Of a stretch of DNA of 64,000 nucleotides, positions 1-64,000 are shown piece after piece (the first letter of the stretch is position 1; every line of letters begins with the position of its first letter). The stretch comes from Terriglobia bacterium (GTDB taxonomy: Bacteria > Acidobacteriota > Terriglobia > Bryobacterales > UBA6623), in NCBI GenBank assembly GCA_963824095.1, contig CAWGNS010000008.1, forward strand, positions 1,231,200 to 1,295,199, read 5' to 3'. The notes beneath the pieces were generated by a model, which was not told the DNA's origin, searched no databases, and was given only the letters and a program-made list of their open reading frames with translations. The position numbers and the translations under genes were made by a program.

Positions 1-2
1 AA

Positions 3-374
3 GCCAGCTATCGCGACTTTCTGATCTACACCAACACCGTCGAGCAGCTCGAGGGCGGCGTGATGCTGAACTTCGGCTCGGCGATCATGGGCCCCGAGGT
101 CTATCTCAAGGCTTTGGCGATGGCCCGCAACGTGGCGCACCCGCAGGGCCGCTCGATCTGCCATTTCACGACGGCCGTGTTCGATCTGGTGCCCATCCAG
201 GGCAACTATCACAAGGAGCTTCCCAAGACCGACCCCGGCTACTATTTCCGGCCGCACAAAACGATCCTGGTGCGCACAGTAGCGGACGGCGGAGAAAGCT
301 TCTATATTTGTGGTGATCACCGCGCCGCTCTGCCCGCTCTGGCGCGCGCGGTTCTCAACGAGGTGAAGGCGTGA
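3..374 (+). CDS. 5'-truncated conserved hypothetical protein (deoxyhypusine-synthase-like fold suspected), last gene before heptose kinase and gmhA
   Basis: Frame open from the window edge (ASYRDFLIYTNTVEQLEGGVMLNFGSAIMGPEVYLKALAMARN...); stop overlaps the next start (GTGA). Confidence 0.65.
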   Translation, partial: ASYRDFLIYTNTVEQLEGGVMLNFGSAIMGPEVYLKALAMARNVAHPQGRSICHFTTAVFDLVPIQGNYHKELPKTDPGYYFRPHKTILVRTVADGGESFYICGDHRAALPALARAVLNEVKA

Positions 375-1372
375 ACTGGGGTGAGATCATCGACAGGTTT
401 TCCGCCTCCCGCGTGCTGGTAGTGGGAGATATCTGCCTCGACCGCTGGTGCCGCTACGACCCGGCCGAGTCGGACATTTCCCGCGAGACGGGCATCGCGA
501 GGATCGGCGTGGTCGGCGCGGAAGTGACGCCGGGGGCCGGCGGTACGGTCGCCAACAACGTGGCGGCGCTGGGTGCCGGACGGGTCGCCGTGCTGGGAGC
601 GATCGGACAGGACGGCTACGCCTTCGAGCTCGAGCGCGCTCTGGCGGAGCGGCATATCGACTACCACCTGCTGGTCGCTTCGCCGCGGATTCAGACCTTC
701 ACCTACACCAAGCTGATCAACGACGCGACCGGCGTCGAGGACAAGCCGCGCGTCGACCACATCAACACGCGCACGCTGCCCGACGAGGTCGAAGACCAGC
801 TCATCGCGAATTTTCACTCGGCCTACAACGAGTTCGACATCATTCTGGTCGCCGACCAGGCTGAAACCGACCACGGCGGAGTGGTCTCGCCGGCGCTGCG
901 CGAAATGATCTGCGACGTGGGCGAGCGCAACCCCGAAAAAGTCGTGATTGCGGACTCCCGCAACCGCATCGGGCAGTTCCGCAACGTGATCGCCAAGCCG
1001 AATCGCCAGGAGGCCGACAGCGCCTGCCGCAAGATGATCGGCGTGATCGACTATGTGCGGCTGCGCAACGCTCTCGGCCCGCGACCCCTGGTGGTCACCT
1101 GCGGAGCCGACGGCGCCGTGCTGGTGACCGATCAGGGCGAGACCCACATTCCAGCGCCGCCTCCGCCCAGCGATCAGCCGGTCGACACCTGCGGGGCCGG
1201 CGACAGCTTTGCCGCCGGCATGGCCCTGGCGCTGCACGGTACCGGGGACATCGAAACAGCGGTTCGCCTGGGACTGCTGGTCTCGGGCGTTACGATCATG
1301 AAGAAGGGAACCGGGACGGCCTCGCCCGCCGAGGTGCTCGAAAAAGCCGAGTCTCTGCCACAATCCGCGTAA
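371..1372 (+). CDS. PfkB-family sugar kinase, HldE/RfaE kinase-domain-like (heptose-7-phosphate kinase)
   Basis: VLVVGDICLD start, PGAGGTVANN, KPNRQEA, C-terminal DTCGAGDSF PfkB motif; coupled to gmhA. Confidence 0.85.
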   Translation: MNWGEIIDRFSASRVLVVGDICLDRWCRYDPAESDISRETGIARIGVVGAEVTPGAGGTVANNVAALGAGRVAVLGAIGQDGYAFELERALAERHIDYHLLVASPRIQTFTYTKLINDATGVEDKPRVDHINTRTLPDEVEDQLIANFHSAYNEFDIILVADQAETDHGGVVSPALREMICDVGERNPEKVVIADSRNRIGQFRNVIAKPNRQEADSACRKMIGVIDYVRLRNALGPRPLVVTCGADGAVLVTDQGETHIPAPPPPSDQPVDTCGAGDSFAAGMALALHGTGDIETAVRLGLLVSGVTIMKKGTGTASPAEVLEKAESLPQSA

Positions 1373-1929
1373 TGACAAGTTTTCCCGCCGAATACAAAGC
1401 CAAGCTGCTGGGCGCCCTCGACGCCATCGACCTGGAAAAGGTCGATGAGATCATCGCCGTGCTGGCCCGGGCGCGCGAGGAAGGCCGCCAGATCTTCGTC
1501 TGCGGCAACGGCGGCAGCGCCGCCACGGCCAACCATTTCGCCTGCGACATGGTCAAGGGAGCCAGCTACGGCCGCGAAAAACGGTTTCGCATCACCGCCC
1601 TGAGCGAGCCGATCGCCACCATGACCGCCTACGCCAACGATGTCAGCTACGACGTCGTGTTCGTCGAGCAACTCAAGAATTTCGCGCGCCAGGGCGACGT
1701 GCTGCTGGCGATCAGCGGCAGTGGCAATTCCCCGAACGTGCTGCGCGCGGTGGAATACGCCAACTCGATCGGCTGCCTCACGATCGGGCTGAGCGGCCGC
1801 AACGGCGGCCAGTTGAAGCCTCTGGTCCGGCTCAGCGTCCATGTCGCCGAAGATCACATGGGCCGCATCGAAGACGCCCACATGACCGTCTGCCACATGG
1901 TTTGCTACCACTTCATGGACCGCGAGTAG
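1372..1929 (+). CDS. gmhA: Phosphoheptose isomerase (SIS domain)
   Basis: CGNGGSAA, TAYAND, ISGSGNSPNV, IEDAH motifs; TAATG overlap with the kinase. Confidence 0.9.
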   Translation: MTSFPAEYKAKLLGALDAIDLEKVDEIIAVLARAREEGRQIFVCGNGGSAATANHFACDMVKGASYGREKRFRITALSEPIATMTAYANDVSYDVVFVEQLKNFARQGDVLLAISGSGNSPNVLRAVEYANSIGCLTIGLSGRNGGQLKPLVRLSVHVAEDHMGRIEDAHMTVCHMVCYHFMDRE

Positions 1930-1945
1930 CGCCGGTTCTCTCCGA

Positions 1946-2031
1946 TCGCCGGTTCCAGGGCTCGCTTCCCTTCCGTACTATTCCCACGGCTGAAGCCATG
2001 GGGCTCCGAATCGGTGTCGCCCCTAGCGGGC
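1946..2031 (-). repeat. Three-hairpin REP-like element, family A (inverted copy of 7276-7360)
   Basis: Central palindrome CCCACGGCTGAAGCCATGGG (1983-2002) flanked by degenerate copies of the two short hairpins seen at 7276-7360; lies between convergent genes. Confidence 0.75.
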
Positions 2032-2053
2032 CGGGCTCAGAAAATGCGACTCG

Positions 2054-2584
2054 TCAGCGGCCGAATGGAAACACTTGCGGCTTCGCCACGCGCAGGTAGT
2101 CGGTGACCTGGAGAAACATCGAATCGGTGAGCGACCCGGCGTTGAAGGCGATGCGCTCGTTGTCGGTGACGGATGGGTCGACGTAGAGGGGGAAGGGCAG
2201 AATCGGCCGACCGAATGGCGGTACCGCTCCGGGCACCAGTCCGGTCAGCGCGGCGAGTTCTTCGGGAGTGGCAAAGCGAGTTCGGCGAGCGTTCAGATGC
2301 GTGCGGATAGCTTGCGAATCGACGCGCCGTGCGGCGCTGAGCACGAACAAGCGGAAGTCGTCATCGACCTTGATCAGCAGGGCCTTGCCGCCAATGCGCA
2401 AGTCCTCGCCCCGCACGCGGGCGGAGTCTTCCGACGTCCGCGTCGGCTCGTGATGCAATTCGCGGAATTCGAGCCCGTGGCTGGTGAGTAGCTCGCGAAT
2501 TCGTTCGAGCACGGAGCGCTCGGTTGAGGCGGCTTCTGGCGCTTCCGGCTGCGGATGGGTTGAGGGGGTCTGCGGTAGATCCAT
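2054..2584 (-). CDS. YbaK/ProXp (INS superfamily) aminoacyl-tRNA editing protein
   Basis: HEPTRTSEDSA, GGKALL, TGLVPGAVPPFG, IAFNAG motifs. Confidence 0.85.
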   Translation of the reverse strand: MDLPQTPSTHPQPEAPEAASTERSVLERIRELLTSHGLEFRELHHEPTRTSEDSARVRGEDLRIGGKALLIKVDDDFRLFVLSAARRVDSQAIRTHLNARRTRFATPEELAALTGLVPGAVPPFGRPILPFPLYVDPSVTDNERIAFNAGSLTDSMFLQVTDYLRVAKPQVFPFGR

Positions 2585-2677
2585 GGGGCTGCTTCATAGC
2601 GGGCCCTGAGAACAAGGTAGCCGCCCGCGACCCATCATACCCCGAAAGCGCGGCGAACCCGAAAGCGTGCAAGCCGG

Positions 2678-3544
2678 CTAGGCGGGGACGAACAATACGA
2701 TGTTGGTCGCCTCGAACAGGTTCGTCCCATCTGCGTCCCACTGCTCGTTCACGGGCGGAAACTGCAGCGGCCGGCCCTCGCGAGTCGGCTCCTCGGGAAA
2801 CAGCTTGTCCAGCTCGCGGCCCGGCCGGTACCAGGGCAGCCGCAACCGCATCACGTTGGCGAAGCTGCGCGCCGGGTTCAGGGCAACCCGGACGAAACGG
2901 ATCAGGCCTTTGCGCTTCCACTTGCGTTCCAACTTGCGGACGACGAAGTGATCGATGGCGTCTTCCGCCAGGATCCAGCCGAAACCGCCGATGGGAGTGA
3001 CTACCAGGTCGACGAATCCCATCGTCCCGCGTGTCTTTCCAACATTGCCGATCGAAGCCTCGCTGAACGGGCCTAGTTCGAACTGCGCGCCGTAGATGGC
3101 CGCGAATCCAAACGCTTTCAGACGGCTGCGCCAGTAGCCGGCCTTGCCGAATTCGGCTTCCTCGCCCGGCGTGTTGGCCTGGATGAAGATAAACCCCGAG
3201 GCCGCTCCCTGCATCGGGTGGAGCAGGTAGTTCGTGTAAAGGCTATCGCCATCGCGCCACCCGCCCAGGCCTTTCACCGAGCTGCCGTAGTCCTTGAAAA
3301 ACGACCCGCCCAGAAAGCGGCGTGTCTTTTCCTGGAAGGCGATCCGGTAGACGTGCTGGAAGGCGAGGAATCGGGCGGAGCCGGACGAAACGCTCTTCCA
3401 GTGCGTGCCGGCGTGCGGGCCCTCGGTCTGCGGCTGCAGCGGCTCCAGAAGCAACATCACGCTGGGATCATCGGCTCGGGCGGCGCTTGACGACGCCCAA
3501 ACCAAGACCAGCAAGAAGGTCCAACTCCACCTCATGAGGTTCAT
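2678..3544 (-). CDS. Exported hypothetical protein (DUF3943-like membrane protein)
   Basis: Signal peptide; NYLLHPMQG, FELGPFSEASIG and DLVVTPIGG segments. Confidence 0.6.
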   Translation of the reverse strand: MNLMRWSWTFLLVLVWASSSAARADDPSVMLLLEPLQPQTEGPHAGTHWKSVSSGSARFLAFQHVYRIAFQEKTRRFLGGSFFKDYGSSVKGLGGWRDGDSLYTNYLLHPMQGAASGFIFIQANTPGEEAEFGKAGYWRSRLKAFGFAAIYGAQFELGPFSEASIGNVGKTRGTMGFVDLVVTPIGGFGWILAEDAIDHFVVRKLERKWKRKGLIRFVRVALNPARSFANVMRLRLPWYRPGRELDKLFPEEPTREGRPLQFPPVNEQWDADGTNLFEATNIVLFVPA

Positions 3545-3757
3545 TTTTGCAAACCCGTTCCGTTTGTGTCACCGGCGCCATGGGTCCGCTTCGCCTCCGA
3601 CAGTTCGGCATGAGCCGTCGTATTGTTCGAGCGAAAAACCGGTCCCGACAGCCACCACGATCCGATCCTCTGTTGGACCGAAATGGACGGCCAATCGTTA
3701 CAGGAAATTGATTGAAATGCGCCAGGAAGGTTCCGATACGAATGCGTCGACCCGCGG

Positions 3758-4510
3758 CTATCGCGGTTGGCGGGCCGAGCCGTCGACCCACGTTCGCAGG
3801 CTGTCGATGAGGTCGTTGGCGGTGTTGTCGAAGCGCAGCGGCGTGATCGAGACGCGCCCCTCTCGAATGGCGGCGTAGTCACTGCCAGGCTCGGCCTCCT
3901 GCAGCGGAATCTGCTCGTCCATCCAGTAGTAGGGCCGACCGCGCGGGTCGCGGCCCTCGACCATCAGATTACGGGAAATCTTGCGGCACTGCCGGGTGAT
4001 CTCGACGCCCTGGTAGCGCGGGTGCGGGACATTGACGTTGAGCGCCACGCCCGGCGGCAGACCTTTCTCGGCGACCTGCCGGGCCAGCGCGGCCGCAAAC
4101 TCGGCCGCGGGCGCGAAGTCGAGGTTTTCCCGCTCGCTGACTGAAACCGCGATGGAGGGAATGCCATGCTTGGCGCCCTCGGCGGCGCCCGCGACGGTGC
4201 CCGAATAGAACACGTTCTCGCCAAGGTTGGGGCCGTTGTTGATGCCCGAAAGCACCAGGTCGGGATGAAAGTCCAGCAGCAGGCAGAGCGCCACCATCAC
4301 CGCATCGGCGGGCGTGCCGTCGACCGCGAAGTGCCGCTCCCCCACTTTTTGAAAACGCAGCGGGCGGCGCAAGGTGATGCCGCGGCTGGCCCCGCTGTGC
4401 TCGCTTTGCGGCGCGCACACGTAAACTTCGCCCACCGCAGTCAAAGCCTGTTCGAGCGCAACCAGCCCTGGCGCACCGATTCCATCGTCGTTGGTGATGA
4501 GAATGCGCAA
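3758..4510 (-). CDS. surE: 5'/3'-nucleotidase SurE
   Basis: ILITNDDG, SGAS, GTPADAV, SGINNGPNLG, YSGTVAGA; TTG start. Confidence 0.95.
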   Translation of the reverse strand: MRILITNDDGIGAPGLVALEQALTAVGEVYVCAPQSEHSGASRGITLRRPLRFQKVGERHFAVDGTPADAVMVALCLLLDFHPDLVLSGINNGPNLGENVFYSGTVAGAAEGAKHGIPSIAVSVSERENLDFAPAAEFAAALARQVAEKGLPPGVALNVNVPHPRYQGVEITRQCRKISRNLMVEGRDPRGRPYYWMDEQIPLQEAEPGSDYAAIREGRVSITPLRFDNTANDLIDSLRTWVDGSARQPR

Positions 4511-4650
4511 ATTACTGTAGACCCCTTACGTCAATCGGTGAAAACCCAGAGCGGAAACGGCAGCGCCGCGGCCGGAAGGCGCGGCCGTGTGAAAAGACGC
4601 GCACGGGAAACGCGCCGGCCGCCTGCGCGATCGCGTTTTGCCGGCCTCGT

Positions 4651-5070
4651 CTAATGATCCCTCAGCAGGGCAAGGATTTCCTGGAGTTCTTTCTTGATGG
4701 TGTGCAGCGGCGGGTGGTGGTCGTCGGACGGCCGTTGCGGGAACGGCAGCGAGCTCTGATCTTTCTGCGCTTGGGGATGCTTCTTGACCCGCACGCGATC
4801 CTGCAGCACTTTGCGCGCGCCGGCGATCGTGTAGCCCTCGGAGTAGAGCAGGCGTTTGATCTCGAGGACTGTCTCGACGTCTTTACGGCGGTACTGCCGC
4901 TGGCCGTTGGATGTCTTCTTGGGCGCAAGCGTGGGAAACTCGCTTTCCCAAAAGCGCAGCACGTAGGTCTCCACCCCCGCAATTTCTCCCACGTCGCCGA
5001 TCCGAAAGAACAGGCGATCTGGAATGTGAGGTTTGGACTGTTCGGAGAGTTCCCGCGCCGGCTCAGCCAT
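4651..5070 (-). CDS. MerR-family transcriptional regulator
   Basis: [39 protein letters not shown]erR HTH. Confidence 0.9.
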
Positions 5071-5080
5071 TCTTGAGCGT

Positions 5081-7303
5081 CTATGGTAACAAACCCATGA
5101 CGGCGACGCGAACCCGATGGGCGCCTTTGGGTAACAAGATACTGTAATGATTTGTGGCTTTCAGAACGGCCACCTGCGCGGCGGCCCCGTCCACGGCGAT
5201 GCGGCGGGGTGCGGCGTCGATAAGCGCGATGGCCTGAGCTCGCGAATGATATTCGAACTCAATTGCATCCTGCGTTACGGTTGCGCCGAGCAGGTCGCCG
5301 TTCAGGTACAACAAACGGGCCGCGGGAGCGGACTCGGCGGGTGCGACGGTGAAGCGCCCGGCGGGCAGCCACACCGTGGCGCCATCGCTGGCCGGCCAGG
5401 CTTTGCCGTTCACCGTTGCCGGCCCTTTCCAGGCGAGTCCGGTGGGCTTGGCGGCGGTAACGGTTGCCTGGTTCGCCGCGTTGGCCCCCGCCCGGGCGTT
5501 GGCGGCGGCGTAAGGCAGCAGGTCCCAGTCGGGGCCTTCGATGGAGTGCTCGAAATAGAGCAAGGTTCGCGGGAAGGCCTGGCCGGCCAGACGCAGTAAC
5601 TGGAACAGCTCGGTACCTACCTGTTTTTTGGTCGGATAGGAGCGCTGGTAGCGCTCGACGATGTTGATGTCGATCGCCAGCCGCTGCGGATCGTGGACCA
5701 GAGGCTGGTAGCGGCGGGCGATCTCGGGGTAGCGCTGCGGTCCGAGCGACCAGAGCGTGGCCGGGTCTTCCACCACCAGGCTGAAGTCGTAGCGGTCGGC
5801 CAGCGGCAGCAGCGCGGCCGTATCGGCGCCGAGCAGTTCGCGCATGCGATCGTCGAAGCGGTCGTCGATCTGCGTGACGGCGAGGTCCGCCGCGGGCAGC
5901 GCGGCGCGAATCAATTCCAGCCACTCCTGCTGCAGGCGCAGAGCCAGGCGCGCGCGATAGTCGACGAACTGCTGCCAGGCCTTGCGATCGCGGCTCCAGA
6001 AACGCTCCGATTGCGGATCGAACAACTCGCTCGGGTCGAAGCCGATGGCCTCTTTAGCGTCGCGGCGCACCCAATCGTTCAGGGGCGTGAAGCGCGGCGC
6101 GTTGGAAGGCCCGTGGAGGGACTCGAAATACAGCTCGGCAAGGTTCACCCCATCCCACGAAAAGCGGTGCAGCAGCCCGCGTACGCCGCTGGCGGCTTTG
6201 GCGAAGCATTCCGGGTCGGCGAGGTTCACGAGTTTGCGCCAGTCGAGCTGCGCGTCTTGCAGCGTGGCGGTTTTTTCGCGGCAGCCCGCATTGTCCAGCC
6301 AGAACCGCTCACTGACGTGCGGCAGCTCGAGCCAAACGTAGACGAGAACCCCCTCGCGGTGGCAGGCGGCGATCAGCTCGGCCAGATAGCGGTCGCGGTC
6401 GGGGTGAGGCTCGAAAAAATGCCAGCCGCTGACGTGCAGCGCGGCAATGCCGGCCTCGCGCCAGCGGCGCGCCATGTAGTCGGGGTCGACGCGGGTGCGG
6501 TAGGAGTAGTCGAAGAAAGCCCAGGTGCGCGTTTCGCGGAACGGCAGCACCAGTCCCAGATCGACGAGGGCATGGACGAGATAGGGAAAGCGGTCGTAGC
6601 CGCTGGGGCCCGGGCCCGTGATCGCCCAAAGCACGCCGCCCGTGGCGGTGGCGAGCCCCGCCAGCAACGGCGCGCCGGTTCGCTTTTCTCGCGCGAACAC
6701 CTTGGCCTGCGGGGGCAGCGTGTAGACCGGCAGCTCCTGCGGCTGCTCCCAGAAGATGCCGAGCTTGGGATCGTGGACGTCGGTGACGGCGGCAATGCGG
6801 ACCGTCTTGGCCGTGGGCTGAAAACCGGCCTGTCGCGCGGCCGGGGAATTTCCCACCACGATGCGAAATCGCGAAGTTCCGTCGATGGAATCGAGCCCCA
6901 CGCTGGAAAGCACCGGAGCCCACAGCGCGGTGTCTTCGACCTGTACCGAGAAGTCGGGAAGAGGCGAGGGGGAGGGATGCGGGTCGGCGACGGCGGAGGG
7001 GAGGGCGGCGGCGAGTGCGCTTGCCCAGAGAACAGGCCCATGGGCGATTGGGCCGCGGCGATGCGCGTCGTGAGATTCCCCGGAGGGCGCGAATCGTGGC
7101 GAGGCCGGCCGAACGGGCGGCGTCAGCAAGACGAAGATCAGGAGCGCGGCGAAGACGGGGGGCCAGAAAAGCGCCGGCGACCGAACCCGGCCATCGCCGA
7201 AGCATCTCGCGGAATGGAAAACGGAACTGTCGGCGGCGAATGCGGGCCTCGCGCGCAGGAATCGTGCGCGCAGTACGCCCCGCAAGGGGCGGGGCGCATT
7301 CAT
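5081..7303 (-). CDS. Putative exported glycoside-hydrolase-like TIM-barrel protein (GHL10/DUF187-like); start uncertain, probably near 7200-7050
   Basis: [23 protein letters not shown] and [12 protein letters not shown] resemble GHL10-type barrels; hydrophobic signal-like stretch; the ORF N-terminus runs through a REP and is probably not real. Confidence 0.6.
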
Positions 7304-7360
7304 AGCCCACGGCTTCAGCCGTGGGTAAACCCGAACACGAATCCAGCCCTGGAAGGGCGA
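7276..7360 (+). repeat. Three-hairpin REP-like element, family A, adjoining the transposase remnant
   Basis: CGCCCC-GCAA-GGGGCG (7276-7291), CCCACGGCT-TC-AGCCGTGGG (7306-7325), GCCCT-GGA-AGGGC (7346-7358). Confidence 0.8.
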
Positions 7361-7376
7361 TCCACTCCGTGCGGAT

Positions 7377-7610
7377 TCACGCCTCAAGATATTTCTCGTC
7401 ATAGGCGATCTCGTGTTTCTTCAGAAACGCCAGAAGCTCGTCCCGAAACGTCCGCTTCTTGTGATGTTCTGGCTGGCGGGAAATGTATTCGTGGACGCGC
7501 TGAAGCCGCGAGTGGCTGACGCTGAACGCGGCGAAGCCATCCTGCCATGCGAAGTCCCGCCGGTCCGCGAATTCCTGGCGGATCCAATGAGAAGAACCGC
7601 CCTTGATCTG
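7377..7610 (-). pseudogene. tnpA: C-terminal half of an IS200/IS605-family (Y1/HUH, RAYT-like) transposase
   Basis: Hand translation: QIKGGSSHWIRQEFADRRDFAWQDGFAAFSVSHSRLQRVHEYISRQPEHHKKRTFRDELLAFLKKHEIAYDEKYLEA*. Catalytic YI..Q helix present; start codon and HUH half absent. Confidence 0.85.
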
Positions 7611-7632
7611 GCTTGGCGCCCGCGATCCGCCC

Positions 7633-10044
7633 TCAGAACCCCGCCGAATACCACAAGCTCACGCGCAGGTCGAAATAGTTCGGCCGGCGGGGGTTGTACC
7701 GGTTGACCAGGTGTACGCCTCGCACGAAGCTGATCGAAAGATCCATCGGCGGCGACACGCCGGGTACGCGCAGGCGCACGCCCGGGCCGGTCTCGACGAA
7801 GTTGGCCCAATAGAGGCGCTTCACGTCGGTGGTCAGGTTGAAGTTCCAGAACACCTGGGCCCGCAATGCGCCGCGGCCGGGCAATCGGTACCCCGGACGC
7901 AGTTGCAGGTAGCCGATCGTGTCGTTTTCGAAGCGGCTCACGAACACCGCGTCGGCATTGGCTTCCAGGAAACGCCCGGGCTCGTTGCCGCCCAGCGACG
8001 CTCCGCGGCTTTCGAACCAGCTCAGGCCGCCGCGATAATCCGGACCGGCCCGCGGCTCGCTGGGCGGGCGCTTTCCCAGGTAGTGAAAGGTTTCTCCGGC
8101 CTCGGCCCACAACACAACGCGCGGGTGGACCTGCGCCCGCACCCCCGCCGCGGCGACCAGCGCGTTTTCGGAAAGAAACAGCGGCGTGCTGCCGCCGGTT
8201 CGCTGGCGGACGTCGCCGGAAAACCGCAGCGAAAGGTAGGGACGCACCGGCAGCGACTCGATGTGGAACTCGGTCTTGATCTGCGCATAGTTGAACAGGT
8301 CGTGGTAGCGGCTCGAAAACATCGGCAGCGACCAGACCGAGGTCGTCACGCGACGGAATTGGGGCGCCAGGTTGCGGTAGGATTGCCGCGCCTGTTCGGC
8401 GACTTCGGCGTTGGGGCTTTCGGAGGCGATCCGGAACCAGCGCACGGCCTCGCGGTCCTGCCGCATCAGGTTGTGGACCACGCCGAGCTTCAGGGCGATC
8501 GAAAAATCTTGCGGATCGATCTCGTAGGCGCGCAGCAACTCCCGGCGGGCGTCCTGCAGGTAGCTGTTGTTGAGGCTCTTTTCCCCCAGCTCGCGATGCG
8601 GCCGGGCTTCCTGTTCGCGGATTTGGCGCAGGCGTTCCTCGGCGCGTCCGGCGATGTTCTGATCCGGGCTGTGGATCGCCTTTTCCAGCAGCCGCACGGC
8701 CTCGGCCGGATTGTTGCGCGCCATGTAGAAGTCCGCCAGTTGCGCCGCCGCCAGCAGGTCGCTGGGGTCGTCGGCGACGATCCGCTCGAACTCCCGCAGC
8801 GCCTCGTCGCGCAGGTTCACCTGGAGCAGCAGGTACGCCAAGTCGCGGCGAAGGCGGCTGTTCGCCGGCTCAAGATCGAGTGCGCGGCGGAACTCCGCGG
8901 CGTAGGGGTAGCGGTCGGGCAGGTGATCCTTGGCGGTCTCGGCGATGCGCACGTCGTTCGAACGCGAGGCCAGCAGCCAGGCCGCCCGCCCCGCTTCGGT
9001 GTCTCCGGCAGCATCGCGGGCCGCCGCCAGGAGCAGCAGAATCTCCTCGGGGCGTTCGTCGGACGGGATTCTCCATGCCGCCAGGTAGTGATCGGCGGCC
9101 TTGGCGGGCTCGCCGCGTTTCTCGAGAAGCTCCGCCAGCTCCACCTGCACCGAGCGGTTTTCGGGGTCGGATCGCAAGGTTTGGGTCCAGCGCTCGATCG
9201 CCTGGCCCAACTCGCCGTCGATGTTTTCGAAGGCGGTGCGAGCCGTATCGCGGATCTGCGGGTCTTCGCTCGCCGCCAACTTGCGGAACAGTTGCCAGGC
9301 CCGCGCCTCCTGCTGCGTTTCGTGGCAGAGGAAGGCCAGCTCCAACGCGATGTGCTGATCGGTAGGATCAAGCGCCCAGGCCCGGTCGAACATTTCGCGC
9401 GCCGCTTCGGTCTGGCCCATCTTGAGGTAGGCGTAGCCGAGTTGCTTGCGAATATCGGCCCGTTGCGGGGCGAGTGGCAGGGCATTGCGAAGATGCCCGG
9501 CGGCCGCATCGTAGTCCTTGACGGCCAGCGCCTGGTAGGCCGCGGTCAACTCGCCATAGGCGGGGTCGCCGGGCGCGCCGATTGCCGCGGCGGTTTCGTT
9601 CCCGCCGAGGTTGTGAAGCGCTTCGTTGGCCTTGACGCGGGCGGCCTCGTCGCCGCTGGCGGCCACCGCGCGGAACAGCTCCGCCGCGCGCTCGGGTTGG
9701 CCATCCGTTTGATAGGAGTAGGCCAGTTGCAGAGCGATCTGCGTGTCGGCCGGGTCGAGGATCCGCGCCTGCTCGAACATGGCCAGCGCCCGCTTGGTTG
9801 CGCCGGTCCGCAGGTAGGCATACCCCAGTTGCTGGAAGATATCAGCCCGCCGCGGGGCGAGCTTCGACGCTTCCGCCAGGCACACGATGGCCTGGGGATA
9901 GTCTCCCGAGCGGAGAAAGGAATAAGCTTTTTCGAGGGGATCGTGGGCGGGATCCAGGGGCTCCGCGGCGGATAGCAAGCACGCAAGCGCCAGCAGCCAG
10001 AGGAATCTCACTTCGGCTACCGCCTGCTCTGTTGTTGGTCCCAT
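7633..10044 (-). CDS. TPR-repeat protein with C-terminal predicted outer-membrane beta-barrel
   Basis: Signal peptide, many TPRs (QLGYAYL..G....A...F..A..LDP.D), then ~240 aa of amphipathic strands ending LRVSLWYSAGF. Confidence 0.8.
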   Translation of the reverse strand: MGPTTEQAVAEVRFLWLLALACLLSAAEPLDPAHDPLEKAYSFLRSGDYPQAIVCLAEASKLAPRRADIFQQLGYAYLRTGATKRALAMFEQARILDPADTQIALQLAYSYQTDGQPERAAELFRAVAASGDEAARVKANEALHNLGGNETAAAIGAPGDPAYGELTAAYQALAVKDYDAAAGHLRNALPLAPQRADIRKQLGYAYLKMGQTEAAREMFDRAWALDPTDQHIALELAFLCHETQQEARAWQLFRKLAASEDPQIRDTARTAFENIDGELGQAIERWTQTLRSDPENRSVQVELAELLEKRGEPAKAADHYLAAWRIPSDERPEEILLLLAAARDAAGDTEAGRAAWLLASRSNDVRIAETAKDHLPDRYPYAAEFRRALDLEPANSRLRRDLAYLLLQVNLRDEALREFERIVADDPSDLLAAAQLADFYMARNNPAEAVRLLEKAIHSPDQNIAGRAEERLRQIREQEARPHRELGEKSLNNSYLQDARRELLRAYEIDPQDFSIALKLGVVHNLMRQDREAVRWFRIASESPNAEVAEQARQSYRNLAPQFRRVTTSVWSLPMFSSRYHDLFNYAQIKTEFHIESLPVRPYLSLRFSGDVRQRTGGSTPLFLSENALVAAAGVRAQVHPRVVLWAEAGETFHYLGKRPPSEPRAGPDYRGGLSWFESRGASLGGNEPGRFLEANADAVFVSRFENDTIGYLQLRPGYRLPGRGALRAQVFWNFNLTTDVKRLYWANFVETGPGVRLRVPGVSPPMDLSISFVRGVHLVNRYNPRRPNYFDLRVSLWYSAGF

Positions 10045-10146
10045 CTAAGCACAGTGCGGGGCCGGCTGCAACCAGAGGGTGGGAAGGGGATCGCGTGGAG
10101 GGGCACTACGAGTAGCCGGGCCTACCGAGGTGGCCTCGCTACTGAG

Positions 10147-10192
10147 GTGGCGCAGGCCTCCGGCCGGCCGCGTCGGCGTCCAGCCGACGTTC
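10147..10192 (+). repeat. Single REP-like arm, GTGG family
   Basis: GTGGCGCAGGCCTCCGGCCGGCCG + hairpin CGTCGGC-GTCCA-GCCGACG + TTC; aligns with 19973-20018. Confidence 0.65.
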
Positions 10193-10207
10193 CCCCGCTA
10201 GCGAGCG

Positions 10208-10817
10208 CTAGTTGCTCGGCTGCAAGGGGATCTCGAAGTAAAACAGATCGCTGCCGGCGGTCATGTCGCGGATACCCGAAATATAGACACGCGTATTGGT
10301 CAGCGGCCCGGTGCCGGTGTTGTAGTAGAAAAATCCGCTGGCAGTGGTTTTCGGCGTGATTACCGGGGCCCGGAATTCGCGTTCGAGTGATCTCGGGCTT
10401 CGCCAGAGGGCCCTTTTTCACCTTGGGGCCGCCGAGCGGAATCGGAATATAGGCGGGGCGGTCCTTGGGTTGATGGCCCTTGGGATTGAAGAAGGTCAGG
10501 TCCTCGCCCGAGGTCGGCTCCAGCCCCTCGCCGCGCGAATCGATGAAGCGGACCTTCAGATTCTGAAGCCCCAGGGGGTGGTCGCTGTTGTTGGTAATGA
10601 CTACCAGCACGGGCAGAAAGCCGTACTTGTAGGGCTCGGCCTTGCCGAAGGCTTCTTTCTGCTCTTCCTGGCTGCGGTAGGCCTTCACCGCGACCGTAAC
10701 GCCGGCCTGCTCCTGACGGGCGGCGTATTCGGGCGCCGACTTGACCTGGAAGCCTTCCTCGCCGGCGACGGCCACCACGGCCCACGACAGCGCCAGCAAC
10801 GTCACAAGGCCGCGCAT
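10208..10817 (-). CDS. Exported hypothetical protein with one apparent frameshift near 10385
   Basis: Signal peptide MRGLVTLLALSWAVVAVA; after PEIT the plausible protein continues in the next frame (EREFRAPVITPKTTASGFFYYNTG...LFYFEIPLQPSN*) to TAG at 10208-10210. Confidence 0.7.
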
Positions 10818-10836
10818 ACACCCGTATGTTGACATA

Positions 10837-13353
10837 ATGATGGGAAGAAAATTGGCCTTTTTCGCCTACAATCTGTTACTTGCGTTGGCCGCGGTGGTGC
10901 TGCTGCCGTACTCGCTGTGGCGCGGCTGGAGGCGCGGCCTGCCTTGGCGCCGGCTGCCCGAGCGGCTCGGTTTTTTGCCCCGCCTATTGCATCAGACCGC
11001 CCCCGATTCTATCTGGTTACATGCGGTTTCCGTCGGCGAGGTCACCGCCTGCGCCCGCCTGGTGCGGCAATTGCGGCGGCGCTTTCCCTGGGCCCCGCTG
11101 TTTGTAAGCACAACCACGGCAACCGGCCAGCAGATGGCGATCGAAAAGCTGGGCGCGACCGTCGACGGCGTTTTTTATGCGCCGCTGGATCTTCCCTTCC
11201 TCGTCAGACGCGTTTTGCGGCAACTGCGTCCGCGGCTGGTGCTGGTCGCCGAAACCGAAATCTGGCCCAACCTGTTCCGCGAAACCAAGCGCAGCGGCGC
11301 CGGCCTGCTGGTGGTGAACGGCCGCATTTCGGATCGATCAGCGGCCAGCTACCGGCGTTTTCGCTTCTTTTTCGGGCGCGTGCTGCGCTACCCGGACCGC
11401 ATCCTGGCGCAATCGGCCGCGGACCGCGAGCGGTTTGTTGCGGCGGGCGCTCCGTCCGAGTCCGTCGTGGCCGGCGGAAACCTGAAATACGACTTCGAGC
11501 CGGCGGCCGCGGCGCTTCCCGCCAGCTTGGTGGAACTGCTGGCGCGGCTGCGGCCCGACCTGGTGCTGCTGGCCGGCAGTACGCGCGAGGACGAGGAGCA
11601 GCCCGTCATCGAAGCGTTTCGCCTCGTGGCCCAGGCCAAGCCGCGGGCGCTGCTGATCGTTGCGCCGCGCCACCCGCAGCGCTTCGACGAAGCGGCCCGC
11701 ACGCTCGCCGCTTCGGGGCTTCCCTACCTGCGGCGGTCGGAGTTGGGCGGCACACAGCCGGCGGATTTGCCCCTGCCCGGAGCCCTGCTGCTCGACAGCC
11801 TTGGAGAGCTGGCGTCGCTTTACGAGGCAGCGGACATCGTATTCGTCGGCGGATCGCTCAACGGCTGGGGCGGGCACAACGTCCTCGAGCCAGCGCTTTA
11901 CGGGCGCCCGGTGGTGGTCGGCCCGCATATGCAGAATTTCCGCGCCATCGCCGATACGCTGCTGGCGCAGGGCGGATTGCTGCAGGTTGCGGGAGCCGCG
12001 GAACTGGGCCCGGCGCTGCTTCGCCTGGTAGAGGACCCCGCGTATGCGTCGCAGCTCGGCCAGCGCGCTCGGCAGGTCGCCGAGGCGCAACGCGGAGCGA
12101 CCGACCGGGCGGTTGAGGAGTGCGGGCGGCTTTACGAGATGAGCTCTCCCCAGACTTCACTGGGGTTATGGCGCAGCGTGCTGTTGGCGGGCCCGGCGCT
12201 TGCCTGGGAAGCCGCGGCGCGGCTGCGGCTGGCGGCGTACGGGCGCGGCTGGCTCGCGCGCCGGCGCCTGGACGCATTCACGATCTGCATAGGCAACCTG
12301 ACCACCGGCGGGGCGGGCAAAACACCGCTGGTGGCGTGGCTGGTCGCGCGCCTGAGCGAGCGCGGCTATGCGCCCGCCGTCCTCACGCGGGGCTACAGGC
12401 GGTCCTCGCCGGAAGCGCTGGTGCTACGCTCGGGCGGCGCTGGCGGCTCGCGCGGGGCCGCCAATCCCGTCGAGTGTGGCGACGAGGCCGCGATGCTGGA
12501 GCGCCAGTTCGCGCGCTTGGGCGTGAAAGCCGCGATCGGCGTCGGCGCCGACCGGTTCGAGGCAGGCCAACGGCTTTTGGCGGCGGATCCAGTTCCCGAT
12601 GCACCGTCGGTTCCCTGCACGACGACGCCCGATGTCCTGGTGCTCGACGACGGCTTCCAGCACCTGGCCCTGGAACGCGATCTGGATCTGGTGCTGATCG
12701 ACGTCACGAATCCATTTGGCGGCGGGAACATGCTTCCCCTGGGGCGCCTGCGCGAACCACCGAGTTCTCTCGACCGCGCGGGCGCAATCCTGTTGACGCG
12801 CACCGAGCCCGGCCGGTCCTATGATGAGCTGGAGCGGCGGCTACGGGAACTCAATCCGCGGGCGCCGATTTTTCGGTCCTGGACGCGTGCGGTGAGCGTC
12901 GTGCGTTTCGGCGACGAAATGGAGGCGCCGCTCACGACGCTCGACGGCCGCCGGATCGCGGCCTTTTGCGGGCTGGGCAACCCCGAGTCGTTCTGGCGTG
13001 TGTTGCGGCGCGGCGGCTGGAGCGTCGTGCGGCGGCTCGGGTTCGGCGATCATCACCGCTATTCCGCCGACGAGTTGCGGCAGATCGCCGAACAGGCCAA
13101 GGCGGCCCGTACCGATCTGCTGTTAACCACCGAGAAGGACGTGGTGAACCTGGCCCAGGCATTCGAAGGCCTGCGGAAAGCGACACCCGAGGGAGACGAT
13201 CCCGCGCCCGTTTTGGGGAACCTTTACTGGCTCAAGATCGAGGCCGTCGTGGAACGGGAAGACGAACTGCTGCGATGGATCGAGGAGAAGATGGCGGCGC
13301 GGCGCGGGCCGCTGACCCCGCGTCCGCCGGCGCGCGCTCAGGTGCGTGCCTGA
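10837..13353 (+). CDS. waaA-lpxK: Fusion of Kdo transferase (WaaA) and tetraacyldisaccharide 4'-kinase (LpxK)
   Basis: N-half: IWLHAVSVGE, ETEIWPN, GNLKYD, APRHPQRF, GGHNVLEPA. C-half: IGNLTTGGAGKTP, LTRGY, GDEA, LDDGFQH, PLGRLRE, DHHRY, TTEKD. One uninterrupted frame. Confidence 0.93.
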   Translation: MMGRKLAFFAYNLLLALAAVVLLPYSLWRGWRRGLPWRRLPERLGFLPRLLHQTAPDSIWLHAVSVGEVTACARLVRQLRRRFPWAPLFVSTTTATGQQMAIEKLGATVDGVFYAPLDLPFLVRRVLRQLRPRLVLVAETEIWPNLFRETKRSGAGLLVVNGRISDRSAASYRRFRFFFGRVLRYPDRILAQSAADRERFVAAGAPSESVVAGGNLKYDFEPAAAALPASLVELLARLRPDLVLLAGSTREDEEQPVIEAFRLVAQAKPRALLIVAPRHPQRFDEAARTLAASGLPYLRRSELGGTQPADLPLPGALLLDSLGELASLYEAADIVFVGGSLNGWGGHNVLEPALYGRPVVVGPHMQNFRAIADTLLAQGGLLQVAGAAELGPALLRLVEDPAYASQLGQRARQVAEAQRGATDRAVEECGRLYEMSSPQTSLGLWRSVLLAGPALAWEAAARLRLAAYGRGWLARRRLDAFTICIGNLTTGGAGKTPLVAWLVARLSERGYAPAVLTRGYRRSSPEALVLRSGGAGGSRGAANPVECGDEAAMLERQFARLGVKAAIGVGADRFEAGQRLLAADPVPDAPSVPCTTTPDVLVLDDGFQHLALERDLDLVLIDVTNPFGGGNMLPLGRLREPPSSLDRAGAILLTRTEPGRSYDELERRLRELNPRAPIFRSWTRAVSVVRFGDEMEAPLTTLDGRRIAAFCGLGNPESFWRVLRRGGWSVVRRLGFGDHHRYSADELRQIAEQAKAARTDLLLTTEKDVVNLAQAFEGLRKATPEGDDPAPVLGNLYWLKIEAVVEREDELLRWIEEKMAARRGPLTPRPPARAQVRA

Positions 13354-13399
13354 CCGCCGCATGTCGCAGCAACCGGCCCACCTTCGACAGAACAGGCCC

Positions 13400-14440
13400 A
13401 TGAAACTGCTGGTAAGAGCAACGAACTGGCTTGGCGACGCCGTGATGTCGATTCCGGCGCTGCGCGAGCTGCGGCGTTCGTTCGCGGGTTGGGAAATCAC
13501 CGTGCTGGCGCGGCCGTGGGTCGCCGATCTCTACCGCCGCGAAGACTTTTGCGACCGCATCCTCACCTACGAAAACGCCTCGCGGCACGCCGGGATGCGC
13601 GGCAAGCTGAGCCTGGCCGGCGAGCTACGCCGCGAGGGTTTCGACTGCGCCGTGCTGCTGCAGAACGCCTTCGACGCCGCCTTGCTGGCCTGGGCGGCCC
13701 GCATTCCGCGGCGCATCGGCTATTCCCGCGATGGGCGGCGGGCATTGTTGACGGAAGCAGTGTCGGTGCCTCGCGCGGGTGAGATCCCGGCGCACCAGCG
13801 CTTCTACTATCTGGAATTGCTGCGGCGGGCCCGATTGCTGGAGCAGGTTCCCGAATGCCACGAGATTCGGCTCAGCGGCGCGGCCGCGGCCGCCGAGTCG
13901 GGGCGATCGTTGTGGGGGCGGCTCGGGCTGCCAGCCGGGCGTTGGATCGGCGTCAGTCCCGGCGCCGCGTTCGGAGGGGCCAAACGCTGGCTGCCGGAGC
14001 GGTTCGCCGAAGCCGCCGTGCGGCTTTCGACTGAGCTCGACGCCGGCATCGCGGTATTCGGTTCGGCGGCTGAAGCAAAGTTGTGCGAATCGGTGGCCGC
14101 TCTCGCCGGCGCTCGTGCGCACTCTCTGGCGGGGAAGACGACGCTTGCGGAATTCATCGATCTGGCGGCGGCTTGCAGCGTCTATCTCACTAACGATTCG
14201 GGGCCGATGCACGTCGCTTCGGCGCTGGGCGTGCCCACCGTGGCGATTTTCGGGGCCACCGACCACGTCGCCACGGGACCTACCGGTGATTGGGCGCGGA
14301 TTGTCCGGCAGCCGGTGGACTGCAGCCCTTGCCTGTTGCGCGAATGCCCCATCGACCACCGCTGCATGACCGGCGTGGCGTCGGCCACGGTGGTGGCGGA
14401 GGCGCGGATGTTGCTGGTGGCGGCAGGCGTGGTGGGCTGA
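13400..14440 (+). CDS. waaF: Lipopolysaccharide heptosyltransferase II (GT9)
   Basis: RATNWLGDAVM, PGAAFGGAKRW, TNDSGPMH, CSPCLLRECPIDHRCM. Confidence 0.92.
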   Translation: MKLLVRATNWLGDAVMSIPALRELRRSFAGWEITVLARPWVADLYRREDFCDRILTYENASRHAGMRGKLSLAGELRREGFDCAVLLQNAFDAALLAWAARIPRRIGYSRDGRRALLTEAVSVPRAGEIPAHQRFYYLELLRRARLLEQVPECHEIRLSGAAAAAESGRSLWGRLGLPAGRWIGVSPGAAFGGAKRWLPERFAEAAVRLSTELDAGIAVFGSAAEAKLCESVAALAGARAHSLAGKTTLAEFIDLAAACSVYLTNDSGPMHVASALGVPTVAIFGATDHVATGPTGDWARIVRQPVDCSPCLLRECPIDHRCMTGVASATVVAEARMLLVAAGVVG

Positions 14441-14647
14441 GTTTTTCGGGCTGCCGGGAAGATGGCGAGGTGCAGGCACCGAGAGCGAGGCCCGGCGGGC
14501 CGAAGGACCTTCGGAAGTGGCCGTGGGGTGGCTTCCGTCGTCGTTGGCCCTACGTAGCGAAGAATCGCTACGCGGCAAACCTGGAGGTTCACCTCACGGG
14601 CGGCGGTTTTGGCTTCTGAGGGCCGATGGAATCAGCGTGTTGCGCCG

Positions 14648-15121
14648 TCACGGGCCGACGCTGGGCGACTTGTTGGGGTTAGGCCAGCGGTCTTCGGTCT
14701 GGTCGATCACCGTCACACGCCTTTTGTCTCCGCCTTGGTCTTCCATGTCGATCTGCAGGCGCGGCGTGGGCAGGTGGGCGGTGAATTTTTCGCCCCATTC
14801 GATTAGCACGACCGCGTTTTCGGTCCATAACTCATCGAGTCCCAGCGTTTCCAGCTCCGTCAACTGATCGAGGCGGTAAAGGTCGATGTGATAGACCTTG
14901 GGGTTGCCCTCGTACTCGTGAATCAGCGAGAACGTGGGGCTCAGTACGTCCTCGGATCGCGCGACGCCGAGCCCTTCGATGAGTCCCTTGGCGAGAGCGG
15001 TCTTGCCAGAGCCGAGGTCCCCCACCAACAGGATGAGCTGCGGCGGCCGAACGCGCTGTGCGAGTTCGCGGCCGAGTTCCATGGTTTCCTCGGCAGAGTA
15101 AGTGGTGTAGACGTGCTGCAT
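14648..15121 (-). CDS. tsaE: tRNA t6A biosynthesis ATPase TsaE
   Basis: GDLGSGKT, SPTFSL, HIDLYRL, IEWG; follows nnr as is usual. Confidence 0.95.
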   Translation of the reverse strand: MQHVYTTYSAEETMELGRELAQRVRPPQLILLVGDLGSGKTALAKGLIEGLGVARSEDVLSPTFSLIHEYEGNPKVYHIDLYRLDQLTELETLGLDELWTENAVVLIEWGEKFTAHLPTPRLQIDMEDQGGDKRRVTVIDQTEDRWPNPNKSPSVGP

Positions 15122-15153
15122 CGTGAGTGGCTGAAACGGCGAAAAGCCCTGTG

Positions 15154-16740
15154 TCAGCCGCGCGTGTCCGCGATTTCCCTTAGAGAGCCAATGGCCTCGG
15201 GCAAACTGTCGAGCAAATCCATCGCCAGCATGCTTTGCTCGCCCAGCCGCGCCGCGGCCCATTCGCCGCAAAGGCCGTGCAGATACACGGCGGCAGCAAT
15301 GACACGCTCGGGCGGCGCCTCGCGAAACTGAGCCAGAAAGCCGGCGATCAGGCCGGTCAGGATGTCGCCGGAGCCGCCGGTCGCCATGGCCGGTGTGCCG
15401 CTGGGGTTCACCAGCACTTTGCCCTCGGGCGTGGCGATCAGCGAGCGGTCGCCCTTGAGCACCAGATACACTTTACGCCGCACCGAAAATTCGCGGGCTA
15501 TATCGACGCGCCGCGATTGCACCTGGGCGGCGGTAAGGCCGGTGAGCCGGGCCATCTCGCCGGGGTGCGGCGTCAGCACCACGAGCGGGCTGCGCGTCTC
15601 CCACTCGCCTTCGAGCGCGCTCAGCGCGGTGAGCCCATCGGCGTCTACCACCAGGGGCACCGCCGCTTCCTTGAAGATACGCTGCACCAGCCCCTGGTTG
15701 CCGGGGCTGGTGCCGATGCCGGGGCCGACCGCAACGACGGTCTTGCGGTCCAGCCATTCCTTGCGAAACGCCGCCGCGCCCATCGAGCCGTCCTGCGCCT
15801 CTTTCACCGGCTCGGTCATCAGCTCGGGCGTGCGGCCAACGAGGATCCCGGTAGCGCTGGCCGCCGTAGCCACGGTGACCAGCCCTGCTCCGGCCCGCAG
15901 CGTGGCCGTACCGGCCATGAGTACGGCTCCGGGCTTGGCGCGCGAGCCGCCCACCAGCAACACGTGGCCGAAATCGCCCTTGTGCGCGGAACGCTCGCGC
16001 GGCTGGAACAGCCCACTGAAGTCGCCGGCGTCGAGCAGCCACAGCCGAAAAGCAGGGTTCGATTCGAGCACCGCCCGCGGCGTGCCGATCGGCGCGACAT
16101 GCAGGCTGCCGCAGCGCTCCGCGGCCGGAGCGAAAATCTGGCCGAGCTTAGGCGCGGCAAAGGTCACCGTGTGGGCCGCGCGAATCGATTCGCCGGGCGG
16201 ATCGCCGCTATCGGAAGACAAGCCTGAAGGAATGTCCACCGCCACGATGCGCTCGGGCGGCACGCGCGCGTTGACGTCGCGAATCACTTCCAGATAGCGG
16301 CCCCGGGCGGCGCCCTGCAGTCCGGTTCCCAGCAGCGCGTCGACCAGCAGGGTGGCCGACCCCAACACGCTGCGCGCGCGCTGCCAGCTCTCCAGGTCCG
16401 GAACCGCCGTCACCTCGCCATCCACTGCGCGCAGCATGCGGAAGTTGGCGGCTGCATCTCCGTCGAGCTGATTGGGGTCGCATAGCAGAATGACGCGCAG
16501 CGACACCGGGCGTCCGCGCGTGAGCAAGTGGCGGGCCACCACCAGGCCGTCGCCGCCGTTGTTGCCCTTGCCGCACAACACCACGACGCGCTGGCGGTGG
16601 AGCGGCGCGTAGCGATGCGCCAGCAGCTCATAGACCCGTGAGCCGGCGTTCTCCATCAGGATCAGCCCCGGCAGGCCGCGCTCCTCGATGGTGACGCGGT
16701 CCACTTCGCGCATCTGCTCGGCGGTGAGAATGGGTTGCAC
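15154..16740 (-). CDS. nnr: Bifunctional NAD(P)HX epimerase/dehydratase (YjeF)
   Basis: LMENAG, GKGNNGGDG, DALLGTG, HKGDFG, VDADGL, TPHPGEM, ATGGSGDIL. Confidence 0.95.
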   Translation of the reverse strand: MQPILTAEQMREVDRVTIEERGLPGLILMENAGSRVYELLAHRYAPLHRQRVVVLCGKGNNGGDGLVVARHLLTRGRPVSLRVILLCDPNQLDGDAAANFRMLRAVDGEVTAVPDLESWQRARSVLGSATLLVDALLGTGLQGAARGRYLEVIRDVNARVPPERIVAVDIPSGLSSDSGDPPGESIRAAHTVTFAAPKLGQIFAPAAERCGSLHVAPIGTPRAVLESNPAFRLWLLDAGDFSGLFQPRERSAHKGDFGHVLLVGGSRAKPGAVLMAGTATLRAGAGLVTVATAASATGILVGRTPELMTEPVKEAQDGSMGAAAFRKEWLDRKTVVAVGPGIGTSPGNQGLVQRIFKEAAVPLVVDADGLTALSALEGEWETRSPLVVLTPHPGEMARLTGLTAAQVQSRRVDIAREFSVRRKVYLVLKGDRSLIATPEGKVLVNPSGTPAMATGGSGDILTGLIAGFLAQFREAPPERVIAAAVYLHGLCGEWAAARLGEQSMLAMDLLDSLPEAIGSLREIADTRG

Positions 16741-16742
16741 CC

Positions 16743-17750
16743 TTAGGCCTCCAGCATTCGTTCGAGATTCTTGAGATGCGACCGCTCGCCCAAGGCGATC
16801 AAAACATCGTCCGCTTCGATGGTCGTGTTGCCGTCGGGGTTGAACCGCGTGTGCCCGTCGGGCTTGATCACAGCCAGGACAATGACTCCGAAGTTGGGGC
16901 GGATGCGCGAGCGCTCAAGCGTGGTCGAAGCGGCCGGGCTTTCCTTCGAGACGCGGATCTGCTCGATTTCGAGGTCCAGGTCCGACCCGCGCACCGCCGA
17001 GGCGACATCGAGGAAGCTCATCACATGCGGCCGCAGCATCGACTGCGCCAGGCGATGGCCGATAAACGTGTAGGGCGTGAACACGGTGGTCGCCCCGGCG
17101 CGGCGTAGTTTTTCCTCCGCCTCTTCGTCGGTGGCCCGCGCGGCGATCAGCAGCTTCGGGTTGAGCACCCTCGCCGTCAGGATCACATAAACGTTCTGAG
17201 CATCGTTGCCGGTGACCGCCACCAGCCCCTTGGCGCGGTCGATCCGCGCGGTGCGCAGCGCGTCGTCGTGGCTGGCGTCGGCGACCAGCGTGGGGACCTT
17301 GAGGTCGACGCCCCATTGGGCTTTCTCGGCGTTGTTATCGACCAGCACCAGCGACGCGCCGCTGCGCAGCAGCTCGCGAACGACGCCCCGCCCGACGCGC
17401 CCGGCGCCGCACACGATGTAGTGATCCGTCAATTTCTCCAACATGCGAAGCCTTCGTCTGCGGCCGAAATAGTCGGCCAGTTCCAGACTCACCGCCACTT
17501 CCACCAGCAGCCCGATCGAGGTGAATACTACCAGTACGCCGGCCAAAATGAAGAACGAGTTAAACAGACGCCCGTCCGGCGTCAGGGGATGCACTTCCCG
17601 ATAGCCGACCGTCGTGAGCGTGGTCAGCGACATGTAGAAGCTGTCGGACCAGTTCCACCCCTCCACCCAATGAAAGCCCGACGTGCCGATGAGCAACACC
17701 GCGGCCAACAGCCCGAAGATCAAACCGAGGTGAAATAGGGGCCGCCGCAT
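16743..17750 (-). CDS. Two-TM potassium channel with TrkA-N/TrkA-C (RCK) domains
   Basis: TLTTVGY selectivity filter, IVCGAGRVG Rossmann motif, C-terminal TrkA-C. Confidence 0.9.
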   Translation of the reverse strand: MRRPLFHLGLIFGLLAAVLLIGTSGFHWVEGWNWSDSFYMSLTTLTTVGYREVHPLTPDGRLFNSFFILAGVLVVFTSIGLLVEVAVSLELADYFGRRRRLRMLEKLTDHYIVCGAGRVGRGVVRELLRSGASLVLVDNNAEKAQWGVDLKVPTLVADASHDDALRTARIDRAKGLVAVTGNDAQNVYVILTARVLNPKLLIAARATDEEAEEKLRRAGATTVFTPYTFIGHRLAQSMLRPHVMSFLDVASAVRGSDLDLEIEQIRVSKESPAASTTLERSRIRPNFGVIVLAVIKPDGHTRFNPDGNTTIEADDVLIALGERSHLKNLERMLEA

Positions 17751-19931
17751 CTAGCGCCGTCTCGCCACCAGCATCGTCATGTCGTCTTGCAAGGCGGACT
17801 GGCCTGTCCACTCGACCACTTCGCGCATGGCCCGCTCGATAATCTCCTCGACCGGCCGCGCGGCGTCGCGCAGCAACAGATCGAACAGGCGCTGCTCGCC
17901 GAATTCCTCGCCGTAAGGGTTCTCCGGCTCGGTGATGCCGTCGGTAAAGGCCACGAACAGGTCGCCGCTCTTCAACTCCACCATACTGGACTCGTAAGGC
18001 GATTGTGGAAAGGCCCCCACCACCATACCGCTGACGTCGAGCCTGCGGATCTCGCCGCCGCGAATCACCACCGGCGGCAGATGGCCGGCATTCGAGTAGC
18101 AGAGCACGCTTTCGCTCTCGTCGTAGGCGCCGAAAAACAGAGTCGAAAATTTCTCGGACGAGGTCCCCGTAAACAACTGCGCGTTGATGCGGCTGACCAT
18201 GTCGGCGGTCGAAAACCGCAAGTCGCCGGTTTCCTGGGCCAGCAGCGAAAGTTGCGTCCTCACGATCGAGTGTAGCGTTGCCATCACCAGCGCCGCCGAG
18301 ATGCCCTTCCCTGAAACGTCGCCAAACGACAGCGCCAGGCGGCAGCGAGCCAACTCGACGTAGTCGTAAAAATCGCCCGAGACGGTCCGCGCCGGCCGGC
18401 AGACGCCGAGCACATCGAGGCTTTGCAGGTTGGGCACGGCTTGCGGGAACAGTTGCGCCTGCACCTCGCGGGCGATTTCCAGCTCCGACTGCAGCCGCTC
18501 GCGCTCGCGGGAGTCGACGATCAGCCGCTCGATGGAGGCCGTCATGTTGTTGAACGAGCGGGCCAGCTCGGTGAGTTGATCCTCGCCACGCACCGGCACG
18601 CGATACGAAAAGTCGCCGCGATCGATGTGCAGCGTGCCGATGTAGAGGTCGTTGACCGAGCCCGTCAGGGTGCGCGTCACCGAAAGGGCGATGAAAAACG
18701 AGGCGACGATCGCCACCGCGAACATGCCGCCCAGCACATAGCCGATGGCTTTCGCCATCTGCGTGAGCCGCGGCGACTGGTTCGACATCATCAGCCGGGC
18801 GACCGCCGAAGGCCGCGTGCGGAGATAGAACGCCGTCTCGACATCGGTTTTTCCGCTTGCCCAATCGAGCACCGGGACCTGAGCCGGCCAGGCTACCATG
18901 CGGTCGAATGGATGCACCGGGGGCGGTACGTGCCGCTGCAGCTTTTCCTGCTCTTCCCAGGGATTGGGAGGCGACCTGGGATTCGCGGATGGCGTCACAC
19001 CGGTGGACGATGGCGGCTGCCTGGTACCCGTTCCAGGAGGGGACGCGGGTGAAGTCCCAGCCGCGGGCGAGGCGCCGGCTGTGGCCGACGATGTCGAGGG
19101 TACAGACGTTGTGGGCGACGTTGACGACGACATTGTCGACCGGGTGCCGGGCGCTTTCGCGGGAGGCCTTCCGAAAGAGGTCGTTCGCGGCGCCAGCCCC
19201 GGGATGTCGATATCGGGGCGCAGCTCGACGATGCCGAAGCCGGGAACGAGCTCCGCCAGATAATCGTCCGTCAAGGGAATCATCAACAGGATGGCTCCCG
19301 CGTCCGGCGCATATTGGGCGTGGGCGGCCACAAACAGTTGGCCATTGCGGCGGACCACCCCGCGATAGTGCACGATGTCGGCGGGCGGCTCGTCCATCGG
19401 AAAACCGGGAGGGAAGCCCGCCGGCCCCCGCGGCGTATCGAAGCGAGCCAGGATGCCGGGGAAGCGAACCAACGAATCTTGGAGGAAACGCTGCGCGATC
19501 GCGCGGCGCTCGGCCGGCTCGGCCGCCCGCAACTCCCATCCCAGCGACGCCGCGGTCGCATAAAGCTCCGCCGAGCGCTGATCGAGGCGGGAAGTCACCA
19601 CGTAAGCCGCGATGGGGCCAAACAGCAGCACCAGCCCGAAACCGGCCAGCGCCACCGCCAGCGTCAGGGGAATGACGCCGACGAACAGGTAGACCACGAT
19701 CATGCGGTGCCGCACACGCCACAGAAAACGGCGCACCAGGGCCCGCATGATGCCGACCACGATGCGGATCACCACCACCGTGCCGGTGAAATACACCGCG
19801 ATCTGCAGCACGATGCGGGCCGCCAGCACGGCGGACGAGTAGGGTTCCAGCGGCCACAGCGCGAGGTAGAGCGCCATCAGCAGCAGCAGCGCTTTCTCCC
19901 AGCGGCGCAATTTCTGCCAGAACTCTCGCAT
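17751..19931 (-). CDS. Membrane PP2C/SpoIIE (RsbU-like) phosphatase with HAMP domain
   Basis: TM helices, HAMP (DQLTELARSFNNM), VSGDFYD, GDVSGKG, NAGHLPP, TDGITE, DDMT. Confidence 0.9.
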   Translation of the reverse strand: MREFWQKLRRWEKALLLLMALYLALWPLEPYSSAVLAARIVLQIAVYFTGTVVVIRIVVGIMRALVRRFLWRVRHRMIVVYLFVGVIPLTLAVALAGFGLVLLFGPIAAYVVTSRLDQRSAELYATAASLGWELRAAEPAERRAIAQRFLQDSLVRFPGILARFDTPRGPAGFPPGFPMDEPPADIVHYRGVVRRNGQLFVAAHAQYAPDAGAILLMIPLTDDYLAELVPGFGIVELRPDIDIPGLAPRTTSFGRPPAKAPGTRSTMSSSTSPTTSVPSTSSATAGASPAAGTSPASPPGTGTRQPPSSTGVTPSANPRSPPNPWEEQEKLQRHVPPPVHPFDRMVAWPAQVPVLDWASGKTDVETAFYLRTRPSAVARLMMSNQSPRLTQMAKAIGYVLGGMFAVAIVASFFIALSVTRTLTGSVNDLYIGTLHIDRGDFSYRVPVRGEDQLTELARSFNNMTASIERLIVDSRERERLQSELEIAREVQAQLFPQAVPNLQSLDVLGVCRPARTVSGDFYDYVELARCRLALSFGDVSGKGISAALVMATLHSIVRTQLSLLAQETGDLRFSTADMVSRINAQLFTGTSSEKFSTLFFGAYDESESVLCYSNAGHLPPVVIRGGEIRRLDVSGMVVGAFPQSPYESSMVELKSGDLFVAFTDGITEPENPYGEEFGEQRLFDLLLRDAARPVEEIIERAMREVVEWTGQSALQDDMTMLVARRR

Positions 19932-19972
19932 AAGGAAGGGTCGTCAGCCCTCAGAACCAGGACCGCTTAAGA

Positions 19973-20116
19973 GTGGCGCGGGCCTTCGGCCGGCGGCGTC
20001 GACCTCGGGTCAACGTTCTTTTCCGAAGCGGTTAGACCTCACACGGCAGCCTGCTTGCCGAGGGCACGGGGAACGCCGGTCACAGACCGGCGCCGCCGGC
20101 CGGAGGCCCGCGCCAC
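19973..20116. repeat. REPIN-like inverted doublet, GTGG family
   Basis: GTGGCGCGGGCCTTCGGCCGGCGGCG ... CGCCGCCGGCCGGAGGCCCGCGCCAC: 26-bp terminal inverted repeat with one mismatch. Confidence 0.8.
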
Positions 20117-20161
20117 ATCCGAGCCCGCGCCACAGGCAGCTAACGTCGCGCGCCAGCTTCA

Positions 20162-21217
20162 TCACACGTCGCGCGCCAGCTTCACCGCTGCGCGCGACTC
20201 GCTGCTGGCGTACACCGCGTGTGCGATTTCGACCGCCCGCAGGCCGGCCACCCCGTCCGCGATGGAGCCGGGCTTACCCTCCAGCAGCCCCAGAAAATCG
20301 CGCAATTCCTGCTCGAAGGTAAGACGGACGGTGGACTGCCAACCGCGCAGTTTTTCTCGCACCGCGATCCAGGGAAACAGCTTGCGTTCGCGCCGCGCGA
20401 CGCCGCCGGGCCGGTCGAGCCGCACCGCCGCCGCCATCATCGGGCCGTAGGAGGCGCGCGCCATGCCGCGGTCGCCGAACGCTTCGATCCAGAAATGGTA
20501 GCCGCGCCATTCGCTCCAACTCGAGTGCAGCGTGGCGACGGCCCCGTTCCGCCCGCGCAGCAGCGCGAAGCCGTTGTCTTCGGAGCCGTTCAGGTTCCAG
20601 ACCGCCGACGAGGCAACGCCGAAAACTTCCTCGATCTCGCCCACCAGATGGCAAACATGATCGATCAGATGGATGCCGTTGTCCATCAAGGTCCCGCCGC
20701 CGATCACCTGGCTGTCGTGCTCCCAGGGTTGCCGGAATTCGTTCAGCCCGGAGTGGCCGGCATAGGCTTTCACGTGACGCAAAGTCCCCAGATCGCCGCT
20801 CTCCAAGGTTTGCTTGACGAATTGGATGGCCGGGAAATAGCGCTGGTTGAAGCCGGTAGCGAGCGTCAGGCTCCGTTCGTGGGCCGCTTCGACAATCCGG
20901 CGGCAAGCGGCGATGCCGGGCGCCAGAGGCTTCTCGCAAAGCACATGCTTGCCGGCCTCGAGCGCGGCCACGGCGATCGTCTCGTGATATTGCGGCGGTG
21001 TCGAAACGATCACGGCGTCCAGGGAACCCTCCGCAAGCATCTGCCGGTAGTCCGCGAACACACGCGCGCCGCTGGCGCTCGCGACGGCCTGGGCGCGCGC
21101 GGCGTCGGGGTCGGCGAGTGCCGCCAGCCGGCAGCCGGCGACGTTGCGCAGCGCCGCCGCCCGCAGCCGCCCGATCTCTCCCGCGCCCACCAGGCCAAAT
21201 CGTACTCCCTGTCGCAT
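20162..21217 (-). CDS. Gfo/Idh/MocA oxidoreductase
   Basis: GLVGAGEIG, HVLCEKP, GGGTLMDNGIH. Confidence 0.9.
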   Translation of the reverse strand: MRQGVRFGLVGAGEIGRLRAAALRNVAGCRLAALADPDAARAQAVASASGARVFADYRQMLAEGSLDAVIVSTPPQYHETIAVAALEAGKHVLCEKPLAPGIAACRRIVEAAHERSLTLATGFNQRYFPAIQFVKQTLESGDLGTLRHVKAYAGHSGLNEFRQPWEHDSQVIGGGTLMDNGIHLIDHVCHLVGEIEEVFGVASSAVWNLNGSEDNGFALLRGRNGAVATLHSSWSEWRGYHFWIEAFGDRGMARASYGPMMAAAVRLDRPGGVARRERKLFPWIAVREKLRGWQSTVRLTFEQELRDFLGLLEGKPGSIADGVAGLRAVEIAHAVYASSESRAAVKLARDV

Positions 21218-21681
21218 GCATTCCGGCTCGCGCCGACCTCCGCACCGCCAGTGTAATACACCCCTAAGTTATTGATCGTCGGCGGCATCGCGGCACGTGA
21301 CGGTGCGCTCCGCGGCAACAGAGAAGGTCGGGCGGCAGGCGCAGCGGGGCAAGCGCCGCGGCCCAGCGAAGCAAAAGGTTTACCGATACGCCATCCAGCG
21401 AGTGATGGCGGCCCCGTAACGTGGCACGGCAACAGTCTGTCTACGGGTCGGCACGGCGAAACGTTTCCAGCGGCCCATGCCGGGTCTGTCTGACGTGACC
21501 TTCGCTCTTGGTCGCCCGTGCTCTGATGGGAGCTGTGGTCTGGTAGGGCAATCGCCGTGGCCCGGGCCTGCCGCCCAGCCGCGTCGAAATCGGTGTCGAC
21601 GTCTTCCAGACACCGCGGCCACCGCTCGCGGCGCATCGACGGCCGGGGGCACGTTTGCCCCTCACCGGCGAGGCTGCGAGA

Positions 21682-22590
21682 ATGAAAAACAGATCGATGT
21701 CCACACTGCCGCCATTGCAAAAAGCGGATCGTCCCGATGACGAGAGGCCGCGGCGAACCGGCTCCTGGGTCGTCGCTGTTGTCGGCCTCGTCGCGCTGTT
21801 CATCGTGGGCGGCGCGCTCTGGTACCTGTGGGAGCGTAGCTCGACGCTCGAGCACCAACTCGCCGACGCCCAACTGCGCGCCGATTCGCTCGACCGGCAG
21901 GTGGAAAAAAGCCGCAGCGACGCCGAGCAACTGCGCGCGCAGACCGAGTCGGCGCAGGCCGCCGCCGACGCCGCGCAGACCGACGCCGAGCGCGAAGCCA
22001 GCGCCCGGCAGCAGGCCGAGCTGGAACGCGAGTTCGCCAGGGAGAAAGCCGACCGCGCGCAGCTCGACTCCGAGCGGGCCGAAGCCGAGGCGACGAAGAG
22101 CCGCCAGGAGGCAGATGAGTTGCGTAAGGCGCGCGAACGCGAGCTCGACCGCATGAAGGAAGCGCTCAGCCACATCGCCGAAACCAGCCGCACGCCGCTC
22201 GGCATGGTCGTCAGCCTCGGCGAAGACCGTTTCCTGTTCGATTTTGACAAGGCCGATCTCAAACCGGAAAATCGCGAGCTGCTCAGCCGCATCGCCGGCG
22301 TGCTGCTCGCCTCGCACGGCTACCGGCTCTACGTCTACGGCCACACCGACGACGTCGGCACCGCGGATTACAACCAGGACCTTTCCGAGCGCCGCGCGAA
22401 AGCGGTGAGGGACTATCTGGTGAAAGCGGGGATCCCCGAGGACATCATCGATTCGAAGGGTTTTGGGAAAACCAGCCCCCGCGTGGCGGCCAAGACGAGC
22501 GACGCCCGCAAAAAGAACCGCCGCGTCGAGATCGGCGTGGTCGACACGATCATCAACTACAGCAAGGTCGTTTCGGAAAGCAACCCCTAG
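21682..22590 (+). CDS. Membrane-anchored coiled-coil protein with OmpA-like peptidoglycan-binding domain
   Basis: One TM helix, Ala/Glu/Arg coiled coil, FDFDKADL, GHTDDVG..YNQDLSERRA, NRRVEI; start may be 21697. Confidence 0.88.
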   Translation: MKNRSMSTLPPLQKADRPDDERPRRTGSWVVAVVGLVALFIVGGALWYLWERSSTLEHQLADAQLRADSLDRQVEKSRSDAEQLRAQTESAQAAADAAQTDAEREASARQQAELEREFAREKADRAQLDSERAEAEATKSRQEADELRKARERELDRMKEALSHIAETSRTPLGMVVSLGEDRFLFDFDKADLKPENRELLSRIAGVLLASHGYRLYVYGHTDDVGTADYNQDLSERRAKAVRDYLVKAGIPEDIIDSKGFGKTSPRVAAKTSDARKKNRRVEIGVVDTIINYSKVVSESNP

Positions 22591-22593
22591 CGG

Positions 22594-25500
22594 CTAGCCG
22601 TCACGCCCCAATACGACGGTCACGTCCTCGCCATCGACGTTCATCGCCCAGCGCCCGGCGCCTTCCCAGGCCGCGCCGTTCATGCTCAGCTCGCGGCACA
22701 GCGTCTCGCCCTTGAAGTGCTCCTGCTTTGTCGCTGAGAATCCGTTTGAGGCGGTCCGAGCCGGCGATGCTGAGACGGATTCGCTCGGTGTAGTCGACAT
22801 TGAGTTCCTTGCGCAGATTCTGAACGCGGTGCAGCAGCTCGCGGTAGAAGCCTTCGTCGCGCAGCCCGTCGTCGAGAGTGGTGTCGAGCACGACCACGGT
22901 CGTGCGGTCGCCCGCGGCGGCGAAGGAGCCGGTGGCCTCGATCAATACCTCGACGTCGTCGGGCTCGAGCGCCAGCGTTGCGCCGTCGACTTCGATTTCG
23001 CCCTTGCCGCTCGACAGCAGTTGCGCCCGCAGCGCCGCGGCGTCCACGGCCTCGAAGGCCTTTTTGGCCAGCGGCATCTTCTTTCCGAGACGAGGGCCCA
23101 GCCGGCGGTAGTTGGGGCGCACCACATAGCGAACGTGCGCCTGGCCGCCGTGTACGAACTCCACCTGGTGCACGTTGAGCTCTTCGGCGATCAGGTGAGC
23201 GTACGCCGCCAGCTTCGCCTGCAGATCGTCGCCGGGCAGCACCACCTCGGCGCGCGCCAGCGGCTGCCGCACCTTGAGGTTGTGGTCGGTACGCACCCGC
23301 AAGCCGAGCGAAACGATGTTGCGCACCGCGGCCATCTCTTCCGAGAGCGCGCGGTCGATGCGGGCTTCCCGCGGCTCGGGCAAATCGCAGAGATGGACGC
23401 TTTCCGGGGCCGCGTCGCCCAGCGGCCGCCGCACGATGTTCTGATAAATCTCCTCGGTGAGGAACGGCACGAACGGCGCCGCCAGCCGGATCACCGTCGA
23501 CAAACACTCGTAGAGCGTGGCGTAGGCGTCGCGCTTGTCGTCGTCGAACTCGCCCTTCCAATAGCGCCCGCGGCTGCGGCGTAGATACCAGTTGGAGAGC
23601 CCGTCCACGAACTCGGTCAACTCCGAGGCGGCCTCGTAGGCGTGATAGTCGTCCATGAACGCGGTGACGCGTCCGCTGATCAGCGCCAGCTCCGAGAGAA
23701 TCCAGCGGTCGAGCAGCACGCGCTCGGCCACCGGCCGGCCCGGCATCGTCACCGGGTCGAAGCCGTCGATGTTGGCGTAGATCGTGAAGAACGAATAGAC
23801 GTTGCGCAGCTTGAGCGGAAACTCCTTCTGCATCGAGCGCACGTTGCCCAGCGAGTGGCGCGTCGGCGACCAGGGCGGGTTGCCGGCGAGGAAAAACCAG
23901 CGGAAGGCGTCGGCGCCGGGGGCCGAGCCGGCCGTGCTCTCGACCGTGATGCGCTCCTGCTCGGGCAGGCGCGGCACGTCGTTCGGCAGAATCTTGACGC
24001 CCTTGGGGGTGGGGCCGACTTCGAGCCGGGCACGGTCGGCGGCCGAAACCACCGCGACGCGCCGCGGCAGGCGCTTGCCCTGTTGGGCGGTGAAGTTGAA
24101 CACCGGGTCCGCGACGGTCGGGCCGGAAGACCTTCAACGACTGCGCCGGGCAACAGGTCCAGAGCTTCGAGATCCTCGCGCGCCAACCATAGCTCGCCGT
24201 CGCTCGCCTCGAGTCCTGCCTCTTCCGGAGTCACCACCGCAAAGTCGGCGGCCACGCGGTCGAAGATCACGTCCGGGGCGGTGTAGTTGCCCTTCGACTT
24301 CGATTCCTTCTTGCCCGTCGGGTCGCAGACATGGCCCAGCACGATGCAAGTCCGGAACGGGTGTGGGTAGTCGCGGTGCTCCAGCCGCAAGCGCTGCTGC
24401 GTTTCGGCGTCGAACAGCAAGGTCGAGATCATCAGTTGCGAGTAGAACCAGCCGCGCGTCTGGTCGATGGCCTCGGTGATGAAGTCCGCGGGAAACGCCC
24501 CTTCAAATCGCTCGCGGTCGCCGTGCGGGTAGCCCCACTGCGCAAACGGCATGCAGCCCGAGTCGAACCAGGCGTCGATGACTTCGGGAACGCGCCGGTA
24601 GGTGCCTTCCTCGCCGGGCTCTTTCCAGGTCACCTGGTCGATCCAGGGCTTATGCACCATGAGGTGTTCGGAAAGGCTGGGGTCCTTCTCGCGGTCGCGG
24701 TGGAAGGGCTCGAAGGCCGCGGGGTTCTTGGCGAGAATCTCGGCCACCGAGGCCGGCGCCTGCCTGCGGCCGGTCACGTCGTTGATCCAGATGTTGAGCG
24801 GCGTGCCCCAGAAACGTTCGCGCGAGAGCGCCCAGTCGACGTTGTTGGCCAGAAAATCGCCGAACCGGCCGGTGCCGATGTGCTCGGGCAGCCAGTTGAT
24901 TTTTTCGTTGTTGCGCATCGCCTCCTGGATCTTCGCGGTGGTGCGAATGAACCAGGCCGGGCGGGCGTATTGAATCAGCGGATCCTCGTCGGCGCGCCAG
25001 CAGAAGGGGTAGTCGTGACGGTAGTTCTCGCGGTAGACCAGCGCGCCGCTCTGCTTGAGCATGTGGATGATCTGGCGGTCGGCGTCTTTCACCCACTGGC
25101 CCTCCAGATCGGGCGTTTCGGAGGTGAACTTGCCGTCGGGCGCCACCGGGCGCAGCAGCGGCACTTCCGTGGGGTCCTTGTATACCGCCGTGGTCTTGCG
25201 GAACAGCTCGTAGTCCACCTCGCCGAAGGCCGGCGCCTCATGGACCAGCCCGGTGCCCTGCTCGAGTTCGACGAAATCCGCCGCCAGCACCTTCCACAGG
25301 ATGTAGTCCCGGCCGCCGGCGGCCAGTTCCGCCTGCCGGTCGCCATACTCGCCGTAGAAATAGTCGAACGGCGGGCGATAGCGGCGCCCCAACAGCGCCT
25401 CGCCTTTCATTTCCCGCTCAACAGGCAGTTCCTGACCGATTTTGGCGGCGATCTGCTCGCGCAGCGCCGCGGCGACGATCAGGCTGCGGCCGTTTTCGCG

Positions 25501-26253
25501 CACTTGCACATAGTCGAAATCGGGCCGCACGGCGACATACTGGTTGGAGGGCAGCGTCCAGGGCGTGGTGGTCCAGATCAGCAGCGCCGTCGAAGGGTCG
25601 TCCAGCAGCGGTAAGGCCACGTAGACCGAAGGATCCTCGACGCTCTTGTAGCCCAGCCCGACTTCGGCCGAGGAAAGCGCCGTGCCGCCTTGCGGCCACC
25701 ACCACACGATCTTGTGGCCTTGATAGAGCAGGTCTTTGCGGAAAAGCTCCGACAGCGCCCACCAGACGCTTTCCACGTAGTCGCGGTGGTAGGTGACATA
25801 GGCGTCGGAAAGATCGACCCAGAAGCCGACCCGGTCGGTCATGCGCTCCCACTGCTCGGTATAGCGGAAAACCGACTCCATGCAGCGGCGGATGAACTTT
25901 TCGAGCCCGTATTCCTGAATGGCGGCCTTGCCGTGGATGCCGAGCTCTTTTTCGACCTCGACCTCGACGGGCAGCCCGTGGGTGTCCCAACCGGCCTTGC
26001 GGGGCACGAAATAGCCGCGCATGGTGCGATAGCGCAGAAAAACGTCTTTGAACACGCGGGTCAGCACGTGGCCGTTGTGGGGCAGGCCGTTGGCGGTGGG
26101 CGGGCCCTCGTTGAAGACGAATTTCGGCCGGCCTTGGCGCGCCTCCATGCTTTTTTCGAAGATGCGGTGCTGCTTCCAGAAACTCTGGATGGCGTCTTCG
26201 GCCGCTGGAAAGTCAACAATCGGCTGGGCTTGCAGGAATTTCGGCTGGGGCAT
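22594..26253 (-). CDS. ileS: Isoleucine--tRNA ligase, type 2, with apparent frameshifts at ~24110-24145 and ~22728
   Basis: GPPTANGLPHNGH, GWDTHGLPVE, WTTTPWTLP, DWALSRERFWGTP, EAIDQTRGWF, KESKS, LSNWYLRRSR; type-2 C-terminus RELLHRVQNLRKE; spread over ORFs 23749-26253, 22601-24103 and 22594-22800. Confidence 0.93.
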
Positions 26254-26622
26254 GAGGCGATACCAGAAAGAATTAGTGTAGCCGGTCCCTCAGGGCAGAG
26301 GCATCCGGCCGGTCCCCTGAGGGCCGCCCGGCCGGCGCGCCGCCAGGCGCCTGGCCGCGGCCGAAGCGAGGGCCGAATCGGGCGGCGCCCCTGGAGAGGC
26401 CGCCGGCCCACCGGCTTGCGTTGGGGCGGCCCAAATCCGGGCCGGGCGAGGCCCGGGCGCCGCGGCGGGTCCCGTGGTCCCGACAATATTCACAGGCAAC
26501 CGTATTGAAACAAATGCGATTGTTGCCGATTATAGAGTTTGACGCCACGTCGCCCGGCGAGCCCCCCGGATCGGCCCCTCCAGCCCGCGCCGCCCACGAC
26601 AAAGCCACTGAGGAGATAAGGC

Positions 26623-29577
26623 ATGTACCATTTGCGCCACGAGGCGCCCTACATCGTGGGACTCGCGTTGTTGGGCGTGCTTTCCGGCTTGATTTTGGGA
26701 TTTCCTGGCCCTGGGCTGGTATCGAGGCCTGCGTCCGCGTCCGGACCTGGGCTGCTATCAAGCGCACCGCACTCCCATGCCCGCGCCTTGCGGGCGGCCG
26801 CGGCGACGGCGAACCCGCCGCTGTGGTTCGAGGACAATCGCGGGCAAACCGATCCGGCGGTCCGCTATCTGTCGCGCGGCCGGGGCTATGCGCTGTTTCT
26901 GACGCGAGACGAGGCCGTGCTGTCGCTCAGAAGCGCCGGGCGGTCGCCAGGCGCGCGCAGCGAGGCGCTGGGCCGCCATCAGGGCGAGGCGCCAGACAGC
27001 CAGGCCCGCGCGGGCGTGCTGCGCATGCAGGTCGCCGGGCGAACGAGCGGCGCCGAACTGCACGGCGAGCAGCCACAGCCGGGCCGCAGCCACTACTTTC
27101 TTGGCAAAGATCCATCACGCTGGCGATCGGGCGTGCCCCACTATAGCCGTGTCCGCCAAAAGGGTGTATACCCCGGCATCGACCTGGTGTACTACGGGGC
27201 ACGGGGCTCGCTGGAATTCGACTTTGTCGTCTCGCCGGGGTCTGACCCGCAACAGATCGAGCTACAGTTCGGCGGCCAGCGGTCGGTTTCCATCGACCGC
27301 GAGGGAGGGCTCGTTCTCGATGTCGCGGGAAGCCCGGTGCGGTACGAAAAACCCCTTCTTTATCAGCAGTATGGCGAGCGCCGGGTACCCGTGCCGGGCC
27401 GCTTTGAACGGCGCGGCCGCGATCGCATTGGCTTCGAAGTCGCCGCCAACTACGACCGCTCACGGCCGCTGATCATCGACCCGGTTCTGAACTATTCCAC
27501 GTTTCTCGGCGACACCGACGACGACCAGGGTGTCAGCATCGCCGTCGACGCGCAGGGAAACACCTACATCACGGGCACGACGCAGTCCAGCCATTTCCCG
27601 ACCACCGACGGCTCGGCGCAACCCCGCTTCGGCGGTCCCGACGACGACGTGTTCGTCACGAAACTCGACCCGAGTGGCGCGACGCTGGTTTTTTCGACCT
27701 TCCTGGGCTCGAACGAGAATGACCGCGGCCGCGCGGTCGCGGTGGGCTCCGACGGGTCGGTCTACGTCGCGGGCGAGACCAACTCCACCGACTTCCCGGT
27801 AACCCCCGGCGCCTGGCAGCAGGAATATGGGCGCGGCGGCCGCGACGCCTTTGTCGCCAAACTCAGCCCCGACGGCAGCCAACTGGTCTATTCGACATTT
27901 CTGGGAAGCGACGACGAGGACTGGGCAACCGACATCGCCGTCGACAGCCAGGGCCAGGCCCACGTGGTGGGTGGAACCAAATCCAGCAAATTCCCCACGA
28001 CCGTCCTTTCCCTGCAAACAAAGTTCGGCGGCGGCATCGACGCGTTTCTGGTCAAGATGAGGGCCGACGGATCGGGCGCGGTGTTTTCGACGTTCCTGGG
28101 CGGCGGCTCCGACGACGAGGCCCTGGCCGTCGCGCTGGATCCGTTCGACACCATCTACGCCACCGGCTACACCAAATCGGACAGCTTTCCGGTGACGGCC
28201 GGCGCCTTCCAGCCGGAAAGAGATTCCGACGAGGATGCCTTCGTGGTGAAGATCTTCGGCAACGGCGAGTCACTCGCCTATTCGAGCTTCTTCGGCGGCA
28301 ACGGCGCCGACTTCGGCAACGCCATCGCCATCGACAACGTCGGCAACGCCTACGTCAGCGGATCGACGCGGTCGAACGATCTGTTCCGCACCCCGCCCGT
28401 CTTTCAGAACGAGTACAACGGCGGCGGCGACGCCTTCGTGATCAAGGTGGTGGAATCGCCGCGGCTGCAGGTGCAGCGCATGACCTACGTGGGCACCAGC
28501 GAGGAAGACACCAGCAACGGAATCGTGGTCGCTGGCGACGGCAGCGTGACCATCGCCGGGCACACCAAATCGGAAGCTTTCCCGGTGACCGAGGGGGCCA
28601 TCCAGAGTTCGCTCGGCGGCGGCGACGGCGACGCTTTCGTGGCGACGCTCGACCCTTTGTTCCGGCAACTGGTGTTCGCGACGTATCTCGGGGGAGAGGG
28701 GCGCGACGAAGCTCGCGATCTCGCCCACGACACCGCCGGAAACCTGTACGTCACCGGCATCACCAGTTCGCGGGATTTCCCCGTAACGCCCGGCGCGCTG
28801 CAGCAGACCAAAAGCGACGGCGAGGACGCGTTCGTAGTGAAGATCAGCGACACCTTCTCGGTGACCAGCGTCTCGGCCGCCAGCTTTGCGCCCGGCGTGC
28901 CGGTGGCGCCCAATTCCATCGCTTCCGCGTTTGGACACGACCTGGCGCCGGCCGTCCAGGCCGCCAGCCTGCCGCTGCCTTCCGAACTGCTTGGCGTCCG
29001 CGTGAATGTCGTCGACAGTTCCGGCTTCAGCCGCTCGGCGGCGTTGTTCTTTGTCTCACCGCTGCAGATCAATTTTCTGGTACCGGAAGGGACCTCGCCC
29101 GGTGACGCCAGCGTCGAGGTCCGGCTCAACGGCGAGGTGGTAGCACGGGGAACCGTGACGGTGCGCACCGTCGCCCCGGCGCTGTTCGCGATCAACGCCG
29201 GTGGGAGCGGCGTCGCGGCGGGCCTGGTTACCCTGCAGCGCGGCGATGGCTCGCGCAGCACGCAAACCATCTACAACCCGAACCAGTTTCCGCCCAACAT
29301 CGAGCCCGTGCCGGTCAACATAGGCTCGGCGAACGATCAGGCGGTGCTCGTCATTTTCGGCACCGGGATTCGGGGAGCCGGAGGCGCCGCGAACGTCACC
29401 GTCTCGATCGATGGCATCGACCAGCAGGTGCTGTTTGCGGGAGACCAGATGGAATACGCCGGCCTGGACCAGATCAACATTCTGCTGTCTCCCGAACTGG
29501 CAGGCCGCGGGCTGCTGAACATGAACCTGAGCGCGGGCGGGCTGACCTCGAATACGGTGACCCTACTCGTGCAGTGA
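26623..29577 (+). CDS. Exported SBBP beta-propeller repeat protein with TIGR03437-type acidobacterial C-terminal domain
   Basis: FEDNRGQ/VYPGIDLVYY N-domain; repeats STFLG..D....IAVD..G..YV.G.T.S.DFP.T.GA; C-terminal VSAASF..VAPNSIASAFG...FVSPLQINF...GLDQIN; AGGAG RBS. Confidence 0.88.
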   Translation: MYHLRHEAPYIVGLALLGVLSGLILGFPGPGLVSRPASASGPGLLSSAPHSHARALRAAAATANPPLWFEDNRGQTDPAVRYLSRGRGYALFLTRDEAVLSLRSAGRSPGARSEALGRHQGEAPDSQARAGVLRMQVAGRTSGAELHGEQPQPGRSHYFLGKDPSRWRSGVPHYSRVRQKGVYPGIDLVYYGARGSLEFDFVVSPGSDPQQIELQFGGQRSVSIDREGGLVLDVAGSPVRYEKPLLYQQYGERRVPVPGRFERRGRDRIGFEVAANYDRSRPLIIDPVLNYSTFLGDTDDDQGVSIAVDAQGNTYITGTTQSSHFPTTDGSAQPRFGGPDDDVFVTKLDPSGATLVFSTFLGSNENDRGRAVAVGSDGSVYVAGETNSTDFPVTPGAWQQEYGRGGRDAFVAKLSPDGSQLVYSTFLGSDDEDWATDIAVDSQGQAHVVGGTKSSKFPTTVLSLQTKFGGGIDAFLVKMRADGSGAVFSTFLGGGSDDEALAVALDPFDTIYATGYTKSDSFPVTAGAFQPERDSDEDAFVVKIFGNGESLAYSSFFGGNGADFGNAIAIDNVGNAYVSGSTRSNDLFRTPPVFQNEYNGGGDAFVIKVVESPRLQVQRMTYVGTSEEDTSNGIVVAGDGSVTIAGHTKSEAFPVTEGAIQSSLGGGDGDAFVATLDPLFRQLVFATYLGGEGRDEARDLAHDTAGNLYVTGITSSRDFPVTPGALQQTKSDGEDAFVVKISDTFSVTSVSAASFAPGVPVAPNSIASAFGHDLAPAVQAASLPLPSELLGVRVNVVDSSGFSRSAALFFVSPLQINFLVPEGTSPGDASVEVRLNGEVVARGTVTVRTVAPALFAINAGGSGVAAGLVTLQRGDGSRSTQTIYNPNQFPPNIEPVPVNIGSANDQAVLVIFGTGIRGAGGAANVTVSIDGIDQQVLFAGDQMEYAGLDQINILLSPELAGRGLLNMNLSAGGLTSNTVTLLVQ

Positions 29578-29583
29578 CGCCTC

Positions 29584-29753
29584 GTAGCTCTGGGCCGGGT
29601 GGTTTTCCCAGCCCCGCGGCTTGTGCAGGGCTGCCACGGATTCACCCCGCGAGGTGGTGGAGTCCCGCGGCTTTTCACCGAATCCGGCTCGGCGCCGCTG
29701 TTTCCTCCGGCGAAAAGCCGCAGGTCTGGGAAATGCACCCAGCCTTGCGCTAG
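29584..29753. repeat. REPIN-like inverted doublet, GTAG family, copy 1 (degenerate)
   Basis: GTAGCTCTGGGCCGGGTGGTTTTCCCAGCCCCGCGG ... CCGCAGGTCTGGGAAATGCACCCAGCCTTGCGCTA. Confidence 0.75.
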
Positions 29754-29861
29754 GGGCGCTATCGCGGGGACGCTACGACGGCGCGAAAATCCGGGAAATT
29801 GGGGCGGCGAGCTGCTGACGACGCCGTATAATACAGAACAGTTTGCCGTGGAGGGCTCGCC

Positions 29862-31334
29862 ATGCTGACTATCCCTACGCGCAGTCAGGTTCGCTTGTGC
29901 GATGGTTCCAGCCGCCGGGAGTTTCTCAAGGTCGGTTCGCTGGGATTGTTCGGCCTGGGCCTGAGTGAATTTCTGGCCCTGCAGGACGCCGCTCGCGCCG
30001 CCGCGGCCGCAAGCCCCGCACCTCCCCGATTCGCCGGCGCGCAAGGCTTCGGCGCCGCGAAATCGGTGATCGTGCTGTTTCTGCAAGGCGGCCCGAGCCA
30101 CCTCGACATCTGGGACCCCAAGCCCGATGCGCCTTCGAACATCCGCGGCGAGTTCAAGCCGATCCAGTCGAAAGTCCCCGGCATCTGGCTCAGCGAGACG
30201 ATGCCCAAGCTGGCCGCCTCGATCAACCACTGCACGCTGATCCGCTCGATGAGCTACACGCCGGCCGGGCTGTTCAATCACACCGCGGCGATCTACCAGA
30301 TGCTCACGGGCTATCCGCCCGACAAGGTTTCGCCCTCGGGCCAGCTCGAGCCGCCCTCGCCGATCGATTTTCCGACCGCCGGCTCGTGGATCAGCAAGCT
30401 CAAACCGCCCACCGAGGCCGTGCTGCCGTTCGTCGAGATGCCGCGGCCCTTGCAGGAGTCGAGCGTCATCGGCAAAGGCGGCGCGGCGGGCTTCATCGGC
30501 AAGGCATTCGATCCCTACCGGCTTTACCAGGACCCCAACAAGCCCATCACGCTCGACGATCTCGAGCTGCGCAAGGAAACGCCGCGCGCCCGGCTTCAGG
30601 ACCGCTTCGATCTGCTCAAGGGCATCAACGGCTCGATGCCCGACCTCGAAAAAGCGGTGGAGAATTCGGCGCTCGACAAATACTACGAGAAGGCCTTTGA
30701 CCTGGTGTTGTCGGGAAAGGCGCGCGACGCCTTCGATCTGGAGAAGGAACCCAGCTCGGTGCGCGAGCAATACGGGCGCACGACGTTTGGCCAGGGAGCG
30801 CTGATGGCGCGCCGCCTGATCGAGGCCGGCACGCGCTTCGTGCAGGTGAATTGGCCGTCGGTTGCGAACGGCAATCCCGAGACCGACTCATTCGATACGC
30901 ACGCGGCGAACTTCGGGCCGCTCAAGAACCTGCACTGCCCGAAGCTCGATCAAACACTTTCGGCCTTGCTCGAAGACATGCACCAGCGCGGGCTGCTCGA
31001 TGAGACGTTGGTGTTGGCGGTCGGCGAATTCGGCCGTTCGCCGCGGCTGGGCGTGAGCACCTCGGGCAATTCCAACTCGCCCGACGGCCGCGACCACTGG
31101 CCCTACTGCTACACCGCGATGATCGCCGGCGCCGGCATCCCCGGCGGCCGCCTCTATGGCGAGTCCGACGACACCGCATCCTCGCCCAAGGAAAAGCCGG
31201 TGCATCCGACCGACCTGCTGGCGACGCTCTACTACGCGCTGGGCATCGACCCCGGCATGGAAATCCACAACCACCTCAACCAGCCGCGCGAACTGGTGAA
31301 AGGCAAGCCGGTTACGGATTTGTGGATCGGCTGA
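29862..31334 (+). CDS. DUF1501 family protein
   Basis: SRREFLKVG twin-Arg-like N-terminus, GGPSHLDIWDPKP, ARRLIEAGTRFV, GEFGRSP, GRDHWP. Confidence 0.9.
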   Translation: MLTIPTRSQVRLCDGSSRREFLKVGSLGLFGLGLSEFLALQDAARAAAAASPAPPRFAGAQGFGAAKSVIVLFLQGGPSHLDIWDPKPDAPSNIRGEFKPIQSKVPGIWLSETMPKLAASINHCTLIRSMSYTPAGLFNHTAAIYQMLTGYPPDKVSPSGQLEPPSPIDFPTAGSWISKLKPPTEAVLPFVEMPRPLQESSVIGKGGAAGFIGKAFDPYRLYQDPNKPITLDDLELRKETPRARLQDRFDLLKGINGSMPDLEKAVENSALDKYYEKAFDLVLSGKARDAFDLEKEPSSVREQYGRTTFGQGALMARRLIEAGTRFVQVNWPSVANGNPETDSFDTHAANFGPLKNLHCPKLDQTLSALLEDMHQRGLLDETLVLAVGEFGRSPRLGVSTSGNSNSPDGRDHWPYCYTAMIAGAGIPGGRLYGESDDTASSPKEKPVHPTDLLATLYYALGIDPGMEIHNHLNQPRELVKGKPVTDLWIG

Positions 31335-31358
31335 GGGTCAACAAGGCGGGTGGCCCCC

Positions 31359-32423
31359 CTAGGAAAACCGCACGACTTCGCCCGACGCCGCCGACTCGTA
31401 TCCGGCCAACGCCAGCCGTAGAACCTCACGGGCGTGCTCCACCGGCTGGTAGTCGAGCGGAACCTTACCGATCTCGCCGAGAAAGCGCTCCAGGTGCGCC
31501 GCCGTCGCCGACATGAATGCCGGCTGCGCTTCCTTGACGTACGCTCGCGAACGGCCGCCTCGTTCCTCTCGCGCTTCCCCACCGCGCACAAAACTGTAGC
31601 GCCCGGCGGGCCGTCCCAGCCGCCCCGACCATTCGATCGAGACCCGCGCCACGCCACCAAGCGATAGCCGCAGCGAAGCCTTCTCGCAGTCGAGCCGCAT
31701 CTCGAGATAGCGTTCCGGCGCGTGGCTCACGCGATTGAGCATGAGCGTAGCCAGCCGTTCGTCCGGAAAGCGCAGGCTCATCTGCACCAGCACGTCGGAA
31801 TCGTACTCGGGCCGCACCCGCGGCGTGTTCGCCGCCAGCGACACGGGCAGATCGTCCAGCAGAAAACAGATCAAATCCAAGGCGTGGGTCCCGAACTCGA
31901 ACAGCGTCGACTGCCTCAGCTCGCGCCGCCAAGCCACTTTCTCGTTCGCCGGCGGATGAAACATCTGCTGCCAGCACTGCACGGAGTAGAGACGCCCGAA
32001 ATCGCCGGCCGCCAGCCGTTCGCGCGTGCGGCGGTAAACCGCCATGTAGCGGTATTGGTTGTTGACGGCCACTAGGCGCTGCTCCCGCTTGGCGAAAGCG
32101 ATGACGTCATCCGCCTCTTCGAGCGACCGCATGAACGGCTTCTCGCAGAACACGTGGGCGCCGTGCTCAATCGCGAGACGGCACAGGGAATGATGACTGT
32201 CGGGGGGCGTGCCGATCAGAACCGCGTCGGGCTTTTCGGCGGCGATCAGTTCTTCGGCGTTCTCAAAAACGCGCCCCAGCCGATGCTTGGCCGCCATCGC
32301 CTGGCGCCTCTCCGGGTCCGACTCGGCCGCGCCGGCCAATTCGATACCGCTCAGCTTGCCGCAGGCAGGCAGATGGATGCGTTCCGCGACGCCTCCCAAG
32401 CCGATAATGCCGACACGAATCAT
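31359..32423 (-). CDS. Gfo/Idh/MocA oxidoreductase
   Basis: GIIGLGGVA, HVFCEKP, EFGTHALD. Confidence 0.88.
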   Translation of the reverse strand: MIRVGIIGLGGVAERIHLPACGKLSGIELAGAAESDPERRQAMAAKHRLGRVFENAEELIAAEKPDAVLIGTPPDSHHSLCRLAIEHGAHVFCEKPFMRSLEEADDVIAFAKREQRLVAVNNQYRYMAVYRRTRERLAAGDFGRLYSVQCWQQMFHPPANEKVAWRRELRQSTLFEFGTHALDLICFLLDDLPVSLAANTPRVRPEYDSDVLVQMSLRFPDERLATLMLNRVSHAPERYLEMRLDCEKASLRLSLGGVARVSIEWSGRLGRPAGRYSFVRGGEAREERGGRSRAYVKEAQPAFMSATAAHLERFLGEIGKVPLDYQPVEHAREVLRLALAGYESAASGEVVRFS

Positions 32424-32539
32424 GTTGCGTCACAGGGCGTTCCCCTGTCACAAGAGGATAAACGAAACAGTACGGGACGCGGAACGCCCGGTGGCGGACC
32501 ACGCATTAAACAACGGGGATGGTTGGGAAAAGCCGCGGT

Positions 32540-34636
32540 CTAGGGCTTGGTCGCGGCTTCCTTGGACTCGCTGGCCGCCGATGACACGCGGGTATCGAGC
32601 TGGTCCAGCTTTTCGCGAACCTTCTTGATCTCCTCGGGATCGCGGTCGGACTTGGGACCACGCTCCCACTCGTCCAGCGAGCGCTGCCAGTGCTCCTTGG
32701 CCTGGTCGTTTCTGCCGAGTTTGTAGTAGACGTCGCCCAGGTGCAGGTGAACGACCGGGTCGGTCTTGAACTGCTCCAGGGAACGCACCAGCAACCGCTC
32801 GGCGAGCTCGAAGCGCTGCTGCCGGTAGTAGACCCAGCCCAGGCTATCGAGGTAGGCGCCGTTATCGGGGTCGATGTCCAGCGCCTTCTGAATCATGTCG
32901 TGGGCGTCGTCGATGCGCTCGTTCCGGTCGGCCAGCATGTAGCCCAGATAGTTGAGGGCCGCGGCGTTGTCAGGATCGATGGCCAACACCTGGTTGAACT
33001 TCTTTTCGGCTTCGTCGAAGCGCTTGGCCCGCTCGAGCACCGATCCGTAAACGAACCAGACGGCCATTTTTTCAGAGTCGGTCCTGGCCAGCTTCTCCGC
33101 CTTCTCGGAGGCCTCGACACCTTTGTCGAACAGCTTGCCCTTTTCGTAGATCTGCGCCAGCGCCAGGTAGGTATCGCGGTCCTGCTCGCCGCCGTCGAGC
33201 TGTTTGCGCAACAGCGCCGCGCCGGCTTCGGCGTCGCCGGTCTCGGCCAGCACGGTGGCCCGCATCGAAACCACGGGGCGGCTCTTGGGAAACTCCTCGA
33301 CGGCCGCCTTGGAGCGCTCCAGGGCCTTATCGAAATCGCGGCTATAGCGATAGGTGTCGATGATCTGCACCAGCGCTCGTGGCCGCGCGTCCTCGTCCAT
33401 CTCCGCCATGGCGCCGAAGGCCGCGATGGCAGCGTCGGGATGATCCTGCGTACGATTCAAGATGCCGAGCTGCTCCTCGAGGCTGGCACGCATGCGCTTC
33501 TCGGCCGGCGAGTAGTGGTCCTTCTCGGTGTCTTTGAGCAACTGCGCCAGGGCGTCGATCGCCTCGGCCGATTTGCCCTCGCTCTCGAGCAGCATTACCA
33601 GGTTGTACTTGATCTCGAGCTGCATCTGATCGGGCGCCAGCTCGGCGGCCTTTTGCAGGCTCTCGCGGGCCTCGTCGAAGCGCCGCTTCTCGCGGTAGAT
33701 CTGCGACAGCCGCAAGTAATTTTCGGCGTTTTTGGGGTCGGCGCCGACCAGGATCTTGTACTGCTCCAAGGCCTCGTCGTAGTTGCCCGCCATCAGCAGG
33801 CTGTTGGCCAGTGCCTGCCGTGCCCGCACGGAGTTGCCTCCACCGCCGCTTTCATCGACCAGCTCGCGATAGATCGCGGCCGCCTTGGCGTTTTCGCCGC
33901 CCTGTTCATAGGCTTGCGCCAGACCGGCCAACGCGCGCTGGTCGGCCTGACCCAGTCCGCGAACCTTCTCGAACTGCTCGATGGCCCGCTGCGGGTCGCC
34001 CATGTTGAGGTAGAGGAACCCCAGGCTGGTCAGCCCGCGCGAGGATTCCGGATCGATGTCAAGCAGCTTCTTGAGAACACCTTCGGCCTTGGAGGGGTTC
34101 TGCGCGGCGCTGTAGAGCGCGGAGAGCTGCAGCAGCGATTCTTCGTCCTTGTCGTCGATCTGCAGAATCTGCTCGTACTGCTCGATGGCGTTGTTGAGCA
34201 TGCTCTGGTCGACGCTGCCGCGTGGGTCAAACGCGTACTGGGCGTAGAACTTGCCCAGCATGCGGCGCACTTCGATATTCTTGGGATCGTCGGAGAGGAG
34301 TTTCTGCGCTTCGGCGACGGCGTCATCGAGGCGGTTGAAGCTGGCGTACAGCTCCACCAGCTTCAGCCGGATGTAGTCCGACTCCGGGTCGGCCTTCATG
34401 GCGGCCTGGTATTCCTCGATGGCGCGGTTGAGGTACTCGCGGCGCATGTGCTCGGCGGCGAGTTCCTGGTAAAGGTGAGCCAACGTGTAGTGGTAATAAG
34501 CGCTGGCACGATCCGGTTGCGAAGCCGTTTCGGTGGCGCTCTGGGCCGCGGCGGGTAAGACCGCCGCCACGCACAGAGGCAACAGGATCAGCGCGATGGA
34601 GCGTCGGCGCGGCTGGCTGTGAAGTACTGCAATCAC
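32540..34636 (-). CDS. Exported tetratricopeptide-repeat protein
   Basis: Signal peptide, AYYHY start, TPRs ending ALNYLGYMLAD...YLDSLGWVYY...HLGDVY. Confidence 0.9.
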   Translation of the reverse strand: MIAVLHSQPRRRSIALILLPLCVAAVLPAAAQSATETASQPDRASAYYHYTLAHLYQELAAEHMRREYLNRAIEEYQAAMKADPESDYIRLKLVELYASFNRLDDAVAEAQKLLSDDPKNIEVRRMLGKFYAQYAFDPRGSVDQSMLNNAIEQYEQILQIDDKDEESLLQLSALYSAAQNPSKAEGVLKKLLDIDPESSRGLTSLGFLYLNMGDPQRAIEQFEKVRGLGQADQRALAGLAQAYEQGGENAKAAAIYRELVDESGGGGNSVRARQALANSLLMAGNYDEALEQYKILVGADPKNAENYLRLSQIYREKRRFDEARESLQKAAELAPDQMQLEIKYNLVMLLESEGKSAEAIDALAQLLKDTEKDHYSPAEKRMRASLEEQLGILNRTQDHPDAAIAAFGAMAEMDEDARPRALVQIIDTYRYSRDFDKALERSKAAVEEFPKSRPVVSMRATVLAETGDAEAGAALLRKQLDGGEQDRDTYLALAQIYEKGKLFDKGVEASEKAEKLARTDSEKMAVWFVYGSVLERAKRFDEAEKKFNQVLAIDPDNAAALNYLGYMLADRNERIDDAHDMIQKALDIDPDNGAYLDSLGWVYYRQQRFELAERLLVRSLEQFKTDPVVHLHLGDVYYKLGRNDQAKEHWQRSLDEWERGPKSDRDPEEIKKVREKLDQLDTRVSSAASESKEAATKP

Positions 34637-34984
34637 AAGGCCTCCCCTTTCCGTGGGTAAGACACACTACTGTTAGTTTGAGTATAGCCCGAATCTATGA
34701 GAGGGTGCCCGCGCATGGGTGACGTCGCCGTTTGATTTCAACTACATTCCGCGGCGCGGCGCCTCGGGCTTCGAGCGTGGTTTCCAATCGACGAGACAAT
34801 CGGGCGGGCCACCGGCTGCGCTGAATGGCAACCTTAGGAAGCAACCGTTGACACGGCTGCGGCGCATTCCCATGCCGCGCCAAAAGTTCCGGCTTCGCCG
34901 ATCCAGACCCTCCCTACCGAGGTGAGGCCTCTCGTGGGCGCGGTATTGCTCCTCGTGGCCGCGGTATTGGTAAAGACGCGGCCC

Positions 34985-35983
34985 TCAGTCGTCCGGTTTC
35001 GAGCTGCCCGGCGCGGACAGAGGGGCTCCAGGGCGATGGATCGGCGGCGCGGCGGTCCGCGCCAGGTGGTCTGGCGCTGTCGCCAGCTCGGGTTGCGACT
35101 TCCAGCGACGGTGAACCCACAGCCACTGCTCGGGATGCTCGCGGATGACGCGCTCCAGCAAGCTGTGGCAAAGCTGCGTGTTGTCTATCAGATCGCGATC
35201 CGGGTCCCCGGAATCGCGCCACTCGATCGGCGGATAAAACTTCAGCACATAGCGGCCCACCTCGGGGCGCCACAACGCAAAGCCGGGAATGACCGCCGCT
35301 CCGCTGCGCTGCGCCAGTTTCACGAAGGCGCTGCCGGCGCTGGCCGGGCGCCCGAAAAAATCAACAAACACGCGGTCCTGGTCGGTGGTGTTCTGGTCGA
35401 TCAGAATGCCCACCGCCTCATTGTTCCGCAGCGCCCGCAGCACCTTCCGGCCGGCGTCGCGTTTGACGATGGTCCGGTTGCCCCCCAGGCGGCGGGAACG
35501 GTCCACCAGGCGATCGAGCCAGGGGTTATCGAGCGGCCGCACCATCACGTGCATGGGGTTACCGAACAGGGCGTGGGCGGAGGCGCTGAGCTCCCAGTTA
35601 CCCAGATGAGCGGTCATGAATAGCACGCCGCGGCCTTTCCCGATAGCCTGTTGATAGTGCTCGAACCCGTCGTATTCGACCCAGCCGCCGATATTGGCCG
35701 GCGTCAGCCGGGGCAGGCGCGCCACCGAGAGGATCACCCGCCCGAGGTTTTCGTACACGCCCCGCAGGATCTCGGCCCGCCGTTCCGCGGGAAGCTGTGG
35801 AAAGGCTGCCGCCAGGTTCTCGCGGGCGATCGAGACCCAACGCGGCGTCGCGATGCGCAGCAGGCGGGCCAGGGCGGCGGCGAGCAGCCGCGCGGCGGGA
35901 AGGGGCAGCCAAGCCAGGGCCTGCAGCAGCGGCCAGGCCAGGGCATACTCCAGGGCGCTGCGCGCCGCACCATGTTTGGCCAT
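34985..35983 (-). CDS. lpxL: Lipid A biosynthesis lauroyl/acyltransferase (LpxL/HtrB family)
   Basis: TAHLGNWE, ILIDQN, VDFFG, PEQWLWVHRRWK. Confidence 0.9.
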   Translation of the reverse strand: MAKHGAARSALEYALAWPLLQALAWLPLPAARLLAAALARLLRIATPRWVSIARENLAAAFPQLPAERRAEILRGVYENLGRVILSVARLPRLTPANIGGWVEYDGFEHYQQAIGKGRGVLFMTAHLGNWELSASAHALFGNPMHVMVRPLDNPWLDRLVDRSRRLGGNRTIVKRDAGRKVLRALRNNEAVGILIDQNTTDQDRVFVDFFGRPASAGSAFVKLAQRSGAAVIPGFALWRPEVGRYVLKFYPPIEWRDSGDPDRDLIDNTQLCHSLLERVIREHPEQWLWVHRRWKSQPELATAPDHLARTAAPPIHRPGAPLSAPGSSKPDD

Positions 35984-36166
35984 CGCCGTTTTGAATCGCC
36001 CCCCTTGCTCCGGCGTTGCGCCAGAGCCTCTTCACTGTACGAAATCCGCCCCAGCGGGCGGGAACGCCGACCGGCTGTCGCCCCCGCTCAGGGCGTTGGA
36101 AACTTGAAACCCGCCACCGCCGCGGCGCACCCACTATCTAGAGCAAACCCGGCAAAGGAGGCCGTC

Positions 36167-36892
36167 ATGCATCTTTCGAAACGATCCCGGGCTCGACTGT
36201 TGCTGCCCCTGCTCCCGCTCGCGATGGTTTGTCTCGCCCAGGCCCAACCGGCATTGCCGGAATCCGGCTCCGGGCGCTTCGTACGCGCTTCGGGAAGCGC
36301 CAGCATCGCGGTGAAACCCGACCAGGCCGAGATCGATATCGGTGTCGTGAGCGAGGCGAACACGGCAAAAGCCGCCGCCGCCGCGAACGCCACCGAGACG
36401 GCTAAAGTACTTGAACAGTTGAAGAACGCGGGGGGCTCGAACGCGGAGATCCGGACGCTGAGCTACTCCGTTTCGCCGCGCTACCGGCGTGATTCGCAGG
36501 GCGCCGAGCCCGAGATCGTGGGCTTCACCGCCAGCAACACGCTGCACGTCAAGCTTCAGGAATTAGGCAAGGTCAGCGAGCTGATCGACGCCGCCACCGA
36601 GAGCGGCGCCAACCAGATTCACGGCATCCAGTTCACGCTGCGCGACGAGAAGGCGGCGCGCGCGCAGGCGCTGCGGCAAGCTACGCGAGACGCCATGGCC
36701 GGCGCCGAAGCGATGGCCGCCGGCGTCGGCGCCAAGCTCGGCAAAGTCCACTCAGTCGAAGAGCAGGGCTCGACGCCGATCCAGCCCATGCGCATGATGG
36801 CCATGGCCGAATCGCGAGCCGCGCCCACGCCGGTCGAGCCGGGCACCATCGAAATCCAAGCCTCGGTAACCGTCACCGTCGAGCTGGAATAG
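36167..36892 (+). CDS. SIMPL (DUF541) periplasmic protein
   Basis: AAGGAGG RBS, signal peptide, VKPDQAEI, SGANQIHGIQF, PVEPG.IEI.ASVTV. Confidence 0.88.
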   Translation: MHLSKRSRARLLLPLLPLAMVCLAQAQPALPESGSGRFVRASGSASIAVKPDQAEIDIGVVSEANTAKAAAAANATETAKVLEQLKNAGGSNAEIRTLSYSVSPRYRRDSQGAEPEIVGFTASNTLHVKLQELGKVSELIDAATESGANQIHGIQFTLRDEKAARAQALRQATRDAMAGAEAMAAGVGAKLGKVHSVEEQGSTPIQPMRMMAMAESRAAPTPVEPGTIEIQASVTVTVELE

Positions 36893-36951
36893 GCAACTGG
36901 TGGCGCGGGCCGTCCGACAGCCCCGCAACCCGGGGCGCCCGCCGGTAAGCC

Positions 36952-38082
36952 CTAGTGCGGCAATGCCTCGCGGAAGAATCGCAGCCAGTTGCCGTGGAAG
37001 ATGCCGTCGATATCGGCGTCGCTATAGCCGCGCCCCGACAGGATCCCCTCGAGCTTCTGCATGTCGGCGATCGTATCGAGGTCGGTGGGCGATTGTTCGG
37101 TGCCGAAGCCGCCGTCGAGATCGCTGCCGATCGCCGAATGCCGGGCGCTGCCGGCGAGCTGGCAGACGTAGTCGATGTGGTCGGCGACGTTCGACAGGGT
37201 CGGCCGCGGGCGGTTGGGGTCTTCGCGGCGATAGCCCGGCGCGAGCATCCAGGCGTCGAGCACCGCTCCGATCACGCCGCCGCGCGCGACCACCTGGCGG
37301 ATCTGCTCATCGCTGATCTGGCGGTCGTGAGGCACCAGAGCGCGGGCGTTGCCGTGGCTGATGAACACCGGCCGGGAGTAAATCTCCAGCGCCTGCGCCA
37401 GCGCGGTGTCGGCCGTATGGACCAGATCGAGAATCATCCCCAGCCGGTCGAATTCCTTCAGCAACACGCGGCCCTGCGGCGTCAGCGGACCGTCCCCGCC
37501 GGTCCCCATGGCGTAGGCGCTGGGCCCGTAATGCGCCAGGCAGACCGTGCGCAGCCCTTGCTGCCACCACCATTCGGCCTGTTGCGGATCGACGATCGGG
37601 TCGGCCCCTTCCATGCTGAGGATGTAGCCAATCGGCGCGCCTTTTTCGCCGCCGCCCTGCTCCCACTCGGCCCAAAGGGCGTCGAGCGCGGCTGCATCGC
37701 GGATCATGCGCATCTGTCCCTGCGCTTCGAGCAGCCGGTAGTACGCCAGTTGCCCCTGCGCCGCGGCGCAGGCGATCGTCTGGTTGGCGTAGTCGAGGTC
37801 CTCGCGCAGAATCACCTCGCCATGCGTGCGCTCGCCCGAGGTGCCGAGGTTGCCATCCATCTCGGGAAGGCTGCCCGGCAGAGCGCGGCATAACAGCGTG
37901 GCGAGGCAGACGCCCACGCCGCCGCGGCGCATCTCCGGCAGGCTCACCGTGCAGTTGCCGCGCGACTTGCCGGTCATCCCGGCCTCGCCCGCGCGCAGCT
38001 CGGCGATCGAAAGCAACTGGTCGCGGTCATACGACATCGCGTTCCAGGAAAGATCAAGGTGTGCATCCAAAATCAGTTTCAT
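36952..38082 (-). CDS. Membrane dipeptidase (peptidase M19 family)
   Basis: DAHLD, SMEGAD, ILDLVH, SHGN, IGSDLDG, GNWLRF. Confidence 0.9.
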   Translation of the reverse strand: MKLILDAHLDLSWNAMSYDRDQLLSIAELRAGEAGMTGKSRGNCTVSLPEMRRGGVGVCLATLLCRALPGSLPEMDGNLGTSGERTHGEVILREDLDYANQTIACAAAQGQLAYYRLLEAQGQMRMIRDAAALDALWAEWEQGGGEKGAPIGYILSMEGADPIVDPQQAEWWWQQGLRTVCLAHYGPSAYAMGTGGDGPLTPQGRVLLKEFDRLGMILDLVHTADTALAQALEIYSRPVFISHGNARALVPHDRQISDEQIRQVVARGGVIGAVLDAWMLAPGYRREDPNRPRPTLSNVADHIDYVCQLAGSARHSAIGSDLDGGFGTEQSPTDLDTIADMQKLEGILSGRGYSDADIDGIFHGNWLRFFREALPH

Positions 38083-38416
38083 GAATCATCCAGGCTCAGA
38101 GAGTGCCGGCGCGGCCGGCGGACTCTCCATTATCGAATGAACGGCAAACCGCTGCTGCGAGGAGGGTGCGCCGCCGGAGACCCCCGGCCGCAAGCGGCTG
38201 GGATAGCTGCCGCTAGAGCCTCTGCCCTCGCGCCGCCGCGGCCCGCGGGCTTCCGCCCGCGGCTCTGTTTCCTGAGGTCGAACTCCTCGCCCGTGGAGAA
38301 CATTCTGTGTCTGATCATTCCCGTGTCGTACATTGAGAATGAGGATGCAGCGTGCGGACAGGGACTCCCTCGCCGCTCCCACGACACAGGCAAACGCGCT
38401 CCCGCAACGCACATTG

Positions 38417-39019
38417 ATGATCGAAAACCAGCAGCGCTTCCAGGCCGCCATCGAACGCTTCGACGCCGCCAACGCCGAGGATCCCAACCTCGAGGTTCAC
38501 GACGGAAAAAACTACCCCAAGGAATGGCTCTACGGGCGCCGCATGACCCAGGCTCTCGATCGTCTCGAGCCCGACGCCGACGAGGCCGTCCAACTCGCGG
38601 TTCGCGCGCAGCACATTTGCCGCTGGAAGATCCCGCGCCGCGACTACCCCATGGACCGCGCCGGTTACCGCAAGTGGCGCACCGAACTGGGCCGCTTCCA
38701 CGCCGAGACCGCCGCCAACATCCTGCGCGAAACCGGCTACGGCGAGGCCACCATCGAGCGCGTGCAAGCGCTGCTGCGCAAAGAACGCCTCAAGGCCGAC
38801 CCCGGCACGCAACTGCTCGAGGACGTCATCTGCCTGGTGTTTCTCGAATATTACGCCGCCGAGTTCGTCCAGGATCATGACGAACCCAAGCTGCTCAACA
38901 TCTTCCGCCGCACCTGGAACAAGATGTCGCCGCGCGGGCAGCAAGCCGCGCTCCAGCTCGACCTACCCAGCGCCGTTGGCGAGATCGTCGGGAAAGCCCT
39001 GAGCCCCGCGGAGGGCTGA
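38417..39019 (+). CDS. DUF4202 family protein
   Basis: FDAANAEDP, RAQHICRWKIPR..YP, LEDVICLVFL, TWNKMS. Confidence 0.85.
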   Translation: MIENQQRFQAAIERFDAANAEDPNLEVHDGKNYPKEWLYGRRMTQALDRLEPDADEAVQLAVRAQHICRWKIPRRDYPMDRAGYRKWRTELGRFHAETAANILRETGYGEATIERVQALLRKERLKADPGTQLLEDVICLVFLEYYAAEFVQDHDEPKLLNIFRRTWNKMSPRGQQAALQLDLPSAVGEIVGKALSPAEG

Positions 39020-39025
39020 CGTCCG

Positions 39026-39427
39026 ATGACGACCTTGCAGCGCTACGTGCTGTTTCAGGTCCCCGGCTGGCTCATCGACATCGCCCTGCTGACGGCGGCC
39101 ATCGAATGGTGGAACCTGCCCGTCTGGGTCGCGATCGCCATTTGCGGGCTGCTGCTCGTCAAAGACTTCGTTTTCTATCCGATCCTGCGCGTGGGCTACG
39201 AAACCAAGGAAAAGTCAGGCATCGCAAAGCTGATCGGTGAAACCGCGGTGGTCAAGCAGCGGCTGGATCCAGAAGGATACGTACTGGTCCAAGGCGAACT
39301 GTGGAAAGCCCGCATCGCGGCCCCCAACGCGCCTCTCGACCCCGGAACCCGAGTACGCATAGCGGCCTTCGAAGGCATGCTGCTGCACGTAGAAACGATC
39401 GACGAACCCCGAAGGCAGGGCCGGTGA
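39026..39427 (+). CDS. NfeD-like membrane protein (C-terminal OB fold)
   Basis: Two TM segments, then LIGETAVV..L.PEG.V.VQGELWKA. Confidence 0.82.
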   Translation: MTTLQRYVLFQVPGWLIDIALLTAAIEWWNLPVWVAIAICGLLLVKDFVFYPILRVGYETKEKSGIAKLIGETAVVKQRLDPEGYVLVQGELWKARIAAPNAPLDPGTRVRIAAFEGMLLHVETIDEPRRQGR

Positions 39428-39429
39428 AA

Positions 39430-39591
39430 GTGGGGCAGGGCTCCGGCCTGCCCAAAGACCCCGCGCACTGCCACCGCAGTCGGGGAATCACAGCCATACC
39501 GGCGAATCGCGACCGGCTTCGCACAAACGGCCAACACCCTGCTGCCGAGACAAGGCCCAACCCATCTGGGCAGGCCGGAGGCCTGCCCCAC
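39430..39591. repeat. REPIN-like inverted doublet, GTGG-family variant
   Basis: GTGGGGCAGGGCTCCGGCCTGCCC ... GGGCAGGCCGGAGGCCTGCCCCAC; each arm is self-palindromic; fills the gap between convergent stops. Confidence 0.8.
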
Positions 39592-39600
39592 TGGTTGAGC

Positions 39601-41250
39601 CTACCCCACGGGTTTATAGCCCGGCCCGCGAATGACCTTGCCCGGGTGCGCGCCGGTGTGCGTCCCGTTGTCGATCACCACAACCCCGTTGACGATCACG
39701 TAGGGAATCCCCACCGGGTACTGCTGCGGCTTCTCAAACGTCGCCTTGTCGATCACGGTATCGGGATTGAAAATCGTGACGTCGCCCCAATAGCCTTCCT
39801 TCAACAAGCCGCGGTCACGGATGCTGATCTTGTCGGCGTTCATGTTGGTCATCTTGTGGATCGCTTCGGGCAAGGTGACCACCTTCAGCTCGCGCACATA
39901 GCGCCCCAAAACCCGCGGGAAGGTGCCGTACCAGCGCGGATGCGGGTGCGTCTCACCCCGGGGCCCGTCGGGGCTGATCGCCGAGCCGTCCGAGCCAATC
40001 GAGGTGAACGGCTGTTTCATGGCCAATTGCATGTCGGGTTCGGAGTGATGGAAATATACCGTCGGCACACTGCCGTTCTCTTCCAACAGCAGGTCGAAGA
40101 GCACATCGCACGGATCGCCGCCGCGCGCCGCGATCAACTCGCTCATGCGCTTGCCGGCGAACGGCTTGTTCTTCTCCTGCTTGAACGAAACCAGCAGCAT
40201 GCCCTGCCAGCCGCCGCCGGTCGCGCGGTAGTGGTCGTACCAGTTGGGCAGCCCGTTGAGAATTTCCTTGCTCATGCGCGCGCGCATCGCGGGGTCGCGC
40301 AGCCGCTCCAGCATTTTCGCGTTGCCGCCATCGTGCGCCCAGGGCGGAATGATCGCGCTCAGGTTGTTCTGCCCGGCGGTGTAGGGGTAGACGTTGGCGC
40401 GAATGTCGTAGCCCTCCTCGCGCGCCTTGCGGATCATCGCCACGACCTCGTTCATCTGCCCCCAGAAGGCCTTATCGGCGATCTTGAGGTGGATGATATC
40501 GACGCGGATGTTCGCTCCTTTGCCGACGTTGATGGCTTCCTCCACCGACCGGAACACGCCTGCGCCTTCGTCGCGAATGTGCGACGAGTAGATGCCGCCG
40601 TGCTGTTTGGCGACCTTGGCCAGCTCGACCAACTGTGCGGTGGTGACCAGGTTCGACGGCGGCATCAGCAGCGAGGTCGAAAGCCCCATCGCCCCTTCGA
40701 GCATGGCTTTGTCGATCTGCTGCTTCATCGCCTCGATCTCGCCGTCGGTCGCCGGCTTCATCGCCTCGCCCTTGACGTAGGTCCAGACCTGCGTTTCGCC
40801 GACGTAAGAGCAAATGTTCGTCGAGGCGGGATGTTGGGTGACGTAGTCGAAATAGCCGCCGAGCGTCTTCCAGGGGTGCTTCCCCGACTTGTCCGGCCCG
40901 GCCGAGGCGCCCTCGCCGAGCACCATGGTCGTGACGCCCTGGCGGATCATGCTTTCGCAATTAGGCTCATCAATCAGCGTGTAATCGGAGTGGTTGTGCA
41001 TGTCGATGAAGCCGGGAGCCACGGCAAGGCCCGCGGCGTCGATGGTGCGCGCCGCCGTGGCCCCGCTCAGATCGCCGACCGCGGCAATCTTGCCGTCGCG
41101 AATGCCGACGTCCGCGCGCCGGCCATCGGCGCCCGTGCCGTCATAGACGGTGCCATGCACTACCAACAAATCGAACCGCTGCTGCGCCGGGGCAACCATT
41201 GCCGCCAGCAGCGCCGATAGCGCAAAAAACCAACGAAGATGCCGCATCAT
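39601..41250 (-). CDS. Exported N-acyl-D-amino-acid deacylase (D-aminoacylase, amidohydrolase)
   Basis: PGFIDMHNHSD, HIRDEG, IGSDG, HPRWYGTFPRVL; signal peptide. Confidence 0.9.
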   Translation of the reverse strand: MMRHLRWFFALSALLAAMVAPAQQRFDLLVVHGTVYDGTGADGRRADVGIRDGKIAAVGDLSGATAARTIDAAGLAVAPGFIDMHNHSDYTLIDEPNCESMIRQGVTTMVLGEGASAGPDKSGKHPWKTLGGYFDYVTQHPASTNICSYVGETQVWTYVKGEAMKPATDGEIEAMKQQIDKAMLEGAMGLSTSLLMPPSNLVTTAQLVELAKVAKQHGGIYSSHIRDEGAGVFRSVEEAINVGKGANIRVDIIHLKIADKAFWGQMNEVVAMIRKAREEGYDIRANVYPYTAGQNNLSAIIPPWAHDGGNAKMLERLRDPAMRARMSKEILNGLPNWYDHYRATGGGWQGMLLVSFKQEKNKPFAGKRMSELIAARGGDPCDVLFDLLLEENGSVPTVYFHHSEPDMQLAMKQPFTSIGSDGSAISPDGPRGETHPHPRWYGTFPRVLGRYVRELKVVTLPEAIHKMTNMNADKISIRDRGLLKEGYWGDVTIFNPDTVIDKATFEKPQQYPVGIPYVIVNGVVVIDNGTHTGAHPGKVIRGPGYKPVG

Positions 41251-41306
41251 GAAACCTCGGCAAACATTGTAGCGTTTCGAGCGGACCCAGGCTGTCGCAA
41301 GATCCC

Positions 41307-41474
41307 GTAGTGCAGCGCTGGTGCTTTTCCAGACCTGCGGTTTTTGGGGCCCAGTCTCATCGGGCACCAGGCGTCATGACGTCGAGGTGCCATCAGGAGC
41401 CCAGGGATTATCAGCGGCATCCCCGGCCGTTGTTAAGGCCGCAGGTCTGGGAAATACGCCCAACCCTGCGCTAC
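41307..41474. repeat. REPIN-like inverted doublet, GTAG family, copy 2
   Basis: GTAGTGCAGCGCTGGTGCTTTTCCAGACCTGCGG ... CCGCAGGTCTGGGAAATACGCCCAACCCTGCGCTAC. Confidence 0.8.
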
Positions 41475-41528
41475 GGGGCTTCCGCATGCGGATATCATGG
41501 ACTCTTACTCCGCTCCAGCGCCGATTCC

Positions 41529-43838
41529 ATGCCGCCCGCAGCACCCGCAAAAGTCGCCAGTATCCTGTTCGGCGCCGCACTCACCGTCACCGTTGCCTAC
41601 CTGCTAGGCCGGCTCTGGCAGCGCCTTTTTCGCGAACGGCTCGGCGGCCTGACCCCCACCGAAGTGCGGCTGTTCGCCTTCGCCGTCGGCGCCGCCTGCC
41701 TCAGCAATCTGATTTTTCTGCTCAGCGCGGCCCGGCTGGCCTACGACGCCACGTTCGTCGCGCTGGCCGTGCTGACCTTCGCGGCGGCGTGGCGCTGGCG
41801 CGAGCCGCTGCCTTCGCGGCGGGCTTTCGAGATCGAGCCCAACCAGCGAATCGTCTGGACATCGCTGCTCCTGCTGGTCATCGCCGTCTACGGCTACCTC
41901 TACCTCGCCCATGCCCTGGCCCCGGAAACGCGCTCCGACGGTTTCGGCTATCACCTCGGCCTCGTGCGGCGCTACCAGAACGAGCACGGTTTCGTCCCCA
42001 TCGTCACGAGCTTCTACGCCTCGTTCACGCAAGGGGCCGAGATGCTCTACCTGTTCGCCTATTCGTTTGGGCGCCATTCCGCCGCCAAGCTGGTCCATTT
42101 CAGCTTCTTCGTGGCCTTGCTGGCGGCCATGCTGTCGTTCGCCCGGCGGCACGGCGTCTGGCGCGCGGGCGTCGCCGCAGTGATCCTGTTCGCCTGCTCG
42201 CCGGTCGTCGTGCCCGACGCCACCAGCAGCTACAACGACTGCGCGCTCGCATTCTACGAGTTCCTGCTTTTCTACGGCCTGCTGTTGTGGTGGCGCGACC
42301 GCGAATCGATTCGCCTGCCGACGCTCGGCGTGCTGGCGGGCTTCTGCTTCGCCCTGAAATACACCGGGGGCGTCGCCGTGCTGGCCCTGCTGCCGCTGGT
42401 GTGCTGGAAATCGGCGCGCGATTCACGGCGCTGGAGCTCGGTGTGGCGGCCGGCCGCGATCACGGCGGCGGCAGCGGCGTGTTTCGTCGCTCCCTGGCTC
42501 ATCAAGAACGCCATCTTCACCGGCGACCCCGTAGCGCCCTTTTTCAACAACATTTTTCCCAACCCGCATTTCACGCTGGGCTGGGAAACCGCCTACCGCG
42601 CCTATTTCCGGAACTACGCGCATCCTCCGGAATCGTACCCCTGGTACAGCTACCCGCTCGATCTGACCGTGCGTGGACTGCGCCTGGGCGGGTTGACCGG
42701 CCCGATTTTCCTGCTCACGCCGTTCGCCCTGTTCGCCTGGAGGAAGCCCGCGGGCAAGGCGCTGCTGGCCGCCGCCGGCGTTTCGTTTCTGCCGTGGTTT
42801 GGCAACGCCGGCACGCGCTTTCTGATCCCGACTCTGGTGTTCGTGTCGCTGGCGCTAGGGCTGGCCTTGCTTTCCCTGCCCTCGCGCTGGGCCGCCGTGC
42901 TGGGCTGCGCGGCCTTGCTGGCCCACGCGGCCAGTTCCTGGCCCGCCGTCCTGCCGCACTGGGCCGGCGGCGTCTGGTCGGTTGTCGGCGTCCCCTGGAA
43001 AGCCGCCTTGCGGATTCAACCCGAACGCGAGTACCTGCTCGCCAACGTTCCCCACTACCTCGTGGCGGAAGTCATCGAGGCCGAAGTCAAACCGCCGGGC
43101 CGCGTGTTTTCCCTGACGCCGCTTCCCGAAGCCTACTTCGACGCCGAGGTGCTCATCTCCTACCAGGCCAGGCTCAACGAAGAGCTCGTCGAAGACCTGA
43201 AAACGGCGGTCGAGCCGGATCTCTGGCCTTGCCGTCAACGGCGGCTTGACTGGGGGCCGCGCAAGTTGCGCGGCTTTCGCATCGTCCAGCTCAACGAGCA
43301 CGACAGCCCTTGGATCCTGTCGGAAATCCGCTTCCTCAACCAGCAGGGACCCATCCCCACCGGCCCGAACTGGCAAATATCGAGCCAGGCGCGCCCCTGG
43401 CAAACCGGCCGCCTGCTCGACGGCGATCCGCTCACGTCGTGGAACTCCTGGGAATCTCTGCGCAAGGGAATGTGGATCGAGGTGCGCTTCGCCGAGCCAA
43501 TGACGCTCTCGGGCGCGGAGCTGCTCTACCCCTGGGGGCAGCACTTCGTCGACTTCCAGTATCTCGGGCTCGACGACGGCGACAAGTGGGAACCCCTGCA
43601 GGTGCGCTCCCAACAGAGCCGGCTGCCCTTCGACCCACACGGGCTGAAAAAATGGGCCGTGCGGCAGCTCGCTGCGCACGGCGTCCAACTGCTGGTCACC
43701 GACCTCGAAGGCGGCGGATACAATTATCTCGCGCCGCTGATCGAGAAGGACCCCGGCTCCTGGGGATTGGAGGAAATTGCTCGCGACGGGCCGGTGCGCG
43801 TCTACCGCCTGCTCGAGAAGGAACTCAGTCCTCGTTGA
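41529..43838 (+). CDS. Polytopic GT-C (ArnT/PMT-like) membrane glycosyltransferase with C-terminal discoidin-like domain
   Basis: Many TM helices, D...YHL, KYTG, PWLIKN..TGDPVAP, RF motifs; soluble tail LLDGDPLTSW...WIEVRF. Confidence 0.7.
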   Translation: MPPAAPAKVASILFGAALTVTVAYLLGRLWQRLFRERLGGLTPTEVRLFAFAVGAACLSNLIFLLSAARLAYDATFVALAVLTFAAAWRWREPLPSRRAFEIEPNQRIVWTSLLLLVIAVYGYLYLAHALAPETRSDGFGYHLGLVRRYQNEHGFVPIVTSFYASFTQGAEMLYLFAYSFGRHSAAKLVHFSFFVALLAAMLSFARRHGVWRAGVAAVILFACSPVVVPDATSSYNDCALAFYEFLLFYGLLLWWRDRESIRLPTLGVLAGFCFALKYTGGVAVLALLPLVCWKSARDSRRWSSVWRPAAITAAAAACFVAPWLIKNAIFTGDPVAPFFNNIFPNPHFTLGWETAYRAYFRNYAHPPESYPWYSYPLDLTVRGLRLGGLTGPIFLLTPFALFAWRKPAGKALLAAAGVSFLPWFGNAGTRFLIPTLVFVSLALGLALLSLPSRWAAVLGCAALLAHAASSWPAVLPHWAGGVWSVVGVPWKAALRIQPEREYLLANVPHYLVAEVIEAEVKPPGRVFSLTPLPEAYFDAEVLISYQARLNEELVEDLKTAVEPDLWPCRQRRLDWGPRKLRGFRIVQLNEHDSPWILSEIRFLNQQGPIPTGPNWQISSQARPWQTGRLLDGDPLTSWNSWESLRKGMWIEVRFAEPMTLSGAELLYPWGQHFVDFQYLGLDDGDKWEPLQVRSQQSRLPFDPHGLKKWAVRQLAAHGVQLLVTDLEGGGYNYLAPLIEKDPGSWGLEEIARDGPVRVYRLLEKELSPR

Positions 43839-45171
43839 AGTCCGTCACGACGAACTTCAGCTCGAAGGCGCGGTGGATCAGATCGGGAGTTAGCGCGTAG
43901 GACAGCTTCTCGAAGCTGATCAGATCGATCGCGATGCTGATCACGTCGCGTGGATGGCAGCGCCGGAAGCGGCGGTCTCTCTGCTTGTATTGCAGGTCGA
44001 TGACTTCGGTCAGCAGGCCCATCGGGCACTCGATGTTCATCTTGCGGCAGTAGTCGTAGAAGATCGAAGCGAACTCCTCTTCGCTCGGATTCTTCATGAA
44101 CATCTTGTATTCGAGCCGGCGTAGAAACGCTTCGTCGCCAAGGTCGTTGGGGTTGAGGTTCGATGAAAAGATCAGGAAGCATTCGAAGGGAACTTCGATC
44201 TTCGTACCGGTGTTGAAGGTCAGGTAGTCTTTGCCGCGGTCGAGCGGATAAATCCAGCGGTTCAACAACTCGGCGGGCGTGATCTGCTGCCGGCCGAAGT
44301 CGTCGATGAGGTACATGCCGTTGTTGGCCTTGAGTTGGTAGGGCGCATCGTAGATCTTCGCCGAATCGATGTACATCAAATCCAGCATCTCGAGCGTCAG
44401 CTCGCCGCCGGTGGTGATGAACGGGCGGCGGCAGCGCGCCCAGCGCTGGTCGTATTTCGGCTCGCTGGAAACCAGTACGCTCTCCTCTTCGTCCTCGACC
44501 TTGTGGTGGTAGAGCGAGTCGAAGACCTTGATGATCTGGCCTTCGGCCTCGATCACGTACGGGATATAGATCGGCTCGGTCTTGGTGCGCTGCAACTGCT
44601 CGGCCAGGAAGCTTTTGCCGTTGCCCGGCTTGCCGTAGATCAGCAGCGACTTGAACGAATTCACCGCCGGCCCCAGGGAATTGAAAAACTCGTCCGTCGT
44701 GATTGCCTCGCCGAAGGCTTCCTCCAGCACGTCGCGCGTAACCCAGCCGGCTTCGACCTTCTGCCTACGCACCGCCTCGACATAGTTCTTGAGCGGGACG
44801 GGAGCCGGCCCCAGGAACTGGTTCGATTCGAGATATTCCTTGGCGCGGTTGCGGCCCACATCCGATACGGCGAACACTGCGGAAACCGTGCCTATTCCCG
44901 ACGAACGCTTCACCTCGACCAGCCGGCCGCGTTTGAGGAATTCGAGCACCGGCTCGATCACGCTGAACCGCAGCCCCAGAACCCGGGACAGATCGCGGCC
45001 CGAAACCTCGCCGCGAAAATAGAGATTCTTCAGAACAAGCTGCTCGATGAGCGAAGCGGAAAGACCCGCCTCCTCGATCGAGTTCGGCGGCCGTGGCGTG
45101 AACTGGTCACGCGAAAGGTATTCATCGGTCGCGGGCAAGGCGGAGGAAGTCTCTAGCGTGTCCTGGTGCAT
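43825..45171 (-). CDS. Uncharacterised AAA+ ATPase with N-terminal winged-helix-like region
   Basis: Walker A GKPGNGKS, Walker B YLIDDFGRQ, DEAFLRR arginine finger. Confidence 0.85.
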   Translation of the reverse strand: MHQDTLETSSALPATDEYLSRDQFTPRPPNSIEEAGLSASLIEQLVLKNLYFRGEVSGRDLSRVLGLRFSVIEPVLEFLKRGRLVEVKRSSGIGTVSAVFAVSDVGRNRAKEYLESNQFLGPAPVPLKNYVEAVRRQKVEAGWVTRDVLEEAFGEAITTDEFFNSLGPAVNSFKSLLIYGKPGNGKSFLAEQLQRTKTEPIYIPYVIEAEGQIIKVFDSLYHHKVEDEEESVLVSSEPKYDQRWARCRRPFITTGGELTLEMLDLMYIDSAKIYDAPYQLKANNGMYLIDDFGRQQITPAELLNRWIYPLDRGKDYLTFNTGTKIEVPFECFLIFSSNLNPNDLGDEAFLRRLEYKMFMKNPSEEEFASIFYDYCRKMNIECPMGLLTEVIDLQYKQRDRRFRRCHPRDVISIAIDLISFEKLSYALTPDLIHRAFELKFVVTDFNED

Positions 45172-45233
45172 AGCAACCCCAGTTATTATGGCCAGCCGAT
45201 CGCGAGACCCGACACCAGGGAAGTCCCGCATTG

Positions 45234-45274
45234 GGGTGGAGATCTACCCTTAGGCGCCTAAGGAAATTCCCTAG
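45234..45274. promoter_or_regulatory. Cluster of overlapping palindromes upstream of the AAA ATPase (candidate operator)
   Basis: Perfect 16-bp CCTTAGGCGCCTAAGG (45248-45263) flanked by imperfect GGGTGGAGATCTACCC and CTAAGGAAATTCCCTAG. Confidence 0.45.
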
Positions 45275-45324
45275 AACGAACCTTGGGCAGTAGACACTAC
45301 CGCTGGGGCCGCGAGACAGGTGAG

Positions 45325-47076
<1,752 letters not shown>

Positions 47077-47114
47077 CGGTGCCTCCGGTCGGTTGTTTGG
47101 AAAAGGTGGGCCGC

Positions 47115-48125
47115 CTAGAGCGTAAACTCGTGCTGCTTGCGATGGTGCGGACCGTCAAACTGCTGGGTCGACTTGAACAACTCGTGGCGGCCGTCGCCGG
47201 CTTCGGGCTCGGCCAGGGCGAGCAACTTCGTCTTGTCCGGGTCCGACATCGGCTTGAAGTCGCGGCCGATGGCGATTTCCTGTTTCAGCTCGTCCATCGA
47301 AAGCACTCCGACCACCAGGCTCGAAACCGGCAGGCTCAGCGCGTAGCGCCGGCATTCCTCGGCCGTGATTTTCGTAACGGTGGGGATGCGGCCCTTGGGC
47401 GAGCCGCCGGCAAAGCTCTTCATGCCGATCACCCCGACGTTCGACTTCAGGCACTCCGGCACGACTTGCTTCTGGAAGCTGCGGTAGAACGCGTCCATCA
47501 CGTTGATGGGCATCTGCGCCGTGGCCCAGTCGTAAGGCTTCTGCAGCATCTTGAGGTGGATGCGGGGATCCTTGTGGCCGGTGAAGCCGATATAGCGCAC
47601 CTTACCCTCTTTTTGCGCTTCGAGCGCCGCTTTGATGCCGCCCTTGTCGAAGACCCAGTCCGGGTCGTTGTCGTAAACCATCTCGTGGAACTGCCACAGG
47701 TCGAGGTAGTCGGTCTTGAGGCGGCGCAGACTGTCGTCGAGACAGCGCTTGGTGCCTTCGTAGTCGCGCTCGCAATTTTTGGTCATCAAAAAGACCTTCT
47801 TGCGATAACCTTCCTGCGACAGCGCACGTCCCATGATTTCTTCGGCGGCGCCATCGTGGTAGTCCCAGCAGTTGTCGAAGAAGGTCATGCCCTCGTCAAC
47901 GGCGGCGTGCATGATGCGGATCGCTTCGGGCTTATCCGGGACCGCACCGATGTGCCAACCGCCCAGGGCCAGGATGGAAACCTGCTCGTTGGTGCGGCCC
48001 AGCTTGCGGGTCGGCAGCCCGTTGGAGCCCGGCTGCTGCGCCAGGGCTTTCTGCGCCAATGAGGCGGCCATGGCACTGCCGAACAGGGCCCGGAAAAAGC
48101 TGCGGCGTGAGCTTTCTGATGACAT
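47115..48125 (-). CDS. Tat-exported aldo/keto reductase
   Basis: SRRSFF Tat motif, FFDNCWDY, SLRRLKTDYLDL, GKVRYIGFTGH. Confidence 0.88.
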   Translation of the reverse strand: MSSESSRRSFFRALFGSAMAASLAQKALAQQPGSNGLPTRKLGRTNEQVSILALGGWHIGAVPDKPEAIRIMHAAVDEGMTFFDNCWDYHDGAAEEIMGRALSQEGYRKKVFLMTKNCERDYEGTKRCLDDSLRRLKTDYLDLWQFHEMVYDNDPDWVFDKGGIKAALEAQKEGKVRYIGFTGHKDPRIHLKMLQKPYDWATAQMPINVMDAFYRSFQKQVVPECLKSNVGVIGMKSFAGGSPKGRIPTVTKITAEECRRYALSLPVSSLVVGVLSMDELKQEIAIGRDFKPMSDPDKTKLLALAEPEAGDGRHELFKSTQQFDGPHHRKQHEFTL

Positions 48126-48365
48126 GAGCACCTCTCGGGGTGGGAATGGTCTCCATTCTAACTCAGGCGTCGAAATTCGCGGCTCAGCCATTACGATGCC
48201 GCAGCCATGCGGCGGCTGCTAGGATAAGGCAACCGCCGAGGCTTATACCGCGCCGTTGTGGACCGCTCGCTCGCTGTTGGACGGCATCCGGTTGTTGCGC
48301 GACGCCGGGTTGCCCGACGACGCCAAGCGCGCCGAAGCAAAAAGCTCCAGCCTTCCCTACATCTC

Positions 48366-49796
48366 ATGAGCCGATTCGGGTTGTTTCTCGGGATGTTGCT
48401 GCTGGCGGCGCTGTGCGCGGCGCAGACCAGCCAACCCAACCTCGCCGATTACCGCGTCTACACCAAGCATCCCCGCTTGTGGCTCGATGGCGGCCGCCTG
48501 GACCGCCTGCGCCGCGAGGTGGAGCGCGAAACCGACCGCTGGCGGCAACTCGAGACGCTGAGCAACAGCGGCGCAACGTTCCCTGAAGAACCGCTGTGGC
48601 TCGCGCTGCAGTTCCAGGTGACCGGCTCGCGCGAGGCGGGGCGCAAGGCCGTCGAATGGGCGCTGTCGCAGGCGCAGTCGGGCGGAGCGTTCCGCGACCC
48701 AGCCGACCTGCGCCTCGGCGCGGTGGTGTTCGACTGGTGCCACGAGCTGCTCTCGCCCGAGGAGGTCAGGCAGTTGGCCGCCCCGCTGGGAAGCGCGGCC
48801 CAGGCGATCGCCGCCGGCCACGGGCTCGAAACCGGCCCTGTGCGTAGCGCGGTGCTCGCGGCCGTGGCGGTGTCCGACGACTGGGATGGCGCCTCGCAGA
48901 CGCTGCTCGAGCTGATCGACGGCCGCTGGCGGGGCGAGATCGAACCCAAGCTGCTGCGCGGCGAGACGCCCGACCGCGCCGCCGAGCTGATGGCCATGCT
49001 CGAGATCTTCCACGCCGTGCGCTACAACCTGCAGCAGGACCTGTGGCGCGAGTCGGATGCGGTTTTCCGGCCGCTGCCGCGCGTCGAGATGCTGCGCTAC
49101 TATCCCACGCCGCTCGAAAGCGCGACCGGAGCGTTGCGCGAGCTGGCGGAGCCCTCCGCCCTCAAGCTCGACGCGAAAGCCGAAAGCGTGCCGGCGCGCA
49201 TCGCCGAGATGATGCTGGTCGCCTACGAAAGCACGCTCGAGGAATACCAGTTTCTGCAGGGCTGGATCCGCCACGACGGGTTCGTGCTGCGCGATCCCTA
49301 CGGCGCCGTCTATGAGTTCATCTGGATCAACCCCTACCTGCCGGGGCTGAGTTATTCGACTTCGCCGCTGGTGGCGCACGACCAAGTCCGCGGGCGGGTC
49401 TTCGCGCGCAAGGGTTGGGACGACGATGATCTCTGGGCCGGCTATCTCGATGGCGAGCTACAGGTCTCCGGCGACGGGCGGTTGATGGTCATCGGGCCGG
49501 AAAGCAATCAGGCGCCGCTGGAGTTTGCCGGCGCCGCGATCGTGCTGGCGCGGCTGCCGATGAAGTTCGAGGTCGAGGTGCCGCCGGCGATCGGCGGGCG
49601 CGAGGCGCGCGTGATCTATCTGGTCGGGCTGCGCGAGGGAACCAGCTACGATGTCAAAATCGACGGCTCGCACTTCCGCCCCTACGTCGCGGGCAAGGGC
49701 GGCATTGTCGTGATCCGCCACGAAGCCGGCGAGGGCCATCCCAACCTCGACCTGGAACACAAAGTCAAAGTCGAGGTACGGGCGTCGAAACACTAA
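48366..49796 (+). CDS. Exported hypothetical protein (helical N-domain, beta-rich C-domain)
   Basis: Signal peptide, HPRLWL start, long ORF with genome-typical codon use; no family recognised with confidence. Confidence 0.7.
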   Translation: MSRFGLFLGMLLLAALCAAQTSQPNLADYRVYTKHPRLWLDGGRLDRLRREVERETDRWRQLETLSNSGATFPEEPLWLALQFQVTGSREAGRKAVEWALSQAQSGGAFRDPADLRLGAVVFDWCHELLSPEEVRQLAAPLGSAAQAIAAGHGLETGPVRSAVLAAVAVSDDWDGASQTLLELIDGRWRGEIEPKLLRGETPDRAAELMAMLEIFHAVRYNLQQDLWRESDAVFRPLPRVEMLRYYPTPLESATGALRELAEPSALKLDAKAESVPARIAEMMLVAYESTLEEYQFLQGWIRHDGFVLRDPYGAVYEFIWINPYLPGLSYSTSPLVAHDQVRGRVFARKGWDDDDLWAGYLDGELQVSGDGRLMVIGPESNQAPLEFAGAAIVLARLPMKFEVEVPPAIGGREARVIYLVGLREGTSYDVKIDGSHFRPYVAGKGGIVVIRHEAGEGHPNLDLEHKVKVEVRASKH

Positions 49797-49964
49797 GGTG
49801 TATTTTGCCCTGGCTATCCAGCGGAGCGGGCCTCTGGCCAGCCCCATCCCCCGGCCTAGCCGGTACATTGGCGAAGCGGCCCTGTTTTAGGCGAAACTGA
49901 GCAGCAGGGGTTGGGGACACGGCCCGAGCCTGCCACGCGTCCGGTACGCCGCCCGAGGATCTGC

Positions 49965-50567
49965 ATGAAGTATTTGAAAATTCTTTCGCACCCGATTTTC
50001 ACGAGCCTCAGCTTCCACATGCCTATGGTCGTGGATCTCTCTCACCCATTGATCATGCTCGAGGGTGAAAACGGCTCCGGGAAATCGACGCTGCTGCACT
50101 CCATCTATCACGCCATGAAAGGCGAGCAGATCGACGGCTACGTCTATAACCTGCAGATGGAGGAGTCGCAGACCGGCAACGTGCTGCTGTTCGACGCCGA
50201 GCAGCACAATCCGCGCAACCATCCCGAGCTGTTCGACGAAGAGCCCGAGATGAAGGAGTTCGTCGAGTCCGCCAGCCACGGGCAGGTGATGCTGTCGCTG
50301 TTCCAGCAGACCTTTCCGGGCCTGGCTGACGGGACGATTCTGCTCCTCGACGAGCCCGAGATGGCGCTGTCGCAGTCCAACCAGCGGCGGATCGTCAAGA
50401 TGCTCAAGGAACTGGTCGACCAAAAGGGCTTTCGGATCATCGCGGCGACCCATTCGCCGCATCTGCTCGCCTCGCCCGAGACCTACGTCATTAACCTCGA
50501 TCGTCACGTCAACCGCAACGTCCTGCGCGACGATTTCGGCATCGAGGGCGCCAGCACGATTCACTGA
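49965..50567 (+). CDS. Stand-alone ABC-type ATPase (COG3910-like)
   Basis: GENGSGKS, SHGQ signature, LLLDEPE, ATHSP. Confidence 0.85.
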   Translation: MKYLKILSHPIFTSLSFHMPMVVDLSHPLIMLEGENGSGKSTLLHSIYHAMKGEQIDGYVYNLQMEESQTGNVLLFDAEQHNPRNHPELFDEEPEMKEFVESASHGQVMLSLFQQTFPGLADGTILLLDEPEMALSQSNQRRIVKMLKELVDQKGFRIIAATHSPHLLASPETYVINLDRHVNRNVLRDDFGIEGASTIH

Positions 50568-50592
50568 CCACGAGACCGGCACGATTGTGCCC

Positions 50593-50775
50593 GTAGCGCA
50601 GGGCTGGGTGCTTTTCCCAGACCTGCGGCATTTGCGATGCCTGTTGGTTTTTACCCGGCCGCCCTGCGGACGGGCCTGTGCCGATCCCGGCCTGTTAGCC
50701 CTTGTCTTCCTGATGCCTGGGTCTTCCCGATGCCTGAGAAAAACCGCAGGTCTGGGAAAACCAAGCCTGCGCTAC
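50593..50775. repeat. REPIN-like inverted doublet, GTAG family, copy 3
   Basis: GTAGCGCAGGGCTGGGTGCTTTTCCCAGACCTGCGG ... CCGCAGGTCTGGGAAAACCAAGCCTGCGCTAC; between convergent genes. Confidence 0.82.
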
Positions 50776-50794
50776 GCGTCGTGCCAGCGCGACA

Positions 50795-52276
50795 TCAAAG
50801 CTCCATCGCGGCGCAAACGTCGGCCGGAATCCGGCTTTCCTGGCTGCCGCGCGACAACAGTGAAATGCCGACGAAGGCGATCAGAGACACCAGCAGCGAA
50901 AAGCACCCCACGTTCATGCCGTAGGGCAACACGTAAGTATTGTGGCGGCCGAGTAGCTCCAAAGTGAAGTTGAGCATCAGGCTGAGAGCGATCGAACACA
51001 CGCAGGCGGCGCCGGTGGCGCGCTTCCAGTTGAGGCCTAGTCCGATGCTGGGCACGATCGCGGCGGCGAAGGTTCCCCACCCGAACGTGCCCAGCAAAGC
51101 GATCAGGTTTTCCATATAGAGCGCAAACAACGCGGAAGCCAGCAGCAGCGCCCCCGTCGCCGCCCGCGACCACATCAGTTGGCGGTCGAGCGGACGCCCT
51201 CGCAGCGCGATCGGAATGTCGTGGACGATCGCCGCGGCGCCAATGTTGAGAAAGCTGTCGGCGGTGGACATGATGGCCGCCAGCAGTCCCGCGAACACGA
51301 CGCCGGCCAGCAGCACGGGCGTGTAGTTGAGCAGGAATACCGGCGCCGCCAAATCCGCAGAGTCCAGCGGGGCGTGCTGGCCGGTTTCGACCAGGGTACG
51401 CATCGCCAGGCCGAGGCTCATCCACAGCAAGCTCAGCAGGGCGTAGCAGCAGCCGGTCAACAGCGCTCCCCAGCGCAGCGCGCGAACGTCGCGCAGCATC
51501 AGAAATTTCGTGATGGCGTGCGGCTGACCCACCGCTCCCAACGCGAACAGCAGAAACCAGCTCAGCGCCGTCAGCGGCCCCCGCGTTCCCCAGGGGCCGA
51601 TAAAAGCGGGGTCCATCTGCCACAGCGTGCGGCTGATGCCTGCCATGCCGCCGGCGGCGGTGATCGAATAGTAGGTGACCGCCAGCGACGCCACCAGCAT
51701 CAGCAGTCCCTGGAACAGGTCGGTGTAGACGCTGGCGAGCATGCCGCCGGCAACGGTATAGAAGGCCAGCACACCCAGGCCAATGGCCAGCGCCGGCAAC
51801 AGGTCGATGTTGAGCACCGCCACCAGCACCGCGCCGATGGCGAGGATCTGCGTGCCCAGGTAGCCCAGCACGCCCAAAATGATGGCCACCGCCATGAAGA
51901 AGCGCGGCCAGCGGCCGCCGTAGCGCGCTTCGGCCACATCGGGCAGCGTCAGAATCTCGCGCGCCGCCGAGAGCAGACTCATCCGCTTGCCCACCAGCAC
52001 CCAGATCAGCGGCATGCCGAAGGTGGCGGCAAAGGTCATCCACAGCGAGCTGGTTCCCGCTTCGTAGACCAGCCCGGGGCCGCCCACGAACCCAAAGCCG
52101 CTCATGATGCTCGACATCGTCGCCAGCACCACGACGACGATCCCGAGGCTGCGGCCGGCGACCAGAAAATCGGCGATGGTGTGGGTGCGCCGCATCGCCC
52201 ACACGCCGATCCCCAGACACATCAGCAGATAACCGCCGACACAGGCAAGGATGATCGGCGAATCCACAATCGGCAT
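50795..52276 (-). CDS. Sodium:solute symporter (SSS, PutP/PanF-like)
   Basis: DFLVAGRSLG, YTVAGG..ASVYTDLFQG, GQPH, AAIMSTADS; many TM helices. Confidence 0.9.
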   Translation of the reverse strand: MPIVDSPIILACVGGYLLMCLGIGVWAMRRTHTIADFLVAGRSLGIVVVVLATMSSIMSGFGFVGGPGLVYEAGTSSLWMTFAATFGMPLIWVLVGKRMSLLSAAREILTLPDVAEARYGGRWPRFFMAVAIILGVLGYLGTQILAIGAVLVAVLNIDLLPALAIGLGVLAFYTVAGGMLASVYTDLFQGLLMLVASLAVTYYSITAAGGMAGISRTLWQMDPAFIGPWGTRGPLTALSWFLLFALGAVGQPHAITKFLMLRDVRALRWGALLTGCCYALLSLLWMSLGLAMRTLVETGQHAPLDSADLAAPVFLLNYTPVLLAGVVFAGLLAAIMSTADSFLNIGAAAIVHDIPIALRGRPLDRQLMWSRAATGALLLASALFALYMENLIALLGTFGWGTFAAAIVPSIGLGLNWKRATGAACVCSIALSLMLNFTLELLGRHNTYVLPYGMNVGCFSLLVSLIAFVGISLLSRGSQESRIPADVCAAMEL

Positions 52277-52282
52277 CGAGGG

Positions 52283-52717
52283 CTACTCGTTACGTCCGAA
52301 CTCAGTGAGGAATTGTTGGAGCTTCTCCTCCGGCAGCACCGAGCGCCGGAATTCGACAGCGTAGAGCAGGCCCAACAGCGAGCCAAGCGGCCAGATGCCA
52401 TAGATGAGGAAGGCGGTCGGCACGGGCAGGCCGAGGAACAGGACCGGGACGGCCTCGGGATGGTAAGTCCAGACGATACCCAACAGGCAGGCGATATAGA
52501 GCAGAAACACGGCGCTCAGCGCGGCAACGGTGCCCGGGCGGCGGCACTGCGGGCCGTAGCCGATGGCGACGGCGAGAAACAGAACAAGCCAAGCCGCAAC
52601 ACCGAACCACAACCAATGATTGGAGAGCGCCAGCAGCAGGGCGATCAACGCGGCGCAGCACCAGGCCACGGCCAGGCGTTCCGCGGTGCGGTCGCGGCGC
52701 CCCGGCCCGGCGCTCAA
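52283..52717 (-). CDS. Small integral membrane protein preceding the SSS transporter
   Basis: About four hydrophobic segments; tightly spaced in the operon. Confidence 0.7.
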   Translation of the reverse strand: MSAGPGRRDRTAERLAVAWCCAALIALLLALSNHWLWFGVAAWLVLFLAVAIGYGPQCRRPGTVAALSAVFLLYIACLLGIVWTYHPEAVPVLFLGLPVPTAFLIYGIWPLGSLLGLLYAVEFRRSVLPEEKLQQFLTEFGRNE

Positions 52718-53686
52718 CTAGAAGGCCTCCCAGACGAACGCGTGGAAGCGGCGGATCGTCCGAAAGCCCACCTGCTCGTAAAGCTCGACCGCGGCGCTGT
52801 TGGAGGCGGTGACCGTAAGGCTGACCGCGCGGCAGGCGTGGTCATGGAAAGCGTCGACCGAGCGCCGCAGCAACTCGAAGCCGACGCCGCGGCCCTGCAT
52901 GCCGGGCGCCACCGCGATCTGAGTGATATGGCCGACATCGGCGCGCACCAGGCTGCCCAGGCAAATGCCGGCCATGCGCAGCGAAAGCTGATCGGCCGCG
53001 ACGATCGCCGCGGGCCGGTAGAATACGCCGCAGCCGGGGTGCTGCGTGGTGTTGAACAGGAAGCGGCGCGCTCCCGAGAAACTGCGGTACTGGTCGTTGA
53101 TCAGGCTATCGACGTGATCGCGGTACGACTGCGCCACCAGGTCGGCGGCGCTGTCGAGAAAGCGGTCGGACCAGATCTGGAACGACACGCCGCTGGCCGG
53201 CTTGCGGGCGATCGGAAACCCGCGCAGATCCTCGAGCACCATGAAGTTGCGTTCGAATACCGAAAGGTTGCGGCCGTAGATCGCTTCGTCGCGCGGGTTG
53301 AACGACAGCCCCAGCAACTGCCCCTCGACGCGCCTCACGTTCGGGAACACGACCGCCGACTTGATGGTGTTGTGCAACAGCACGCGCTCGGCGGTTTCGC
53401 AGCGATGCTCTTCGGCGATGAACAAATCGCCGACCAGCGCCTTGCGGCCCTCGTGCACGAAATAGCTGTAGCCCACCGGTCGGCCGTCCAGCAGCAGCGC
53501 AAAGCCGAACAGGCTGCGCATGTCGAGGAAGCGGCGGATGACATCGGCCGAGGCGGCGAAGTCCCACTGGAAGCGCTGCCCCCAATAGGCGCACTGTTCT
53601 TCGAGCAACGCGTCCAGGTCGCTGGCCCGAAAATCGCGGAGATCGGCCGTCAGAAAACCTTGTGGCTGTACGGGAGACGCCGCCAT
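52718..53686 (-). CDS. Tandem-domain GNAT acetyltransferase
   Basis: C-terminal IAVAPGMQGRGVG and N.AAVELYEQVGF; degenerate N-terminal GNAT. Confidence 0.85.
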   Translation of the reverse strand: MAASPVQPQGFLTADLRDFRASDLDALLEEQCAYWGQRFQWDFAASADVIRRFLDMRSLFGFALLLDGRPVGYSYFVHEGRKALVGDLFIAEEHRCETAERVLLHNTIKSAVVFPNVRRVEGQLLGLSFNPRDEAIYGRNLSVFERNFMVLEDLRGFPIARKPASGVSFQIWSDRFLDSAADLVAQSYRDHVDSLINDQYRSFSGARRFLFNTTQHPGCGVFYRPAAIVAADQLSLRMAGICLGSLVRADVGHITQIAVAPGMQGRGVGFELLRRSVDAFHDHACRAVSLTVTASNSAAVELYEQVGFRTIRRFHAFVWEAF

Positions 53687-53955
53687 CGCGACCGATTATA
53701 CCCTCGAAACGTTCATCGGAAGAAGATCTTTTCGCACATTAGGCTGCCGGCGACAGCAAATGGGGCCTGAAGAACACGATTTGGAAACAACCCTGGAGTA
53801 CCGGGGGCGCAACCACACAGCGGTTCCGCACTCGAGCCGGATGAGGCCCCCGCGCGCGCCGCCGCAGGCGACGCCGGATGGAAACATTGCCTGGCTTTAC
53901 ATTGCCTTGGCGGGCGGCCGATAATTGGCCACTGGAGGGCTGCACGGAGGCCCCC

Positions 53956-54624
53956 ATGAGGAGACCCGCTGCGATGCATTTCGCGATGGCAAAAGCGCCG
54001 GGGCTGTGCGGCGCACCGCGAAGTATTTGCGCCTGGATCACCAGTTGCGCGTTCTTGCTGGCCCCCGTCGTGTCGCCGGCGGCGCAAACCGCCGCGGCTC
54101 GCAAGCTGCAGATCGAAATCGTTCGCGGCAACCAAATGGTGCATCAGGACCGCGTGCCGCAAGGCAAGGACATCGTGGTCCGTGTGACCGATGACGAGGG
54201 CCACGCGATCGCCGGTGCGGCGGTGGTTTTCCAACTGCCCTCCGACGGCCCTGGCGGCGCCTTCCCCGAGGACAGCCGCTTCGCCACCGTGATGAGCGAT
54301 GCGGACGGACTGGCAACGGCCAAAGGGTTTCAGCCCAACACGCAGCCGGGCGAGTTCAAGGTGACGCTCACCGCATCCTACCGCGACTACCAATCGGCGA
54401 GCGCGGCCGCGCTGCAGACCAACGCCGAGGCGGTGGCGAAACCCGACGTCGCCACCGAGCACAAGGGCAACGGCCGCATGATCGCCATCGCGGTGGTGAT
54501 CGCCGGCGCGGTGGCCGGGCTTGCGGTCGGGCTGGGCGGCGGCAGCAAATCGAGCCCTGCGCCTCCCGCGCCTCCGCCGCCGGTGGTGATTACTCCCGGC
54601 ACGCCCACCTTTGGCGGCCCGTAG
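53956..54624 (+). CDS. Exported Ig-like (Big_1/invasin-type) protein with C-terminal Gly-rich TM anchor
   Basis: VRVTDDEG..IAGAAVVF, SDADGLA; C-terminal IAIAVVIAGAVAGLAVGLGGG and Pro-rich tail; start uncertain. Confidence 0.7.
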   Translation: MRRPAAMHFAMAKAPGLCGAPRSICAWITSCAFLLAPVVSPAAQTAAARKLQIEIVRGNQMVHQDRVPQGKDIVVRVTDDEGHAIAGAAVVFQLPSDGPGGAFPEDSRFATVMSDADGLATAKGFQPNTQPGEFKVTLTASYRDYQSASAAALQTNAEAVAKPDVATEHKGNGRMIAIAVVIAGAVAGLAVGLGGGSKSSPAPPAPPPPVVITPGTPTFGGP

Positions 54625-54835
54625 TTTGGAACGATCCCGTTGCCGCCGCCGGTGGGAAACGGGCGGTCCGCTGTCCTGGGTACGCCCGTTGCGGATGGCA
54701 CATCCAACGAACAGCTCCTGAGGAATTCAGGGCCGCCGGCGGACACCGCGCAAGGTAGGGGGTGAGCGGATCCACCGCGATTCGCGGGGCTGCGAAGCCG
54801 CGTTGTTTTCCATACCCATCTCCTGATCCTCTTCG

Positions 54836-57800
54836 ATGTCCACACAAGCCAGCCGCCGATTCCCTGGCGAAACGATGGCGGCCTGGTGCGTCGTGGCGGC
54901 GGCGCTGCTGCTGAATCTCTATTGGCTGGCCCCGCAATTGTCGATCTCGCGCGCCGACCTCAACGACAACGTGCTGCACTACGGCCTGGCCAATCGCACA
55001 GTCCAGGCGATTGAGCAAGGCGAGAATCCGTTCGATCACTGGGTTTCGGGGTGGACGCTCGGCTATCCGGTGCCGCGCACCTACCAGCCGCTGGGTTCGT
55101 TTTCGGTGGCGGCGCTCTACCTGGCTTTGGGCAAGAGCGTCTCGTTGTTGACGCTGTTCGTATGGGTGCGCTTCGTGCTGGTGCTGCTGTTTCCGCTCAC
55201 TGTCTATGGCGGCGCGCGGCTGATGGAGCTCGACCCGTTGCGCGCGGCCGGGGCCGCGTTGGCTGCGCCCCTGGTGGCCACCCATGGCCTCTATGGGCTC
55301 GAGCACGGCAGCTACGTCTGGCGCGGCAGCGGGCTCTACACCCAGGCCTGGGCAATGCACCTGCTGGTGCTGACGCTGGGTTTCGGCTATCGCGCATTTT
55401 CACGAGGCCGCGGCCGCACGCTCTGCGGCGCGCTGCTGGCACTCACTTTCCTGTTCCACTTCATCTACGGCTACATGGCGGCGCTGTCCTTGGTGCTGCT
55501 GGCGGCGCTCGATGTCGACCACACGCCGTGGCTGCGCCGCGCGGCGCGCCTGCTATGGATTGCGGCCGTGTCGATCGTGCTGACGGCGTCGTTTCTATTG
55601 CCGCTGTGGATCGACGAGCCGCTGATCAACCACAGCCGCTGGGAGCAGCCCTGGAAGTGGAACTCCTTCGGCTTTGTCGAAGTCGTTCGCCAACTGCTGA
55701 CCGGTGGCCTGCTCGACTACGGGCGGCCGCCAGTGTTGACGCTGCTTGCGGCGGGCGCGGTGGCGCTATGGGGCCTGTCTCTGGGGAGCAAGGCGCTGGG
55801 GGGGGACCCGCGCTGGCGGCCCGCCGTCGCCGAGCGGTGTGCGTTAACCCGGACTCCCCGCGGCGCGCTCTCCTTCCTCGTCTCCGGCGCCGGTCTGTGG
55901 CTTTTTCTCTTCTGCGGGCGGCAGAGCTGGGGCGGGCTGTTCACGCTGCTGGGCGCGAACCAGGACGCGCCGCTGCACCGTCTGATCGGCGGCTTCCATA
56001 TCTTCGCGATCCTGTTGTGCGGCGTCGCCCTCGGCAGCCTGTGGCACTGGTCCCGGCTCCGCGGCGGCCGGCGGGACCTGGCCGCCGCCGCCCTGGCCAC
56101 GCTCGTCGTGCTGTCGCCGGCGCTCATCGAGCGCAACGCCTTTCTGGCCCAAGGGGCCGTGTGGGGCCGCCAGAATCTCGCCGCCAACGCCGCCGAGGCG
56201 CAGGACATCGAGCAAACCATGGCCGAAGTCAAAGCGCGGCCCGGGCGAACCTTCGCCGGGCTGGCCGGAGACTGGGGGCGCGACTACAAGGTCGGCTCGG
56301 TCCCCGTGTTCGGTCTGCTCGCCACCCATCGCGAGCCGGCGCTGGGGATGCTCTACCACGCCATGGCGCTGACCGCCGACATCACGGTGCGGTTCAACGA
56401 ATGGCGGCCCGACCACTACCGGCTGTTCAACGTCAGTTCGGTGCTGGCGGAGCCCTCGCGCCGGGTGGCGAATTTCCTGGAGCCCGCCGGACACCACGGC
56501 CCCTTTCAGGTGTATCGGGCGCCGGGCGGCGGCTATTTCGACCTCGTGCGCGTGCCTTTTTCGGCGCGGGTCGACAAGCACACCTTCTACGACGTCACCG
56601 ACCCCTGGCTGCAAAGCGACTGGGTTGCGAAGCGCCAGCACATCCGCCTGGACTTTGCCGCCGAATGCGTTGCCGGAACTGCCGCGTCTGTCCTCGACCG
56701 CAGCGCTGCCGGCGGTGCCGCCGGCGCTAGGGCCTGGGCGAGATTCGCGACGAAACCCGCGACGGGGAGGTCTATGCGGCCAAGGTGAGCGTCGCCCAGG
56801 ACTGCTACCTGCTGTTCAAAATGACCTATCACCCCAACTGGCGCGTGCTAGTCAACGGTGAACCGCACGCAACCGTGGCGTTGACGCCGGGCATGTTGGG
56901 CGTAGCCGTGAACCCCGGCGAATATCGCATCGAATGCCGCTACGAGCCCGAGGTTTGGCGGACTCCGCTGCTGGCGGCGGGGCTGCTGGGCGGGCTACTG
57001 CTACTGCTCGGAGAACGCCGCGGCACGGCAGCCGCGTTCGAGGACAAAGGCTCCCGCTGGATTTCCGGCGGCTGGCAGGCGATTCCCGCGCCGGCGCGGC
57101 GGCGGCTGGCGGCCGCGGCCGGGCTGACGGCGCTGGCGCTGCCGGTCTGCCTGCCCTGGTTCACCCACCAAATGCTGCTGGGGCACGACTCCTACGAATA
57201 TCTGCCGCGACTGGTCGAGTTCCACGAGAACATTCGCCACGGCATTCTGATGCCACGCTGGGCGCCGGATCTGAGCCTGGGCAACGGACAGCCCTTCTTC
57301 GTGTTCAACCCTCCCGTCCTCTACTACCTTGCCGAAGTCTGGCTGCTCGCCGGCTTGGATCCGCTGACGGCCCTCAACCTGACCTGCGCCCTGCTGGTTT
57401 TGGCGGCTGGGGTGTCGATGTACCTGCTCGGAAGGTTCTGGTTTGGGACCTGGGGAGGCTGGCTCGCGGCAGCGGCCTACCTTTACGCGCCGTATTTTCA
57501 CGTCGACCTGTTCGTGCGCCACGCCCTGGCCGAGTTCGCGGCATTCCCGTTCTACCCGCTGGCGTTCTACGGATTCGCCCGCTACGGCCGCGACCGCGAT
57601 CGCCGTTTCCTGCTGTTGGGCGCGGCGGCCTACGCGGCCGTGATCGGGGTGCACCATCCAGCGGCGTTCTTGTTCTCACCGCTGTTGCTGGCCTTCGTGT
57701 TGTTCCAGACGCTGCAGCAAAAGTCCTGGCGGCTGTTGGCGGCCCAACTCGGCGCGCTGGCTCTGGCGTTGGGCCTGGGCGCCAGCGTCTGGGTGCCGGG

Positions 57801-58836
57801 GGTGTTCGAGCGCGGCTACGTGAAGCTCGACCGTCTGCTCCAGGGCTACCTGCAGTACACCAACCACTTCGTCTACCTGCAGCAACTCTTCGAGACCAAC
57901 TGGGGATATGGGATCTCGACGGCCGGTTACAACGACGGCATGTCGTTCTCGCTGGGCTGGAGCCAGGTGCTGCTGGCGGTGGTGGGATGGCTGGCGGTAT
58001 CGCGTTGCCTCCAGGGGGACGAACGCCGCCGGCAGCGCCGCTTGCTGGGGTTCCTGAGCATCTGCTGCGGCGTGTTCGCCGTGCTGATGCTGGCCGGATC
58101 GGAGTGGTTCTGGACGACCCTGCCTTTGATGAAATACGTCGAGTTCCCGTGGCGGATGCTAGCCCCGGCGTCGTTCTGCCTGGCCCTGCTGGCGGGCGCT
58201 GCGGCACGGGGCCTGGCGCAACTGCGGACTTGGCGCGGGCCGGCCGCCGCGGCCGCGATGGGCCTGCTGATCCTGCCCAACCTCAGCCACATCGCGCCTG
58301 CCGGCAACCAGACGGTGGATCTGGACGCCTGGGCGCCGCAGCAGATCGCACGGCGCGGCGTCAGCGTCACTACCCGCAACGAATACGAGCCCGCCGCGGC
58401 GCTAGCCCCGATCTACCACGAGGAAACGATGCGGACCGTAGCCGGCCGGGCCGAGGGCGAGCTGATTCGCCGCTCCCCGGTGCATTGGTCCGGCCCGATT
58501 CATGCCGTAATGAATAGTACGCTCGACGTCTCGTGTTTCTTCTTTCCGGGCTGGCAAGCGTCCGTGGACGGCGTTGAAGCGCCCCTGGTGGCCGCCCCTG
58601 GCAGTGGATTGATACAACTGACGATTCCGGCCGGGCAGCGCCGCCTGGAGCTCCATTTCGGCCGCACCGCGGTGCGCGCGACCGCCGACGCCGTCAGCCT
58701 GCTGTCGCTGCTGATTTTCGCCGCGCTCTGGGTCCGTTCGAGGCGTCGGTCGCCCGGCAAATGGGCCGCCAGCAAGGCGAAAAACGTCGCTGCAGCCACG
58801 GAAGCCACAGAAGTGGAAGGCAAATACCAGAATTAG
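54836..58836 (+). CDS. Internally duplicated GT-C membrane protein (two 'PTPS-related'/YfhO-like modules); probably one gene with frameshifts at ~56650 and ~56730
   Basis: Module 1: D...H..., W..GYP...YQP; module 2: GHD..., RWAPDL..G.GQP.F.F.PP. Each ends in a YfhO-like tail (TYHPNWRVLVNG / FFPGWQASVDG). Bridging frames LPELPRLSSTAALPAVPP and GLGEIRDETRDGEVYAAK join the two ORFs. Confidence 0.72.
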
Positions 58837-59117
58837 AGAACAAGCATTCTGGCAGGCGTTTTTCGTACCATTTTTTGGGTCTAAGGTCGGAGTTAGGGTT
58901 TTCAGCTTAAGAGACTTGGCGTATACTAGTCTACTGCGTTCGCTCACCGGTGTTTCGCCGGTGCCATAGTTCGTTAAGTTCCGGCGCGGATTTAACAATC
59001 CCCCCAAAATCCAAGCCTGAAAAAGGGTCTTTTCGGGAAGCGGCAAAGACGCCGTAAAGGGCCCTGGGCGGATGTGTGTCGAAGGGCGGGTTCGGGCGTG
59101 AACCCGTGGAGGAGCGG

Positions 59118-60744
59118 ATGAAGTTGTCCATGGCTTGGAGGCTGGGTGTGGGGGCGTGCCTGCTGGCGGGGTTGATGACCGCGCCGGCGCTGGCGCAGGT
59201 CGGGGCGACGGGAGCTACGGGACCTGCCGGACCTACCGGACTTACCGGGAGCGACGGGAGCAATGGGCCCGCCAGGGACCTCAAGGCCTGACCGGGGCTA
59301 AGGGTCCCAAGGCGTCGCGGGGGCGCCGGGCGCCGCTGGCGCGGAGGGCGCCACGGGACCTCAGGGGCCCTGCCGGACCCCAGGGGGCCACCGGGTTGAC
59401 CGGTGCGACCGGAGCGCAAGGCAGTCGCAGGGCCGTTGGCCGGCTGGACCGGTGGGCCCGGCTGGACCAGCGGGCGCGGTTGGACCTGCCGGCGCGGTCG
59501 GACCTGCCGGCGCCGTTGGGCCAGCCGGTGCCGTCGGGCCAGCCGGGGCTGTCGGCGCTATCGGGCCTATTGGCCCCCAGGGAGCACAAGGAATCCAAGG
59601 TTTGGTCGGGCCCACCGGGCCAATCGGCCCTGTCGGACCAATCGGGCCAACCGGCCCCCAGGGCATTCAAGGATTGGTGGGGCCGACGGGCGCCATAGGC
59701 CCCGTGGGTCCCGCCGGCACACAGGGAATCGAGGGCCTGCGAGGCCCCTCCGGCCCGCCGGGCCCGGAGGGAGCAACCGGGCCGCTGGGTCTGCAGGGGC
59801 CTGCCGGGCCGATCGGGCTGCGGGGCGGGGCCGGGCCCAGCGTGGAATCGATCGCTCTGATGCGCTGGTACGCCGCGGCGCAAACAGGCGCGCAGTTTTC
59901 GGTCGGCTCGCGGCCCAAGGCGCTGGCCTTCGACGGCGAAGACATCTGGGTCGCCAACGAGCTCGGCAACAACCTGACCCGCATTCGGGCCAGCGACGGG
60001 GCCGTCATCGAGACGGTGGGCGGAATCCCCTCGCCGATCGCGCTGGCCTTCGACGGCGACCACATCTGGGCGGCGAATTCGAACAGCAACACCGTCTCGA
60101 AGATCGCTGTCGACGAACAGATCCGGCCGCCGCGGGCGCGCACGGACTCGGGTTCGCGGATCGTCGGTGTCTACCCCGTAGGCGCCAATCCGACGGCGCT
60201 GGCGTTCGACGGAGCCCAGATCTGGGTGGCGAACTTCTCGGCTAACTCGATCACCAAGCTGCGCGCCAGCACCGGCGAACGGCTGGCTACGATCCCGGTC
60301 GGTTCCGGGCCCAACGCGCTGGCTTTCGACGGAGCGTTCATCTGGGTGACCAACCAGTTTGACGCCACGGTTTCAAAGGTTCGCGCGGTGGACGGCGCCG
60401 TGGTCGGGACCTACCCGGTGGGAGCCGAGCCTTCCGGCTTGGCCTTTGACGGCCAAACGATCTGGGTCACCAATCGCGCCGACAACTCGGTCGTTGCGCT
60501 GCGCGCCTCCGACGGCAACCGGCTGGGGGTGGCGACCGTGGGCAACCTGCCGACGGCGATCGCCTTCGACGGCGTGAACCTGTGGGTGGCCAACGCCGGC
60601 GACAACTCGGTGACCAAGCTGCGGGCCGTCGACGGCGCGAACCTGGGCACCTTCCAGGCAGGAGCGGTGCCGATTGCGCTGTCTTTCGACGGCGTCTACG
60701 TCTGGGTGGCCAACCAGGCCAGCAACACGTTGTCGAAACTGTGA
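59118..60744 (+). CDS. Exported collagen-like protein (~70 Gly-X-Y triplets) with C-terminal seven-bladed YVTN/YncE-like beta-propeller; several frameshifts in 59240-59450
   Basis: GGAGGAG RBS, signal peptide ending [16 protein letters not shown] triplets switching between frames, seven FDG..(I/L/V)W(V/A).N repeats. Confidence 0.85.
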
Positions 60745-61158
60745 GGCGGCAACGATGAGGCGCGCCGGGCCGCGGCGGTGTCTGGCCGGCTTCAACCCGG
60801 ACGCACCTTGGGCCCGTTCGGAAGTTGGCTGCCTCCTGAGGTTGCCCGAGCGGGCGGCGGCGCCTGAATCCAAGGCGTGTTCAGCAACCCGCGGCCGAGT
60901 GTTCGCGAGCATACTCCCCCGGCCGCGGGCTTGGGCAATCCGTGCAATATCGTCGCGCGCTCGGTTGCGCGCCCATTACGGAGGCGCATACACTCGATAG
61001 ACACCGCGCGCGGAAGAGTTGGATTGCCGCTTTGTGTTTGCGGCGGGAGCCGGCTCCAGCGCGCCCAGATGCACTCGGCGCCTTGCCGCGCAGTACCAGG
61101 GGCGGCGGAACCAGTGGCGCGTTCCGGCAAGCCTGAGGGCCAAGCGAATCTCAGACTG

Positions 61159-62727
61159 ATGCGGCGGTTCTCATCCAACTTCGCGGCTACACTGCTGCTC
61201 GCCTTGTGCGCGGCGGTTCTTTCCGCGCAACAGCCCGCGACGCTCGGCATTGCAACCGACTCGCCGCTGGCGCCGGGGATGGTCGGCAGCCAATACCGGC
61301 AACCGCTGCAGGCCAGCGGCGGAACCCCGCCGGTGAGCTGGCGGATCTCGGGAGGCCAACTCCCACCCGGCCTGTCGTTGGACGCCGCTAGCGGGGTGAT
61401 CGCAGGCGTCCCCACGACGCTGGGAACCTTCCCCTTTCAGGTCCGCGCCGACGACAGCGGCGGCCAGGTGGCCCAAAAGGCCTTTTCGATCACCATCGAC
61501 CCGCAGGCCCTCACCATCACCAACAACGCGACGCTGCCGCGGGCGCGCGTCGGGGTCGACTACCTGACGCAGCTCAACGCCGCCGGCGGAATCCAGCCCT
61601 ACGGCAACTGGCGGGTGACCGAAGGCTTGCTGCCGGCGGGAATCGTGCTGCAGGCCGGCGACGGGCAATTGAGCGGCTCGCCGACCGCGTTCGGCTCGTT
61701 CGCCTTCACCGTGCGCGTCGACGACGGCGCCTTCGAGAGCGCCTCGAAATCGTTCACGCTGGTGGTCGATCCCGGCGCGCTGACCATCCTCACCGCCTCG
61801 CCGCTTCCGCTAGGGACAGTGGGAACCGCCTACCAGCAGACGCTCGCGGCCTCTGGCGGTCCGACGCCGTTCCGGTGGCAGGCGCAGGACAGCCTGCCCC
61901 AGGGGCTGGCGCTGAACGCCGCGACCGGCGCGATCAGCGGCACCCCCGGCGCCGTGGGCGCGTTCCAGTTCGACGTCCAGGTCAGCGATGCCTCCGGCGC
62001 AACCGCCGTGCGACCGTTCGCGCTGACCATCGCCGACCCCCAGGCGACGATTTCGATCGAGGGCGACCCAGGCCCCGCCCAGCAGGGTCGCATCCGGCTG
62101 ACCATGGCGACGGCTCATCCGTTTTCCATCGCCGGGCAGATCAGCCTGACCTTCGAGCCGGACGCCATTCATAACGGCAACGATGGCATGGTGCTGTTCT
62201 CCAACAACAGCAAGACCGTGCAATTCACCATTCCGGCGAACAGCGCCGAGGCGGAGTTCGCCCCCGGTGAGTTGAGCCTGCAAACCGGGACCACGGCCGG
62301 GCGTATCACGTTGAGCGTCACGGCGATGCAAGCCGGAAGCCAGGCCATCCCGCTGGCCTCGGCGGCGAAGTTGGTCATCTCGATCGAGCAGACGCCGCCG
62401 GTCATTACCGAAGCGGCCCTCAGCGGCCGCTCAGCGACCGGATTCACGCTGCAGATCAGCGGGTATGCGACACCCCGGGAAGTAACCCGCGCGGTGTTCC
62501 GATTCACACCGGTCTCCGGCCACACCTTGCAAAACACGCAGGCCACGGTGGATCTCACCGAACCGGCCAACACCTGGTACGAAGACCCCGAATCGGCAGC
62601 CACCGGCGGCTCGTTTGTCTACACGCAGCCGTTCACGATCCAGGGCGACCTCAGTGCAATTCAGTCGGTGGCCGTCACGCTGACCAATTCGCGCGGCGAC
62701 TCGCAGCAGGCCACGGTAAGTTTTTGA
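61159..62727 (+). CDS. Exported protein with three putative Ig (He_PIG/cadherin-like) repeats and an unnamed C-terminal beta domain
   Basis: Three repeats L..G.VG..Y...L.A.GG..P..W.....LP.GL.L....G.I.G.P...G.F.F.V...D; signal peptide. Confidence 0.85.
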   Translation: MRRFSSNFAATLLLALCAAVLSAQQPATLGIATDSPLAPGMVGSQYRQPLQASGGTPPVSWRISGGQLPPGLSLDAASGVIAGVPTTLGTFPFQVRADDSGGQVAQKAFSITIDPQALTITNNATLPRARVGVDYLTQLNAAGGIQPYGNWRVTEGLLPAGIVLQAGDGQLSGSPTAFGSFAFTVRVDDGAFESASKSFTLVVDPGALTILTASPLPLGTVGTAYQQTLAASGGPTPFRWQAQDSLPQGLALNAATGAISGTPGAVGAFQFDVQVSDASGATAVRPFALTIADPQATISIEGDPGPAQQGRIRLTMATAHPFSIAGQISLTFEPDAIHNGNDGMVLFSNNSKTVQFTIPANSAEAEFAPGELSLQTGTTAGRITLSVTAMQAGSQAIPLASAAKLVISIEQTPPVITEAALSGRSATGFTLQISGYATPREVTRAVFRFTPVSGHTLQNTQATVDLTEPANTWYEDPESAATGGSFVYTQPFTIQGDLSAIQSVAVTLTNSRGDSQQATVSF

Positions 62728-63044
62728 TTCTGTTGCGGAAACGACCGGCAGCGACAGGCTCCCAAAGGGGCGCGGAACGCAAAGCGCTAGACAGCGCGCA
62801 GGTCGAGCTGACCGGTTGCCGAACCGGAACGTTGCGATGTTCCCAGCGCAAGGCATAAGTCAGGCGCGGCACGCCTTGCGGCGATCGCCAGCAAGGCGGC
62901 TGGCAGAGCAGCCCCCGAGGCGCGTCCGCGGCGCAGCCAAGGCCCTTTCCGCGAAACAATACCGGCGAAGGAGCCATGAAACCACCCTTCGCCTGCACTG
63001 CGGCCATTTGCATATTGGACTAACTTGAAATAGCGTATTGGCGT

Positions 63045-64000
63045 ATGGAGAAGCTGGGACGATATCAGGTCCAGCGCAAAGTGGAGGCAGCCGGCGGTCC
63101 GCTGTATGTGGGATCGGAGGCCAACGGTGGCCGTACGGCGGAATTGAGGCCGGTGCGGTTCACTGCCGGAGCTTCCTCCGACAAGCTGGCGAGCTCGTGG
63201 CGCAACCCCTATGACGAGGTTTGCGCGGCGGTAGCGTTGCAGCATCCCAACATCGCGGAAGTTTACGAAATCTTTCAACACGAGGGGCAGAGCTGGGTTG
63301 CCAGCGAGGTGGCGAGCGGCCAGAATCTGGCGGCGCGGTTGGCCGAAGGTACGCCGCTGGACGAGCCTGCCATTCTCGAACTGCTGCGGCAGACCGCCGA
63401 CGCGCTGGACTACGCGCACGGCACGGGACTGCTGCACCGCGCCCTGCGGCCCGCCAATATCGAGTTCCCGGCCGGCGGCGCCGCCCGCGTTTACGAGTTC
63501 GGCCTGACGCAGTATTTTCTGGACGCGCCCGAAGCCGGCAACCCGGGGGACCGGGCCTACCTGGCGCCCGAGCTGATCCGCAATGAACGCCTCACCAACC
63601 GCTGCGACCAGTTTTCTCTCGCCGCGATCGCCTACGAAATGTTGACGGGCGAGGCGCCGTTTCAGGGCAGCGCGGAGCAGATTCGCTCCGCCATCGTCGA
63701 GCAGGACCCCCTGCCGGCCGACGGCCTGAACCCGGTGATCGGACCGGCGGCGGCCCGCGCCCTGGCGCGGGGGTTGGCGAAGCGCCCCGCAGAGCGCTAC
63801 AGCAGTTGCCGCGAGTTCGTCGGGGCGCTGCAGCGGGCACTGGCGCTGGCGCCGGGATGGCGCACCGGGGACGCCGATCCGCTCCCCCCGGGGCCTGTCG
63901 AGGCGGCCCCAAACGGGCCCCAGCCGATCCGCGCGCAGGCCGATCGCTTGGTGGACGACCTCGTCGCCGAGCTCGCCAGCGGGCCCGAACAGCAGACCGG
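63045..64000 (+). CDS. Hanks-type Ser/Thr kinase-fold protein, probable pseudokinase; runs off the window end (absent from the ORF track)
   Basis: Hand translation: MEKLGRYQV...LQHPNIAEVYE...ALDYAH..GLLHRALRPANI...VYEFGL...YLAPE...DQFSLAAIAYEMLTGEAPF; no stop before 64000. Confidence 0.88.
   Translation, partial: MEKLGRYQVQRKVEAAGGPLYVGSEANGGRTAELRPVRFTAGASSDKLASSWRNPYDEVCAAVALQHPNIAEVYEIFQHEGQSWVASEVASGQNLAARLAEGTPLDEPAILELLRQTADALDYAHGTGLLHRALRPANIEFPAGGAARVYEFGLTQYFLDAPEAGNPGDRAYLAPELIRNERLTNRCDQFSLAAIAYEMLTGEAPFQGSAEQIRSAIVEQDPLPADGLNPVIGPAAARALARGLAKRPAERYSSCREFVGALQRALALAPGWRTGDADPLPPGPVEAAPNGPQPIRAQADRLVDDLVAELASGPEQQT

Follow-up and report, generated by a model that had tools for sequence, protein, structure and literature searches.

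Class Ia aminoacyl-tRNA synthetases have been studied closely, and the region after their KMSKS loop faces the inner corner of the tRNA. Among double-psi beta-barrels, the catalytic barrels of multi-subunit RNA polymerases are marked by a DxDGD-type metal motif, and in CDC48-type proteins the adaptors bind between two N subdomains. Designed double-psi barrels bind ssRNA non-specifically, according to the accessible text of two reports (PMC11258233; bioRxiv 10.1101/2021.02.22.432383). Bacterial leucyl-tRNA synthetase (LeuRS) has a leucine-specific domain that lies beside the KMSKS motif and rotates with it; the accessible text of PMC3643597 describes this domain as variable and dispensable, binding tRNA by one lysine and modulating both tRNA binding and the position of the loop. 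It precedes KMSKS and has another fold, probably a zinc ribbon that has decayed (PMC6588880, accessible part). The described insertion of type 2 isoleucyl-tRNA synthetase (IleRS2), named INS, sits in ARD2, unlike the insert reported here (bioRxiv 10.64898/2026.02.03.703510, accessible main text). In a literature search largely confined to papers outside subscription, we found no description of a double-psi barrel in any class Ia synthetase and no paper that pairs KESKS with a tRNA synthetase, and the accessible main texts of PMC10485003, PMC11685878 and bioRxiv 10.64898/2026.02.03.703510 do not mention the insert.

Here we describe the ileS gene in a 64,000-nt stretch of DNA from a Terriglobia bacterium, which as a whole is called the window (GCA_963824095.1, contig CAWGNS010000008.1, positions 1,231,200 to 1,295,199). 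Its IleRS resembles the type 2 enzymes (8C8U; T. thermophilus 1ILE) in its matches to TIGR00392 and DUF5915, its HXGH motif and its presumed CP1 motifs, and differs from them by its KESKS and HNGH motifs and by some 111 additional residues that follow the KMSKS loop. These additional residues lie only a few positions past the loop that binds ATP, in an enzyme that is essential and encoded in single copy. The insert, a predicted double-psi barrel, is C-terminal to KESKS, whereas the LeuRS domain is N-terminal to KMSKS, making the two analogues at most. In predicted fold, the insert is like the N-terminal barrel of VCP/CDC48/p97/VAT (PF02359; 7DG9, 7DBO, 1CZ5; TM 0.83, Z 12-13), and both consist of two pseudo-symmetric halves with a basic loop before strand 5. 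Unlike the CDC48 N-domain, however, it sits inside a synthetase, without the second N subdomain and without an AAA module, and in its long form a loop of about 20 residues replaces the second GD-box. The catalytic double-psi barrels of RNA polymerase share the fold as well (Z 11.2 to 2PMZ_A), but the insert is a single barrel, and a DxDGD-type metal motif is absent from the consensus of both its long and its short form.

Results

A domain inserted after the KMSKS loop of a type 2 IleRS

The features of ileS are collected in Table 1. A tblastn search found the window's ileS as the sole IleRS of the 7.67-Mb genome, the other matches being ValRS and LeuRS. Since it is the only IleRS in a genome that is 94.6% complete, we infer that its product carries out isoleucylation. 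Against TIGR00392, the orthologue P0013 reaches 797.7 bits, above the cut-off of 621.4, and the DUF5915 C-terminal region (type 2) scores 136 bits on the window's own ileS frame. The mupirocin hyper-resistance motif G/AXHH is absent from the window's IleRS, which has HNGH instead, and the MupA/MupB cut-off of 1900 is not reached (753.7 and 751 bits). TilS and three CAT-anticodon tRNAs are present, and the genome therefore gives no sign of unusual Ile decoding. Upstream of ileS, no leader RNA was found at the gathering score, and the one match has an E value of 0.39.

The insert comprises 344 nt, that is, 114 codons plus two surplus bases. The spacing P601-G609 in P. megaterium IleRS2 (8C8U) is 7 residues, and that in the same-genus orthologue is 118, a net gain of about 111 residues; the spacing after the KMSKS loop is also short in the ValRS and LeuRS of the same genome. 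The alignment with P. megaterium IleRS2 rules out that the insert is a standard IleRS2 segment. The sequence-only reading had placed an insert of about 113 aa at 23918-24258, noting that a typical IleRS has only a few residues between GN..DP..... and GADA.RW. Both observations hold, and its ends lie at most two codons from the measured ones.

Table 1. Features of ileS and its insert in the window
Feature	Position	Strand	Remark
ileS, type 2 isoleucyl-tRNA synthetase	22595 (about)..26253	(-)	Reading frame interrupted at three surplus bases
HIGH motif as HNGH	26068..26079	(-)	Canonical HXGH order
TTTPWT and GTGLVH, taken to be CP1 editing-domain motifs	25240..25572	(-)	
KMSKS loop, here KESKS	24295..24309	(-)	
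Insert of 114 aa (long form), a predicted double-psi beta-barrel	23921..24264	(-)	From FDRVAADF (24264) to STAGSA (23921)
First-half helix and GD-box-like turn, REDLEALDLLPG	24145..24180	(-)	
Two surplus single bases inside the insert	about 24112 and 24140		Relative to the same-genus orthologue
LPRRV loop preceding strand 5	24056..24070	(-)	First Arg basic in 259/259 inserts
Part of the extra loop of about 17-22 residues, P-x-[ED]-V-P-R-L-P	23963..23995	(-)	Long form only
PGADAFRW, resumption of standard IleRS2 sequence	23897..23920	(-)	
Third surplus base, near the ileS C-terminus	about 22725		Relative to the same-genus orthologue

The frame breaks in ileS are assembly errors

The insert had been read across a single frame break, but there are actually two, and a third lies near the C-terminus. 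Short-read contigs from two of four runs lack both surplus bases in the insert, and a contig from one of the four lacks the third. Each of the two contigs over the insert differs from the window by one other letter and two gaps, and further short-read contigs bridge both insert junctions. The four runs belong to one study and may come from the source sample; they bear on assembly error and not on independent occurrence, which follows from the presence of the insert in all 24 same-family genomes. In all 24, ileS lies in open frames of 1218-1308 aa. Because the short-read contigs lack the surplus bases and the relatives have an open frame, the three frame breaks are assembly errors, and in the living organism the gene is whole. 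The relatives also keep the insert in one open frame, which, together with the short-read contigs, excludes an assembly artefact as its source as well as programmed frameshifting.

The insert is predicted to be a double-psi beta-barrel

The intact insert of a same-genus genome (L016) was modelled by AlphaFold with an alignment of 105 sequences. The model (pLDDT 89.9, pTM 0.82) shows two main helices and six strands arranged as 2 x (beta-beta-alpha-beta), with elements E5-11, E24-27, H29-34, E42-46, E55-61, E69-71, H74-80 and E104-109. The best Foldseek matches are the double-psi barrels 7DI0 and 7DG9 (TM(target) 0.83; rmsd 2.4 to 7DG9), and the next are p97 and a mycobacterial AAA ATPase. Against 48,161 chains, VIA-align gives Z 13.2 to CDC48A-N (rmsd 2.5, 88 aligned), Z 12.2 to the T. 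acidophilum VCP (VAT) barrel and Z 11.2 to RNA polymerase 2PMZ_A. A further VIA-align match is chain G of 9FHL, from an archaeal 30S ribosomal subunit structure (Z 9.9).

By sequence, the long form alone matches CDC48_N weakly in 3 of 20 members (best E 8e-4), and its search against solved structures gives nothing under E 0.4. The short form reaches at best 23 bits against Pfam CDC48_N (one of five members), below the curated cut-off of 35.1. A combined profile of both forms matches the natural VCP barrel 7DG9 with E 5e-5, with the RR loop aligned to GRK/GKR. The short form, modelled from a single sequence, is predicted to have the same barrel fold. When the two halves are compared by hhalign, they match at 84% probability (E 7e-6) in the short form and more weakly in the long form (53%, E 1.4e-4), where the extra loop of about 17-22 residues replaces the second GD-box; the short form lacks that loop. 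These results bear out the fold call, which had been made by eye; neither another fold nor disorder was obtained. The prediction for the insert is thus a double-psi beta-barrel like that of VCP/CDC48, in which the psi-loop crossovers are implied by the superpositions only. It shares its fold with the CDC48 N-domain without being one, because it lacks an AAA context and does not reach the Pfam threshold for CDC48_N. FeoA/SH3, TOBE and AbrB folds gave weak Pfam matches only, and the structure searches favour the double-psi barrel over them. An ESM Atlas search with the insert gave no usable match.

Distribution of the long and short forms

Besides the 24 same-family genomes, the insert occurs in one of nine genomes of a sister family and in none of seven of another. 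It exists in two forms, a long one of about 114 aa and a short one of 81-95 aa, which share 16-25% identity and are homologous by hhalign (95.7%). The long insert measures 112-114 aa in 175 of 235 cases, across Acidobacteriota and Myxococcota. The related loci (52) are mostly titled Bryobacterales, and among the proteins listed the named carriers include Bryobacterales, Vicinamibacteria, Hyalangium minutum, Pyxidicoccus and Polyangiaceae. Among the 120 listed of 175 longer proteins with the insert, P0063 is a fragment of IleRS and the other 119 have Pfam domains of this enzyme; HNGH is found in 101 of the 120 (19 not scored) and KESKS/T in 118. The barrel enzyme is the sole IleRS in the window's genome and in all four other carriers checked.

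The long-form profile matched none of 300 other genomes of the phylum, which is a false negative, since five of them have the short form (family f25, 5/5). A core search of other genomes of the phylum matched 56 non-own genomes, of which 29 were read: five loci have the short form and 24 have no insert, and KESKS occurs in none of those 24. Metagenomic loci were collected with a DNA pattern for the KESKS loop that is blind to the downstream sequence, which yielded at least 120 loci, eight classed by eye. The 120 matches listed comprise 100 long forms, 11 short forms, eight loci without an insert and one that is unreadable because it is cut off. The eight loci without an insert exclude the possibility that KESKS requires the barrel.

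In every true match the insert is flanked by IleRS sequence. A stand-alone form or a donor of the barrel was not found among 40 representative matches: 34 were recognized, with BLAST or by eye, as IleRS or as parts of it, P0156, P0161, P0169, P0173 and P0174 are multi-stretch matches taken as chance repeats (of these, P0173 was read), and P0175 (E 9e-4) is AbrB-like by eye. A search of proteins of 44-200 aa for a stand-alone barrel gave two matches, both IleRS fragments. Eight of the nine genomes of the sister family have IleRS1-type frames of 937-981 aa, and in the ninth (G037, locus L025) a barrel-bearing IleRS2 is the only IleRS, which suggests sideways replacement.

KESKS probably preceded the barrel

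Carriers and KESKS enzymes without an insert were placed on a tree of 62 rows and 283 columns, from which the insert had been removed. The rows are 36 long forms chosen for diversity, 11 short forms, seven KESKS loci without an insert and eight outgroups; L183, which has no insert and is identical to L122, was dropped. Six of the no-insert KESKS rows fall outside the carriers (support only 81/95, on 283 columns), and the remaining one, L122, is nested among the long carriers (98/93 and 99/82). A clade of carriers only is rejected (p-AU 0.001), and both flanks of L122 are nearer to the carriers (69-73% and 62-65% identity) than to the non-carriers (59-66% and 49-57%). From these placements, the AU test and the flank identities, KESKS probably came before the barrel, and the barrel has apparently been lost cleanly at least once, back to the standard spacing. 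The no-insert enzymes, with the loss in L122, agree with the earlier description of the domain as accessory.

The tree is consistent with a series of events in which KMSKS would have changed to KESKS and a single barrel would then have been inserted into that lineage. The inserted barrel would have diverged into the long and short forms, the gene may have moved sideways and taken the place of IleRS1 in some Acidobacteriota, and one lineage or more would have excised the barrel to standard spacing.

Conservation and charge of the barrel

The mean pairwise identity is 46% in the barrel, 49% across the C-terminal domains, with 72-79% in the catalytic core. The mean net charge is -2.4 for the long form and -2.2 for the short form, and 9% of the 235 long inserts are net positive. 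Among these 235, R67 and R68 are invariant in charge, and K63, R104, D31 and D36 are conserved in charge to at least 91%; K63, R98 and R104 are basic in 75-100% of the long forms. The extra loop of the long form has P93 in 93%, V96 in 95% and L99 in 89%. Position 67 is basic in all 259 long and short inserts. In the long form position 33 is acidic (211/235) and position 68 basic (235/235), and in the short form position 33 is basic (23/24) and position 68 acidic (24/24). This charge swap, which represents only one or two events, is more readily read as a likely salt bridge within the domain than as a contact with RNA. Barrel-to-body coevolution (Neff about 59) gave noise-like top pairs.

The domain had also been read as possibly RNA-binding, and here the evidence points both ways. 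The net charge of -2.4, the swap of the second arginine in all 24 short forms and the VCP-like loop speak against it; the basic residue at position 67 in 259 of 259 inserts speaks for it. Position 67 alone is universal among the candidate contacts, but it is also found in VCP barrels. The basic loop can be aligned with GRK/GKR of the VCP barrels and so may be a feature of the fold. The net acidity and the conserved arginines that match the fold's own motif weaken the RNA-binding reading.

Possible roles of the barrel

We tentatively favor the view, with a probability of about 0.4, that the barrel is an optional module of the KMSKS arm whose part would be to tune the binding of tRNA or the closure of the loop, and not to carry out catalysis. 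The barrel is kept in all 24 family genomes and in 111 of the 120 listed KESKS loci, and its absence from eight of these loci fits an optional part. The view draws on the LeuRS domain and on the non-specific RNA binding of designed barrels. By analogy with the leucine-specific domain of LeuRS, the barrel would move with the KMSKS loop and would touch the tRNA through one conserved basic residue, joined in the long form by a basic cluster. It appears doubtful that a class I synthetase has taken a double-psi barrel into its catalytic arm as an RNA- or partner-binding switch, coupling KESKS to the tRNA or to a regulator; if true, myxobacteria and some acidobacteria would have a control point for isoleucine charging that is missing from other bacteria.

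The barrel might instead be a passenger, a stable domain that entered a tolerant site on the surface a single time and has persisted because an imprecise excision would be lethal in a gene that is essential and single-copy. It is the least conserved region of the enzyme, its long and short forms are only 16-25% identical, its conserved residues can be explained as core and salt bridges, and a clean loss exists in L122. However, the surface-type residues R67 (235/235), D31, D36 and R104 are invariant, the length is nearly fixed at 112-114 aa in 175 of 235 inserts across Acidobacteriota and Myxococcota, and one loss only is seen among the 120 listed KESKS loci, and we regard this account as unlikely. 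The nearest folds are the N-domains of p97, CDC48 and VAT, many of them solved with bound adaptors, and the net acidic surface and the conserved extra loop of the long form (P93, V96, L99) would also suit a docking platform of that kind, which would recruit a chaperone, a modifying enzyme or another synthetase. The barrel, however, is not followed by a second N subdomain as in CDC48-type proteins, and the window's genome (94.6% complete) contains no CDC48_N match. Nor do all loci share a neighbor: the most frequent downstream gene occurs in 23 of 49 and is absent beside the window's ileS. We regard docking as improbable.

It seems very unlikely that the barrel, KESKS and HNGH together shield the active site against a toxin or an inhibitor, such as enzymes modifying the KMSKS loop or mupirocin-like antibiotics. 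The mupirocin resistance of IleRS2 depends on a closed KMSKS loop (PMC10485003, accessible text), and IleRS1 has been replaced in G037 (eight sampled relatives from its family keep IleRS1-type frames) as well as in the window's family. Nevertheless, IleRS2 alone accounts for the benefit of such a replacement, the hyper-resistance motif G/AXHH is absent, and eight of the 120 listed loci have KESKS without a barrel. The natural long, short, never-inserted and lost versions form a series for testing the gain and removal of a domain in the catalytic arm, and the barrel is present in the culturable myxobacteria Hyalangium minutum and Pyxidicoccus. If deletion of the barrel had no effect, it would be an evolutionary marker and a curiosity.

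Other features of the carriers and the locus

Zinc-binding CxxC motifs are usual in IleRS, and the carriers have WWWPQGG, PFCWR and LNIWIND at the sites of these motifs (window 24800-25750, (-) strand), by which the carrier clade may be zinc-poor. The signature motifs are unusually variable around the carrier clade: a close non-carrier IleRS2 (L095, from G129) has HWGH and KLSKR, and several others have KMSKR. The short-form ileS genes of L092 and L094 (G297 and G331) lie in open frames of 1533 and 1493 aa and may be extended or fused.

In 23 of 49 related loci (L062:4216-5355 and 22 others of L036-L087), the first gene downstream of ileS is one that has a CxxxCxxC motif and by eye is presumably RlmN-like; in the window an OmpA-family gene takes its place. 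Upstream of ileS and divergent from it, the window encodes a beta-propeller repeat protein that carries a Solibacter C-terminal domain (26623-29577, (+) strand), and this gene is also found upstream of ileS in the same-genus genome. A SpoIIE-like phosphatase gene at 17751-19931 ((-) strand) has a central Ser/Thr/Pro-rich stretch, which could be another pair of assembly frameshifts.
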